Assembly: GCA_964016885.1 (NCBI GenBank)
Contig: OZ024753.1
Location: 29,822,001 to 29,886,000, forward strand
DNA: 64,000 bases
Direction: 5' to 3'
Source: Eledone cirrhosa
Taxonomy: Eukaryota
Made by a program: the position numbers and the translations under genes. Numbering within the stretch: the first letter of the stretch is position 1; each line of letters opens with the position of its first letter. The notes beneath the pieces were generated by a model, which saw only the letters and a list, made by a program, of their open reading frames with translations, was not told the origin of the DNA and searched no databases. Positions 1 through 64,000 of this stretch are shown in pieces.

Positions 1-229
1 AAGTAGTCATTATTTTTGTAAACAATAAGTTTACAACTCTATTTATTGTTGAACAGAAGTATACAATGATAAAAGTATTTTTTTTTTAAAGGAATGAAAT
101 AATAAGCAGTAATAGACAAAGGGGGAGGATTAGAAAAAAAAAAAAATAGAAGGGAGGGGGAGATAATACACTTCTAATAATTATCTCTAACATTGTCACA
201 AAGCCAACAATTTGGCTAGGCTGCATATC

Positions 230-388
230 TCTCTTCTTCTTGCTCAACAAGGCTGGGGTCATCATAAGCCAGCGATTCCAAAGCATCATTGTGCGTAGAG
301 CTGACCAGGTTCACCAGCACCCACCATTGCTGGTGGTTCCGTGCTAGCTCCTCTAAGGTGATGTCGAGCCTCCGGAGATCTTCCCTAA
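230..388 (-). mobile_element. RTE-type LINE 3' end fragment
   Basis: Minus strand reads REDLRRLDITLEELARNHQQWWVLV, resembling an RTE ORF C-terminus, followed by a short GAAGAAGA tail. Confidence 0.5.
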
Positions 389-646
389 ATACATATATAT
401 TTATTTACACCATGCATCTGATTTTTCATGCTGGTATGAACTAGGCAAGACATTTTTTGAGGTAGTATTCTAAGGTCAGGTGACCATTCTGATGCCAACC
501 CTAATTTTTTTAGTAGGATCTTTGCACATCAAAACACTGATTTGCAGGGAATATTGTTTACACAAGACAAACAAACATCACCGCCTGGCAGTGAATACAC
601 ACATGCCCAAGCACAAACTCTCTTATTGATCATCATCAATGGTCCT

Positions 647-805
647 TTCTGTTCTCAGTTCAAATCCCGCCAAAATTAGTTATGTCTTTCATCCTTACGG
701 GGTCGATAAAATAAAGTACCAGTATTGTGCTGGAGTCGATTCGATTGACTTTCCCTTTCCCCCAAAATTGTTGGCCTTGTGCCTAAATCAGAAACCATTA
801 TTGTC
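647..805 (+). mobile_element. SINE family B copy ((ATT)n-tailed, long variant)
   Basis: Contains GTTCAAATCCCGCC...TTTCATCCTTACGGGGTCGATAAAATAAAGTACCAG...GGCCTTGTGCCTAAATCAGAAACCATTATT, shared with more than 15 other copies in the window. Confidence 0.8.
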
Positions 806-879
806 ATTTTTCATATGTATTCTATGATGGTATATGTTGGATGGGCTGTCACAATCTGGGTCAGTCCTTCTGTTAATTA

Positions 880-1560
880 TTTCTCTGTGTCTGCTACATA
901 TGAAATCTTCCTTCTCTGCCAGCCTGTGTGTATCCCACTACACCTCTTGTGAACCTATGGCTTATATTTTGTACACAGTACAGAGTTTCTATCTATTCAT
1001 CTGCAAACTGTGTGTAGTCATCTCCCAGATGTCAGTAGAGACCAGTTTTCTTTCCTACAAACTAAAACCATTGTCTTGGCTAGGTTTAATTAATTCTAGG
1101 CTTTAGTTCCACATTTGAAATTTCTTGCCTACACCTTCATCAAATTCAATTATGAGAATAAGGTCATTGATATACAGGAGTTCCCACTGACAGCTGGTTT
1201 TAATCACTTATGCTATGGCTTTGAGAACTATCATAAACAGAACCCAATCCTGATAGACAACCACCTGCAAGCTGAATTCTCACAGAGCTCATTGATAATT
1301 CTCACTTTGCTAATGTCATCTCTGTATATGTCTTCAACATCTCTCATAAGGCATTCATCAAGTTTTACTGAATGCTAGAAGACATGGTACTCGGTCATAA
1401 ACTTTCTGCAGTTCAGTAAGTGCTCGATATAGTGGTGTATTCCTTTCTAAGAAAAATTCCGTAGTTGTTGTACTAGAAAGAGAACATCTGGCTGAGGGAT
1501 CTTTCAGCCTCCATACCTAGCTGTTGTGTTAGAAAGAGATCATCAGTGCTACTACATCTT
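880..1560 (-). pseudogene. Decayed RTE-clade reverse transcriptase fragment with Cys/His-rich insert
   Basis: Minus-strand translation, with stops and frameshifts, gives ELQKVYDRVP, CQWELLYINDLILI (compare WELLYADDL), NLAKTMVL and NSVLCTKYKP*VHKRCSGI...DFICSRH. The last matches FICGRC in the 57 kb LINE. Confidence 0.75.
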
Positions 1561-2279
1561 TGTACAAACCAAAACTGAATATTATCTTAGCTAGCAGGCT
1601 TCCTAATTTGTGCTGCTATAATTTTTTCTGTTACTTTTATAATCTCATCTATCAATTTGATGCCTCTATAGTTGCTTCTTTGTAGCCATTGCTGATCATA
1701 CGAATTTGATTAATAACCTTGGTTTCTCATTTTATATTAACTGTTAATGCTCTGTGGCTTAAACTGTCTTCATCTACCAGTTCCGGAGTATATCTGCATA
1801 TTGCCGACTTTATCGCACTCTTCCAAAATAAGAGTGGATTATTCCATTCTCGTTATATCTGTATATAGTTATCTTAATTTCAATGTTTAATTAAATATCA
1901 GTGTTGCACTTGCATCACTGCAATCAATAAACTCTGGTGTAATAAATCAAACTTAAGCATTATCTGTCAGTTGTTCTTATCTAAGATCTAGGGTTCACAT
2001 AGACTAGTACCAAATGGAGTATTGGTATTTCTCTCTTTATATATACACACACACGTATCAAAGTTATAATTAGAGAAATTCAACCAAAATTCTTTAAGTG
2101 TTTATTTGCCCTCTCTAAACACTTGTCTTGCATCCTATATGTATTGAGCACACTGCCCTCCTACCTACTGGCATTTAATTTTCATAAACTAATCTCTACA
2201 CTCTCTTCTTGGATTGGATTGTACACATATATATATATATACATATAAAGAATCAGATAGCCTATGGAGATTGCAGATC

Positions 2280-3615
2280 TGCCAACCTCTAAAAACCCAA
2301 ACAGGGAGTACCATGAAAAAAGTGCCCCAAAATGAGATTTTACATAATGAAAGCTATACCCATTTTCACAAAAATGGGGTGACGAGGAGAAACAAGCCAA
2401 AACGGGGAGATCTCATTGGATGGGGAGAGTTGACAGATCTGAGATTGATGAGGCTTCAGTGGAAAGAGCTAACTTTGACTATCACTTAATTCTGAGATAG
2501 TTCAATAGAATTGTTAGAAAAAAATATTTGTAAAATATAAAGGAATCATTGAACTCTTCTTAATGTAGTATTGCATTATTAATCTAATTACTAAATAAAG
2601 CTTAAAAAAACCCCAATAAACGATATAATGAAATAGATTTTCAGTGTGCTATTAGTGATGGTAATGATGATGATGGAATATTCACAACATACTTCTATTC
2701 TGCATGAAATATCAGAAACATTTTCCTTGAATCTGACTAACTTCTGTTTGTTTTTTTTTGTCTCTAAGAAGAAAACTTGACAAAACAAAACAAAAAAGAT
2801 TAATCTGGAGACAGCTGTTTAATGGAGTTAGCTTCAAGGAGGGAAGAAAGTGAATAACAGATTGGAGTCTTCCATTTCTACCTCCTGTGTAAAAACTGGA
2901 GGAAGGCAGAAGCAGATGCTCTGTAAAGTTATTAACATGGGAGCAAATGAGATTAGAAAGTAGCAGCATTAACAGTAGGTGGAGGAGTTTAGCTTTGAAC
3001 CCTAGGGGATTCCATCTTGAGACACACAAACATACATCATCATTTAAGGGCTGTTTTTTTCCTAGTAGCAAGGAAAAAATGATGTGGGTGTATCTCTCTC
3101 TCTTTGGTGTCCCCCAAAAATGTATACATACTTTTAGAATGCTTTTGAAGTATGTATACATTTTTGGGACACTGTATATGTGAGTGTCTCAAGATAGAAT
3201 CCTTTCAGAGAAAGAAGGGTCTATAAGCTTATATAAATATGAGATGGAGGAAGGGAGATTTATAAGCTAGACAGAAAAATCAGCTGATATTGTAGGGTTT
3301 TGTTTTACACTATATTGAAAATAAGGAGTACACGAAAAGGCTGAGTCATTGTCAGAGGAAACAAGATCAAAGCAGGGTGTATGACAGTGTGAGAGGGTAA
3401 AGAAATCCTGTAGTAGGGGTTATTGTTAAATAATTGGATTTATTTATGGAGGAGTGAGGGGGTGGAGATTAAAGTTCATTTCTACTTCCTACCTGGTTAA
3501 CAATACTCCTTTGTGTATTCAGGTGGGACAATAAACGTGATGGTACTATTAATGGAAAGGGAGATTTAAGAGTTGAACCCGGGGCCAGAAGAAGCAGGCT
3601 GCGTTGGCAAATTTA
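2280..3615 (-). pseudogene. Highly decayed CR1/L2-like LINE RT remnant
   Basis: Scattered motif relics in the expected order on the minus strand: PASSGP, YYRISLPS (compare YRPISL), SDN, GIP*GS (compare GVPQGS). Boundaries are approximate. Confidence 0.4.
3106..3174. mobile_element. Tc1/mariner-type mini-MITE (degenerate copy)
   Basis: GGTGTCCCCCAAAAATGTATACA...TGTATACATTTTTGGGACACTG hairpin; same family as 20870-20948. Confidence 0.65.
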
Positions 3616-3617
3616 TA

Positions 3618-3739
3618 TTAACTCTTTAGCATTTACACTACTCTATATTTACTATTGTATGTTCATAGTGGCTGGTTTGAGTAAAAAGAGGCGAGAGAGT
3701 TCTGGCCAGATACAGCCGGTTTAAATGCTAAATCTTTAA
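3618..3739 (-). mobile_element. TTAA MITE family 1, internally deleted copy
   Basis: TTAACTCTTTAGCATTTA...TAAATGCTAAA termini; a further partial copy lies at about 4001-4101. Confidence 0.7.
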
Positions 3740-4954
3740 TCACATCCCAGGAGGATATTTTTTGCCGAATTGGTATATATAGACTCTAGTCTATTTCTAA
3801 ACAAATACAGATGTCACTGATGAAAGATTAACTAATCTTGAAACATTACTGTTTAACATTCTCAAATCATACTGGCAACTCTGTGATATATTCACAGAGG
3901 AAAATAGAGAAAAATAGTTTTTCTTTGATATACGTTAATTATATATAAATGTATAGTATATGTTTTCATATTCACCTCTATTATGCTTAAAAACTGCCAA
4001 TTAACCCTTTAGTATTCTCCAAATCTCATAGATTCGATATTATGTAAGATAAAGCCTTTAGTATGAAAATATAATAGAATATATAGAGTAATGTAAATGC
4101 TATATGTATATATATATAATTATTATATAGAAACTAGGTAAGATGCTAGTGGTTTAGCTCTTCCTTGAGCTTCTGTAGCTAGGGGTTGGGGGTCAATTGT
4201 AGGGGTATATTTTACATGTTTGGATTAGTGTGGAGGCAATTGATGGTCTTACTTACATATACACACATATACTTATTACTATTACAGATGTCTCTTTTCA
4301 CTCTTGGGTTATGTATAGTATTGCACATAATACCCACACATGGTGATGAAGGTTGGGTAATGACTGAAAGAATGATTGCAAATAATAATAGCCAAAATGG
4401 GGGTCCTTTGGAGTGATGTTACTCAATAAGATGCATAGCTTATAGATCAGGGAGTCACTTCAGATAGAGCTGCTACTTCTCTGAATCAAGAGATGACAGC
4501 TCCAGTACTACAGATGTGGTTAAAATGTTTAAAGAAAGAATCACTGGGCAGATTTTATAGGCAAAGCCAACTGACAGGAGACCCAGAGGTAGACAATGTG
4601 AAAGGTTAGATGCTACAGACCAAATCAGTACTTAATCAAAGCTACTGACCTCTAAGATGGGCCAGGGACCCACTTCCTGTTCACAAATGTTCCTGCACCG
4701 AGTGCATTTTATTAGGGCACCAGCAATAGAGAGGTTGTCATGCCTTCAATCTCTCCAGATACTTTGTCTCACAAGTTTTCTGTGGCTGGATACCCTTCCT
4801 ACCACCGCCAAGCTCTATTTGGTCGAATTCTTGGCAAGGTATGGCGTGGCCAATTCTGGCCAGAATTGTCCCTCGACATAGACAATCCGTCTAACCCATG
4901 CAAGTATGGACGCTAAACAGTGATGATGATGATTTCATATATGATTTAATAGAG

Positions 4955-5520
4955 AGAGAGACTGAGCATAAGAGGAATCAAATGCTGTGTGCAGGAGAGG
5001 CGGTTGCGCTGGTATGGACATGTGATGCGTATGAAGGATGACAGCTGCATAAAAAGGTGCAGAGCACTAGAAGTTGATGGAAACCGCGGAGTGGGGAGAC
5101 CCAAGATGACCTGGGATGAGGTGATAAAAGCCGACCTTACCCAATTACACCTCTCAAAGGCAATGACACACGACCGTGACTTCTGGCGTCACGCAGTAAT
5201 ACAGAGTACCCGACCTCCCATGGGTCAAGCTGAAGCATATAGACAATATGCCCCCACCGCAAGGTGGTTGTGGAGGTGCCACGGCAAAAAAAGCAACCAG
5301 CCCACACTGTAAAGTGGATGTGTAGGCGCCACGAAAAAGCACCCAGCACTCACTGTAAATGAGGTTGGTGTTAGGAAGGGCATCCAGCTGTAGAAATCAA
5401 GCCAGATCAGTTCCTGTATGAGCAAGGCATGGTCAGCCGACCAGACACTGCCCACAACAGGACAACCCGTCTAACCCATGCTAGCGTGGAAGAACGGACA
5501 TAAAACGGTGATGATGATGA
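4955..5520 (+). mobile_element. 5'-truncated RTE LINE with long 3' UTR and (TGA)n tail
   Basis: ORF 4989-5312 encodes RRLRWYGHVMRM...GRPKMTWDEVIKADL...DRDFWR, a typical RTE C-terminus; the element ends in GATGATGATGA. Confidence 0.9.
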
Positions 5521-8500
5521 CACAACTCCAGTCACATCTCAATCATGCTACACCAGAGCTTCACAACCTCTCATTAGTTATATGTATAAACATGTTTTTT
5601 GAGAGAAAATAGAATTACATTCTAGACTATTGTTGCAGCCAATTGCCTTTCTGGTCAACAGTATATGCAAGCTGGTTGGAAAGGATAGGAATAGAATGAC
5701 TAAGTGGTGTAGACTTTCATCTCATGCATAAAGAAAGTCCTGTTTGAAATTAGATCCTTTCTTTATATTTAAAACTGGAGTAGGGTGTTAAGTATGAATT
5801 TTCTTTTTAAGATAGACATTGGAGCAATATTATTAGCACCTGGATGCCCATGCCTTATCAAACAGTTCTCAGATGCTTGCTAGTTGTCTCACCTTTGTTT
5901 CATAATGTTTTAAAAGTGTTGTTGTTAAGTAGTAATTATGATAAATGTAAAGGCAAGCATATCACCATGAAATAGTGATGACATATAGGTGGACTAATTG
6001 AGTGACAGAGTAGACACTAAGGCAGTGGAGAAGCACTAGAGGGTGGCCTAAGGTAAGATGGCACATCAAACTAAACTGATACCTTGCCCCAACATGGCCA
6101 GAGATAAGAAACAGTGGAGTCAACCAGGGAGAGGTTCTTCCCACAAAAGTGATAAAGCCCTAGATTTGGATATAGGTTATGATAGTATTTCAAGCATATT
6201 AAGATATTTTACTGTACTTGCATTTGTTTTCTTTTCCCTGCTGGCATGGGTTCTACCTGTTTTATTACATACATATAATACATGGATGTGTGATTAAGGA
6301 GATTGCTTCACAAACATGTAGTTCTGCTGTACTGCAACTTGGCTAGGTGCTTTTACTATAACCTCGAGTTGACTAATGCCTTGCAAGTGAAATTTGGTAG
6401 ACAGAAACTGCAGCTCATTGTATACATACGTACATCTGTCCATGTCCTATAACTTAACAATTAAGCACTTGCCTTGAAAAAAAAAAATCATACGGTTGCA
6501 GGCTTCCTGGACTAGATGGCATGTATTCTTGAGCAAAATACTTTTTCCTGTTGCTCATTTTGCCAAGAGTTAAGACCAATGGAATCATTGTTTCCTTGGT
6601 TCAATCTGCAAATCTGGTTTTCATATTTATTTTTTGATAGCAAATTCTCAAGATTCTAATGTAATTAAACTAGGAATTTGGTTGTCATACTCTTTGTTAA
6701 TTTCCCTTTGATAATCTATGAGATTATCAAGTTTGTCTTCCTTTATAAATTTTCTAAACTAAGTAGCTATAGAGTAAAGAGCTTTCTTTGGTTCTGCAGT
6801 GAACATGGAAACCTCAGTAGTGCTGGTACCATAATAAAATGTGCTCTGTACACACTGTAAAGTGACTGGATTCATGTAAGGAAAGGCATCAATCACAGAA
6901 ACACTGCCAAACATGAGATAGTCATCTAAGCTATTTAAGAGAAAGTAAGAACACAATTGGAAGGTAACAAACTATGTCAGCAAAGAAAGTAGATGTAGTA
7001 AACTGACGAAGACAACACCATATAAACATATCTTATTTCTTTAGAAATACAAAATTCCAATACATATCTATATACAGCTATGCTCGAAGATAAATTCTAA
7101 TTCGATTCTAAGTTGAGCCAACTTATACAGCTTCATATGCAGATGAGCTTAATCACCTCATTTACACAGACGAGAAAACTATATATTCTCACCCGTTTTC
7201 AAGTCCAGCAGTTGCAAGAGAAGGAGGGATCGTCCTAATGAGAACCAGTTCAGTTTGAAATGCATCACCAATTGGCCTCATTGCCTCTGCTGGACATTGC
7301 CAGGTGGCGATAGCCACCAGTGTTTTTGCATAGCTACAGCTTTCTAAATGTTTTTCTATAAACATACCGTATTTCTTTAGAAATACGAAATTCCAATACA
7401 ATATGAGATTGCTTTGGAACATTAAGTAAACTCAAACACAAAAAAGTCAAACAAAGAAAGGAGTCAACACATTTGCATATCTTGGATAGTGGGTGGAGGT
7501 GGCTTTCATTATAATTTGGGGTGGGTGGGTTGGGGCAACTGGTATTTTGTTTCTGGTGTTGGTATGATGAAAACTCCTGTTGTCCTTGATTGTTAAGATG
7601 TCAGAGAAAACTCACTCAGATGCAAGGGCCTGTGTTGTTGATGATGATTCCGCTAGACAAGTAAGTTGTCCTGCGATCAGATGAGCTGTCAGATAAATGT
7701 TAGTCCATTAGAAATGCTGCTGTCATACAATGGAAGATGAGATGAGACGTCAGTTGAATCAGTCAGCCAAATCAGATTCCACCATTTGTCTGCAATGTGA
7801 GACATTAGTTTCAGAACTTGGCAAAATGATGTTACAGCATGCCAAGAGAAAAAATCTCTGCAAGAAATTTTAAAATCACAAAAAAAAAAAGGTTAAAAAA
7901 AAAAGAAAAAAAAAAAAAATTCAAAAATGGCTCACATGAAAATCCAATGGCCTTTGACAATGTGAAAAGTCCAAAAGTCTATGAAAATGGTGGAATGAAA
8001 GCACTAACCAATCTTCTGTTATGTCGAGATATTTCTGAAGTTGGGAAAGGGAATTTTTTTTTTTTTTATAATTTTTTCCGGAGTTTTCTCTAAAAAAACA
8101 ATGGGTTTGTAAAAAATAAAAATTTACAATAAACATTTTTATCAAAAAATTACAGTTATTCACATATTGCACAGCATCAAAGAAGTCTTTATCCTTGTTC
8201 AATGCTAAGAATTTTCTGTAAGATTTAAAAAAAAAATTTAAAAGAAAGGACTGTCAGTCTCAGACATGTTTGGTCAGATATGCAAATTGATCAGGAGTTG
8301 TGATTAAAATACCAGAAGGGGAGTGGAAAGGGATAGGAGGAGTGAAGAAAACTGCCAAATGAAAAGGTGTTGTGTGACATGAACAAATATCAATTATACA
8401 ATACCAACAATACTAATATACAAACAACATATCCATTAATTTCAGCAAGATAGATTTATTCTTGGCATGGTCATTGTAATAACCGCAATAAATCATGCCA

Positions 8501-9911
8501 AGAGAAACACACTAAGGCCTAAAGAAAGCACTCCAAGTCAATCACCAGTTAGCAACATTTAAACTATCACACAATATTAGCAGACAGCTTCTGCAAGCCC
8601 ACTATTTTATTTAGAATCTCAAGATTACTGGAAATAAATCTCAAGTGAAATTAACTAGTATTCCTTTGTTTCAAAATCATGAGTATTTCAATTTTGCATC
8701 TTTTAAGAATTCTCAGAATTAGAATCAAATTATTTACAATATAAGGAATACTTAGAAGTATTGTTAACATCTTTTACCAACAGAGATGACTTGGTATAAA
8801 AAAAATTGACAGAACTTATTATTGCCCACAAATTTCTGGGTGGGTCTTTGTAGAGTAACAATTACAAATATTTTAACCTTCCAAAAAGTTCAATAAACTA
8901 AATGTTTATCAATATCGTAATTTGTATAAATAAAAATATTAATTACAATTAAATTTATCAAATAGATATTTTACCAAATGTAAAAATGAACAAGACTAAG
9001 TAAAAAAAAAAAAAAAAATGCAAAGTGGTTCCACCTAACATTTGCTCTCTTTACCTGTCAATGTTCACTACATAGTCTAAAATAATTAAGATAAACTATT
9101 TGCAAAAAACAACAAAAAGTAAAATAATAAGGAAATAAAATGATTTTACTAATATGAAAAAAAAAAAGTTTGATAATTTGAAACTTTTAGAAATAGACTT
9201 ATTTGTTAAATATTGCAATTAAAAATTCTGTCAATTTAAAATGTTCTTAGACCTTCAAATAGCTTAAAAGAGCTGGCACAATATAAATAAAACAGTTCAC
9301 GGGTACTAAATATACCAGTTTACAGTACAATGTTGGAAGAAAGACTAATACAGAAATATATTTCCTAACAATTGTGATTATAGAAAATAAGATTTTAGAT
9401 GGAGAGAGATTTAGAAAAAAAAAAAAACTCATCCCAAATTTATAATAAAAAAAAAAGCATTCATGGGGATAAATAATAGGTATGTATATATAAGAGCAGA
9501 TAGTTGAAAAGGCATAACAAATTTAGTCGCATTAAATCTGTTAGTTAAAATTACTGTAAGAATGTTTATATTTTTGCATCCTAAATATTCTTAGTTTAAA
9601 GTAAATTCTCAAGCTATTATTTATGAAATCATATTCTTTGGTTCTATTTAATTATCACTATAGCGATCACAATATGAAATCATAACCAAGAAGAACTGGT
9701 TTTTTAAAAAAGAATTTAGCTTCTAGAAAAATACTTATAAGAATGCTATAAAGAAAGCCGAAAATATAAGACGAGTCTATACATTGATTATTTAAAAACT
9801 AAAAGATGGCCTGCCTCTATTTTATTTTCTACTATGCCTTCGTAAATCTTAATTCTTTTTCAGCATGGAAAAAAGTCTAAGCTTCTGCTATTTTAGAGAG
9901 TGTAAATTCTA

Positions 9912-10095
9912 ATAATGGTTGCTGATATAGGCACAATGCCAGAAATTTTGGGGGAGGGGAAAGTCAATTAAATAGACCTCAGTACATTACTGATAAAATA
10001 AAGTACCATATCGCACTGGAGTCAATTTAATCGACTTTCCCCTCCTCAAAATTGTTGGCCTTGTGCCTAAATCAGAAACCAATAATATTAATAAT
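9912..10095. repeat. Two SINE-B 3' halves in inverted orientation
   Basis: TAGGCACAATGCCAGAAATTTTGGGGGAGGGGAAAGTCAATTAAA versus TTTAATCGACTTTCCCCTCCTCAAAATTGTTGGCCTTGTGCCTA. Confidence 0.7.
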
Positions 10096-11779
10096 AATAA
10101 TTTAAAAAAAAATGAAATTAATAGTAGGTTCGTTTCCTACCTCTATAAATATTGATAGCAATAAATATTTTGACACATGTAGTAGGAGTTAAAATTTAGA
10201 GATTTCAAAATGACTTTGATATAAAAATAATCAAAAACTAAAAGCAAGAAATATATGCAATCTGCGCATGTAGTAAATTCTGTTTAATTCCATAAATATT
10301 TCTCAGAGATCTTACTATATATAATAAAGAAAAAAAAATTAAACAACACTATTTTAGTTGCCAGCTAAAAACTATCCTTTCTACGTATTTTTACTTAGAA
10401 TTTGGTTATTCTAAAACTTAATTCAAAATACAATTTTTCGATTGTTTTTGTTCTAACTTAGTTTCTGGAGGAATTTTTTCCAAACAAAACAAACTCAAAT
10501 TGTACGATAAATATATGCTAAAAGGTTTTAAATGAGATAATTTCAAGAACGGTTCAACCTAAAAACAGTTCTGGAAAATAAATTGTATCAAAGCACTCCT
10601 AGAATATTTGTTACAAAAAATAATTTTGTGTTGAATCACAGTAAATAAAGTCACCAGAAAAAAAAAAAAAAAAAATAACAGATGAATTTATTATTGAGGA
10701 AGCATATATCTGGGTATAGCTTGGTTTAAATCCATCAATTTCAAATGGACAGTGAATAGAAATGATCTCAAACCCTACATTTTATACAGCAAACACACAA
10801 ATGCTCATTTACTCCACACACTCTTTCATATATATATATATACCTAGCGCGCACTTTCTTTCACCAATGCAATATACATACGCACCACGCATATATATAT
10901 AATTATATATATATATATATATATAATTATATATATACATGAATATATATATATATACTTATTTATAATATATCAATCAATCATACAAAATACACACGCA
11001 TCATTAGATCCAACTTTCACTGTCGCCTGCCAAAGGATTTTGAATATCTATCCATCGGTGGATATGTAATGAATGAAACAGGGGGTTAGGAAGATGAGGG
11101 AAAAGGGGGGCAAAAAATAACATACTATTTATCACATCGAGATCTATACAAAAGTTTATATTTTCATTATCACCACAGATTTTTAAATCATCGAAAAGGT
11201 TTCTTCTTTTCAGCAGTTTGTTTAGATTATATTCCTGAAGGGGGTGAAAAAAGCTGCTTTTAGAGTTCGCTTACATTTCAGATACCAGAGCTTAGCCAAG
11301 ATCTGGAGGGTACTTAAGATTAAAAAAAAAAAAAAATAATATATATATATATCCAGCCTAGAAATTCCATAAATTTTTCTTTTAATGTTACATAAATCAG
11401 TCACGAATTTCGAACTCGTTAAATTTGTTATACTGTAAAGACGAGAAACCGTGATGGTTTTTATCTCCGAAGTTAAACTTATTAAAAAAAAAAGCATTTC
11501 AAGATTTTCGCCAAAATGTCTGGCCAAAGACATTGTATCTCGCCCTCTTTGCAATATTTTAATATTTTTAGTATATATAATTATCAAATATAACAGACTG
11601 GCCAATTTAATAGCTTTTATTTGCTTATTTATATAGTTTTATCGTCAGTTTAATATTTACTTATATAGTACGAGCTCAAAATCCGAATGAAAAATTTAAG
11701 CAATCTCAACTGGAAGTACCAAGTACCAGAAACGAAGTATTTAGGTTTGCAATAAGAAACTCATTCTGTAGAATACATA

Positions 11780-12125
11780 CATAAATATATTTATATATAT
11801 ATACATGAATATAATTACTTATGCATATATAAGATACATATATACGTGTGTAGATATGATTATATATATATGCAAACATATATATATACTTGTATATAAG
11901 ATATATGCATACATATATATATATATACTTGTATATATGATTTTTTATATATATATATATATACACATACATATTTACTTATGTATGTATATATATATAC
12001 CTATACACACACATATATATACTGGTGCATATATATATATTTACTTAAGCATATATACCTATATATATATATATAAATATATATACACATTTATATACAT
12101 AAACAATTTATGTATATATATATAT
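11780..12125. repeat. Compound (TA)n/(CA)n microsatellite
   Basis: Seen directly. Similar tracts lie at 10830-10970, 16300-16420, 19520-19700, 19878-19941, 30903-30964, 47750-48080 and 58087-58137. Confidence 0.95.
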
Positions 12126-12456
12126 GGAAGCGATAAGCTATGATCTGTCAATATAAGATATATATAAATATAGAATCAAAGATATATTTATATTAAAAAA
12201 AAAAAAATGTCGACCTGTTCATTTGGCAGTTATAGATGGTGGTGTATAAGACCACTGGGGCAGGGGACCGAAAGGTGTGCAGTGTTTTGCCTTTTGACAC
12301 ACCACACCTTCATGTGTAGTGAGAGAGAGAGAGACAGGGTAGCGGGGAAATAGGGGTGGCGGGTGAAGACGGGACGAGTTGAATTTAACACGTATGAAAG
12401 GTCTGGTGAATCGTTTGATATGGCAGATTTTGTGGCATGTACATATACACACATTT

Positions 12457-12488
<32 letters not shown>

Positions 12489-12948
12489 CAATTTATATCT
12501 ATATCTCGTCAGTAGAAAAAAAAATGTGCCTTCACTGAAAAAAGGCACATTTCGTTAATACTGATCCATAATTATTATAAAAATATTTGGAATGTTCGCC
12601 GATCAGATAACACAGATTTTTAAAGAACTGTTCGGAAGTGGTTCTTATTTTTCACATCTTTGATTACCCCCCACCCAGACGTATTTTCTTGGCTTTTTCT
12701 TAAAAATCATTTTGTTATTTACTTATTTCGTATTCGTCGTCGTTTTTTTATTTTCATCTTTTTGTCATCTTATATTATTTTCTTCTTTCCTTGTTTTCTT
12801 TTGATTCTGTTCCTGTTCTCTATTTTTTTTTTCGTTTTTTTAAAATTTTTTAATATATATTATTTTGTGTTTTGTTTTTACACAAGGGAGTCCAGATATA
12901 CCACGATCTGTCAATCATCTGTCTGTCTGTGTGTGTGTCTCTTAATGT

Positions 12949-13953
12949 CTACGCCTGAACTGTTAACTTGAGCATCATCTTCAAGTGGCTGGTGATGTTG
13001 TCAGCAGAACTGGAGCAATAAGGGGGAGGGGCTGCGGGGAAGGGCATTCTGGCATCACTAGCACAACTACCAATGCCAACGTTGTTGATGTTGATATTGT
13101 TGTTGTTGTAGTTATTGTTATTGTTAGCCATGAGGATGTGGCTGTTTATGCCAGTAGAATTGTTGTTAATGCTGCTGCTAGTTGCTGCAGTGGCAGCTGC
13201 CACCGCGGCCGCCGCTGCTTGAAACGATAATGCCATGTCGTCGCTATTGAAAGGAACTGTTGTTGTCTTTGTCGTTGTAGTCCAATGTACAGGCGGTTTC
13301 GGAAGCACTTTGGGTGAAGGAGGGTCACTGAATTTGGCCGCTGCATAGGCATTACCTGGAACAGCACTGTTGGTAGCTGTGTCCACTTTAGATGACACCT
13401 GACTGGTATTATTAGTAGTAGAGGCCAAGGACGGAATGTCTCCTTCGTGTGTGATTAAGCTGCGCAACTGCTGAGTATTAATTGAGGAGGAGGTTGTGGT
13501 GGTGCTGCTGCTGCTGCTGCTGGTAGCAGTAGTGTTACTACTGTTCTGCCGACGTTGTTGCTTGTTGATATTATTATTATTATTATTGTATTGAGCTGAC
13601 GTCTGCAGTTGTTGCTGATGATGATGCTGCTGGTAGGACGAATAATACATTTGTGGCAACACAGCCATACTGTTGGTATTATTGTTCGACTGCAGCTTCT
13701 GGAGTAACTGCTGCAGGTGCTGCTGCTGTAGTTGTTGCTGCACCACCCGATTACTCAATGATGGCGTAGATAACGCAAAGCTGCTCATATCAGTCGAGAT
13801 GGCTGGTCCATTGTTGTTAAAAGAGTGCTGCTGTTGCTGTTGATGATGGTTAAGTTGATATGCCCTCTTTGTTGTACCTGCCATGGATTGGCGTTGCAGT
13901 CGCACTTGTCCAGAAGCACCCGTTCCAATTTTCTTCATCTTGGGGAAAGTCAT
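12949..13953 (-). CDS. PNRC: Proline-rich nuclear receptor coactivator (PNRC1/2-like; Dcp1-Dcp2 decapping activator family), 334 aa, uninterrupted ORF
   Basis: Carries the PNRC signature YAAAKFSDPPSPKVLPKPPVHW (compare [22 protein letters not shown]) and C-terminal ITSHLKMMLKLTVQA (compare PNRC2 LKTLLKVQ). ATG-to-TAG ORF with poly-Q/N/S/A tracts. Confidence 0.92.
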   Translation of the reverse strand: MTFPKMKKIGTGASGQVRLQRQSMAGTTKRAYQLNHHQQQQQHSFNNNGPAISTDMSSFALSTPSLSNRVVQQQLQQQHLQQLLQKLQSNNNTNSMAVLPQMYYSSYQQHHHQQQLQTSAQYNNNNNNINKQQRRQNSSNTTATSSSSSSTTTTSSSINTQQLRSLITHEGDIPSLASTTNNTSQVSSKVDTATNSAVPGNAYAAAKFSDPPSPKVLPKPPVHWTTTTKTTTVPFNSDDMALSFQAAAAAVAAATAATSSSINNNSTGINSHILMANNNNNYNNNNININNVGIGSCASDARMPFPAAPPPYCSSSADNITSHLKMMLKLTVQA

Positions 13954-14749
13954 AAGTCATAAAAATCGTTGCTGCAGGTTTTATTCTTTGGTTGTTATTG
14001 TTGTTAGCAGGAACCAATATGGTGTTCATGAAATTCGTAGGTGAATGAATTTGCTTTACTTTCGTTGTTGAGCTAATCGCCTTGCGAAAGTTGAAGTGAC
14101 TGGCTAGCAGCAGGGTTGTGTAAACACACAGGTAAAGCTTATATATATATATATATGTATGTATGTATATATATATATATATATAATATAAACAGCAGAC
14201 TAGATTAGTTCCAGATGCTGGTTAGTTTAGCTTTACTTGCTACTGCTGTTTGTTGTTGATGTTAGCTGCTAGCTTCTAAACACGTACACCACTGCAAATC
14301 ACTCGACTCTGGTCTGATGGTAGCAGATAAAAATACACTCACTTATTATGGTTGTTTTGATGATAAAACCAGTTCAACGAGCTTTTTTTCTTCTTCCCAC
14401 ACCTCTTTGCAGTTAAACAGGATTTAAATATATTTAAAATTCTATTTTACTTTACATATAAAAAATTATAACTTAGATTTTTCTCTCTTTCTTTTTTTTT
14501 TATCGTAAAAATAAAGAATATTTTTGCAATCTAAATATAATCTATAAATATTAAAATATTCAAGATATGGTGAAAGCAATGCTAATCTAAACAAAACAAA
14601 AAAAAATCAAAGCAACTTAAATTTAAGAAGTTGATTTCTGGAAATAATAAAAAAAATAATACTATAAGCCCTAAAAATTAAATATAATTACTGAAAAAAT
14701 AACAAATTAAGAGAGAAATGAAAAATAAGTCACTTGATAAAAACAGTTT

Positions 14750-15430
14750 TCGTTCTCAAAATGGCGATTAGCTTTTTTCGTCTTCCAAAATGAAAGCCTG
14801 TCTGTTATGTTGTTTCCAGTCATATATAGATGCCTATGCGATTTGTTGTGTAGGTATAATTTGGTTTGTTCGATTTACAATTCCAAGTCGGTTTTTTAAT
14901 TGTTTTCGTTCAGGAAGATGATGTATACCGTTCCCTATGTTCATGGCACAGAATCCTTCCACCGTGTAAATGATTCACATACAAACACGTCTTTCTCGAA
15001 TGTAGTCACTAAACACAAAACAAACTAACAACAAAAAAAAAAAACATCATACATTCGTCATCATCAAAACAATAACATTTTGACCAATCAAATTACAGTA
15101 TTTCGATCAAGTGATTTAATGACGTCATTGTTTATTATTGTATACATGACAGAGAAAAAGGATTTTAAAATAAAAGAAAATATGACTTGAAGAATTACAA
15201 TTTGAAATATAAAATTTTGTCTTAATTTTAAAAATATAGTGATGAAAATATAATGTTAAATTATTTCTATTCGAAATTTTAAATTTGTTTATATTTTACA
15301 TACCGGATATCAACAATATTGGAAAAAATTACAAAAATAAAGAAAATAATTGTAAACAAAATAAAAGATTAATGTGTCAAAAGGTATTTCCTACGGATGT
15401 GACGTCACTGAAAGTAGGCGGGGAATCCTT
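14750..15430. promoter_or_regulatory. Putative bidirectional promoter
   Basis: Perfect CRE palindromes TGACGTCA at 15120-15127 and 15400-15407, CCAAT box (GACCAATCA 15082-15090), GC box (AGGCGGGG about 15416-15423) and YY1-type CAAAATGGCG 14757-14766, lying between two divergent coding regions. Confidence 0.6.
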
Positions 15431-16307
15431 TTCTTGACACTTCACCCGATATTTGTCTATTATTCTTATTCCAGTAGTTTAGTTTAGGATAGGTATCGGT
15501 TGAATTAATTCTTTTAGTAAGAAATAGTTGCTGGTGAAACCGTTTATCCAGCCACATACTGGCCAGAATATATTTTTTTTAAATATGCTCTGCCCTCTCT
15601 CTCGTTTTCAAATATTGACAATACATTTACTTTTCTTTATACAGTTTATTGAATTATTTGATATAAGCTACTTTAGAGTTAGCGGTTATAGGAAGTAGAA
15701 GAGTTGTTTGTGATATAGCCGTATTTCAATATCTACATTATAATTGTATACCTCGAACTGGATACGGCAGTGATATAGAGAGAACAAAACCAGAGGTTGG
15801 TATGGCTAATTGTACGTATCTTATAGCACAGTAGTAGGTTGGTTAGTAGGAATAAGACATGCTCTAGTTGTTAGTTTTTGTTAAGCTTTTATGGCAGATG
15901 TATTCTCATAGATAAGCAAAAAGGTTGTGGGTTTTTAAAAATACATTCGACACGAAGAAGTATTTATTGAACATCGTCTCCTCATGATCGATGTGTAAAA
16001 AGTGAGATTTTAAGCATGTACTATTAGCAAAAATAATACATCGATATGTGAGGGAGAAGATGATTCCTCGTTTCATTTGGAAGCAAAGGAAGAATTAGTA
16101 AAGTAGGCTGAGAAGTATTTAAATGTTTAATTACAAGAATATTTCTTGACCTCAAGTTAAATGACACTTCAATTTGGTCAGTAAATACATGTCTAATGAA
16201 AATATGTTGTCGTGTTACTTTATGACAGATATTTCGTTGACACAATTTTAGTTTATCAGCTGCTTTTACACTCTCTCTCTCACACACACATATACAGTAT
16301 ATATACA

Positions 16308-16424
<117 letters not shown>

Positions 16425-18619
16425 CAATCAATGAAAATATAGAATGTTAGTTTTTGTTTAAATATCTTTTTGGCGGGTTTCTCTTAATAAAATTTAATCT
16501 AAAGGATTTTTGTATAGAATTTTGAAAGCTTAAAATACTTTTTTAAAAATAGTTATTATCGTATATAATATTATTTACTTCCCATTAAGAAGCACACATA
16601 TTTATGTTCTTTCATTGAATAAGCGTTTAAGAACCATAGAATGGAAAGAAAGTTCACAGCTACACGACACTAACATAAACCGACATTTTCCTCCTGTCCT
16701 CCATAGCTATAAAACTTCGTTTTCTAAACTCCTCTCTTCTATTTGATTTCATTAAGATTAATCAAAATGAGTATTTTTATTTTTTAAGTTTAAAAAAAAA
16801 ATCTAGTTAATCATATATCTTAGTCTCAAACCCGATCGTTATATTGAGATGTCTTATATAATGCGTCATATTTCCTAGCTAGACTTGAAACCGGATCAGA
16901 TAGCTTCATATATTGTATATCGAAGACTACATGTAAACTCTATTACTGCTATAGCCTTGCAGTGAAGCATCCGGTATAGGAAATATATTTTCAATTGCTA
17001 TTTAACTCTTTAGATATCAAGTGTACACTTTATTTATTATTATTTATTATATTATAAATAATATAAATAATACACAGATAATCAAACATATATATAGATC
17101 TCCTAGCATAAAAAAGTGTTGCAGTAATTATTGAACCGGATGAAATTAAATCGCATCATATGATGGTATCTGAAATAAAAAATATTTTAATCGGTGTTGA
17201 TAAATTTTATAATTAAAGATAAAATAAATTATTATTAATATCAAGACGTATTTTTTTTTATGAAATAAATATATAAGGATATTTAAAACAGGAAAAAAGT
17301 TTAAAAAATAAAAATAAAGGCAAATAAACAAGGGGAGAGATGCTGCAGTATAATGTGATTAACAGTCCGCATTGGTGGCTGTTTACAACGTTAGTGGTGG
17401 TGGTGGTGGCAATGGCCCTTGATGCAGTGGTATTACTCTTCACTGTGCAAGCCTTGGTGCAATACTGCATGCCGACTGCATGGCGTTATCAGTCCCAATA
17501 GCTTTCAGCTTGTTCTATTCGTCCGACTCTCTATTTATTCTTTCATTCCTTCTCACTAATTTCTATGGGATACATCGGTGTATTTTCCTCTTTCTTCTTC
17601 CTGCCCCCTTTTCTACTTTCTGTTCTAAAAGCTTCAAGACTTTATTTAATATAAAATTAAAATATATTTAAATCAAATAAATATTCATATTTTGTGCTGT
17701 ATTTTTTTTTAGATCTTACATTTTATATATGATTAATTAAAAAAATAAAATAACCAAACGTTATATTATTTTTAAAGCACCGTATTTTATTTATTATTTG
17801 GTTAATGTCCCTGGAAACGTATGGACATTATAACTTCCACTTTCCTACCTAAAACTTTTATTCTTACAAAAAAACAAAACAAAAAAAAATTATTTAGTGA
17901 TGGCATAAATAGTAAAAAAGTAGATTTAATGCTATATAGTATAAGTTTGATACTTCATGTTTCTGAGTTCATATCTCATCTAGTCAACTTGTCTTTCATC
18001 CCATAGAGATCAATAAAATAAGTAAGATACGTCAACTAAATCGACTCAAGTGGCCTTGTGTCTGTCTTAGTCAAAAGAAATTATCACCCATACATACAGA
18101 ACACTTGAATAAAATATTACTTAGAAAATTATTTGAGATTTAGAAAATCGATTTATTAAATGTTAGAAACTCCAGCCATAAATAAAATTAGTTCTAAATC
18201 TGTGTTTGGAAGAGGTTAATAAGACGATTGATTGTACATGTATACAGAGAAATATATATACACACATATATAGCTAACCTACACGCCTGCATACTGACGT
18301 TCGTTTGTACGTATATACACACGTACATAAGGAGCCTCATCACCACACATCGGTCAACACATTCTCTCCTGATTTTTCTCGTCTTTCCATCCTTCCTCTC
18401 ATTATTCGTTAGATGTAAAGTAGATAATAAGAAAGACAGAAAACAAAAAATAGCTGTTTTCTCTATATATTTTGTATTTCTTATTTTATTCAATCCCTAT
18501 CTGTTACAGATCCAGATTTTCTCGTAAGAAAAGCTTACTTAATCTAGTGAACAGCTTAGCTTTTTGTGTTAAGCTCGTGTGGACACAAAGTGGAACAGAG
18601 GCTAAGTCGATCCCACGAC

Positions 18620-18956
18620 ATGCCAGTTGCCACTAGCCAGAAAGAAGCCCAACTTGCCCGTACCTACTCTCTTCTGTCGTCGAAACCTTCAGCCAGTTAC
18701 AGCGGTCGTATCTCACCATCTTTAGTCTCTGCTGCCTCGGAGTCTCTATACACACCCGAAAGCGGTACTCTGCTCTCTGAAATGGGGCAGATTACCAACA
18801 TGCCGACCAACTCCAATAATGACAACACAGGACACTTTTTTAGCACACACAGTCCACCTATATTGAACTTGAGTCCCAACTTGAGTCCCGTTGAACACCA
18901 ACGGACTTCGCCCGGCTATGATTTAAGGGAAACGGCTCGCCGTCGTAGTATACAAG
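18620..18956 (+). CDS. First coding exon of an unidentified multi-exon gene (exon 18510-18956; Ser/Pro-rich N-terminus MPVATSQKEAQLAR...YDLRETARRRSIQ)
   Basis: Pyrimidine-rich acceptor ...CCCTATCTGTTACAG ending at 18509, ATG at 18620 with G at -3, an open GC- and CpG-rich frame, and a consensus donor AAG|GTAAGT at 18956/18957 (phase 1). Confidence 0.75.
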
Positions 18957-19706
18957 GTAAGTTAAACGCTTTTGCCGAAAACCATCCTTTTTCATCCCTC
19001 CCCTAGTTCCGGCTACATGCTACATGTGCTGCAATAATAACTATCACTAAAAACTTGAACATTTACGATTAACCCACCGATCTCCAATTCAACCACTTTA
19101 ATAGAAACCTGCTATTAATTTGTATATATATATATATGAATACACATAAGTGTGTTTTATACACACACAGTATATATATATATATATACCAAGAATACAT
19201 ATATATTTATGTATATATATTGAAACAACCTAGTGTGTGTGAACATCTACGAACTACGAAAGCAGTACATATATACTCACACATGTAGATAGATGGATAT
19301 ATAAATGTGACCTCGCCGAAAATGTGTTTGGTCTTTTATACCCCATCACACGACACCCTGTTCTCCTTTACTAACGTACGTCTTATACACGCATGAAGTA
19401 CCTGCTTTAAATATATAAATCTATCTACCTATCTATATGTGTATGCTATACGTACATACATATCTATCTATCTACCTGTCATTTATGAAGACATGTATTA
19501 ACTAAGCCATACGCCGTAAATATATATTTGTATATATGTATATATATGTATGTATACATATATATGTGTGTGTGTATATATATATATATGTGTGTGTTTA
19601 TGAATATATATATACGTATGTGTGTGTAATGAATATATATGTATATATATATATGTATGAATATATATAGATATATATATGTATGTATACACAATCATAT
19701 ATATAT

Positions 19707-19799
19707 ATAGGAGAAAGTATGACCCCGACGGCTATTTCTGGACAGAAATAGCCGTCGAAACGGCTTGAGCTCTGCCGTCGGGGTCATACTTTCTCCTAT
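19707..19799 (+). repeat. Palindrome containing the 3' half of a hammerhead-like motif
   Basis: Perfect 26-bp outer arms (19707-19732 / 19774-19799), a perfect 15-bp inner hairpin (19726-19757) and GAAACGGC-loop-GCCGTC. Confidence 0.85.
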
Positions 19800-19875
19800 T
19801 ACCCACTCTACTACCCTAAGTATTGAGTACTCTGGTGCGTTATGGTCCATCTGGTTCCTCACCACAACTCCTTCG

Positions 19876-19943
<68 letters not shown>

Positions 19944-20291
19944 GCATTTGTATGTGTGATCGCCGTATATATATATTTTGATTATATACCCACGTCGGCA
20001 AATGGTAACTCTACATCGATGTATTTATATATATATATATATATATATAAGCGACGTATATATATATATAGTATACGTCCACGTCGGCAAATGGGAACTC
20101 TACATACATCTGTTTGTGTACGTATATGTACACATTTTTATTTGTGTATGTGTACATGTGTGTAAAAACAAAATGTAAAGAAAAACATGTGTGCAATACA
20201 AGAGTTTAAATATTTTCCTTGAAATAACTTGGAATTATTTATTTATTATCAGTTGATTCATCATTTATTTGAATATAATTTTTGTTGCGCA

Positions 20292-20360
20292 ACACACATA
20301 TAAGCGTGTATAATTGTATAGTATATATATATATATATATATTATACAATTATACACGCT

Positions 20361-20371
<11 letters not shown>
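20292..20371. repeat. Perfect inverted repeat around a (TA)n spacer
   Basis: ACACACATATAAGCGTGTATAATTGTATA / TATACAATTATACACGCTTATATGTGTGT. Confidence 0.9.
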
Positions 20372-20395
<24 letters not shown>

Positions 20396-20599
20396 TTATG
20401 CATGCATAAACCTTGTTCTTTCATTTCCATAAGTTTAGTAACATAGATGTACATAGGAACTATATTGGCATGTATGTGAATATATATATATATATACGTA
20501 TATTAAAGATAGGTTTACACATTTGTTCGTATATAATAAAAGAAGATTTCTTTGAAATGTGTTATGTATATACATATATACAAACAATTGTGTACACAC

Positions 20600-20632
<33 letters not shown>

Positions 20633-20772
20633 AATTGTGTCTGAAATAAACACAAAATACGACTCATTCAGTCGAAATTTCATTTTGTAATGTATAATTT
20701 TTTCTACAGTACAAAAAGTTTAGATTAAGGGAAAAATAATTCCATTCAATCTCTCTCTCTCTCTCTCTCTGT

Positions 20773-20860
20773 ATATAGGAAAATGTTTAACCCCGACGGC
20801 AGAGCTCAAGCCGTTTCGACGGCTATTTCTGGACTCGTACATTCTATACTTTCTGCATAT
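20773..20860 (-). repeat. Second, inverted copy of the 19.7 kb hammerhead-like element
   Basis: ACCCCGACGGCAGAGCTCAAGCCGTTTCGACGGCTATTTCTG is the exact reverse complement of 19743-19784. Confidence 0.85.
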
Positions 20861-20869
20861 ATATATATA

Positions 20870-20948
20870 CAGGGTGTCCCAAAAAAATGCATACACACTT
20901 CAGCAGCATTCTAATGAATATGTGTATACATTTTTGGGGGACACCCTG
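20870..20948. mobile_element. Tc1/mariner-type mini-MITE (79 bp)
   Basis: TIRs CAGGGTGTCCC...GGGACACCCTG, inserted after a TA in a (TA)n/(TG)n tract. Confidence 0.8.
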
Positions 20949-20960
20949 TGTGTGTGTGTG

Positions 20961-21005
<45 letters not shown>

Positions 21006-21408
21006 ACATATATATATATTTCAATGAGTTAGTTGCCAAACTAATTTCTACAGTGAAAATATATCGGAAGTAGATTTTTTTTAAGAGAAGGAATACTAAA
21101 TACTAAAAAAACAACAACAAAAAAGTCTGACCAATGTGGACATTAGTGTGTTGTTATTGTCAGCTGACTCCTCATTACTATCATCATCATCATCAGCATG
21201 TCTTATTCATCACCGTTTACATCATCATCATTATAAATATTTCCTGATGTTATAAGGTGGGATGGGTCAAACTGTTTACTATAAATATGACTATATATAT
21301 GTGTGTATATATATATATATATAGTCATATTTGAAACCGTCATATAATACGTAAAACGTGTACACTGTTTTAATTGTACCCAGTAAACATAAAGAACCAT
21401 GTTTGGGG

Positions 21409-21439
<31 letters not shown>

Positions 21440-21941
21440 CACCAAGGTAAATTACCTACGTGTATAGTAATAGTACATAACACCTCATATGTACTGGTAT
21501 GTATCTACGTATGTGTATATAATATATATATATATATATCATATCTTCTTTATGTTGTATGGTTTCACTACTAGTTAGCTGAGTTTGTGATCTACTTATT
21601 TCAATCAGCAGATTGAGTGTAATAAGCAAAAAGCATTCAACGTCTTATATATCTTCCATCATATATGTGGTACAGGGACGGAGTGAAATACTTTCAATGA
21701 AAGACAGGTGAAGGCCGGATTCCAGTAACTTCCTGTATTGTTGCATAATACGTATTTCTGTGGTCGATCAATTTACATTGCAAAACAATCGGCGACGTCA
21801 TTAGCTGGTATGAACATAATAGATTTAGTTAAGTAATCAACAACAAGAACAAAAACGAAAAAATTAATGATACAGAGGCAGCTGAACTAGCTATGTTATT
21901 GCCAGTACGGCTTCTCTCTCTCTCTCTATTATATATATGTG

Positions 21942-22126
21942 TATAATAATAATTAGGGAACAAAGAATCAGTGTTGTGTCATATACATATTTAATCACAA
22001 TATACATAAGATTCACTGCCGATCAGCTCGTTCCTTGAGCTGACCGGCAGTGAAACATATGTAATATGTGATTAAATATATATATGACACAACACTGAAT
22101 CTTTGTTCCCTAATTATTATTATTAT
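21942..22126. repeat. Fold-back palindrome of about 185 bp
   Basis: Arms of about 88 bp with about 7 mismatches around loop GTTCCTT (22030-22036), flanked by (TAA)n/(TTA)n. Confidence 0.9.
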
Positions 22127-22135
22127 CGATGCTCT

Positions 22136-22258
22136 CTGAGTTCAAATCCCGCCGAGGTTAACTTTGCCTTTCATCCTTACGGGGTCGATAAAATAAAGTA
22201 GCAGTAATGTACTGGGTAATTGCGGGCCTTGTGCCAAAAGTAGAAACAATTATTATTA
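22136..22258 (+). mobile_element. SINE family B, 5'-truncated, with target-site duplication
   Basis: Flanked by the direct repeat ATTATTATTATCGATGCTCT (22116-22135 and 22249-22268). Confidence 0.85.
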
Positions 22259-22347
22259 TCGATGCTCTACTCCCCAATAACATCAAGTGCTCATCTTGGC
22301 ATACCACCTGTGAATGCAATCCAATTGCATCTTTACTACTTATAGAT

Positions 22348-22660
22348 GGAGGCACATGGCTTAGTGGTTAGAGCATTGACCTTGCAATCGAAAGGTTGTG
22401 AGTTCAATTCTCAAGACACTTTATTTCACATTGCTCCAGTTTACTCAGCTGTAGAAATGAGATGATAGGGACTGGGGTCCCTATCATTCCACTGCCAAGT
22501 GGTCGTGGAGGTGCCACGGCAAAAAAGCACCCAGCACTCACTGTAAATGAGGTTGGTGTTAGGAAGGGCATCCAGCTGTAGCAATCAAGCCAGAATCAGT
22601 TCCCATCCCACCCTTGCAAGCAGGGAAAAGCGGACGTAAAATGAAATGATGATGATGATG
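22348..22660 (+). mobile_element. SINE family A (tRNA head + CORE-like domain + RTE tail)
   Basis: A box TGGCTTAGTGG, B box GAGTTCAATTC, CORE-like CAAGACACTT...CCAGTTTACTCAGCTGTAGAAATGAG and (TGA)n tail. Confidence 0.9.
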
Positions 22661-22664
22661 AAAT

Positions 22665-23403
22665 ATATGGAGTGAGTGCGTCAGGTTTTGGAGGACATTT
22701 GCATGAATTTCACTGCTAGCTGCAAAAGGCTTTTCCCTCAAAATGAAAGGCAGACTGTATAATGCATGCATACGAACAACAATGTTGCATGGTAGTGAGA
22801 CTTGGATGTTGTATGTAGATTAGATAGAAACGAAGCTTGCATGCCCCGATGGATGTGTAATAGTAATATAAGTGAATGGCAAAGCATAAGAGGAATCAAA
22901 TGCTGTGTGCAGGAGAACAGGTTGCGTTGGTATGGACATGTGATGCGTATGACAGCTGCATAAAAAGGTGCAGAGCATTAGAAGTTGATGGAAGCCGTGG
23001 AGTGGGGATGAGGTAATAAAAGCCAACCTTACCCAATTGCACCTCTCAAAGGCGATGACGCAGGACCATGACCTCTGGCGTCGCGCAATAATACAGAAAA
23101 TCCGACGTCCCACAGATACAAGCTGAAGCTGAAGCATATAGACAATATGCCCACACCCCCTCCCACTGCAAAGTGGTCATGGAGGCGCCATGGCAATAAA
23201 GCACCCAGCCCACACTGTAAAGTGGTCATGTAGGTGCCACCCAGCACTCACTGTAAATGAGGTTGGTGTTTGGAAGGGCATCCAGCTGTAGAAATCGAGC
23301 CAAAATCAGTTCCCGTATGAGCAAGGCAAGGTCAGCCAACAGGACAACCCGTTTAACCCATGCTAGCGTGGAAGAATGGACGTAAAACGATGATAATGAT
23401 GAT
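22665..23403 (+). mobile_element. Decayed 5'-truncated RTE LINE
   Basis: LLAAKGFSLKMKGRLYNACIRTTMLHGSETW matches the 57 kb copy; 3' UTR as at 5230-5520. Confidence 0.9.
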
Positions 23404-23444
23404 AGCACATCAAAGAAATGGTATATTTAGATACAAATTAGTAC

Positions 23445-24375
23445 AAATAATATTTACAACACATGATATCTATTCAACGACTGCTTCAATATGGGGTCTG
23501 AAGTGTTGGCATACCCAAATACTGGACACCGTGCTGGTATTGGCAGACTTGAGAGATTATATAGTGTTGTGAGGGTGATGGTTGACTTCTCTTTCAACGA
23601 CACCACATATGTAATAGTCCATGGGATTGAGGTCTGGTGAGTTAGGAGGCCATTTGTCTTGAAGAATGTGGTCATGGAGATTGTCATGCATCCATGGTTA
23701 TGAGAGGCTGTGGAGACTTGTTAGATGAACGGCCTTCTGTTGCTTACCCTGACTATCCAGGGCTCACATCTGTCTCCAACAGCAGCATTGACTCGAAAAA
23801 AAATGAGGAAGCATGACATCACTCTCATTGCTGACGATACGCAGAACCACAGAACCATCACAGTTGCTGGAAATTAGGTGTGCCTGACCGTTGGAACCTC
23901 ATTTTGGTATCTTCATAGCCATCCATCGTTTCTTTGGTTTACTTTTTGGTTCTGATCAAAATTTTTCTCATCAGAAAAGAACCAAAGCATTCCAGCATTT
24001 TATCTTTGCATGGATCAAACAATTTTCTTTTATCACATCCAACATAAACTGGCCTCTCTGCATCACAAACAACTTATATTGAATGTCTTCTGATGGTGCA
24101 ATGGCTCTGATTGACTTTCATGGGGTTTTATCAATTAATTTTTGAACTTTTTTTTATAAAGTTAGGTCTTCTGATTGTATTAGGACCTTGTGCATGCATC
24201 TGGTGCTTGGCTGTTGCTGTTAGATCTCTGTCAACACCTTCCAGATCCTAACTTTGATGACGAAGGATCGGCCATCTTTCAAGAAGGAAGCTATCGCTGT
24301 TTTGCTATGCTGTGCTTTTAAGGCAATGATTACAGCATAACTTTTTATTTGCTGGGTCAATTTAATGTCTGGCAT
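23445..24375 (-). pseudogene. Decayed Tc1/mariner transposase (DDxD, maT/DD37D-like motifs)
   Basis: MPDIKLTQQIK start, MLWFFSDEKNFDQNQKVNQRND, and KWPPNSPDLNPMDYYICGVVEREVN; contains stops and deletions. Confidence 0.85.
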
Positions 24376-24624
24376 TATTTATCTGAAAAATTATAAAAAA
24401 ATAAATTAGTAATAAGAGAGTTAGAGTTCAATAAAGATGTGTCCTTCTGCTGACTTGAGGATAAAAGTACTAATTCAGCTTTCTGTTGGAATAGTAAATA
24501 TTTAGAAACTGCTAAAACCCTTAACAGTTCAGGGATTTGGGGGATTTGTATAATACGCAACAGAAACAATATGTTCCCTTTTAAATATGCTTCAACAGGT
24601 TGTATATGTATGTGTTTATATATA

Positions 24625-24947
24625 CAGCCCACACTGTAAAGTGGTCATGATGGCGACATAGCAAAAAGTACCCAGTCCACAATGTAAAATGGTTGTGCAT
24701 GGCAAAAAGCACCCAGCCCACACTGTAAAGTGGTTGTGTAGGCATCGCAACAAAAAGCACCCAGTACTCACTGTAAATGAGGTTGCCGCTTGGAAGGGCA
24801 TCCAGCTGTAGAAACCAAGCCAAAATCTGTTCTGTATGAGCATGGCATGGCAACCTAACCTAGTATTGCTCTCAACAGGATAAGTCATCTAACCCATGCC
24901 AGCATGGAAAAATGGACATGAAATGGTGATGATGATGATGATGATGA
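24625..24947 (+). mobile_element. RTE-associated 3' UTR fragment with four ~45-bp tandem units
   Basis: Repeated CCCAGCCCACACTGTAAAGTGG units, then GGAAGGGCATCCAGCTGTAGAAA and (TGA)n. Confidence 0.8.
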
Positions 24948-25503
24948 TATATGTATATATCATCATCATCATCATCGCTTAATGTCCATCTTCCATGCTA
25001 GCATGTAGTTTAAATAGTTAGTTTGCGTTAACATACATGTTTGGATATTTATCATTGGTAATCCTGTAACCAATTTTGTAAAGAGTAACATTCAGGTAAT
25101 TAGAAAACAGAGGCTTGTTTTGTTCCATCTCTAATCTATAAATAAGTTACTAATGTCTACTATTATATAGCCAGCTGTGTGTTATACCTGATAGTTTTCA
25201 TGATCGATTAAGATTTCATTAACTCTAGTATTACAGGAGTAGTAGTATTGCATGAGAATTGACAATTTTCAAGATAAAACCAGTCCTAACCGTCTAAGGT
25301 GAAGAAGTACATAAAATGCGAACTCACTCCGTGGCAGAGAATAATATAAAGTTAATTTTGTTGGCAGTGCACAAGGTGGCAAGAATATGTCTCATGATGG
25401 TGTTGTACTGAACTACCATATGGTCTAATGAAGCTCTGGAATAACTCAGTTAACCCGTCTGATACTAACCTGCCCAAAACCACTCATTTTAAAGGGTTCT
25501 TAT

Positions 25504-26402
25504 TTAACTCTTTTGATACCAACCCAACCAAAACCACCTCTGTTTCTATGAAACAAAACCACCCATTTTAAAGGTGCTTTAACACTTTAGCATTTAAACT
25601 GGCCGTATCTGGCCAGAATTCTCTCACCTCTTTCTGTTCAAACCGGCTGTAACTGGCTACTCATACTGATGTTAAGGTATTGTTCTCAAAATAAATAATA
25701 TCAAAATCCCATAGATTCAATATTATGTGAGGTAAAGCCTTTACCACAAAAATATAATAGTGAATATAGAGTAATGGAAATGCTAAAGGGTTAAGCTCCA
25801 TAGACTTTTTCGCATTTCTTTTAGAAGTCTTATATATGAATAACATTTACTATATATTATATATATATATATATATATATTGCCATCAGTTTTGAAGGTC
25901 TACTAGTACACATACATACACACAAATATTTAATCTTTCCACCATAAGAAATTTTTGTTCAGTCACGTTTCAAACACCAGCTTAATGGTAAAGTTAGCTA
26001 TTTTATCAAATTTCTTGATTATTTTCCAAATTAATTCAAAAACATAGTATATTTTGTTACAAATATGGTCATGAAAAATTTATGCTGTATATCTGAATTA
26101 TGCAATATATTTGATTTTGCAGAATTATGTCAAGTAAATTTATTTCTTTTAATATTTTCATGACTATATTTGTAACAAAATATACTGTCTATGTTGTTGA
26201 ATTAATTTTGAAAAATAATCAAGAAATTGGGGAAATTTGATAAAATAACTAAATTTTCTATTAAGCTGATGTTTTAACAAAAAGTTTTTATGGTGGAAGG
26301 GTTAAATTTAAGTACTTAAATTTGAATATGAATTAGTATAAGATTTTGTCTCATAGCTAGAACAAGGGGCAATCTCTAGTGGGTTGGTATCAAATAAGTT
26401 AA
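25504..26402. mobile_element. Nested TTAA-MITE complex (family 2 outer ends, family 1 and a fold-back element inside)
   Basis: Outer ends TTAACTCTTTTGATACCAACCC ... GGGTTGGTATCAAATAAGTTAA; inner elements at 25579-25794 and 25930-26305. Confidence 0.7.
25579..25794 (+). mobile_element. TTAA MITE family 1 (piggyBac-like ends)
   Basis: TTAA-CACTTTAGCATTTA ... AAATGCTAAAGGG-TTAA with the conserved internal AGAATTCTCTCACCTCTTTCTGTTCAAACC. Confidence 0.85.
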
Positions 26403-27360
26403 TAATGCTAATAACTGAATACTTAAACAATCCTATAAAACCTGTCTAAATGTAGAACATCATTGTAGCTTGATTTGAACTAATGACCTTTTGACGGGAT
26501 CATTTGTTGAATAACTTTACCATACTATTGTTTCAATGTTTAAAATCAATAAATATTTTAAAATACTGCTGTTACATGAATCCTAAATAATTTTGAACTT
26601 GGGATATTTGATAATGTATCTTAAAAACAAAAGCCAATATACATAGCTATGGATAGAATGAATGTAAAGGGTGCTTAACTGCTGATGGAATTGTAGGGGC
26701 GCCATCCTGACACATTTGTATAAATGTTATCTTGGGTATTTTTAAACTTGAATGAGCCAATCCCTTCCTGAGAAAGAGAATCGACACCAGTATTACACTG
26801 GTATTTTATTTATAGATCTTGAAAGGAGGAAAGGCACAGTTAACCTTGGTTTGATTTGTATTCAGAGCGCAGTAAGCTGGAACAAATACCAAGGCATTTT
26901 TAATCTGCTGCCCTATTAACGCCATAATAAAATAAAACACTATGGCCCTTTATGTTCTGAGGTTAGCTTTGCCTTTCATCCTTACAGGGTTAATAAAATA
27001 AGCTACCAGTAATGCACTGGGGTCGATTTAATCGACTTTTCCTTTTGCCCCAAATTGTTGGCCTTGTGCCTAAATCAGAAACCATTATTTTCTGCTTTTG
27101 TGAATTCCTTATAAGATGTCTAGGCTGTTCTATTTTCCTGTTATTTTGTGATAGAAAAAAAAAAAGAAATACCTGTTTCATCATCCTCATAAGATTGACA
27201 GTCACATTACGGAACTCTTTTTGGTTTAGATACTTTTTGGGGAGCCCCAAAGTCTAATACTGCTATATGGTTGTAATATAAATATACTTCTCTACCTTTT
27301 TTCATGGAACCCCAGACACTCCTTTGCAGAACCCACTTTTGGAATCACTGGTTGAGAAGT

Positions 27361-27644
27361 CATCATCATCATCATTTCATTTTACGTCCGCTTTTTCCCT
27401 GCTTGCAAGGGTGGGACGGGAACTGATTCTGGCTTGATTTCTACAGCTGGATGCCCTTCCTAACACCAACCTCATTTACAGTGAGTGCTGGGTGCTTTTT
27501 TGCCGTGGCACCTCCACGACCACTTGGCAGTGGAATGATAGGGACCCCAGTCCCTATCATCTCATTTCTACAGCTGAGTAAACTGGAGCAATGTGAAATA
27601 AAGTCTCTTGCTCAAGGAAACAACACATCACCCGGTCTGAGAAT
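27361..27644 (-). mobile_element. SINE family A, head truncated
   Basis: Reverse complement of the 35600 copy; (CAT)n at the left end. Confidence 0.9.
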
Positions 27645-29576
27645 GAAAGAATTTACATAGCTTCTAAATTGTATTTATTGAGGAAATAGAAATTATTGTT
27701 TTGGGGGGAAAACAGTACACTATCAGCCCATGGTATTTCACTAACATTATAGCTTTCATAGATAACAGTCTTATATATCAAACAGATTTTACAATAGTTT
27801 GCCTTGAAATCAATATTCTGCTAACTTAAATAAAAAATTTCAAATGAAAACTTATGACAAATATATTACATTTTAATAAAATACAAAAATATATTAACCT
27901 ATTAAAATATAGAACCAAATTTTTTTTTATCTAACCCTTGCTTTGTGTAATAGGAAAAAAAATGTTTATATTTGGAGATATAAAGAGACTTTATGGTGTA
28001 AAGGGACTAACCTATTTAGTATTCTTGTGGTTTCGATAAACTTTTTTTTAGTTTATTGTATTCTATGTTGTTCTGTGTTATTGTCATTAGCTTCATCTGG
28101 TTTTCCATGGCAACATTCATTAGACAAGTCAGCATTACAGCTTTCTTTCACTTGATCTTCTATCTGGTTATATTATGTTTTACAGTCAGTTGCTTGAGTG
28201 AAGATTTAGCTTATTGCTTCAAACCATTGCTTTGGTTTACCCTTTGCCTGACTACCAGCAGTTATGGACTTGCAATATTTACTTAGTTCCCATAATTCAA
28301 TTTTCTCTCAGCATGACTGTCATGCAGTTGTTCATCTTGTCCACTGGATAGATATTCCACTATCCAACATAGAAATGTTTTGTTCTTGATGTCTAAGAAA
28401 AAACGAATATACATATATATATATGTATGTATATGTATATATATATATATGTATATGTTGATATAAATATATATATATATGTGTGTGTGTGTATATATAT
28501 ATCATCATCATCGTTTAACATCTGTTTTCCATGCTAGCATGAGTGAGACAGGTTTTCCTGTTTGAAGAAAGTTGGGTCAGGTGACCATTACATATATGTG
28601 TGTGTAAATTATTTTTATAATCTACTTTTCAGAAATTAGACATGTACTAAATAAGTAGAATGGGATGTCACCATTCAAAAGGAAGTCTAGAATTTTCTTG
28701 TAGATATGATATGATATATAGAAAGAAGTTAATGTCTGATGTAAGACTATTTTCTTCTCTACTTCAATAGCTTTTCTATGTCCAATGAAGAGTGTAAGAT
28801 TATAAATGTAGTATTTTATTTACTCTCTTCCTTTATATATGAGTTCATCATTTCTTTGACTATATTATTGAAATATAAAGTCTGGTGATTGAAGAAGGTT
28901 ATTCATGGCTGTTTGACTCAATATTTTTCTAAATGGGTATTTGTTTTATAAAAAAGAAAAAAGTCAACATAAGTAATGTCACACATTCTCTTCTGTAATG
29001 TAACCAAGCTTATTGAGTTATAAAACTAATATATCAGACACCAAGTTGTACTAAAATGTATTTCACAAATTTTAATTTAATTTTGAAGCTTACATATTCT
29101 CTTTCTTTCATGATATATAATGGTTTCTGTGGGGATGGGAAAATTGATTAAATCAACCTCAGGGCATTAGTGGTACTTTATTTTATCCATCCCATAAGGA
29201 TGAAAAGTAAAAGCTAACCTCGACAAGAGTTGATCTCAGAACGTAATGATTAGAGTTAGAATGCAGTTAGTTTAACTTGTTATAGAGAATGCATGAATTA
29301 TTAAAATGTCAACCTCATAGCTTGATCATGTTAAACATACAGCACCTCACAGGAAGGAGCACTCCTAGAGGAAAAGAATTTGATGAAGGATCTAGGCTAG
29401 TGGATTCTATCATAAGTTGTTATATAGGATGAAGAAAATATTACTTATAGTCTCAGCCATATGGCTTAAGAAACAAAACTCTGATATTAGTATTGATTTC
29501 AAATACATAACTCTAGTTTCTGTGATAGTTTGGTAGCTACATGTAGAGAGAAGACCAACTGTTGGTCAGAAATGCG

Positions 29577-29804
29577 TTAACCCATTAGCATTTACATTAC
29601 TCTATATTTACTATTATATTTTCATGGTAAAGGCTTTACCTCACATAATTATCTCACATAATATTGAATCTATATGATTTTGATGTATTTATTTTGAGAA
29701 CAATATCTTAACGTCAGTATGAGCGGCCAGTTATGGCCAGTTTGAATAGAGAAAGGTGAGAGAATTCTGGCTAGATACAGCCGGTTTAGATGGTAAAGGT
29801 TTAA
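29577..29804 (-). mobile_element. TTAA MITE family 1
   Basis: TTAA at both ends, TIRs and internal consensus. Confidence 0.85.
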
Positions 29805-30899
29805 ATGATGATGATGATGACGATGATTACAAAATGGCAAAATTCTTGAGTAATTATCCAAAAATATCATCTCACTTTAGTGGTGAAGAATACTTCATAA
29901 TTAGTTAAGAATTCATTGACGATGTCACCAGTAGGCTATGTAAAAAACTACCTTAAAATGACATCATTGCTGAATGGTAGCCTGGTTCCACAATAAGAGC
30001 CTTGTAAATATTCTTTTTATTTGTCTCTGTATTTGTTTGACATGGTGGAGGTGGCCAGGTGGTTAGGTGAATTCTGTTGTTCCTACTGCTTTATTCCTTT
30101 GAGCTAGACAAGGGAGATAATATACTGATATTCACGTACTTATGAATGGATCAGACTACGTGCTAGGTGAAAATGTCCACGAAGCTGCTGTGAGTTGGTG
30201 GAAGGAAGAGGAATAGGAATCCATGGTAAGAACTTGGTTCAAGAAAGCCTTGTGGGTAAGTAGTTAGTGCAGAAGTAAGAACAATGGATTTCAGAGAAAG
30301 ATAGCATTGGACTGAGATGAGTGAAAAACTTCTGTATTGCTGTGCAGACCTATTCAAATGATTACTACCCTGTGGACATAAAAGCAATCATTACAATAAT
30401 GGTGATTATGGACATGGAATAAAAGTATACACATTCCTCACTGCATAATTTTGAGTGGTTGGTGTCTGGACATGCAACCTTAAACACCTGCATCAATTCA
30501 GACAAGCATCTAATTCTCTACAACTCATATCAGATACATTAATTCATGAATGTGTACTTGAGTGTGTGAATGTGTAATGTAAATATAGATTCATAGATAT
30601 GTTTATAGGCATACATGTGTGTGTGTGTGTGTGTGTGTACTGTATATTACATAGTTGCATATATATGTCGTGCCAGTAGATATGTAACAGGCTTTTTTTT
30701 TATGTTATATTTCATGGAAAAAAAGGTGTGACTTATACACAAGTGTGTATATGTGTATATTTATATATATATATACATATAAGCAGAGATGCAAACCCCT
30801 GACTTGCTTCGGAGGTTAGTATCCTCGTTTCAGTACTGACTCGGTCTGTGAAGACCCATGCAACTCTTGTTAGCAGGGAAAGTGGGCATTAAATGATGA

Positions 30900-30964
<65 letters not shown>

Positions 30965-30970
<6 letters not shown>

Positions 30971-31100
30971 CAAAAGGCAAACAGAAATAACAAAGCAAAT
31001 GACACAGTACAATGAAGAAATATATTATTAGTTTTAAGCTTCATATAGAAGGAAAAGAGTCTTAACGTTTCGGATGCTAGTCCTTCATCAAAATTTCTGA
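30965..31100 (-). mobile_element. Penelope-like terminal fragment with minimal hammerhead motif
   Basis: Minus strand TTGATGAA-GGA-CTAGCA-TCC-GAAACGTTA (31061-31091), then AAACTAATA...GTACTG, ending in (TA)n. Confidence 0.65.
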
Positions 31101-31107
31101 AAAAGCT

Positions 31108-31285
31108 TGGATCGGTAGAGGGTCGGACGCCATGCTTTGCAGCATAGAGTTACTGCTCTTGTCATTCTGAGTTCAAATCCCGCCGAGGTTAACTTTCCTT
31201 TCATCCTTACGGGGTCGATAAAATAAAGTACCAGTAATGTACTGGGTAATTGCTGGCCTTGTGCCAAAAGTAGAAACAATTATAT
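31108..31285 (+). mobile_element. SINE family B
   Basis: ATCGGTAGAGGGTCGGACGCCATGC...GTGCCAAAAGTAGAAACAATTA. Other dispersed copies lie at about 26940-27090 (+), 38045-38240, 45365-45530, 46160-46530 and 51930-52035 (-). Confidence 0.85.
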
Positions 31286-31562
31286 AGACAAACATACACA
31301 CACACACGTGTGTGTGTGTGTGTGTGTGTGTTTGCTTCTTAATCACGAAGTCCTGGATGGCATCTTAGGCAAGTGTCTTTACTACAGCCTTGAGTGAAAT
31401 TATGTAGATGTTAACTGTGTAGAAGCCCGCTGGATGGAATGTACATGTAATTCAAAGGTCCAGCCTCACCACATATTGTGTTAAGCTAATTCTGCTTGAG
31501 AGTCACATGAAGGATATACTTGTCTGAGGTATACTCAACCACTTACATGTTAATTCATGAGT

Positions 31563-32060
31563 TTAACCCTTTAGCATTTAAACCGACCATATCCGACCAG
31601 AATTCTCTCACCTCTTTCTGTTCAAACCAGCCCTAACTAGCCAGTCATACTGATGTTAAGGTATTGTTCTCAAAATAAATAACATCAAAATCTCGTAGCT
31701 TTGATATTATGTGGGATAATTTTGTGAGATATAGTTTTTACTGTGAAAATACAATTGTAAATATTGACGGTCGATTGTCAAGATCCCAGACCTCATTTGC
31801 TTAACGAGTGGGGTGGAGCTTGTCAAATCGGACCGAGGAAACAATGTTTCCGTTGGTCCTTCCAATTGCTAATACTATCTGTCGGTTGCAAGTCCAGACA
31901 GAAGGAGCAACGTGAAATAATGTGCCTTGCTCAAGGTCATAACGCATCGCCTGGTCCAGGAACCAAAATCATAATTCCACGATAGTGAATCCAATTCTCT
32001 AACCACTCTGCCACGAGCATTCATAGTAAATATAGAGTAATGTAAATGGTAATGGGTTAA
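31563..32060 (+). mobile_element. TTAA MITE family 1 interrupted by a SINE
   Basis: The MITE consensus stops at 31764 and resumes at 32023. Confidence 0.85.
31765..32022 (-). mobile_element. CORE-type tRNA-SINE with a distinct 3' body
   Basis: Minus strand GTGGCAGAGTGGTTAGAG...GACCTTGAGCAAGGCACATTATTTCACGTTGCTCC; TSD ATTGTAAATAT / ATAGTAAATAT. Confidence 0.75.
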
Positions 32061-32658
32061 TGTTGATCAAACAACTAAATGTTCATCATTGAAACTGACG
32101 GAGGATTCATTATTACTACTTCATATTGTTAACGGTTATTCAATAATATATTTTTTCTTCTTGCTACTTGATACAAGAGTTGTAGCTGTAGTAAGTATTG
32201 ACTTAGTGAGCTAGCATCAGATAGATTTTTCTGGTGACAACCTTATATTTCCTCTAAATAAATGTTCTACTTTCCCTTCAGATGAATAATTTTTCACTAG
32301 CTCTTCTTATTCTTCCTAAATAACCAACTTTACTTTTGCACACACACACACACACAGATGCATGCACATACACACATACATGAGCACACACAGGCATAGA
32401 TGCGTGCACAAGCATACACAACATAGCCACACCCATACAAGTACATGCAAACACAAACACATACATGCACACACACACACAAATACACACCACATCTAAC
32501 CATAGCCCTAGATTACTTCAGCTTCAGATTAGATAGGTTGCAACACCCCTTTTCTGATCCAACCTTCTGATATCATTTTGACCTTTTTCAATGATCAGAG
32601 AGAGGGAGGGACTCATATTAGACTTTCAGGTGATTATGTGTGTGTGAATGTATGTGTA

Positions 32659-32695
<37 letters not shown>

Positions 32696-33241
32696 GAATA
32701 CCAAGTAATTTCCAAACAGTGTGACCTATTTTTAACCAGAGGCAAGAGTAAAGTAGCTATTGAGTAACCTATAGTTAGAACTTGCAACCTAAATATCCAA
32801 TAAGTATAAGAAGGCATAACGACATTCAAAAGAAGAAAAAAAGACTATAGAAACAGAAAATATTCCCATGACCATAAATTCACCACTTAGAGCTGGCAGA
32901 ACTCTAATCTATGCAATAACAATACTCATTTTGTCTAACTGCTACTATTTCAAGTAAAAGATAGAGAGAGAATAGTGGCAGATTCTAAAATAAAATTATC
33001 CTCAATACTTTAAGAATGACGTGAAAAGACAAATAAATGTATAAAATTTTGAAATTTTCTTTTTCCTTTCCCCGTTTAGAATTACTTGAGCATTTGAACT
33101 GTTTCAGCTGCAAGAGGCAGCTAAAGAATATAGCTCCAATTTCTTTTCTTGATCATTGAAATTACATTAACCCTATAATTCCTTTCCTTTACTTCCTCGA
33201 GGCTTCTTTTATATATATATATTACATACATATATGCACAT

Positions 33242-33292
<51 letters not shown>

Positions 33293-33638
33293 GTCATGCA
33301 AACATGGAAAATAGACATAAAGCAGTGGTGATGCTGATATCATCATCATCTTATATATGTGAGGCTACAATGTTGGCGATCAGATGGAGACCTAAAAATA
33401 GCAGCCCCAAAGTCCTCAAACACACTGTACCATCTTTACAAAGCATAGAAAGGTCATATTATATAATGTAGGTTAATTCTCTCATTACTACTTCAGAAAG
33501 TATGGGTGATGGCTGTTTGTGTTGATGAGATCATAAGACAAAATCAGATGTGGAGTTGTCTTCTCTACTTGCCAAAAACTGGAAATAATATTACTCTTTG
33601 ACTAATAAGTATTTCTTGTTAGCTTTTTACTCTCTGTA

Positions 33639-33857
33639 TTAACCCTTTAGCATTTAAACCGGTCATATCCAGCCAGAATTCTCTCACCTCTTTCTGTTCA
33701 AACTGGCTGTAACCGGCCACTCACACTGATGTTAAGGTATGGTTCTCAAAATAAACAATATCAAAATCTCGATATTATGTGAGATAGTTGTGGGGTAAAG
33801 CCTTTACTGTGAAAATATAATAGTAAATATAGAGTAATGTAAATGCTAAAGGATTAA
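33639..33857 (+). mobile_element. TTAA MITE family 1
   Basis: TIRs and internal consensus. Confidence 0.9.
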
Positions 33858-35037
33858 ATATGTTAACATTTACACAGCTGATCTTTTGGACTTTTACAAA
33901 ACACTGAAGGGATAAAGTTAATATAAAGAGTGGTGTGCTCATGCGTGGAGATGCTATAAAATATCTTATAAAATAGGGTGAAGACCCTTAAAGACGGGAA
34001 AAGAAGATGCAATCGGCTGCTACAAGGAATTGAACCTCATCTCCCAGATAACATTATTTTAACTATTGAAATAAACTGTCTAAAAGAATGCGGGTGGTTG
34101 TTGTTGGAATGCCTTTGATTAAAGGTGTGCTCAGTCACTACTGACCTGGTATTATACAATATTTAATTTAGAGTTGAAATAGTGAGGAGGTATTGTGATA
34201 GAAGAGATTATTGTCATTCTTGAAATAGTCCATTTTTCTGTTTGCTCAGAATTAATTGGTATCTTAGGGAGTTGAACATGAGGAAAATTGTGATATGAAA
34301 TCTAATCCATAAAAGAAAATACCTATAAAATGATTTTAATTAAGGTGAAGTTTGGTGATAGGAATATGAAGCTTGGCTTGACTTATATTTAATTTCAAAC
34401 TGTTTTTAGTGGTATTTCAATGACCTAGTTTAACATACATATGTGGTTGAAATATATTATTATGTTTGGAATTTGAAATGGAAAGTCCAGTGATCTAGCT
34501 ATTACTATACCAAATTAATAGTACGAAGTACACAATGTTAAAATCGTTGGTGATAGGAATGGCATGCGGTTGCATAAAACCTGCCAAACAAAGGGTCAGG
34601 AGGACTCATCAGCTGTATCAAAGACATGACAATCTCCTTACTGCTGGTGTCATGATAAAATAGCCTTCATAGACAGGGGCGGTGGAAGGTTTTCTGAATT
34701 GTGTGTGGAGGGGTGGGGTGCATTGGTCAATTTAGTTGTAGTGATTAGTTTAGTTGTTATCAAATATCAACCAAGGTATAAAATTCTCCGATATGCAGTA
34801 AACATAACATGTACATAAATTGCATCTCATATACAAATAAATCTGTGTTTTGGTAATTTGGGGAGAAAAATATAATTATGGGGGGGGGGGGTAATTACAG
34901 CTGGTTTGAACAGAAAGAGGTGAGAGAATTCTGGCCGGTTTAAATGCTAAAGGGTTAAATGATGTTGATGTTGACAAATATTTCCAAATATATTTTTTTT
35001 CTGGTCATACTTCAGTTGTTGCTATATATATGAGATG

Positions 35038-35113
35038 TATTTGGTCGTCAAGTATGAAATTTGTAGAAATTTTTTTTTTTTTTCCTACTAATTTCATACT
35101 TGACGACCCAATA
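35038..35113. repeat. Inverted repeat with poly-T spacer
   Basis: GGTCGTCAAGTATGAAATT / AATTTCATACTTGACGACC perfect 19-bp core, extending to about 29 bp with mismatches. Confidence 0.85.
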
Positions 35114-35214
35114 AATAATTCAGTATCAGTGAATTGTTTTCCTTACAAATAGGCTCTTTCAAATTTAACTGCATCTTTATAATCATTATCTTTATAAAAA
35201 AAACCCAACAAACC

Positions 35215-35450
35215 AAAAAAGAGACTGTTGTGACAAAATACACTGTTTTAAGCCTTTATATTTCCCATGACATATCTTTCTTATTAAATGAGAATAATGC
35301 CTACGTATGTTATATTCATTTAGTATTGCAATAGTCACACTGCATATTCTGCACAATACATTATTGTTGTTTTCACTTAGAAAATATTCCATTCTAGAAT
35401 GTTCTTTTAAGTTGTGGCATTCAGAGACAACATTTTGCTTTTTCTCCTTA
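35215..35450 (-). pseudogene. hAT (Charlie/SPIN, GTF2IRD2-like) transposase N-terminal zinc-finger remnant
   Basis: KKQNVVSECHNLKEHSRMEYFLSENNNNVLCRICSVTIAILNEYNIRRHY resembles the CLIC...KEYNIRRHY motif of this family. Confidence 0.75.
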
Positions 35451-35599
35451 AATATGTTTATAAAAATATGTATATATATATATATATATATACACGTATA
35501 TATATGTATATGTGTGTTTGCATGTATAAATATGTGGGTTTGTGTATAAATATGTATGTTTATATATATTATATATCTATATATTATATATCTATATAT

Positions 35600-35937
35600 G
35601 GAGGCACATGGCTTAGTGGTTAGAGCATTGGCCTTGCAATCGAAAGGTTGTGAGTTCAATTCTCAGACCGGGTGATGTGTTGTTTCCTTGAGCAAGACAC
35701 TTTATTTCACATTGCTCCAGTTTACTCAGCTGTAGAAATGAGGTGATAGGGACTGGGGTCCCTATCATTCCACTGCAAAGTGGTCGTGGAGGTGCCACGG
35801 CAAAAAAGCACCCAGCACTCACTGTAAATGAGGTTGGTGTTAGGAAGGGCATCCAGCTGTAGAAATCAAGCCAGAATCAGTTCCCGTCCCACCCTTGCAA
35901 GCAGGGAAAAAGCGGACGTAAAATGAAATGAAATGAT
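35600..35937 (+). mobile_element. SINE family A, full length
   Basis: Complete head, CORE-like domain and RTE tail; near-identical to the other copies. Confidence 0.92.
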
Positions 35938-36542
35938 ATATCATCATCACCATTTAGTGTCCATTTTTCCATGCTTATATATGTGTGTGTGTATATAAAT
36001 TTGTATGTTTGCCTATATATATGTGTGTATGTGTATATGTATGTTTGACTATATGTGTGTGTATGTATGTATATGTGTACACATCTGTTGTTAAACACCA
36101 TTTTTTCTTACAAAGTTACTAAAATACTAGTTGAAAATGAATAATAGTAGAGACAAATATAACAGGTTTCAAATCACAAGAGTAATAAAAGTAGAATTTA
36201 TATAAAGCATATTGTGGTGAATATATATTATACATATTTTCTTGTTTATGAAACCAAATGTGATTGTGTGTGAAAACAGTGTATTTACATACGTGACTTG
36301 ACAATTTTATTTCTCATTCAACTTCAACATGCCTTGTTGTTATTTAAGACTGCCAAAAATGTGACGAAACAAATGGCTGGTTTATTTATATGCTACGTTC
36401 AAAAAGTTTCAGCAGAAAGAGAAAGAAAGATTTTATGGAGTGTTTTGCTTTATATAGCCAAAATGGCTGCAAGAGTACAAGTCTTTTACAACTAGTGAAA
36501 AAAAAAACTGTTACCTGCCACAATTAGGGAGTTGCTACACAT

Positions 36543-36758
36543 TTAACCCTTTAGCATTTACATTACTCTATATATACTATTGTATTTTCATGGTAAACAC
36601 TTTATCTCACATAATATTGAATCTAAGAGATTTTGATATTAATTATTTTGAGAACAATACCTTAAAGTCGGTATAAGGAGCTAGTTATAGCCAGTTTGAA
36701 TAGAAAGAGGTGAGAAAATTCTGGCTGGATACAGCCGGTTTAAATGCTAATGAGTTAA
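36543..36758 (-). mobile_element. TTAA MITE family 1
   Basis: TIRs and internal consensus. Confidence 0.88.
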
Positions 36759-37617
36759 TGGGATGCTGGCACTTGACTTCCAGATATTTTTCAGTTTCCA
36801 AAAAGCTATCCATGCTTTTGACCTTCTAGATTTGAAATCTTTCATGGTATTATCATTGACAAAAGGGCTTCTTCATTTTAAGGAAAAGAAAAGCAACAAA
36901 ATAAAGCCCTATTTTTATACCATATGACCTGTTACATAGATGGTAGAAAACTAACAAATATTCTTGTGAATAAGATAAAATTGAAACCAAATAACCCACC
37001 TTAGTTGAGCTCGACAGCGTTAATAATGATGAGTTTACTATAGATAATCAATTTATTTTTATAATTTTGGCCAAAAGTCTCCATTTAACTCTAGTTTGAG
37101 TTCAATGCTATTATAGGACTTTGTTTATTATTATTATTTTTTCTTGTAAGGAATCGCATGTTTTGATTGGTTGTTGGTTGTCATGTGAGTTGTAAACCTT
37201 TGTTTGACATATAACTGCTTGCCAGAGGGCTTAGTTGGCATTCATTTATGCTTGATTGTTCATCTACCATGTGGCTTCATGGTGCATTAATATGCCTTTC
37301 AGCTATTTTCTCTGGAAGTCTGGTTTCTTATTGTGTTAGAAAAAAGGATCATAGCTACACTGTAAGAAATACAATATGGTGATGTAGATTACTCATACAA
37401 ATTCAGCTTTGTTGTGGTAAATTTGATCTTCAAGTTGACCACAATAGTTGCTGAAACGTGGATGAGGTAGTTACTAAAGGTTGTCTAGTTAATACCTATG
37501 AAAAGACAATATTCTTTCACTGTCACAAAAGTAAATTGTGGAACATTTAGTTCGCTTTGGTATTTCTCTTTGTAAAATATAACTACTTAGAAGAATGGAC
37601 TTCTGTGTCAGTTTAGG

Positions 37618-37920
37618 CTTCTTCTTTTCTTCATCCATTTATTCCTGAGAGGGTCGTGAGGGCAGAGTCCTCAAACAGTCCTGCCAGCGGGTCCTGTCAG
37701 AAGCAACCATCTCCAACTGATCCGGCTGGATCCCCAAGTGAGACCATCTTGCTCGGGGTCTACCTCCGGGTTTCCTGCTAGTTGGTTTTGTCTGTAAAAT
37801 TTGTCCAGCAATTTTTTCCTGAGACATTCTAACCACATGCTCATAGTATCGAAGCTGCGATTTCTCAATTCAGAGAAGTAGCGGCTCTACCTGGAGTGAC
37901 TCTCCGATCTCCAAGTTATG
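37618..37920 (-). mobile_element. RTE LINE 3' fragment, (GAA)-tailed family
   Basis: IEKSQLRYYEHVVRMSQEK...RKPGGRPRARW...ASDRTRWQDCL, a stop, then a GAAGAAAAGAAGAAG tail. Confidence 0.8.
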
Positions 37921-39149
37921 TAATTTTTAGTAATTTAAAACATTTTTTTATTTAATTCCCTAATCGTGAAATTTAATTAAATGCAGGGGTCAATATAAAT
38001 GTCTAGCCTTGTGCTTATAGAAAAATTAACAACAACAATATCAATAATAATTGTTTCTACTTTAGGCACAAGGCCAGCAATTACCCAGTACATTACTGGT
38101 ACTTTATTTTATCGATCCCGTAAGGATGAAAGGCAAAGTTAACCTCAGCGGGATTTGAACTCAAACCGTAAAGGGACGTAACTATGCTAGAAAGCATGGC
38201 GTCCAACCCTCTACCGATACTGCCAATTCACCATTAATAATAATGATTTGTTTTGACTTTGTGCAAGACCTGCCTGTCGTTTTAGATGTGGAATATGATT
38301 AAATACCCCTAGTATAATATTGGTACTTAGTTGATCAATCCTCTTATCACACATGCAATACATCTTTTTTATCGTCACTCAGTTTCTTCAACACACATTC
38401 ACTGATCTGCGTACATTGCTAGCAAGAGTTGAACAAACCATCACAGACCACATCACTGCTCATGTGGGACTATGGCCCTCTCAGATGGGTCAAGGGCTTC
38501 CATCTCACTTACAAAATGTTTCCACACACTACTGGGTGCATTATTTTATCATTGCACCAGCACTAGGGAGATTGTCATGTCTTTGATACAGTCAAGAGTC
38601 CTCTCAACTCTTTGATCGGCAATGTTTCTACACCTGGATGCCCTTCTTATGACCAACCATTTTACAAAGTGCCACAAATAGGTGTAAAAGATATATTTCT
38701 GCTATGATTGTGTTAACCCTGTGTAGTTCTTATAGGCACACCATTTACTGTTTTCATAACAGCTGCTTTTTTTTCTTTTTGTAACACGAATCATCATTAA
38801 TTATTATTTAATTTAGCTTGTTTTCCTCTGCTAACACAAGTAAGTCAAATCTGATTTGCCACTACTGTTACCATAGAAGCATGAATGTCTGGTTAGAAAT
38901 TAAGTCAGATTTTATCTTGCTATATAATACAACCAGGCCATGACTCTAGATTTGGTGAAGCTACTGGAAGCTATTTTTTTGTTAGTTTCAGTACTTATTC
39001 ATGTTGGGACGTCATTCTTCTAGGCTGTAGTTTATTATTTTATCAACTAGTACCTGTTTTATCAACCTTGGGTAAATGAAAGGCAAAGTGAACCTGGGTG
39101 GGATTTGAACTCAAAATGTAAAGGGACTTAACTGAATATCACATATGCT

Positions 39150-39328
39150 TTAACCCTTTACCATTTACATTACTCTATGTATAATATCAAATCTATGGGA
39201 TTTGATATTATTTATTTTGAGAACAATACCTTAACATTAGTATGAGCAGCAGGTAACAGCCGGTTTGAACAGAAAGAGATGAGAGAATTTTGGCCAGATA
39301 CGGCCGCTTTAAATGCTAAAGGGGTAAG
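39150..39328 (-). mobile_element. TTAA MITE family 1
   Basis: TIRs and internal consensus; inverted relative to the 39520 copy. Confidence 0.85.
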
Positions 39329-39519
39329 GATGTTGCCATCCACCTGCTAGAGAGTTTGAGAGTAGTTTTTTTCTGTATGTTATGAATTTCACCATAGGAT
39401 AATAGTTCCCATGGCAATATCACATGAGATTCTTGTGAAGCAAAACCTGTGTAATTAGAAATTGCTATATGTAGCTAGTTGCCTTTCCAAATAGCAGCTA
39501 GTTATTTGGAACAACTTGT

Positions 39520-39748
39520 TTAACCTTCTAGCATTTAAACCGGCCATATCCGGCCATAATTCTCTCACCTCTTTCTGTTCAAACCGGCTGTAATCAGTCA
39601 CTCATACTAATGTTAAGGTATTGTTCTCAAAATAAATAATATCAAAATCTCATAGATTCAATATTTTGTAAAATAATTATGTGAATTAAAGCCTTTACTG
39701 TGAAAATACAATAGTAAATATAGAGTAATGTAAATGCTAAAGGGTTAA
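39520..39748 (+). mobile_element. TTAA MITE family 1
   Basis: TIRs and internal consensus. Confidence 0.9.
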
Positions 39749-40111
39749 AGCTGGTTCTGAAAAAAATTTTTTATTGTTTACAAAAGTTATAGTTAGGAAA
39801 GGCAGGGACTACTGACATTAAAATTATGAGTTATGAGTTCAAAATGTAATTCATTGATTTGGGAATATTTTTTCAGTTGTCCACTTTTCACTTCATTAAC
39901 TCTTATTGTCTATCAATCACACAATGAACGGTGAAGTGGAATGGCTGAACTACTGACCACATGTTTGTGAATTCATACATTATTACAACCATTGTCCTGT
40001 GCCCTTAATCAAAGTAAATCAACTCTACTTGTCCTAGTCTACATAATTGCAGGATAGGTACCAATGCTATTTTCTTCTTAGAATTGTTAGCAGTATGAAA
40101 GGCATCCTGTT

Positions 40112-40382
40112 CATCATCATCATCATCATCATCATTTTACATCCACTTTTCTCTGCTTGCAAGGGTGGGACGGGTCCTCTTCAGCACAGCATCTCTCCAT
40201 TCGCTGTGGTCCTATGTCATCTTCTTTGTGAGCTTCAGCAATCTGAGGTCAGCTCTCACCACTTCTGCTCATGTTTTCCGTGCTCTTCCTCAACTGCGTT
40301 CTCCTTCCGCTGGGATTACTTGGCACTTCTTCACTCAGCGATCATCATCCATGTGCATCGCGTGGCTTTACCAGTGTAGTTT
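40112..40382 (-). mobile_element. RTE LINE 3' end, short-UTR family
   Basis: VKKCQVIPAEGERS*GRARKT*AEVVRADL...EWRDAVLKRTRPTLAS runs directly into CCCGTCCCACCCTTGCAAGCAG...TAAAATGATGATG. Confidence 0.85.
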
Positions 40383-40779
40383 TACAACCTGTTGTAAAAC
40401 TATATGCTCGAAAAGTATGCAAATATCTAGATTTGTAAAAGTCATCCTTGAAACATTGGTGAAATTGAGTAGCTCTTTCATAAGTATTTTATTTAATGAT
40501 GGTGTATGAGTGGTCAGTTATGGCTGGTTTAAGCAGAAAGAGGTGAGAGAATCCTGACTGGATATGGCTGGTTTAAATGCTAAAGGGTTGAACTATTTAT
40601 GGTGCTAAAAGTATCAGTTGAAACTGAAGAAAAGTTTTACTAACATTACAGAACCATTAGTAGATAGCAATGTTTTCAGTATCTCTGATCAGTTGAGTCT
40701 GAAATGATGTATGACAGTTGTTTACATGTTCAGTAGCATAGGTGTGTCATACTTTTGTCTGTTCTAGAACTACACCTCA

Positions 40780-41560
40780 CACTTCATAGTGCAAAGATCA
40801 ATGATGTTTTTTTTTTTATCATTATTCAATTGGAGGAGTGTTGTTGTTCTTGACCTATTGGTGTGATCAATGAAGTTAATGTTCAATTTGAAGATACATA
40901 GTTTGATGATGTCTCTAGTTGTGGAGGGTGGGCGATCAACAGAAAATTGTGGTTCTGGGTAGGAAGGATTAAGAAAGGTCTCGAATGTAGATATGTTGAT
41001 GTGTGAATCTATGTGGGCACCCCGTGATTGCTGTGGTAGTTAAGCTTCATGTATTATAATGGTTAACTTGCAAGAAAACCTCACAGTTGCTAATATTGGA
41101 TGATTCCCAGGTATTGTGGGCAGTGTTATTTGCCTGAGCAGCTGTGTGTGAACCAGTTTGTGGTGGGTGTGGAGATTATGTAGGAAATGTGGTGAGACAC
41201 ACATAGGAGGATGGTATATATCATCCAATAAGCTGTTTTAGATGGGTTGGAGGTGAAGCACATTTGCTGCAATGAGAAGTCAGTGTAGAATTGGCATAGA
41301 TCCAACCAGTTGGCTGACTTTAATTACCAGAGAGTTCAGTAGATAGGGATGTTTATGCAGAATAACGTGGAGTGAGACATTTTGATTAAGCAGTGATCAG
41401 ACAAACTTGATGTTGGCAAGGAAAATAGCTTTATAGTAAGGGAAAGATTGGGTTTTGGGGTAAGGAAAAGATCAAGAAGGTTTGGGTATTTGGTGTGACA
41501 GTCAGGGATGTAGGTAGTAGGTAGGTGAGGAAACTAGTGACGAATCAGGGTGTCTGTTTT
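40780..41560 (-). pseudogene. Very decayed retroelement coding remnants
   Basis: NLLDLFLT...DHCLI (APE endonuclease C-terminus) at about 41390-41500, and Penelope-like relics (FETFLNPSYPEPQFSV) at about 40900-41280. Confidence 0.35.
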
Positions 41561-43068
41561 GATGTTCTGTCTTTTGGTGTAGTTATATTGATGATTTGTA
41601 TGTGATGTTTATGTTTGCTTAACTTTTAACATCCTGTACTGCATGAAACCACATTAGCAAAACATTCTTGAAAAGTACAAGCAGCGCTATGACTGTATCA
41701 CATTAAAAATTCAAGTCTTTACTTTAGTTTACTGCAAATTTATACCATGGTTTGTCCATAAGTAAAGATACTATAAACATTTGACTTAAACTCATTTTTA
41801 GTTATTTTCTACTAAATCTTTATAAGTTGTTTAGTTAAATCAAATAGTAAAGATAATAATTTTAGGGTGTTGTTGAAGTTTCTAATGTTTGTGTTAGAAA
41901 TGTCTCTGCTCAACGACCTATGATCAAAAGTATTCTATATAACGTCTTTTATTATTATTTTTTTTCCCCAGGAATAGTGTACCTTAGACTACAATATTCA
42001 ATGTGATTTTTTTAAAGATGATAGGTGTGGTCTGAATGAGGTTTGACTACTATTTTTGTTCATGCAATCATGAAGTCTCTCCCCTGTTGGTTCATTGGTT
42101 TGATGTGTATATGCAGACTATATCACAAATGATATTTCTATTTCTCATATATTTCATATTGTAAGTGTTCTATGAAGCATATGAACACGTGTGCGTACCC
42201 ATGCATGCATAATTACATACAGCCTGTCACTATGAAAAGTTTTTAAAATATTTTTGTAGTATATTGTTGGTTAGGTTATGAGAGTGAAGTTTGGTGTCAA
42301 ACAAGTAGTGCAGTCTATAGTATGTCTCTTCTACTTAGTTTGTTGAAGATTTAAAAAAAACATTTTCCTTATTTTATCTTAGAGGTTAGTAGCTCTGCTT
42401 GAGTACTGACTTGGTTTGTGATGATGATAGTGGTGGTTTATGTACAGCCAGTGATGTGGAATGTATTGTTTTGTACTTTTTGTTGTTAGTTAGGTTTGTA
42501 TGGAGAAATTTGAGTCTTAGGCATACATACATTCACACACACACACACATTGTGTGACAGACAGATGGACGGAAGTCACTCAAATTTATATATAGACGAT
42601 AGTTAGTATTCATAAGAGATTGGTAGTTAACTACCTAATGTTTAGTGTTATTTAGGGAACTCTTCAGTATTATTTTTATGAGTTACAGAAGGGCATTGAA
42701 TTAAAGTCTCTCTCTCTCTCTCTGTTCATATTTATAGTGGTTGTGATGATGATGCATGATGATGACATTTATTGTTGAAGCCATCAAATATATTTGTTGT
42801 CAGTGTTGTGTGCTGGTTGAGTGTAAATCTCTGGTAATTGTTTTGGGTATCAAAGAGAGAGATAGAGAAAGATATATGGTTTCAGTAGTTTAATATCGCC
42901 CCTTCCATACATTTGTGTGCGCAGGGAGAACTGGTCTGTAGAATTCCTGTGCTTCAGTAGGATTTTTATTTCAAATGTGAATTCTCTTTTTATTTATTTA
43001 TTCATTATTATTATTATTATTATTTAAAAAAAAGTAGAAACAATTATTATTATTATTGTTTCCTTAAT

Positions 43069-43402
43069 GAAGGCACATGGCTTAGTGGTTAGAGCCTTGC
43101 AATCGAAAGGTTGTGAGTTCAATTCTCAGACCAAGTGATGTGTTGTTTCCTTGAGCAAGACACTTTATTTCACATTGCTCCAGTTTACTCAGCTGTAGAA
43201 ATGAGATGATAGGGACTGGGGTCCATATCATTCCACTGCAAAGTGGAAGTGTAGATGCCTCGGCAAAAAAGCACCCAGCACTCACTGTAAATGAGGTTGG
43301 TGCTAGGAAGGGCATCCAGCTGTAGAAATCAAGCCAGAATCAGTTCCCGTCCCACCCTTGCAAGCAGGGAAAAGCGGACGTAAAATGATGATGATGATGA
43401 TG
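43069..43402 (+). mobile_element. SINE family A
   Basis: Matches the 35600 copy with a small deletion in the head. Confidence 0.9.
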
Positions 43403-43443
43403 AATGTGAGCCCTGTGTGGCTAATAAAGAAATTATTATTATT

Positions 43444-44362
43444 AGGGTGGTGGATTGGCACTATTGGTAGTGCGCCGGACACCATGCTTCACAGCATAGT
43501 TATGGCCCTTTAAGTTCTGAGTTCAAATCCCACTGAGGTTAACTTTGCCTTACGGGATCGATAAAATAAAGTACCAGTAATGCACTGGGATAATTGCTGG
43601 CCTTGTGCCAAAAGTAGAAATGATTATTATTATTATTTTTAAAAAGTAGAAACAATTATTATTATTATTATAAATAAAGGGCGGTGGATTGGCAGTATCG
43701 GTAGAGGGTCGGACGCCATGCTTTCCAGCATAGTTACGTCCCTTTACGATCTGAGTTCAAATCCCGCCGAGGTTGACTTTGCCTTTCATCCTTACGGGGT
43801 AGATAAAATAAAGTACCAGTAATGCACTGGGTAATTGCTGGCATTGTGCCTAAAGTAGAAACAATTATTATTATTATTATAAATAAAGGGCGGTGGATTG
43901 GCAGTATCGGTAGAGGGTCGAACGCCATGCTTTGCAGCAAAGAGTTACGGCCCTTTATGGTCTGAGTTGAAATCCCATCGAGGTTAACTTTGCCTTTCAT
44001 CCTTATGGGGTCAATAAAGTAAAGTACCAGTAATACACTGAGTAATTGCTGGCCTTGTGCCAAAAGTAGAAAAAATGATTATTATAAATATTATTTTACC
44101 CCCCCCCCCCCAACACACACACTCTATCGTCCTGTCCTGTCTTGTCTTTAATGTTTCCTTAGTGTGAGCCCCGTGTGGCTAATAAAGTTATGGCCCTTTA
44201 CGTTCTGAGTTCAAATCCTGCCGAGGTTAGCTTTGCCTTTCAACCTTACGAGATCGATAATTGAAGCATCAATAATGCATTGGGGTCGATTTAATTGACT
44301 TTCCCCTCCCCTTCAAATTGCTGGCCTTGTGCCTAAAGTAGAAACTATTATTATCATTATTA
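43444..44362 (+). mobile_element. Head-to-tail cluster of four SINE-B copies
   Basis: Copies at about 43444-43636, 43679-43880, 43888-44085 and 44188-44362, separated by (ATT)n. Confidence 0.9.
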
Positions 44363-45035
44363 TTTAAAATTAATCTAAGTATTTTTTTTTACTTTTAGGA
44401 ATTTTGTAGCATAGTTTATTGTTGGCGGCATTGATATCGGTATTGATAAAGTATAAATTGTGGTAGTGGTAGTAGTAGTAGTAGTGGTAGAGTTGTACTA
44501 ATGATGGTAGTGTCAGTGTGATTTCTCTTTGTAGTGCTTAGTACCTTTCATATAGTGGCAGTAGCTGACAGACCAGATGCACTGAAATTATCAGATACAA
44601 ATCTGCACCAGGCCACCTTACATACATGTAATCTTACATCTTATCATTTCACATGCAAATTTCAATATGTAAATTAATTTATATGTATATTAGCAACGAT
44701 GTGTATGTATATTTATATACATCTCTATATTAGTGTCTATATATTTATATATTCAGGCATATATATACATACAGACACCTACACGGATATATGTGTGTGT
44801 GTGTACTATATACATGTGACTATACCACATTTCTTTAGTTCACCATTAGTTGTTTTTTGTTTTTTTTGTTGATTCTAAATCCACTTTTTAAAATGTAACA
44901 AAAAATAAGTTACAAAAGCTGGAGTATACGCTATTATCGATGTGATAAAACCATTTTTCAATAGGGCATATCTGAGAGATTTGCTTTCTATTTCTCTCTA
45001 TATATGTACATATACATATAAGTATGATACTCACA

Positions 45036-45074
<39 letters not shown>

Positions 45075-45831
45075 ATATGATCATACATGTATGTATGAGT
45101 ATTTGTGTATATATATATATGTGTTTATGTCTGTACATACATACACACATACACGTGTGTGTGTGCTTGCAAGTATTTATAAGTATTTGTGTGTATATGA
45201 GTATGTATATGTGTTTATGTCTGTACACATACACACCCGTGTGTATGTGCATGCATGTATGTATTTATGAATGTGTGTGTATATGAGTATGTATATGTGT
45301 TTATGTCTGTACACACATAACATACAGGAAAACAAAATGGTGTTAATGATCTAGCCAATAACTGTTTATAATTTAGGCACAAGGCCAGCAATCTTGGGTG
45401 AGGGAGGAAAGTCAATTAATTCGACCCCAGTACTTGACTGGTACTTGATTTTATCAACCTCTGAATGATGAAAGGCAAAGTTGACCTCAGCAGGATTTGA
45501 ACTCAGAACATAAAGGGTTGTATCAAATACCACTAAACTTTTGGTTCGATGCTCTAATGATTCAGTCTCTACAAAACCTATTCCTGTGGGTTAACAATAC
45601 CCAAATATATGTGAAGCCCTTTTGATTATAGACTATTTCTCAGCCAGTTGTTCAGGTTTCATTCATTAGCTCTTTCGTTAACATATTTTTAATGAAAGAC
45701 ACTGTCTATTGTTTCCAAATAATTTTGAGGGATATAGTAATATAACTAACCTTCTCATTTAGAACATAACTTAACAAAGGTTTTTATGTAAAATTATGGA
45801 AGGTTTTTTTTTGTAGATAAATATAAATACT

Positions 45832-46049
45832 TTAACCCTTTAATGTTCAAACCGGCCAGAATTCTCTACCTCTTTCTGTTGAAACTGGCTGTAACTGGTT
45901 GCTCAAACTGATGTTAAGGTATTGTTCTCAAAATAAATACTTTCAAAATCTCATAGATTCGATATTATGTGAGATAATTATGTGAGATAAAGCATTTACT
46001 ATGAAAATATAATAGTATATATAGAGTAATGTGAATGCTAAAGGGTTAA
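45832..46049 (+). mobile_element. TTAA MITE family 1
   Basis: TIRs and internal consensus. Confidence 0.88.
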
Positions 46050-46837
46050 ATCATAAAGGAATTTGGAGATTTCAATTTCAAATGCTCTTTACAACACTTC
46101 CTAATTGTGCTGTTGAATATAAGTGGCAGATGTCACAACCCAGGGAAATAATTGTTTCTTCAGTTGGTACAAGGCCAGCAATTTGAAGAAAATCGATGAA
46201 ATCGACCTTATAGTGTGTAACTGCTTCTTTAGTTTGTCAACGTTTATCAACCCTGTGATGATGAAAGGCACAGCTAACCTCGGTCGGGTTTGAACTCGGA
46301 TCATAAAGGACTGTAACTATATACTGCAAAGCATGTTTATATGATGCTCTACCAAGAAATAATTGTTTCTACTTTAGGCACAAGGCCAGCAAAACACCAG
46401 TGCATTACTGGTACTTTATTTTATCGACCCCATATGGATGAAAGGCAAAGTCAACCGCGGGATTTGAACTCAGACAGTAAAGGGACGTAACTATGCTGGA
46501 AAGCATGGTGTCTGACCCTCTATCTATACAGAAATAATAACTTTGTGGACAAATTCATAGGTGTACTCCATTAGGACATGAGGAGGGAGACAGAGGATAA
46601 ACTACAACAACAACAACAACAGTAACAACAACTCACTGAGTGATGTGATGTGTAATGGATATTCTCTTTAGTTACATTTTCTCTATGTCAGCAAGAGGTC
46701 AGTGGTTATTCTTGGCCACTACAACACCCCTTGTGTCAGATAAGTCAGTGAGGATCAAATGATAGATGTGGTAGCATACTTTATGTATATCACTAAACAT
46801 TTACCCTTCCTCACTTTTATGTGTATGATTCTGAATA

Positions 46838-47123
46838 GGGTGGTTGGATGGAGGGAGGAGTAGGTGGCTGGATGGATGGTTGGATGGAGGGAGGAGTAGG
46901 TGGTTGGATGGAGGGATGAGTAGGTGACTGGATGGAGGGATGAGTAGGTGGCTGGATGGAGGGATGAGTAGGTGGTTGGATGGATGGATGAGTAGGTGGC
47001 TGGATGGAGGGATGAGTAGGTGGCTGGATGGAGGGATGAGTAGGTGGCTGGATGGAGGGATGAGTAGGTGGCTGGATGGAGGGATGAGTAGGTGGCTGGA
47101 TGGGTGGTTGGATGGAGGGATGA
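46838..47123. repeat. 24-bp G-rich minisatellite (about 12 units)
   Basis: Unit GAGTAGGTGGCTGGATGGAGGGAT. Confidence 0.95.
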
Positions 47124-47413
47124 AGTAGTAAGGTAGATGAAAAGTAGAATTAAGGTTAGGATAGGATCAAGATTTATTTCAGTGTTATTTACATAATTAA
47201 TCTTAGATCTCATTTTGAAAAGCAGGACACCTGGACTTAGCAGATGTAGAGCTATGAAGAAACCCAATAAAATATGTTTATTGGTGGGGAGCTCCAGAGG
47301 TGGGGCTGGTGTAGGTGTGGGTGTAGGTCATTAATGTGAAGACCTTTAGGCTTGTTTATTATTTGATGGTGGCCGGATCCAGAAATGTACTATATATATA
47401 TATATATATGAAT

Positions 47414-47743
47414 GGAGGCACATGGCTTAGTGGTTAGAACATTGGCCTTGTAATCGAAAGGTTGTGAGTTCAATTCTCAGTGATGTGTTGTTTCCTTGAG
47501 CAAGACACTTTATTTCACATTGCTCCAGTTTACTCAGCTGTAGAAATGAGATGATAGGGACTGGGGTCCCCTATCATTCCACTGCAAAATGGTCGTGGGG
47601 GTGCCACGGCAAAAAAGCACCCAGCACTCACTGTAAATGAGGTTGGTGTTAGGAAGGGCATCCAGCTGTAGAAATCAAGCCAGAATCAGTTCCTGTCCCA
47701 CCCTTGCAAGCAGGGAAAAGCAGCCGTAAAATGAAGATGATGA
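47414..47743 (+). mobile_element. SINE family A
   Basis: Matches the 35600 copy; inserted in (TA)n. Confidence 0.9.
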
Positions 47744-48429
47744 TTATATATATATATTATACACACATACACACACACATATATATATATATATTACACA
47801 CACGCACACACATTATATATATATATATATATATATATATGATATTTTAACAAACTATGTATTCTTACATTCTATACAGATTGTCTCTTATTAAAGTTTG
47901 ATATGTCTTATACATTTATATCATTGGATATTTATGTGTATATATATGTCATTCACTATTTTATAGATATATATAGATATACACACACGCACACACATAC
48001 ATATATATATATATACACATACAGATATATACATGCATATATTTATATTTATACATATATATATATATGCATGCACATATACACACCTCACTCAATCCTT
48101 ATTGTCTCATACATACATTCATACTCTGAAAGTATGTGTGTGTGTGTGTGTGTGGGGGGGGGATATATAATTCACAGATTAACTGAAGAGATAAAATTTA
48201 AGGCATATCTTAAATACTCTATAGTAAGAGAATGACAGCCATTGATTTTACAGATAAATCAGAAGTGCACTGTAAATCTTAACATAAGATTTACATCCAG
48301 TAGTCCATCATTATGAATAAATATTTCGTAATCCATTGTCTTAATCATTTTTTCAACCTCTCGATCCCTTATATATATATATTTCTTAATTTTGCTTCAA
48401 TTTGGCCTCATAAAGAGGTGTTACAACTA

Positions 48430-48644
48430 GATAGTTTTAACATTTAAACTATCCATGTCCGGTCAGAGTTCTCTCACCTCTTTCTGTTCAAACCAGCCGT
48501 AACTGGCTGCTCATACTTATGTTAAGGTATTGTTCTCAAAATAAATAATATAAAAATCTCATAGATTCGATATTATGTGAGATACAGTGTTTACCATGAA
48601 AATAGAATAGTAAATGTAGAGTAATGTAAATGCTAAAGGGTTAA
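48430..48644 (+). mobile_element. TTAA MITE family 1
   Basis: Right TIR intact, left TIR degenerate. Confidence 0.8.
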
Positions 48645-48842
48645 ACAATTTTTAACTCTTAATCACCTGTACTGCCTGTAACCGCATTAGCAAGACATTC
48701 TTGAAAAGTACAAAACAGTACTCAGATTGCATAACATTAAAAATTAAAGTTTTTACTTTACTTTACTGCAAATTTTTACAATAATCTATCTAAAATAAAG
48801 ATGCTCTAAACAGTTTAGATAGAAAAGCCTGTTTTTAGATAT

Positions 48843-48985
48843 CTTCTTCTCTTTCTCCTCCTTTGCTTACTTATTCCTGAGAGGGTCCTGAGGACAGAGT
48901 CCTCAAACACTCCTTCCAACGGGTCCTGTCAGAAGCAACCATCTCCAACTGTGGATCCCCAAGCGAGACCTGCCAAGCTTATGGA
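48843..48985 (-). mobile_element. 143-bp 5'-truncated RTE insertion with 13-bp TSD
   Basis: Same family as 37618-37920; flanked by TGTTTTTAGATAT at 48830-48842 and 48986-48998. Confidence 0.85.
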
Positions 48986-49359
48986 TGTTTTTAGATATTT
49001 TTTGCTAAACCATTATAGGATATTATCAGTTAATCACTCACTTCTGACATATATATGAAATATCTGTGGGATATTAGAAAAAAGAAAGAAGAAAATGTCT
49101 CTTGTGAAAGGAAGAGACAATGCGTGTAGTCCTTGTGTGGTCAGCCATGAATAAACAGACCTTGGATGAAAGGTTTTCCAGTCAGGATGTCCTGGTTGGC
49201 ATTTGTTCCAACACTTGACACTTTGAGTTCAAATCTTGCATGGGTCAACTTTACCTTTCATTCCTTTGCCATTGATAGAATAAAATACTAGTCAAATGCA
49301 GGGGTCAATATAAATGTCTAGCCTTGTGCTTATAGAAAAATTAACAACAACAATATCAA

Positions 49360-50342
49360 TAATAATTGTTTCTACTTTTGGCACAAGGCCAGCAATTACC
49401 CAGTACATTACTGGTACTTTATTTTATCGACCCCGTAAGGATGAAAGGCAAAGTTAACCTCAACGGGATTTGAACTCGGACCGTAAAGGGAGGTAACTAT
49501 GCTGGAAAGCATAGCATCCGACCCTCTACCAATACTGCCAATTCACCTCCCTTACAACATCAATAATAATAATAATAATTTCAATAATAATAATAATGAT
49601 GCAAGCAGGGAAAAGCGGACGTAAAATGATGATGATGATGATTTCTACTGTAGGCAAAAGGCCAGCAATTTGAAAGAGAGGGGAAAGTGCATTACTTTCA
49701 AGTGCATTACTTTATTCTATCAACCTCGTAATGATGAAAGGCAAAGCTAACCTCGGTGGGATTTGAACACAGTGTAAAGGGCCATAACTATGCCGCAAAG
49801 CATGGTGTCCTGTGCTCTACCGATACTGCCAATCCACTGCCCTAATAATTGTTTCTACTTTTGGCACAAGGCCAACAATTACCCAGTGAATTACTGGTAC
49901 TTTATTTCATCGACCCCGTGAGCATGAAAGGCAAAGTTAACCTCGACGGGATTTGAACTCAGAATGGCAAGGACCGTAACTCTATGCGTCAAAGCATGGC
50001 GTCCGACCCTCTACCGATACTGCCAATCCACCGCCTCACTGCCCTAATAATGATAATTGTTTCTACTTTTGGCACAAGGTTTGCAATTTGAAAGGGAAAA
50101 GTTGGTTAAATCGATCCAGTGCATTACTGGTACTTTATTTTATCAATAACAATAATAATTGTTTCTACTTTAGGCACAAGGCCAGCAATTACCCAGTGCA
50201 TTACTGGTACTTTATTTTATCGACCCCGTAAGGATGAAAGGCAAAGTCAACCTCGGCGGGATTTGAACTCAGATCGTAAAGGGACATAACTATGCTGGAA
50301 AGCATGGCATCTGACCCTCTACCGATACTGCCAATCCACCTA
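49360..50342 (-). mobile_element. Head-to-tail cluster of about five SINE-B copies
   Basis: Repeated AATTGTTTCTACTTTTGGCACAAGGCC...CGATACTGCCAATCCACC units separated by (AAT)n. Confidence 0.9.
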
Positions 50343-52854
50343 ATTATCCCAGACAATATACTGTTTTGTAAATGTACTAGAGCTTAAAGTATAATTCTAG
50401 CATTTTTAGTATTTCCTTTGTAATCTTCATTGTTTTTGATATATTTGTTGTCTAGCACTGGCCAGTTTACAGTTCTACTGTGATGTTTGTTTAATGTCAA
50501 TTTATATTATGTGAATCTTGTTCTGAATTATTCTAATGCCTAGCTCTGGTCAGTGAAATTTAGGAGATATTTCTATCATATTTTCTAACATCCATATTTT
50601 TCGCCTGTGAATTATTCTACTTTGAGGTTTCCAGATGCCCAACACACTGGCCATTTATTACAGTGTCATAGAACAAGTTTCCCTTAGCTCAAATTAACGT
50701 CAATGACCTGTTTGCTAAGGGAATTTCAAAATAAATCCCTTCAACTCTAAACAGTTATTTCATCCTGATGAATTTACTTTTGGGTAAATTGCTTTTAGTA
50801 ATTCTCTCTGTAACTATGTCTGTCTGTCTAGCTATTGTTCTATATTGCCTTTTGATCATTTCACTTGTGTTTCAGCTAATTTGATTTTGCCTATTACACA
50901 CAGACATTCATGCACACACACATTACTTGAAGTAATTCACATGGGCAAATTCCATGTTGGTTTATTTGTTTCATCTTAAAAGTTTATTACTGTAACATTA
51001 CATAATAAACTATTATCATATTTCTTGTACTGACATCATTCACAGAACCCTCTTTCACAGTCATATCTAATTTATGCAATGTAGTATAGACACAGAGACA
51101 AATGAAGAATATAATGTCAGTTGGTTTCATTTCTCTTGTATATTAACCATTGTTTGTTATATCAAAACTAGTTTCATTGAAGGAAGGTAAAAAGTCAATC
51201 TGTGTGGAATTTAAACAAAGAATCTTATGATAACCAAATAGACCAAACTAAATCTCATAAGACATTTGGTTTTGCTCTTTATCATATGTGCATATTTGTA
51301 TGAATATAAGAAAAAAATATGTGAGAATTAAGTAGAGATTGAATACACATCTGATCTGCACCAAACAATTTTTTTAACAAATCACCAACTGATTGATCAT
51401 TCACCAATCCAGTTTTTCATACTGATATAATACAAATTGTCATAATCTTTTAGTCATTAGACTGCAGCTATGCTGGAGCATAGCTTTGATTCAACCTCAG
51501 TAGTTATTTTTCAAGTCTAGTACTTATTTCATCAATCTCTTTTTTGTCGAACCACTAATTTACAGGCATAGTGAAACTTAGACAAAAATATAAACATAGA
51601 CCATAAACACACAAATATAGACATGCAGACACACACACACACACTATGGCCTTTTTCAGTTCTTATCTATTAAATTCCACTCACAAGACATTGGTCAGTC
51701 CAAAGCTATAGTAGAAGACACCTGCTCAAGGTTGAACGTGTAATGTTTATTTTCCATAGATGAGTTGTGTGCTGAAGCCAGACCGATCAGGTGACCACAT
51801 CCTACTTGTACACTTCGGTTTGGCTTGGTTTCTATGGCTGGATGTCTTTAATGCTAACCACTCTACCACATGTTCTGGGAGCATTTTACTGTGACTCCAG
51901 CACTACCACCTTATTAAATCAACCCCTGTAAGGCAAAGCTAACCTTGGTGGGATTTGAACTCAGAATGTAAAGAAGGGCCATTACTCTATGCCGCAAATC
52001 AGGTTGTCTTACGCGATACTGCCAATCCACTGCCCTTTTTAGTAAATAATCTCAATATAATATATATTCTCTGTAACTTAGCAGTTAGACAAATCTATAA
52101 ACTAGTAAATACCAAACCGAGATAAGTAGTGCAGTGGATATGATTGGCTAAACCTGCAAAAGTGGTGCCCCAGCATAGCTGCTGTATAATGACTGAGGCC
52201 AGGAAAAGAGAAGTATACACCCCCTTATACACATACAGACACACACAAACACTTTTTCTTATATGCACACTCATATACATACATTTTTCATCTGCAAATG
52301 TTCTTCCCCCCTCTCTCTCACAGAGCAGACCAGATGGCTTACTCTCATAAATTATATAGCCCTGCCTGTGTTTTTCAGAAATGGACTTGGCTCTACAGAA
52401 ATAAATAAATAACATTTTCTGCGTATTTAAGTTTTTTTTTTAATCTGAAGAGGAAATTTTGTTTTTATTTTTATATATTTCAGTTTGTAAGGTTTTAGAG
52501 AAGATATCTCTAAAAGATTCACTAAACTGTAGTTAACTTACACTGTATGGGGAGGGATAGTAACACCAGCAATAAAATTATCAGTAGTAGTAGTAGTAAG
52601 AGTATGAATGAATGGGAAGGTGAATGGGCTTAATAATATCATGCCTGTTCCTTGTTCATATACGAGTCTAACCCAGTGTCAATTGATAATTACTATAGCA
52701 ATTGTGGATGTGTGAGAGTAAGGCATGAATTAGAACACATGTTCAATTATTGAATTTTTTTTCTTTATGTCTATATCTGCCTATCTCCATCTCTTTATTT
52801 CTCTCTCACATTATATATATATATAAATTTTTTTTTTTTTTTACGTCCGCTTTT

Positions 52855-53040
52855 CCTTGCTTAAACGGCACAGTACATGGAAGAAATATATTAGTTTAAC
52901 TCTTGTAATGGCAGGAAGAGAGTCTGAATCTTTTGGACATTAGTACTTCATCAGAAGATAGAATTAGAAATAGAAAGTAAAGAGTGATGAGAGGAAGGAA
53001 TGGGGGGAAAAGGAGAAAAAAAAACATGCATATTCAGTTG
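52855..53040 (-). mobile_element. Penelope-like terminal fragment, degenerate hammerhead
   Basis: Minus strand CTGATGAAGTACTAATGTCCAAAAG followed by GAGTTAAACTAATA...GTACTG, as at 31.0 and 55.7 kb. Confidence 0.5.
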
Positions 53041-53165
53041 GCCATCTTATATATATATATATATAATTATTAATAATAATAAAATTGAAGACTAGGTTAG
53101 TTTCAGAAGATCCCATTAAGGGTGAAAGCAGCGATTCTTTGCTTAAACTTTAATCTGTTATTTTA

Positions 53166-53205
<40 letters not shown>

Positions 53206-53291
53206 GCTCAGAACCGATCAAAAATTATTCTTGATTCATTTCATCTTGTTTCAGCTATTGTGAAGACAAACAGTTGGGCTTGGTCTTTGGT

Positions 53292-53478
53292 TTAACCCCA
53301 TAGCATTTAAACCGGTCTCACCTCTTTCTGTTCAAACCAGCTGCTCATACTTATGTTAAGGTATTGTTTGCAAAGTAAATAATATCAAAATCTCGTAGAT
53401 TCGATATTATGTGAGATAATGTGTTTACCGTGAAAATGCAATAGTAAATATAGAGTAATGTAAATGTTAAAGGGTCAA
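53292..53478 (+). mobile_element. TTAA MITE family 1 (internal deletions)
   Basis: TIRs and internal consensus. Confidence 0.8.
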
Positions 53479-55019
53479 GGATACTCTCTGCTCTTTCCAC
53501 CTGTCTCAGAAACCCTAAAAAGGTCATGGGAACTGCCCTTCCCCCTGACTAAATTTTAGGGCTAGAGGTTACAAGCAACCCAGCTAAGAAACTGAATCTC
53601 ACAAGACAATCGATTTTGTTGTATATTTGTTTTGTGTTTGTTCATACCTGATAACAGAGATGGCAGTTTCAAGATTGTGTTTCAACCGTGAATCTTGTTA
53701 CTGTATCCAGTTGGGTTTTTGGGAGTGGTTGGTTAGATATTTAGTTTTAAAAGCTCTGTATGTTGGAACAAAGAATGAGAATATGTCATTGATCAACGGA
53801 ACATCACTTCACAAATTTAGAATATAAAATTCAAACATATTTTTATTTGAAAAGTATCAGAAATGATTGTGTACATTTTTAGTTAATATTTGACCTATGA
53901 TACAGAATGTAAACTTTGTTTTATGTCTTTTTTTATCTCATTGTTTGCTGTAGCAACATGCTTGTCATTGCAGCATGTTTGTCAGTGAAAACTGTGCTTC
54001 ATTATCATAATCATCCTCAAAGAAACTGTTGTATGTGATGCTTATGATGATGATGATGACAAAATGGGTAGCATTGATAGTGTTAATAGCAGTAGTATCA
54101 GCTGCAGTTGTTGTGATAATGGTATTACTATCAACATTGCCTAGTTATAATGCTGTTTGTGATAATAGATATAGAAATAAAGCCAACGGTCAAATGAATT
54201 ATGGTGAACATTTTTCTAAAGCAAAAAGAAAAATAGTTGTTTTATGTATGGTGGTTGGTGGTAGGAGGGGAATCTAGCTGTAGAAACAATGCCAAGAAAG
54301 GGTCAACAGAACTCTTCAGTTGTATCAAGGGCACAACATCCTCCCTAGTGTTGGTGTCATAACTGCATCCAGTATACTCAATACAGCTGTAAATATAAAC
54401 ATGCCAAAGAAAGGGTCAGGAGAACTCTTCAGTTGTATCAAGGGCACAACATCCTCCCTAGTGTTGCTGACATGATAACTGCATCTAATATACCACTGTA
54501 GAGTGGTTGGTAACAGGAAGGACATCCAGCTGTAAAAAAAAAAATTGCCAAACAAAGGGTCGGTTGTATCAAAAACATAACGTTCCTAGCGCATCTGGTG
54601 CATTTCATAGAGTGCAGAAACATGTTAGCTAGATGGAGACTTCTGAGAGGTCAGTAGCTCTGATTAACTACTGACTTGGTCTGTGATGACCCATCCAATC
54701 CTTGCTAGCAGGAAAACTGATGATGATTTGTGTAGAACTAAATATCATAAATTGGTTGAAATATGTATAGGAATATATCATACACAGTACTTTAAAACAG
54801 ATGTCTCCGTAATTTTAATGACTTGTTAGGTAACAAACTTAGTCTTCTAATGATAAAAAAAAAGGCAAATGTTAATTATGTTGTGTTTGTGTATTTTATA
54901 ACATAGGTTCTGAATTAGATTATTAAAAAAAAAGCTGATAGGTTTTCTGTATTTTCTTTGTGTGTGCGTTTATATATTGTATATATATGGATGTGTGTGT
55001 GTATATATATATATATATT

Positions 55020-55684
55020 ATACGTGAACGGCAAAGCATAAACGAACTAAGGAAAAAATTAGAGATAAGAGGGATCAGATGTTGTTTACTCGAGAGAAGG
55101 CTGCGTTGGTATGGACACGTGATGCGCATGAAAGTCGATAGCTGTATTACAAAGTGCAGGGCAATAAAGATAGACGGTAGCAACGGAATAGGCAGACCTA
55201 GAAAAACATGGGATGAGCTGATAAACTCCGACCTCACACACTTACACCTCTCCAAGACAATGTCACTGGACCGTGACCTTTGGCGGTACTCAGTAACAGA
55301 GAAGACCCGCCTTGCCAGTAGGCATCTCTAACAAAATACACCCCGTCCCGTCACCACCCCCACCCCATCCACACCACCCCGTTCTATGTAAAGTTATGTT
55401 GGTGCCGCGCCATCCAGGCCGAAACAAATGAGATCGTGTAGGTGTCACGACAAAAAAACACACAGTCCACGCTGTAATGTGGCCGTGTAGGCAACACGGT
55501 AAAAACCTCCCAGACCCACACTGTAAATGTGGTTGGTGTTAGGAAGGGCATCCAACTGTAGAAAACCTGCCAGACAGTCCTATGCGAGCAAGACAATCAC
55601 TCTTGCCTCAAGTGGGACTACCCCCATCCAAACCCATGCAAGCGTGGAACACGGACGTTAAACGTTGATGATGATGATGATGAT
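55020..55684 (+). mobile_element. 5'-truncated RTE LINE
   Basis: ORF end RERQSINELRKKLEIRGI...RRLRWYGHVMRM; 3' UTR shared with the 57025 copy; (TGA)n tail. Confidence 0.92.
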
Positions 55685-55687
55685 ATA

Positions 55688-56085
55688 TAGTGAAAAATGG
55701 AACGGGAACAAAACAGAGAGGCAGTACGAACAAAGGTTTATTAGTTTCACGCTCTTGAGAGGGGGGGGGTGACGTTTCGGGCATAAGCCCTTCAGGCGAA
55801 AAGTGTGTGGGAAGAGAGTTCCGAGGGTGTGTAGGGGAGTGAAGTAGAGACATTTAGAAAAGGGGGGGGGACGGTGGAAGGGGTACAAATAAAAATAAAT
55901 ATAAAAAAAATAAAAATAAACATGAAGATAAACAAGTGGTGGAAGGGTGTGGGGCGTGTAGGGGTGGTGATGAGTGGGGAGAGGGAGGTGGGGTGTCCGA
56001 GCGGGGAGGGCTGAAGGTGGTGTATGTGTGTGTGTGTATGTGAATGTGAGAGTTGAGGGAACCCACACAGATTAAACAATCATGA
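55688..56085 (-). mobile_element. Penelope-like pseudo-LTR fragment with hammerhead-like motif and poly(A) signal
   Basis: Minus strand CTGAA-GGGC-TTAT-GCCC-GAAACGTC (55771-55795), AATAAA at 55742-55737, and a pyrimidine/CA-rich upstream tract. Confidence 0.6.
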
Positions 56086-56477
56086 TGATATGTATGTATG
56101 TGTAAAATATATGTGTATGTAATGTATGAACAGATGAACATATGTTTTTGTAGTTTTTAGGCTAGTGGGCTGTGGTCATACTAAAGAACTGTCATATTAC
56201 TTCTTAATTCTGAGCTGTATTTATTTTTGTGGAACAGATTCAATATTGTATTAGAACTTAAGATAATGGTGTCTTTATTTTTTTTATTGTTGGATGACTA
56301 TTGCAAAAAACATTTTACCAAGTTGCCAACAAAGTTATTTTCGACTCTCTCCAGACAACAACTTTTGGATATCAAATATTTTTTTGTGTAACCTTTTTGT
56401 TTCTGTATTTCTAATGAAATACTTTACATTTTAATTAATTAATGAAGCATTTGGATTTATTTAATTTTATACTATTC

Positions 56478-56840
56478 CCATTACTCTATATTTACTATTG
56501 TATTTTCATAGAAAAGACTTTATATCACATAATATCGAATCTATGAGATTTTGATATTATTTTTAGAACAATACATTAATGTTGGTATGAGTGGCCAGTT
56601 ATGGCTGGTTTGAACAGAAAGAGGTGAGAAAATTCTGACCGGATACGACTGATTTAAATGCAAAAAGTATTAAACTATAATTTCATTAAGATGGTATTTG
56701 TAACATAACTAAATGTTCTTGTATAAAATTATTTTGGAAGATTTTAATTTCAGTAGGAGCCCTTTAAAATTAGCATCTTTAAAAAATTTATTTTTAACAG
56801 AAACGATTTTGGGTGGATGGGTTGGTGTCAAAAGGGTTAA
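56478..56840 (-). mobile_element. Adjacent TTAA MITEs (family 1, then family 2)
   Basis: Family 1 body to about 56674, then a body ending GGGTTGGTGTCAAAAGGGTTAA. Confidence 0.7.
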
Positions 56841-56985
56841 AAATATATTGTCAACTTCTAACAGCACAATAGATATTTGTTTTGTGCAAAACCTTACTGG
56901 AAGAACAACAGTACAATTTATTATATATATATATATCTCATCATCATCATCATGCCCACTTTATAGTGTGGGCATATATTTATAT

Positions 56986-57024
<39 letters not shown>

Positions 57025-57028
<4 letters not shown>

Positions 57029-58084
57029 ATATGTGGCCGGTGCTCTGGTGCAATAAGTAGCAACAAGTGCCCACAGAATACTAACTCATTCCATTGCACA
57101 GATGGTTCTATAGAAATAGTGGACAGCTTCCGTTACCTGGGTGACAAAATTAGCAGTGGGGGAGGGTGCTCTGAAAGTACAGTAGCTAGAGTCAGAACGG
57201 GATGGAAAAAGTTCAGAGAGCTTATACCACTATTGGCCGCTAAAGGGTTCTCTCTAAAAATGAAAGGCAGGCTGTATGATGCCTGCATACGAACAGCAAT
57301 GTTACATGGCAGTGAGACCTGGGCATTGTGTGCAGAGGATATACGAAGACTGGAGAGAAACGAAGCTTGCATGCTCCGCTGGATGTGTAATAGTAATATA
57401 CGTGAACGGCAAAGCATAAACAAACTAAGGGAGAAATTAGAAATAAGAGGGATCAGATGTTGTTTACTCGAGAGAAGACTACGTTGGTATGGTCACGTGA
57501 TGCGCATGAAAGACGACAGCTGTATAAAAAAGTGCAGGGCAATAAAAATAGACGGTAGCCATGGAGTAGGGAGACCCAGAAAAACCTGGGACGACTTGAT
57601 AAATTCCGACCTCATACACTTACACCTCTCCAAGACAATGTCACTGGACCGAGATCTTTGGCGCTACACAGTACTAGAGAAGACCCGCCTTACCTAAGTG
57701 CAAAGTGAAACCTACTACAGTCAGTAGGCACCTCTAACAAAATACACCCCCCCGTCCCACCACCCCCACCCCATCCACACCACCCCTCTCAATGTAAAGT
57801 TATGTTGGTACCACAACATCCAGCCCGAAACAAACGAGGTCGTGTAGGTGTCACGACAAAAAAACACACAGTCCACGCTGTAATGTGGCCGTGTAGGTAA
57901 CACGGTAAAAACCTCCCAGTTCCACACTGTAAATGTGGTTGGTGTTAGGAAGGGCATCCAGCCGTAGAAAACACGCCAGACAGTCCTATGCGAGCAAGAC
58001 AACCACTCTTGCCTCAAGTGGGGGAAACTCCCGTCCAAACCCATGCGAGCGTGGAATATGGATGTTAAATGATGATGATGATGA

Positions 58085-58087
<3 letters not shown>
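57025..58087 (+). mobile_element. Young 5'-truncated RTE LINE with an open C-terminal ORF (57026-57697)
   Basis: About 223 uninterrupted codons: FICGRC...IEIVDSFRYLGDKISSGGGC...LHGSETWA...RRLRWYGHVMRM...GRPRKTW. (TGA)n tail; (TA)n on both sides. Confidence 0.95.
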
Positions 58088-58140
<53 letters not shown>

Positions 58141-58639
58141 GTGGTGTTATTTGGAGTTAATTTAAGAAAATTTCCTTTTTTTTTTATTGACATTTTAAAG
58201 TTGTTGCTTTGCTTCGTGATGGGTTAAATATTTTAGAGTGAAATTATTCTTGTTTCTGCTAAAAGAAGAAAAAAGTATTTCAGAATTGTTCATTCATGTT
58301 GAATTATTTAAAACTGCTTTGGCTCATTTATCAGGTATTGTGATGTTTTAAAGAAAATCTATTCTGTTATGTTTCTACTGAAAATATATATGACCAGTAC
58401 AAACAGAATGAATAGATGTGATTAAAAACACTCTAGATATTTTTTGTATTATTTTTTTCTTTGGTTTTGACATTTCTAGAGTTAATGTTTTCCCTTCCCT
58501 ATTTGACAATTGAAAAACAGCTACTTATTTCTGTATCAGACATGGAATAATAACAGACTTAAATTAAATAAACTTTTACATTTTTTTTCCCATCATTTTT
58601 ACTCAGAAACAAATGGATTTAATTATTTACAGTTGAGAT

Positions 58640-58981
58640 GGAGGCACATGGCTTAGTGGTTAGAGCATTGGCCTTGCAATCGAAAGGTTGTGAGTTCAAT
58701 TCTCAGACCAGGTGATGTGTTGTTTCCTTGAGCAAGACACTTTATTTCACATTGCTCCAGTTTACTCAGCTGTAGAAATGAGATGATAGGGACTGGTGTC
58801 CCTATCATTCCACTGCAAAGTGGTCGCATAGGTGCCACGGAAAAAAAAGAAGCACCCAGCATTCACTGTAAATGAGGTTGGTGTTAGGAAGGGCATCCAG
58901 CTGTAGAAATCAAGCCAGAATCAGTTCCCGTCCCACCCTTGCAAGCAGGGAAAAGCGGACATAAAATGATGATGATGATGA
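58640..58981 (+). mobile_element. SINE family A, full length
   Basis: Matches the 35600 copy. Confidence 0.92.
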
Positions 58982-59108
58982 GTTGTGAAGCACTGGACAA
59001 CATTCTGACAATGCTGACTGAGTTCTTTATTACTTGAATGGTTGTCTTTTGGGGTTTTTTCTGGATGAAATTTCATCATAGTTGACCTAGTCTTTCATTC
59101 TTCTGCAC

Positions 59109-59511
59109 CAGAGGTTCTCAAAGTGGGCACTACCCCCCTCCCCCTCCTGTGGGCATTGAGAAAGGTCCAGGGGGCACTGGCGTCTAAGGGTGCAGGAATG
59201 GAGGTGGCAGAGATGATTATATTATATTGAATATTAAATAATACATATTATATATAAATATGGTAAAACAAAAAATCTATAATATTTATTTATACATAGT
59301 GCCCCAGCATGGCCTCAGCCGGATGGCTAGAACAAGTAAAAGAATAAAAGAATAGTATATATTATATTATTTTATAAATTAATGATTTTATTTATTGTAT
59401 ATTATTTACAATTTGCATGTAGACAGGTCTCTTTGGAAATAGGGTTGGAGGGTGCTGAGGGTATTATGTTGCCGTGAGGGGCCGATTGTTCAAAAGGTTT
59501 CAGAACCACTG
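59109..59511. mobile_element. hAT/Charlie-type MITE
   Basis: TIRs CAGAGGTTCTCAAA / TTTCAGAACCACTG with a degenerate 8-bp TSD TTCTGCAC / TTTTGAAC; contains a SINE 3' end at about 59298-59354. Confidence 0.7.
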
Positions 59512-60245
59512 TTTTGAACAGTGGCATTTCATATGAGGGGGAGACTGTAGTCTAGGTTCAAAACCAACTAGGAATATGATTATAATAAGTCATTTATTTA
59601 TATTTGAATAGAATGTAAAGGTAGATATCGTCATTATATCTGACATTTATTATGGGGGAGCTTATAAAAAGGGATTTATCTTACAAAGCTCATTATTTAT
59701 TGTTACTGTTAGTGTAAATAGCTTTATGGTATTATAAAGTTAAATGAAATATCGAAACTTCACTGTTGTCTTTTCACTGATTTCTATATTATTTTGCTTC
59801 CAGTGAATGTTAGGTTTCAGCTGAAATCTCTAACCTATATTTCTAGATTCCTATATCATAGTAAAAACAATTTAATAGAAAAAGAAAAAAAAAATTAGAT
59901 TGAGAAGAAAGAATGGAATGTAAAATAAGAAAATATAATAAAACAGAAAAGGAAAGGAAAAGCAAGGACTCTATTGCCACAGAAGTATGGGGAGGGGGAA
60001 GGTGATGGTTTCTGGGCCTAGGGTGTAGCGGTAATGGGGCTGCGCCATGCAAACAATGGCCAGTGTCACCCACTGCAACAGCCACCCCACAATAAGGGAC
60101 TCCTTCCTCATGGGCTGCTGATGTTCTGATCTTGTGGAGGAGCTTGCCAGTAAACTATTGTTTGATTTGTAAAAGTTGAGTTTTTCTACTTACCTTCTTT
60201 ACCCTTTTGATACCAACCCACCTCAAACTGCCCCTGGTCTCTAGT

Positions 60246-60538
60246 GGAGGCATGTAGTCTAGTGGTAAGGGTGTTGGACTTATGATCAAAATGTCATGGG
60301 TTCAATTCTTGAGCTGGGTTGTGTGTTCTATTCTTGAGCAAAACACTTCATTTCATGTTGCTCCAGTACATACAGCTGAAAATGAGTACCAGCAATAGCT
60401 GGGGGTTTAACCCTGTGACGGATTGGCATCCTGTCTAGGGGGAAGTCTTGTACTCTCAGTCGCTTCATACCACAAAACCGGGATAAGCACTGGCCTGACA
60501 AGCCTCCTTGAGACAGACTTTAGACTAAACTTAGACTA
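60246..60538 (+). mobile_element. Older CORE-type tRNA-SINE with non-RTE 3' domain
   Basis: Head and CORE-like part align to family A, then AACCCTGTGACGGATTGGCATCCTGTCTAGGGGG...GTCGCTTCAT...AAACCGGGATAAGC and a TAGACT-type tail. Confidence 0.75.
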
Positions 60539-60580
60539 TATTGTTTGATTTATAGGAGTTGAGTTCTTCTACTTACCTTC

Positions 60581-60828
60581 TTAACCCTTTTGATACCAAC
60601 TCACCTCAAACTGCCTCTGGTTTCTATGAAACAAAACCATCCAATTTAAAGGGATTCTATTTAAATTAAAATTTCTCAACATAATTTGATATAGTTAGTT
60701 GAGTTATGTTACAAATACAATCTTATTAATGGAATAATTGAAAAAAGTTTACTAAATCCCTACAAATTTCTTAATTAATTAATTCAAACAGAGTGTATTT
60801 CATTATAAATATGGCAATGAAAGGCTTA
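60581..60828 (+). mobile_element. TTAA MITE family 2
   Basis: TTAACCCTTTTGATACCAAC ... AATATGGCAATGAAAGGCTTAA; a related fold-back element lies at about 61373-61790. Confidence 0.65.
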
Positions 60829-61088
60829 ATGAAATAGAAACATTTGCAGACTGTTGTTCCTATTGTTTGTTCTACTACACGGTAGAATGGTTCAATCGTT
60901 ATTATAAGTGAAATAAATGAAAGTCTTTAGTTCACTGACCAGTTGGTAATGCACTACCCACCACCACTGTTTTGTTTTAGCCAATGGTGGACAAAGTAAA
61001 CAAACCTAAATGAAGTGGATATATATTCCTGAATTAATGGAAACACTATAACATGGAAGGTATTAGGTTAATAATATAAATGTAGTCT

Positions 61089-61302
61089 TTAACCTTTTAG
61101 CATTTACATTACTATATATACGACTGTATTTTTGTGGTAAATGCTTTTTCTCACATGATATCGAATCTACGAGATTTTGATGTTATTTATTTTGAGAACA
61201 ATACCTCAACGTCAGTATGAATGGCTGGTTACAGCCAGTTTGAACAGAAAGAGGTGAGAGAATTCTGGCTGCATATGGCCAGTTTAAATGCTAAAGGGTT
61301 AA
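61089..61302 (-). mobile_element. TTAA MITE family 1
   Basis: TIRs and internal consensus. Confidence 0.88.
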
Positions 61303-62566
61303 ATGTGCTAGAAAGGAAATCAGTTCATTTGGTTCAAGAGCATAAAGTTTCTTCAATTAAAATATAATTAATATAACTCTTTCATTACCATATTTGAAAT
61401 GAAATATAATGCCTCTAATTTTTAATAAATTTTTTTTTAAATATTTGAAAATTTGGAAGGATTTAGTATTATAACTAACTTCTTAACACTAGCTTATTAA
61501 TGAAAAAGTTAGTTATATTACAAAATCCATCCAAATTCTTGTTTATTAAAAAAATTATTCGAAAATCATAGGCAGTATCTTTCATTAAAAATATGGTAAC
61601 AGATGGGTTTCAAAAATTAAAATATGATATATCTTGATGTATTTTTCTTTCCTTCATCTCTAACCTATCATATGGCAGTAGTGGGATTAAATATTGTACC
61701 TAAATCCCCCCAAATTCTTGTTTATTTTTAACATTATTTTAAAAACGTAGGCAGTGTATTTCATAAGAAATATGGTAATGAAAGGATTAAACATACACTG
61801 AATATTTGATAATGTATTTATTTCATATTCTGTTTAGCTTTATCCAAATTACAGATTAATGATTAGAACTAAAGAGGGGTGTACCTACATTATAGTGATT
61901 AGGTTTCAGTCTCTTGACCAGTCTTGCTGTCATCTTCAGGAAAAATGTTGTAGAGAGAGAGAGAAACAGAGGGAGTGAGACAAGCATGAGTCATATATTC
62001 ACTATGGCTCTATGTACAGATGAGGAAGGAAAAAAAATACTTGCCTGCTTGCAGTAAATGGTGTTGGAAATGAGCGTTGATCATATGGCAGGAAGTTAGT
62101 GCTGCATGGGTGGGGAGATTAATTGTCAAGATGATTATCGTTGGTAGAGAGATGTGTTTTCTGTTAGTGGAGATATTGTAGGCTGTCCAAAAAGTTCAGG
62201 AAACCTGAGTATTGCTGTAGTTGTGTATTGACTAATGCCTCTCTCTGCACAGCTGTCGATTTGGTTCTGCTTTGTTGGAAACAAAGAATCAGGCAGGAGT
62301 GTCTGACAGTTAGTGGAAACCATGATAAGCATGTTATATATGATAGAATGAATGATGCTAAGATTCTCTGATATCCTATAGCTGAGAGTGAATTGGATGA
62401 GTTGTATAGTAGTAGGTCAACCCTGATTCAAGCAGACCCATGATCAAAAGCATTCCAACCATAATTACTCCAGTCTTTCTTTTACTTCTTCTTTTTTTCC
62501 CAGACATAGTATATTTGGGACTATATTATCCAATGTGTCTTTAATTAGTCAAGACACCATATCACC

Positions 62567-62789
62567 TTAACCCTTTAGCATTGAAACTGGCTGTATCCGG
62601 CCAGAATTCTCTCTCTCTTTCTGTTCAAACTGGCCATTCGTAACCAGCCATACTAACGTTAAGGCATTGTTCTCAAAATAAATGATATCAAAATCTCACA
62701 GATTCGATACTATGTGAGATATAATGTGAGGTAAAGCCGTTACTGTGGAATTACAATAGTAAATATAGAGTAATGTAAATGCTAAAGAG
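62567..62789 (+). mobile_element. TTAA MITE family 1
   Basis: Left TIR intact, right TIR nearly intact. Confidence 0.85.
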
Positions 62790-63144
62790 TCTGCATCTTA
62801 TTTTGGTGTATTTTGTTGTTTTCTAGATTTTATGTTTTAGAAAATTTGAAACATTGACCTTGATAAATCTACACATATCTTCTTAACACCTCTCTTCTCT
62901 TTTATATTCATGTCAAGTTATGCATGCAATCTTTCATGGTAAAATAGGTTAGACACAACACTAACACATTTTTTCCTAGTTATAATTTTACTTCTGCTAA
63001 TACTCTTGTGTAACTATTATAACTCAAGAATAAAAACATAGTCAATTGAAATATCAAGGGTAAAATATAAATTTAATTTAACTAAAAGTGATTAAACTTG
63101 AGTTTCGAGGTAGTTTTTGAAAGCATTGTGTTGGTATAATAAAT

Positions 63145-63345
63145 TTAATCCTTTAGTATTTACATTACCATGAAAATATAATAGTAAATATAGAGTAAAG
63201 TCTTTACCTCACATAATATGGAATCTATGAGATTTTGATAACAATTCCTTAACATCAGAATAAGTGGCTGGTTACAGCTGGTTTGAACAGAAAGAGGTGA
63301 GAGAATTCTGGCCAGATACAGCCAGTTTAAATGCTAAAGAGTTAA
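63145..63345 (-). mobile_element. TTAA MITE family 1
   Basis: TIRs and internal consensus. Confidence 0.82.
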
Positions 63346-64000
63346 ATGATTCGAAGGACAAACAACGTGTATAAAATTAAGCCACAACCAATCAAGACTG
63401 ATCTCACAAAATGTGTTAATTATATCGATTGCTGTTACTAGGCACTTACAAAAATCCTTTCCTAGAAAATATAATCAATTTTTGGCCTCATTTAGAAGAA
63501 GAAAATGAAGGGCCTTTAACTCCTGATGGAACCATAGGGTTACTATCCTAACACAGCATGTCTTGAGTAAGTTAAACTTGGTAGAGTCCATCCCTCTCTG
63601 TCAAAGAACAGCTGATTTCTTTGAGTGAGAGCATCAATGACCAACAGTCTCCCTAGTGCTAGTAGTGGTTGGTGCTTCCAGCAGTAGAAACCATGCCAAA
63701 AATATTGGTTTAACAGGACCCTTCAGTCATGACACAACAACCTCCATAGTGCTGGTGCAACAATAAAATGTACCCAGTACACACTGTATGATGGTTGGTG
63801 ACAGAAAGGGCATCCAGCCATAGAAAAATTGGTTGAAAAGGTTTTTCAATTGGCGTTGGGGCCATGATAAAATAAATGCACAGCACACTTTGTTGAGTGC
63901 AGGAACATATATGTAAGCAAGATGAGGTCCCAGCCCATTTTAGAGATCAGTGGATAACTTGGTCTGTGATGACCTGTGCAACCCATGTTAACAGAGAAAA

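Follow-up and report, generated by a model that had tools for sequence, protein, structure and literature searches.

At positions 19707..19799 of a 64,000-nt stretch of the Eledone cirrhosa genome (the window), a palindrome contains part of a hammerhead ribozyme (HHR), which raises the question of what this locus derives from and how its inverted half was formed. The 93-nt hairpin folds with −62.6 kcal/mol (z −11.1), and none of 200 shuffled sequences was equally good. The original prediction described a type I hammerhead lacking its CUGANGA box, generated by a cDNA that folded back at stem II and copied itself. Re-checking of the sequence found the letters, the order of the elements and the 23-nt deletion between two CGACGGC repeats as described, and CUGANGA is missing from the window copy. 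The assignment of hammerhead parts stood for GAAA, stem III, GUC and the 3' strand of stem I. It failed for the strands assigned to the 5' sides of "stem I" and "stem II", which are an inverted copy of the right arm; the supposed stem II is merely the palindrome tip, and the native 5' half of the ribozyme lies further upstream in the parent element. The window had no Rfam match at gathering thresholds.

A genome search with the hairpin returned 1,348 candidates, 40 of which were scored. In the 30 best loci, the hairpin nearly always has a (TA)n run on one side and a fixed, unique tail on the other. Copies picked by this tail are mostly complete palindromes consisting of an inverted arm, a joint, a direct arm and the tail; longer arms continue into a pLTR and then into sequence coding for reverse transcriptase (RT) and GIY-YIG. 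Locus L184 carries an intact 786-codon frame (stop to stop) with RT and then a C-terminal GIY-YIG, located between tandem pLTRs, adjoining arm and tail and accompanied by an inverted copy; its motifs include FIQFD at 317, YRDD at 415, VIY at 658 and YIG at 673. The diagnostics of the Hydra clade of Penelope-like elements (PLEs), as given by Craig et al. (2021, PMC8557442), are an RWK-type motif, DKT, a CxCX5C linker, CxxC and CxH around E and N, and no CX2-5CxxC. The L184 frame has RWR at 104 (R for K), DKT at 184, CNCPDRSIC at 639, CNLCSEE at 737 and N..CKH at 756; CX2-5CxxC was not found in it, and by eye the protein resembles that of Hydra-1_Obim in the supplement of the same paper. RT with C-terminal GIY-YIG, the (TA)n target, a type I HHR located close to the 3' end and carrying one additional base after A9 (all as in Hydra-1_Obim and its clade), and tandem or inverted pLTR structures with a tail are likewise shared with the clade as described there. 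These motif diagnostics and the likeness judged by eye place the family in the Hydra clade, and the Penelope-like origin proposed for the locus is supported.

The L184 frame had no match in Pfam or in PDB; a protein search with it yielded 660 relatives, with about 37-54% identity among the matches listed. The exact pattern of arm end plus tail occurs 30,060 times genome-wide (reversed control, 0), so that the tail-bearing ends number at least 30,060. Several Hydra families coexist in this genome, since locus L182 (2794-4149, minus strand) encodes in a 452-codon frame a more divergent Hydra-like RT. A non-LTR retrozyme was considered and rejected: tandem monomers with a whole HHR were expected, and single head-to-head stubs with half an HHR were found.

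The whole element in the window spans 19710-19876 and is a dead 167-bp stub of this Hydra-clade retrotransposon, comprising an inverted arm, a direct arm and an 80-nt tail inside (TA)n. Its arm and tail match locus L125 at 127 of 134 bases and L184 at 120 of 134. After the left (TA)n target (19697..19709), the inverted arm (19710..19743, minus strand) starts at priming site B, the end of the pLTR, and extends to +2 of the putative RNA. It lacks the 23 nt of GAAA and stem III, apparently by a slip between repeats that left a fused 7-nt repeat at 19726-19732. The direct arm (19743..19796, plus strand) covers +5 to +58 of the putative RNA and has a single C (19743) in common with the inverted arm. 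Within it, alignment with the parent, pair counts and folds of natural full copies delimit the 3' half of a type I hammerhead (19746..19784, plus strand): the 3' strand of stem II (19746-19756), GAAA (19757-19760), stem III (19760-19778), C17 (19779), the predicted cut 19779|19780 and the 3' strand of stem I (19780-19784). Priming sites B and A bound the 80-nt PLE tail (19797..19876, plus strand) that comes next, and the right (TA)n target (19877..19942) closes the locus. The catalytic core box 5' of stem II is missing, and the window copy, judged from its sequence, cannot act as a ribozyme by itself. In read-derived contigs of one study, the palindrome tip was covered in three of four runs, with no piece spanning the locus. 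A second, independent stub of another subfamily lies at 20778..20835 (minus strand) in (TA)n. Its single arm runs from +1 to site B, with one G and 21 unassigned nt in front of it.

Elsewhere in the window, a 335-codon frame at 12949-13956 (minus strand), with the stub about 5.7 kb upstream of it, has a 22-letter motif near its end and an LKMMLK terminus. By these end motifs it may be a proline-rich nuclear receptor coactivator (PNRC); it had no Pfam match. A GC-richer 148-codon frame at 18560-19006 (plus strand) with a donor-like AAG|GTAAGT site near 18957, also without a Pfam match, may be an exon or part of a transposon. Several further families of dispersed SINE-like repeats, 140-300 bp long, occur in both orientations (including 22350-22629, 27372-27644, 35631-35910 and 43094-43373), and a 24-bp tandem array is found at about 46817-47152.

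In the parent pLTR, the HHR has the order ACCCC-YUGANAA-G, stem II closed by a loop some 33 nt long, GAAA, a stem III of 5 bp, GUC and GGGGU. Three helices, G10.1-C11.1, GAAA, NUH, a 3:8 pair and a free N7, occupied by all four bases, make it a type I hammerhead. The canonical CUGANGA core, a reported property of the Hydra clade and not its definition, is not the core of this family. The YUGANAA pattern gave 6,518 matches genome-wide, and the first 100, sorted by eye, comprised 76 U3:A8, 22 C3-A8, 2 U3-G8 and no C3:G8 cores. Parent copies with CUGANGA, which the original prediction called for, are almost lacking, while the hammerhead itself is present with a U3:A8 core. The canonical pattern had 23 matches, namely about 12 family copies, probably point mutants, 5 copies of an older related family and 6 chance hits. 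This older family (L175, L176, L180 and two more rows) combines the canonical core with the same long loop II and GUCGAAACGG, and is likely an outgroup for the switch to U3:A8. CTGANGA was found within 100 nt of none of 193 cores. Within 4-30 nt of GTCGAAACGGC it had 59 matches, of which the 15 inspected were flank or junction letters without HHR stems. No Rfam hammerhead model was among the matches listed (150 of 238) for six parent loci at E<=10.

Pairing was examined in 27 hand-picked HHR copies. In these, 94.5% of cells were paired, the 3:8 position was paired in 24, and stem II had three compensatory pairs, which separate two subfamily groups and hence reflect few events; their number did not exceed that in shuffles (401/500). 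A diverged older subfamily had U3:A8 in 93 of 100 rows and compensatory changes in stem II, the search pattern having fixed its stem II. Two of three natural full copies reached a clean three-way junction at minimum energy, and four other natural copies gave weak z-scores (−0.4 to −1.5). Another subfamily (L146, L147, L163, L188 and L190) has a C3-A8 mismatch core and was nonetheless amplified. By its core it is a candidate for natural loss of function, and because it too was amplified, cleavage is probably not required for amplification.

The elements end at two fixed sites 80 nt apart, B at the pLTR end and A at the tail end, with a TAT match to the target at each. In read-derived contigs, (TA)n is joined at both corresponding sites of the parent (L184 3909 and 3989); the two sites lie 94 and 174 nt ahead of the first in-frame ATG. 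One A and one B end were found in 101 of 118 head-to-head pairs, and A/A in just 2, the loci being mostly tail-picked and B/B pairs thus under-sampled; end-type counts alone were used from this set, as gapped arm mapping over-extended. The inner ends were mapped in a position-ordered sample from contig C1, with 92 tail ends and their flanks taken from the first 100 of the 30,060 pattern matches. The pattern requires an intact GTCGGGGT and misses arms starting at +40 or later, and about 5 rows are mis-parsed (overlaps of 14-17 nt). An inverted arm was present within 220 nt in 74 of the 92 tail ends, which bears out the suggestion of a systematic source of genomic palindromes. The inversion breakpoints proved non-random and close to stem II, as had been expected: relative to the A of TYAGT, a position in loop II, the interval −3..+8 contains the ends of 66 of the 92 A arms and 56 of the 74 B arms.

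TYAGT resembles an initiator, and we infer that the pile-up there is likely the transcription start. A TATA-like word is located about 30 nt upstream of TYAGT; its absence from the older subfamily counts against a start at this point. The catalytic box lies at −46..−39, upstream of this putative start, and promoter-made RNA would therefore never carry it, which could account for its absence from the window copy. With a start inside loop II, the HHR would form solely at the 3' end of the transcript or in tandem read-through RNA. A start site within the pLTR has been described for Penelope and Chlamys-3 (PMC8557442). The same pile-up might instead come from an RT roadblock or a processing site, such as a splice acceptor TTTAG or a bound protein, with the rest of the model kept. 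This is very unlikely: a pyrimidine tract and TTTAG do occur in several subfamilies, 5'-UTR introns are described in PLE pLTRs of other clades (PMC8557442), and the extra-G cap signature is not significant (18/58, p=0.18) and is confounded by the other arm, but ends at +1 and +2 exceed those at +3, and a shared upstream exon was not seen. Blocking by the stems is disfavoured as well: it would give stops at the stem bases (+18 or +41), and the stretch +9..+18 holds the ends of just 6 of the 92 A arms.

The window stub is probably explained by two-site priming, run-off at the RNA 5' end and head-to-head joining. Each cut end of the (TA)n target would prime RT at its own site on the RNA, the two sites being separated by 80 nt; both short cDNAs would run off the 5' end of the RNA, and the two would then be end-joined head to head. 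In vitro, RT of a Poseidon PLE was shown to begin at two internal sites, one on either side of the tail, and to extend both target strands (PMC11167929). The view that the inversion formed during retrotransposition is supported; its attribution to fold-back of a single tail-primed cDNA at stem II is largely refuted as a general route and, for this stub, quite unlikely. Self-priming has been proposed for PLE junction palindromes (PMC3846280), and fold-back would agree with arms that are usually identical within a copy, with breakpoints near the top of stem II and with some ultra-short copies whose perfect palindrome has its centre at GAGCTC in stem III. However, in the 74 pairs the A arm is longer in 30, the B arm in 31 and the two are equal in 13 (about 4 of these being parse errors), and a longer B arm is not obtainable by fold-back of a tail-primed cDNA, unless A was trimmed by later deletion. 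Many joints are blunt or contain filler, T-runs included, the arms overlap by 0-2 nt in 39 of 74 pairs, and the single-armed copies L196, L260, L261, L264 and L265 stop at the same point as paired arms. The 9-nt subfamily tag is identical between arms in 55 of 73 pairs (shuffled mean, 11), and the arms of one copy therefore come mostly from one source; at least 2 of 73 pairs (L239, L240) nevertheless join arms of different subfamilies. Fold-back also leaves the fixed B end unexplained, and most stubs are without a copy of the native 5' strand of stem II. At the head-to-head joints of L209 and L273, T-runs of about 18-20 nt immediately precede TAGTCC, which suggests that A-tailing or slippage occurred where the template ends.

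Long inverted-pLTR insertions could also have collapsed later by deletion at the palindrome centre through cruciform instability. Long inverted copies do exist, and secondary deletion occurs, as seen from symmetric short ends and from the 23-nt deletion on either arm. Still, random loss would not cluster at −3..+8 across subfamilies with differing loop II, nor give filler-bearing ends exactly at +42, and the same stop is found in copies without an inverted arm; collapse is unlikely. Under two-site priming, a minority of templates would be 3' products of self-cleavage by the HHR, and arms copied from these would stop at GUC|G.

This class was sought among tail ends without the two bases before GGGGT (825 in total). 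Of 25 inspected, 15 had an extra G and 10 started at +42, the predicted cut; in 7 of these 10, the other arm was at +42 or no more than 1 nt from it. As a positional control, ultra-short palindromes of one U3:A8 subfamily were classified by eye (314 matches, the first 100 taken, 96 after removal of 4 duplicates). In 22 copies, both arms end precisely at the predicted GUC|G cut and filler is present; 7 are near +42 with filler, 23 are blunt or near-blunt, 26 have their centre in stem III and the remaining 18 are of other kinds. Thus, 52 of 96 are at or within 3 nt of +42, and the nine neighbouring positions +33..+41 have one filler-bearing symmetric end. The 23 blunt or near-blunt joints are ambiguous with CG microhomology, by which the 18 blunt ones could equally be explained, and the 26 stem III-centred copies are compatible with fold-back or a subsequent deletion. 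If RT stalled where stem III begins, at its base, ends would be predicted at +41 and not +42, a difference of one base. In the lineage of the window copy, about 18 of 89 distinct rows fall by eye into the cut-site class, 5 of them unambiguously. The cut-site stubs likely record in vivo cleavage of read-through RNA, and self-cleaved templates would account for roughly 0.5-2% of copies, with denominators from the first 100 of the 30,060 tail-pattern matches. The wider reading, that a Hydra PLE has its promoter inside its own hammerhead loop and that stubs are a fossil record of RNA starts and self-cleavage in the form of strong-stop cDNA pairs, is tentative, with a little less than an even chance.

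The Y shape of the window hairpin comes from the loss of 23 nt between two GCCGTCG repeats flanking stem III, and among the 30 best copies, 13 have this deletion on the B arm and 17 on the A arm. The tips of Y forms differ from copy to copy, and the form is rare in the position-ordered sample (2 of 74; L206, L262). It appears to be a recurrent slip and not a lineage; the polymerase would slip over stem III between the repeats, during or after insertion. The occurrence of the Y form in both orientations relative to the tail could also point to a hairpin-ended unit replicating as such, like a MITE, a retrozyme or a parvovirus-like flip/flop terminus. This is disfavoured and scarcely credible, given that the tips vary, that the form is so infrequent in that sample and that the pLTR of an RT-encoding element is the source to which both arms map.

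Inverted pLTRs, tails, (TA)n targets and U3-A8 cores are each already in print separately. The Hydra HHRs in File S2 of PMC8557442 all have CUGANGA and loops II of 3-10 nt, whereas here the core is mostly UUGANAA and loop II has about 33 nt with a putative start. The HHR also differs from that of Hydra-1_Obim, the tail has 80 nt against the 30-40 nt typical of the clade, and a 5-bp stem III, a unit of about 3.1 kb and more than 30,000 ends further set the family apart from the elements described there (PMC8557442). The string gtcgaaacggc had no match in the supplement text of that paper, in which long sequence runs are shortened. Poseidon PAc of Anolis (Frangieh et al. 2024, PMC11167929) shares two RT start sites bounding the tail, extension of both strands and an AT-rich target. 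In its description, the sites are inside the ORF and RNA-seq reads ending at the HHR cut are none, whereas here the sites precede the first in-frame ATG and genomic stubs end at the predicted cut. Core covariation to U3-A8 in the pLTR is shared with the min-HHR of the Schistosoma PLE Cercyon, for which about 1,300 matches are given (Cervera and de la Pena 2014, PMC4209133); those HHRs are minimal and of dimer type, whereas helices II and III are full here. Penelopes of Adineta vaga (Arkhipova et al. 2013, PMC3846280) have head-to-head palindromes at an inverted junction and an optional tail. Its authors prefer self-priming on an antisense template, whereas the breakpoints here favour two primed copies of sense RNA. 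A literature search covering few subscription papers found no report of PLE insertions ending at the HHR cut or of twin priming for PLEs. A very large Hydra family, a variant long-looped HHR, and an end map pointing to a start in loop II and to the use of self-cleaved RNA look new.

The locus itself is an ordinary dead stub, and the interest lies in the family. PMC8557442 names two open questions, what hammerheads do in EN+ PLEs and how the inverted repeats and tails of these elements arise; tens of thousands of stubs allow for end maps at base level, by which both become testable. About 24,000 short palindromes in this one genome, a rough lower bound (30,060 x 74/92), would also be a source of double-stranded RNA and DNA hairpins. 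The subfamilies with U3:A8 and C3-A8 cores would, if the proposed reading is true, constitute a natural activity series, and two-site twin priming would account for the inverted pLTR and the tail. The cut-site stubs would then be in vivo evidence that the hammerhead of an EN+ PLE cuts and that the cut RNA is retrotransposed.
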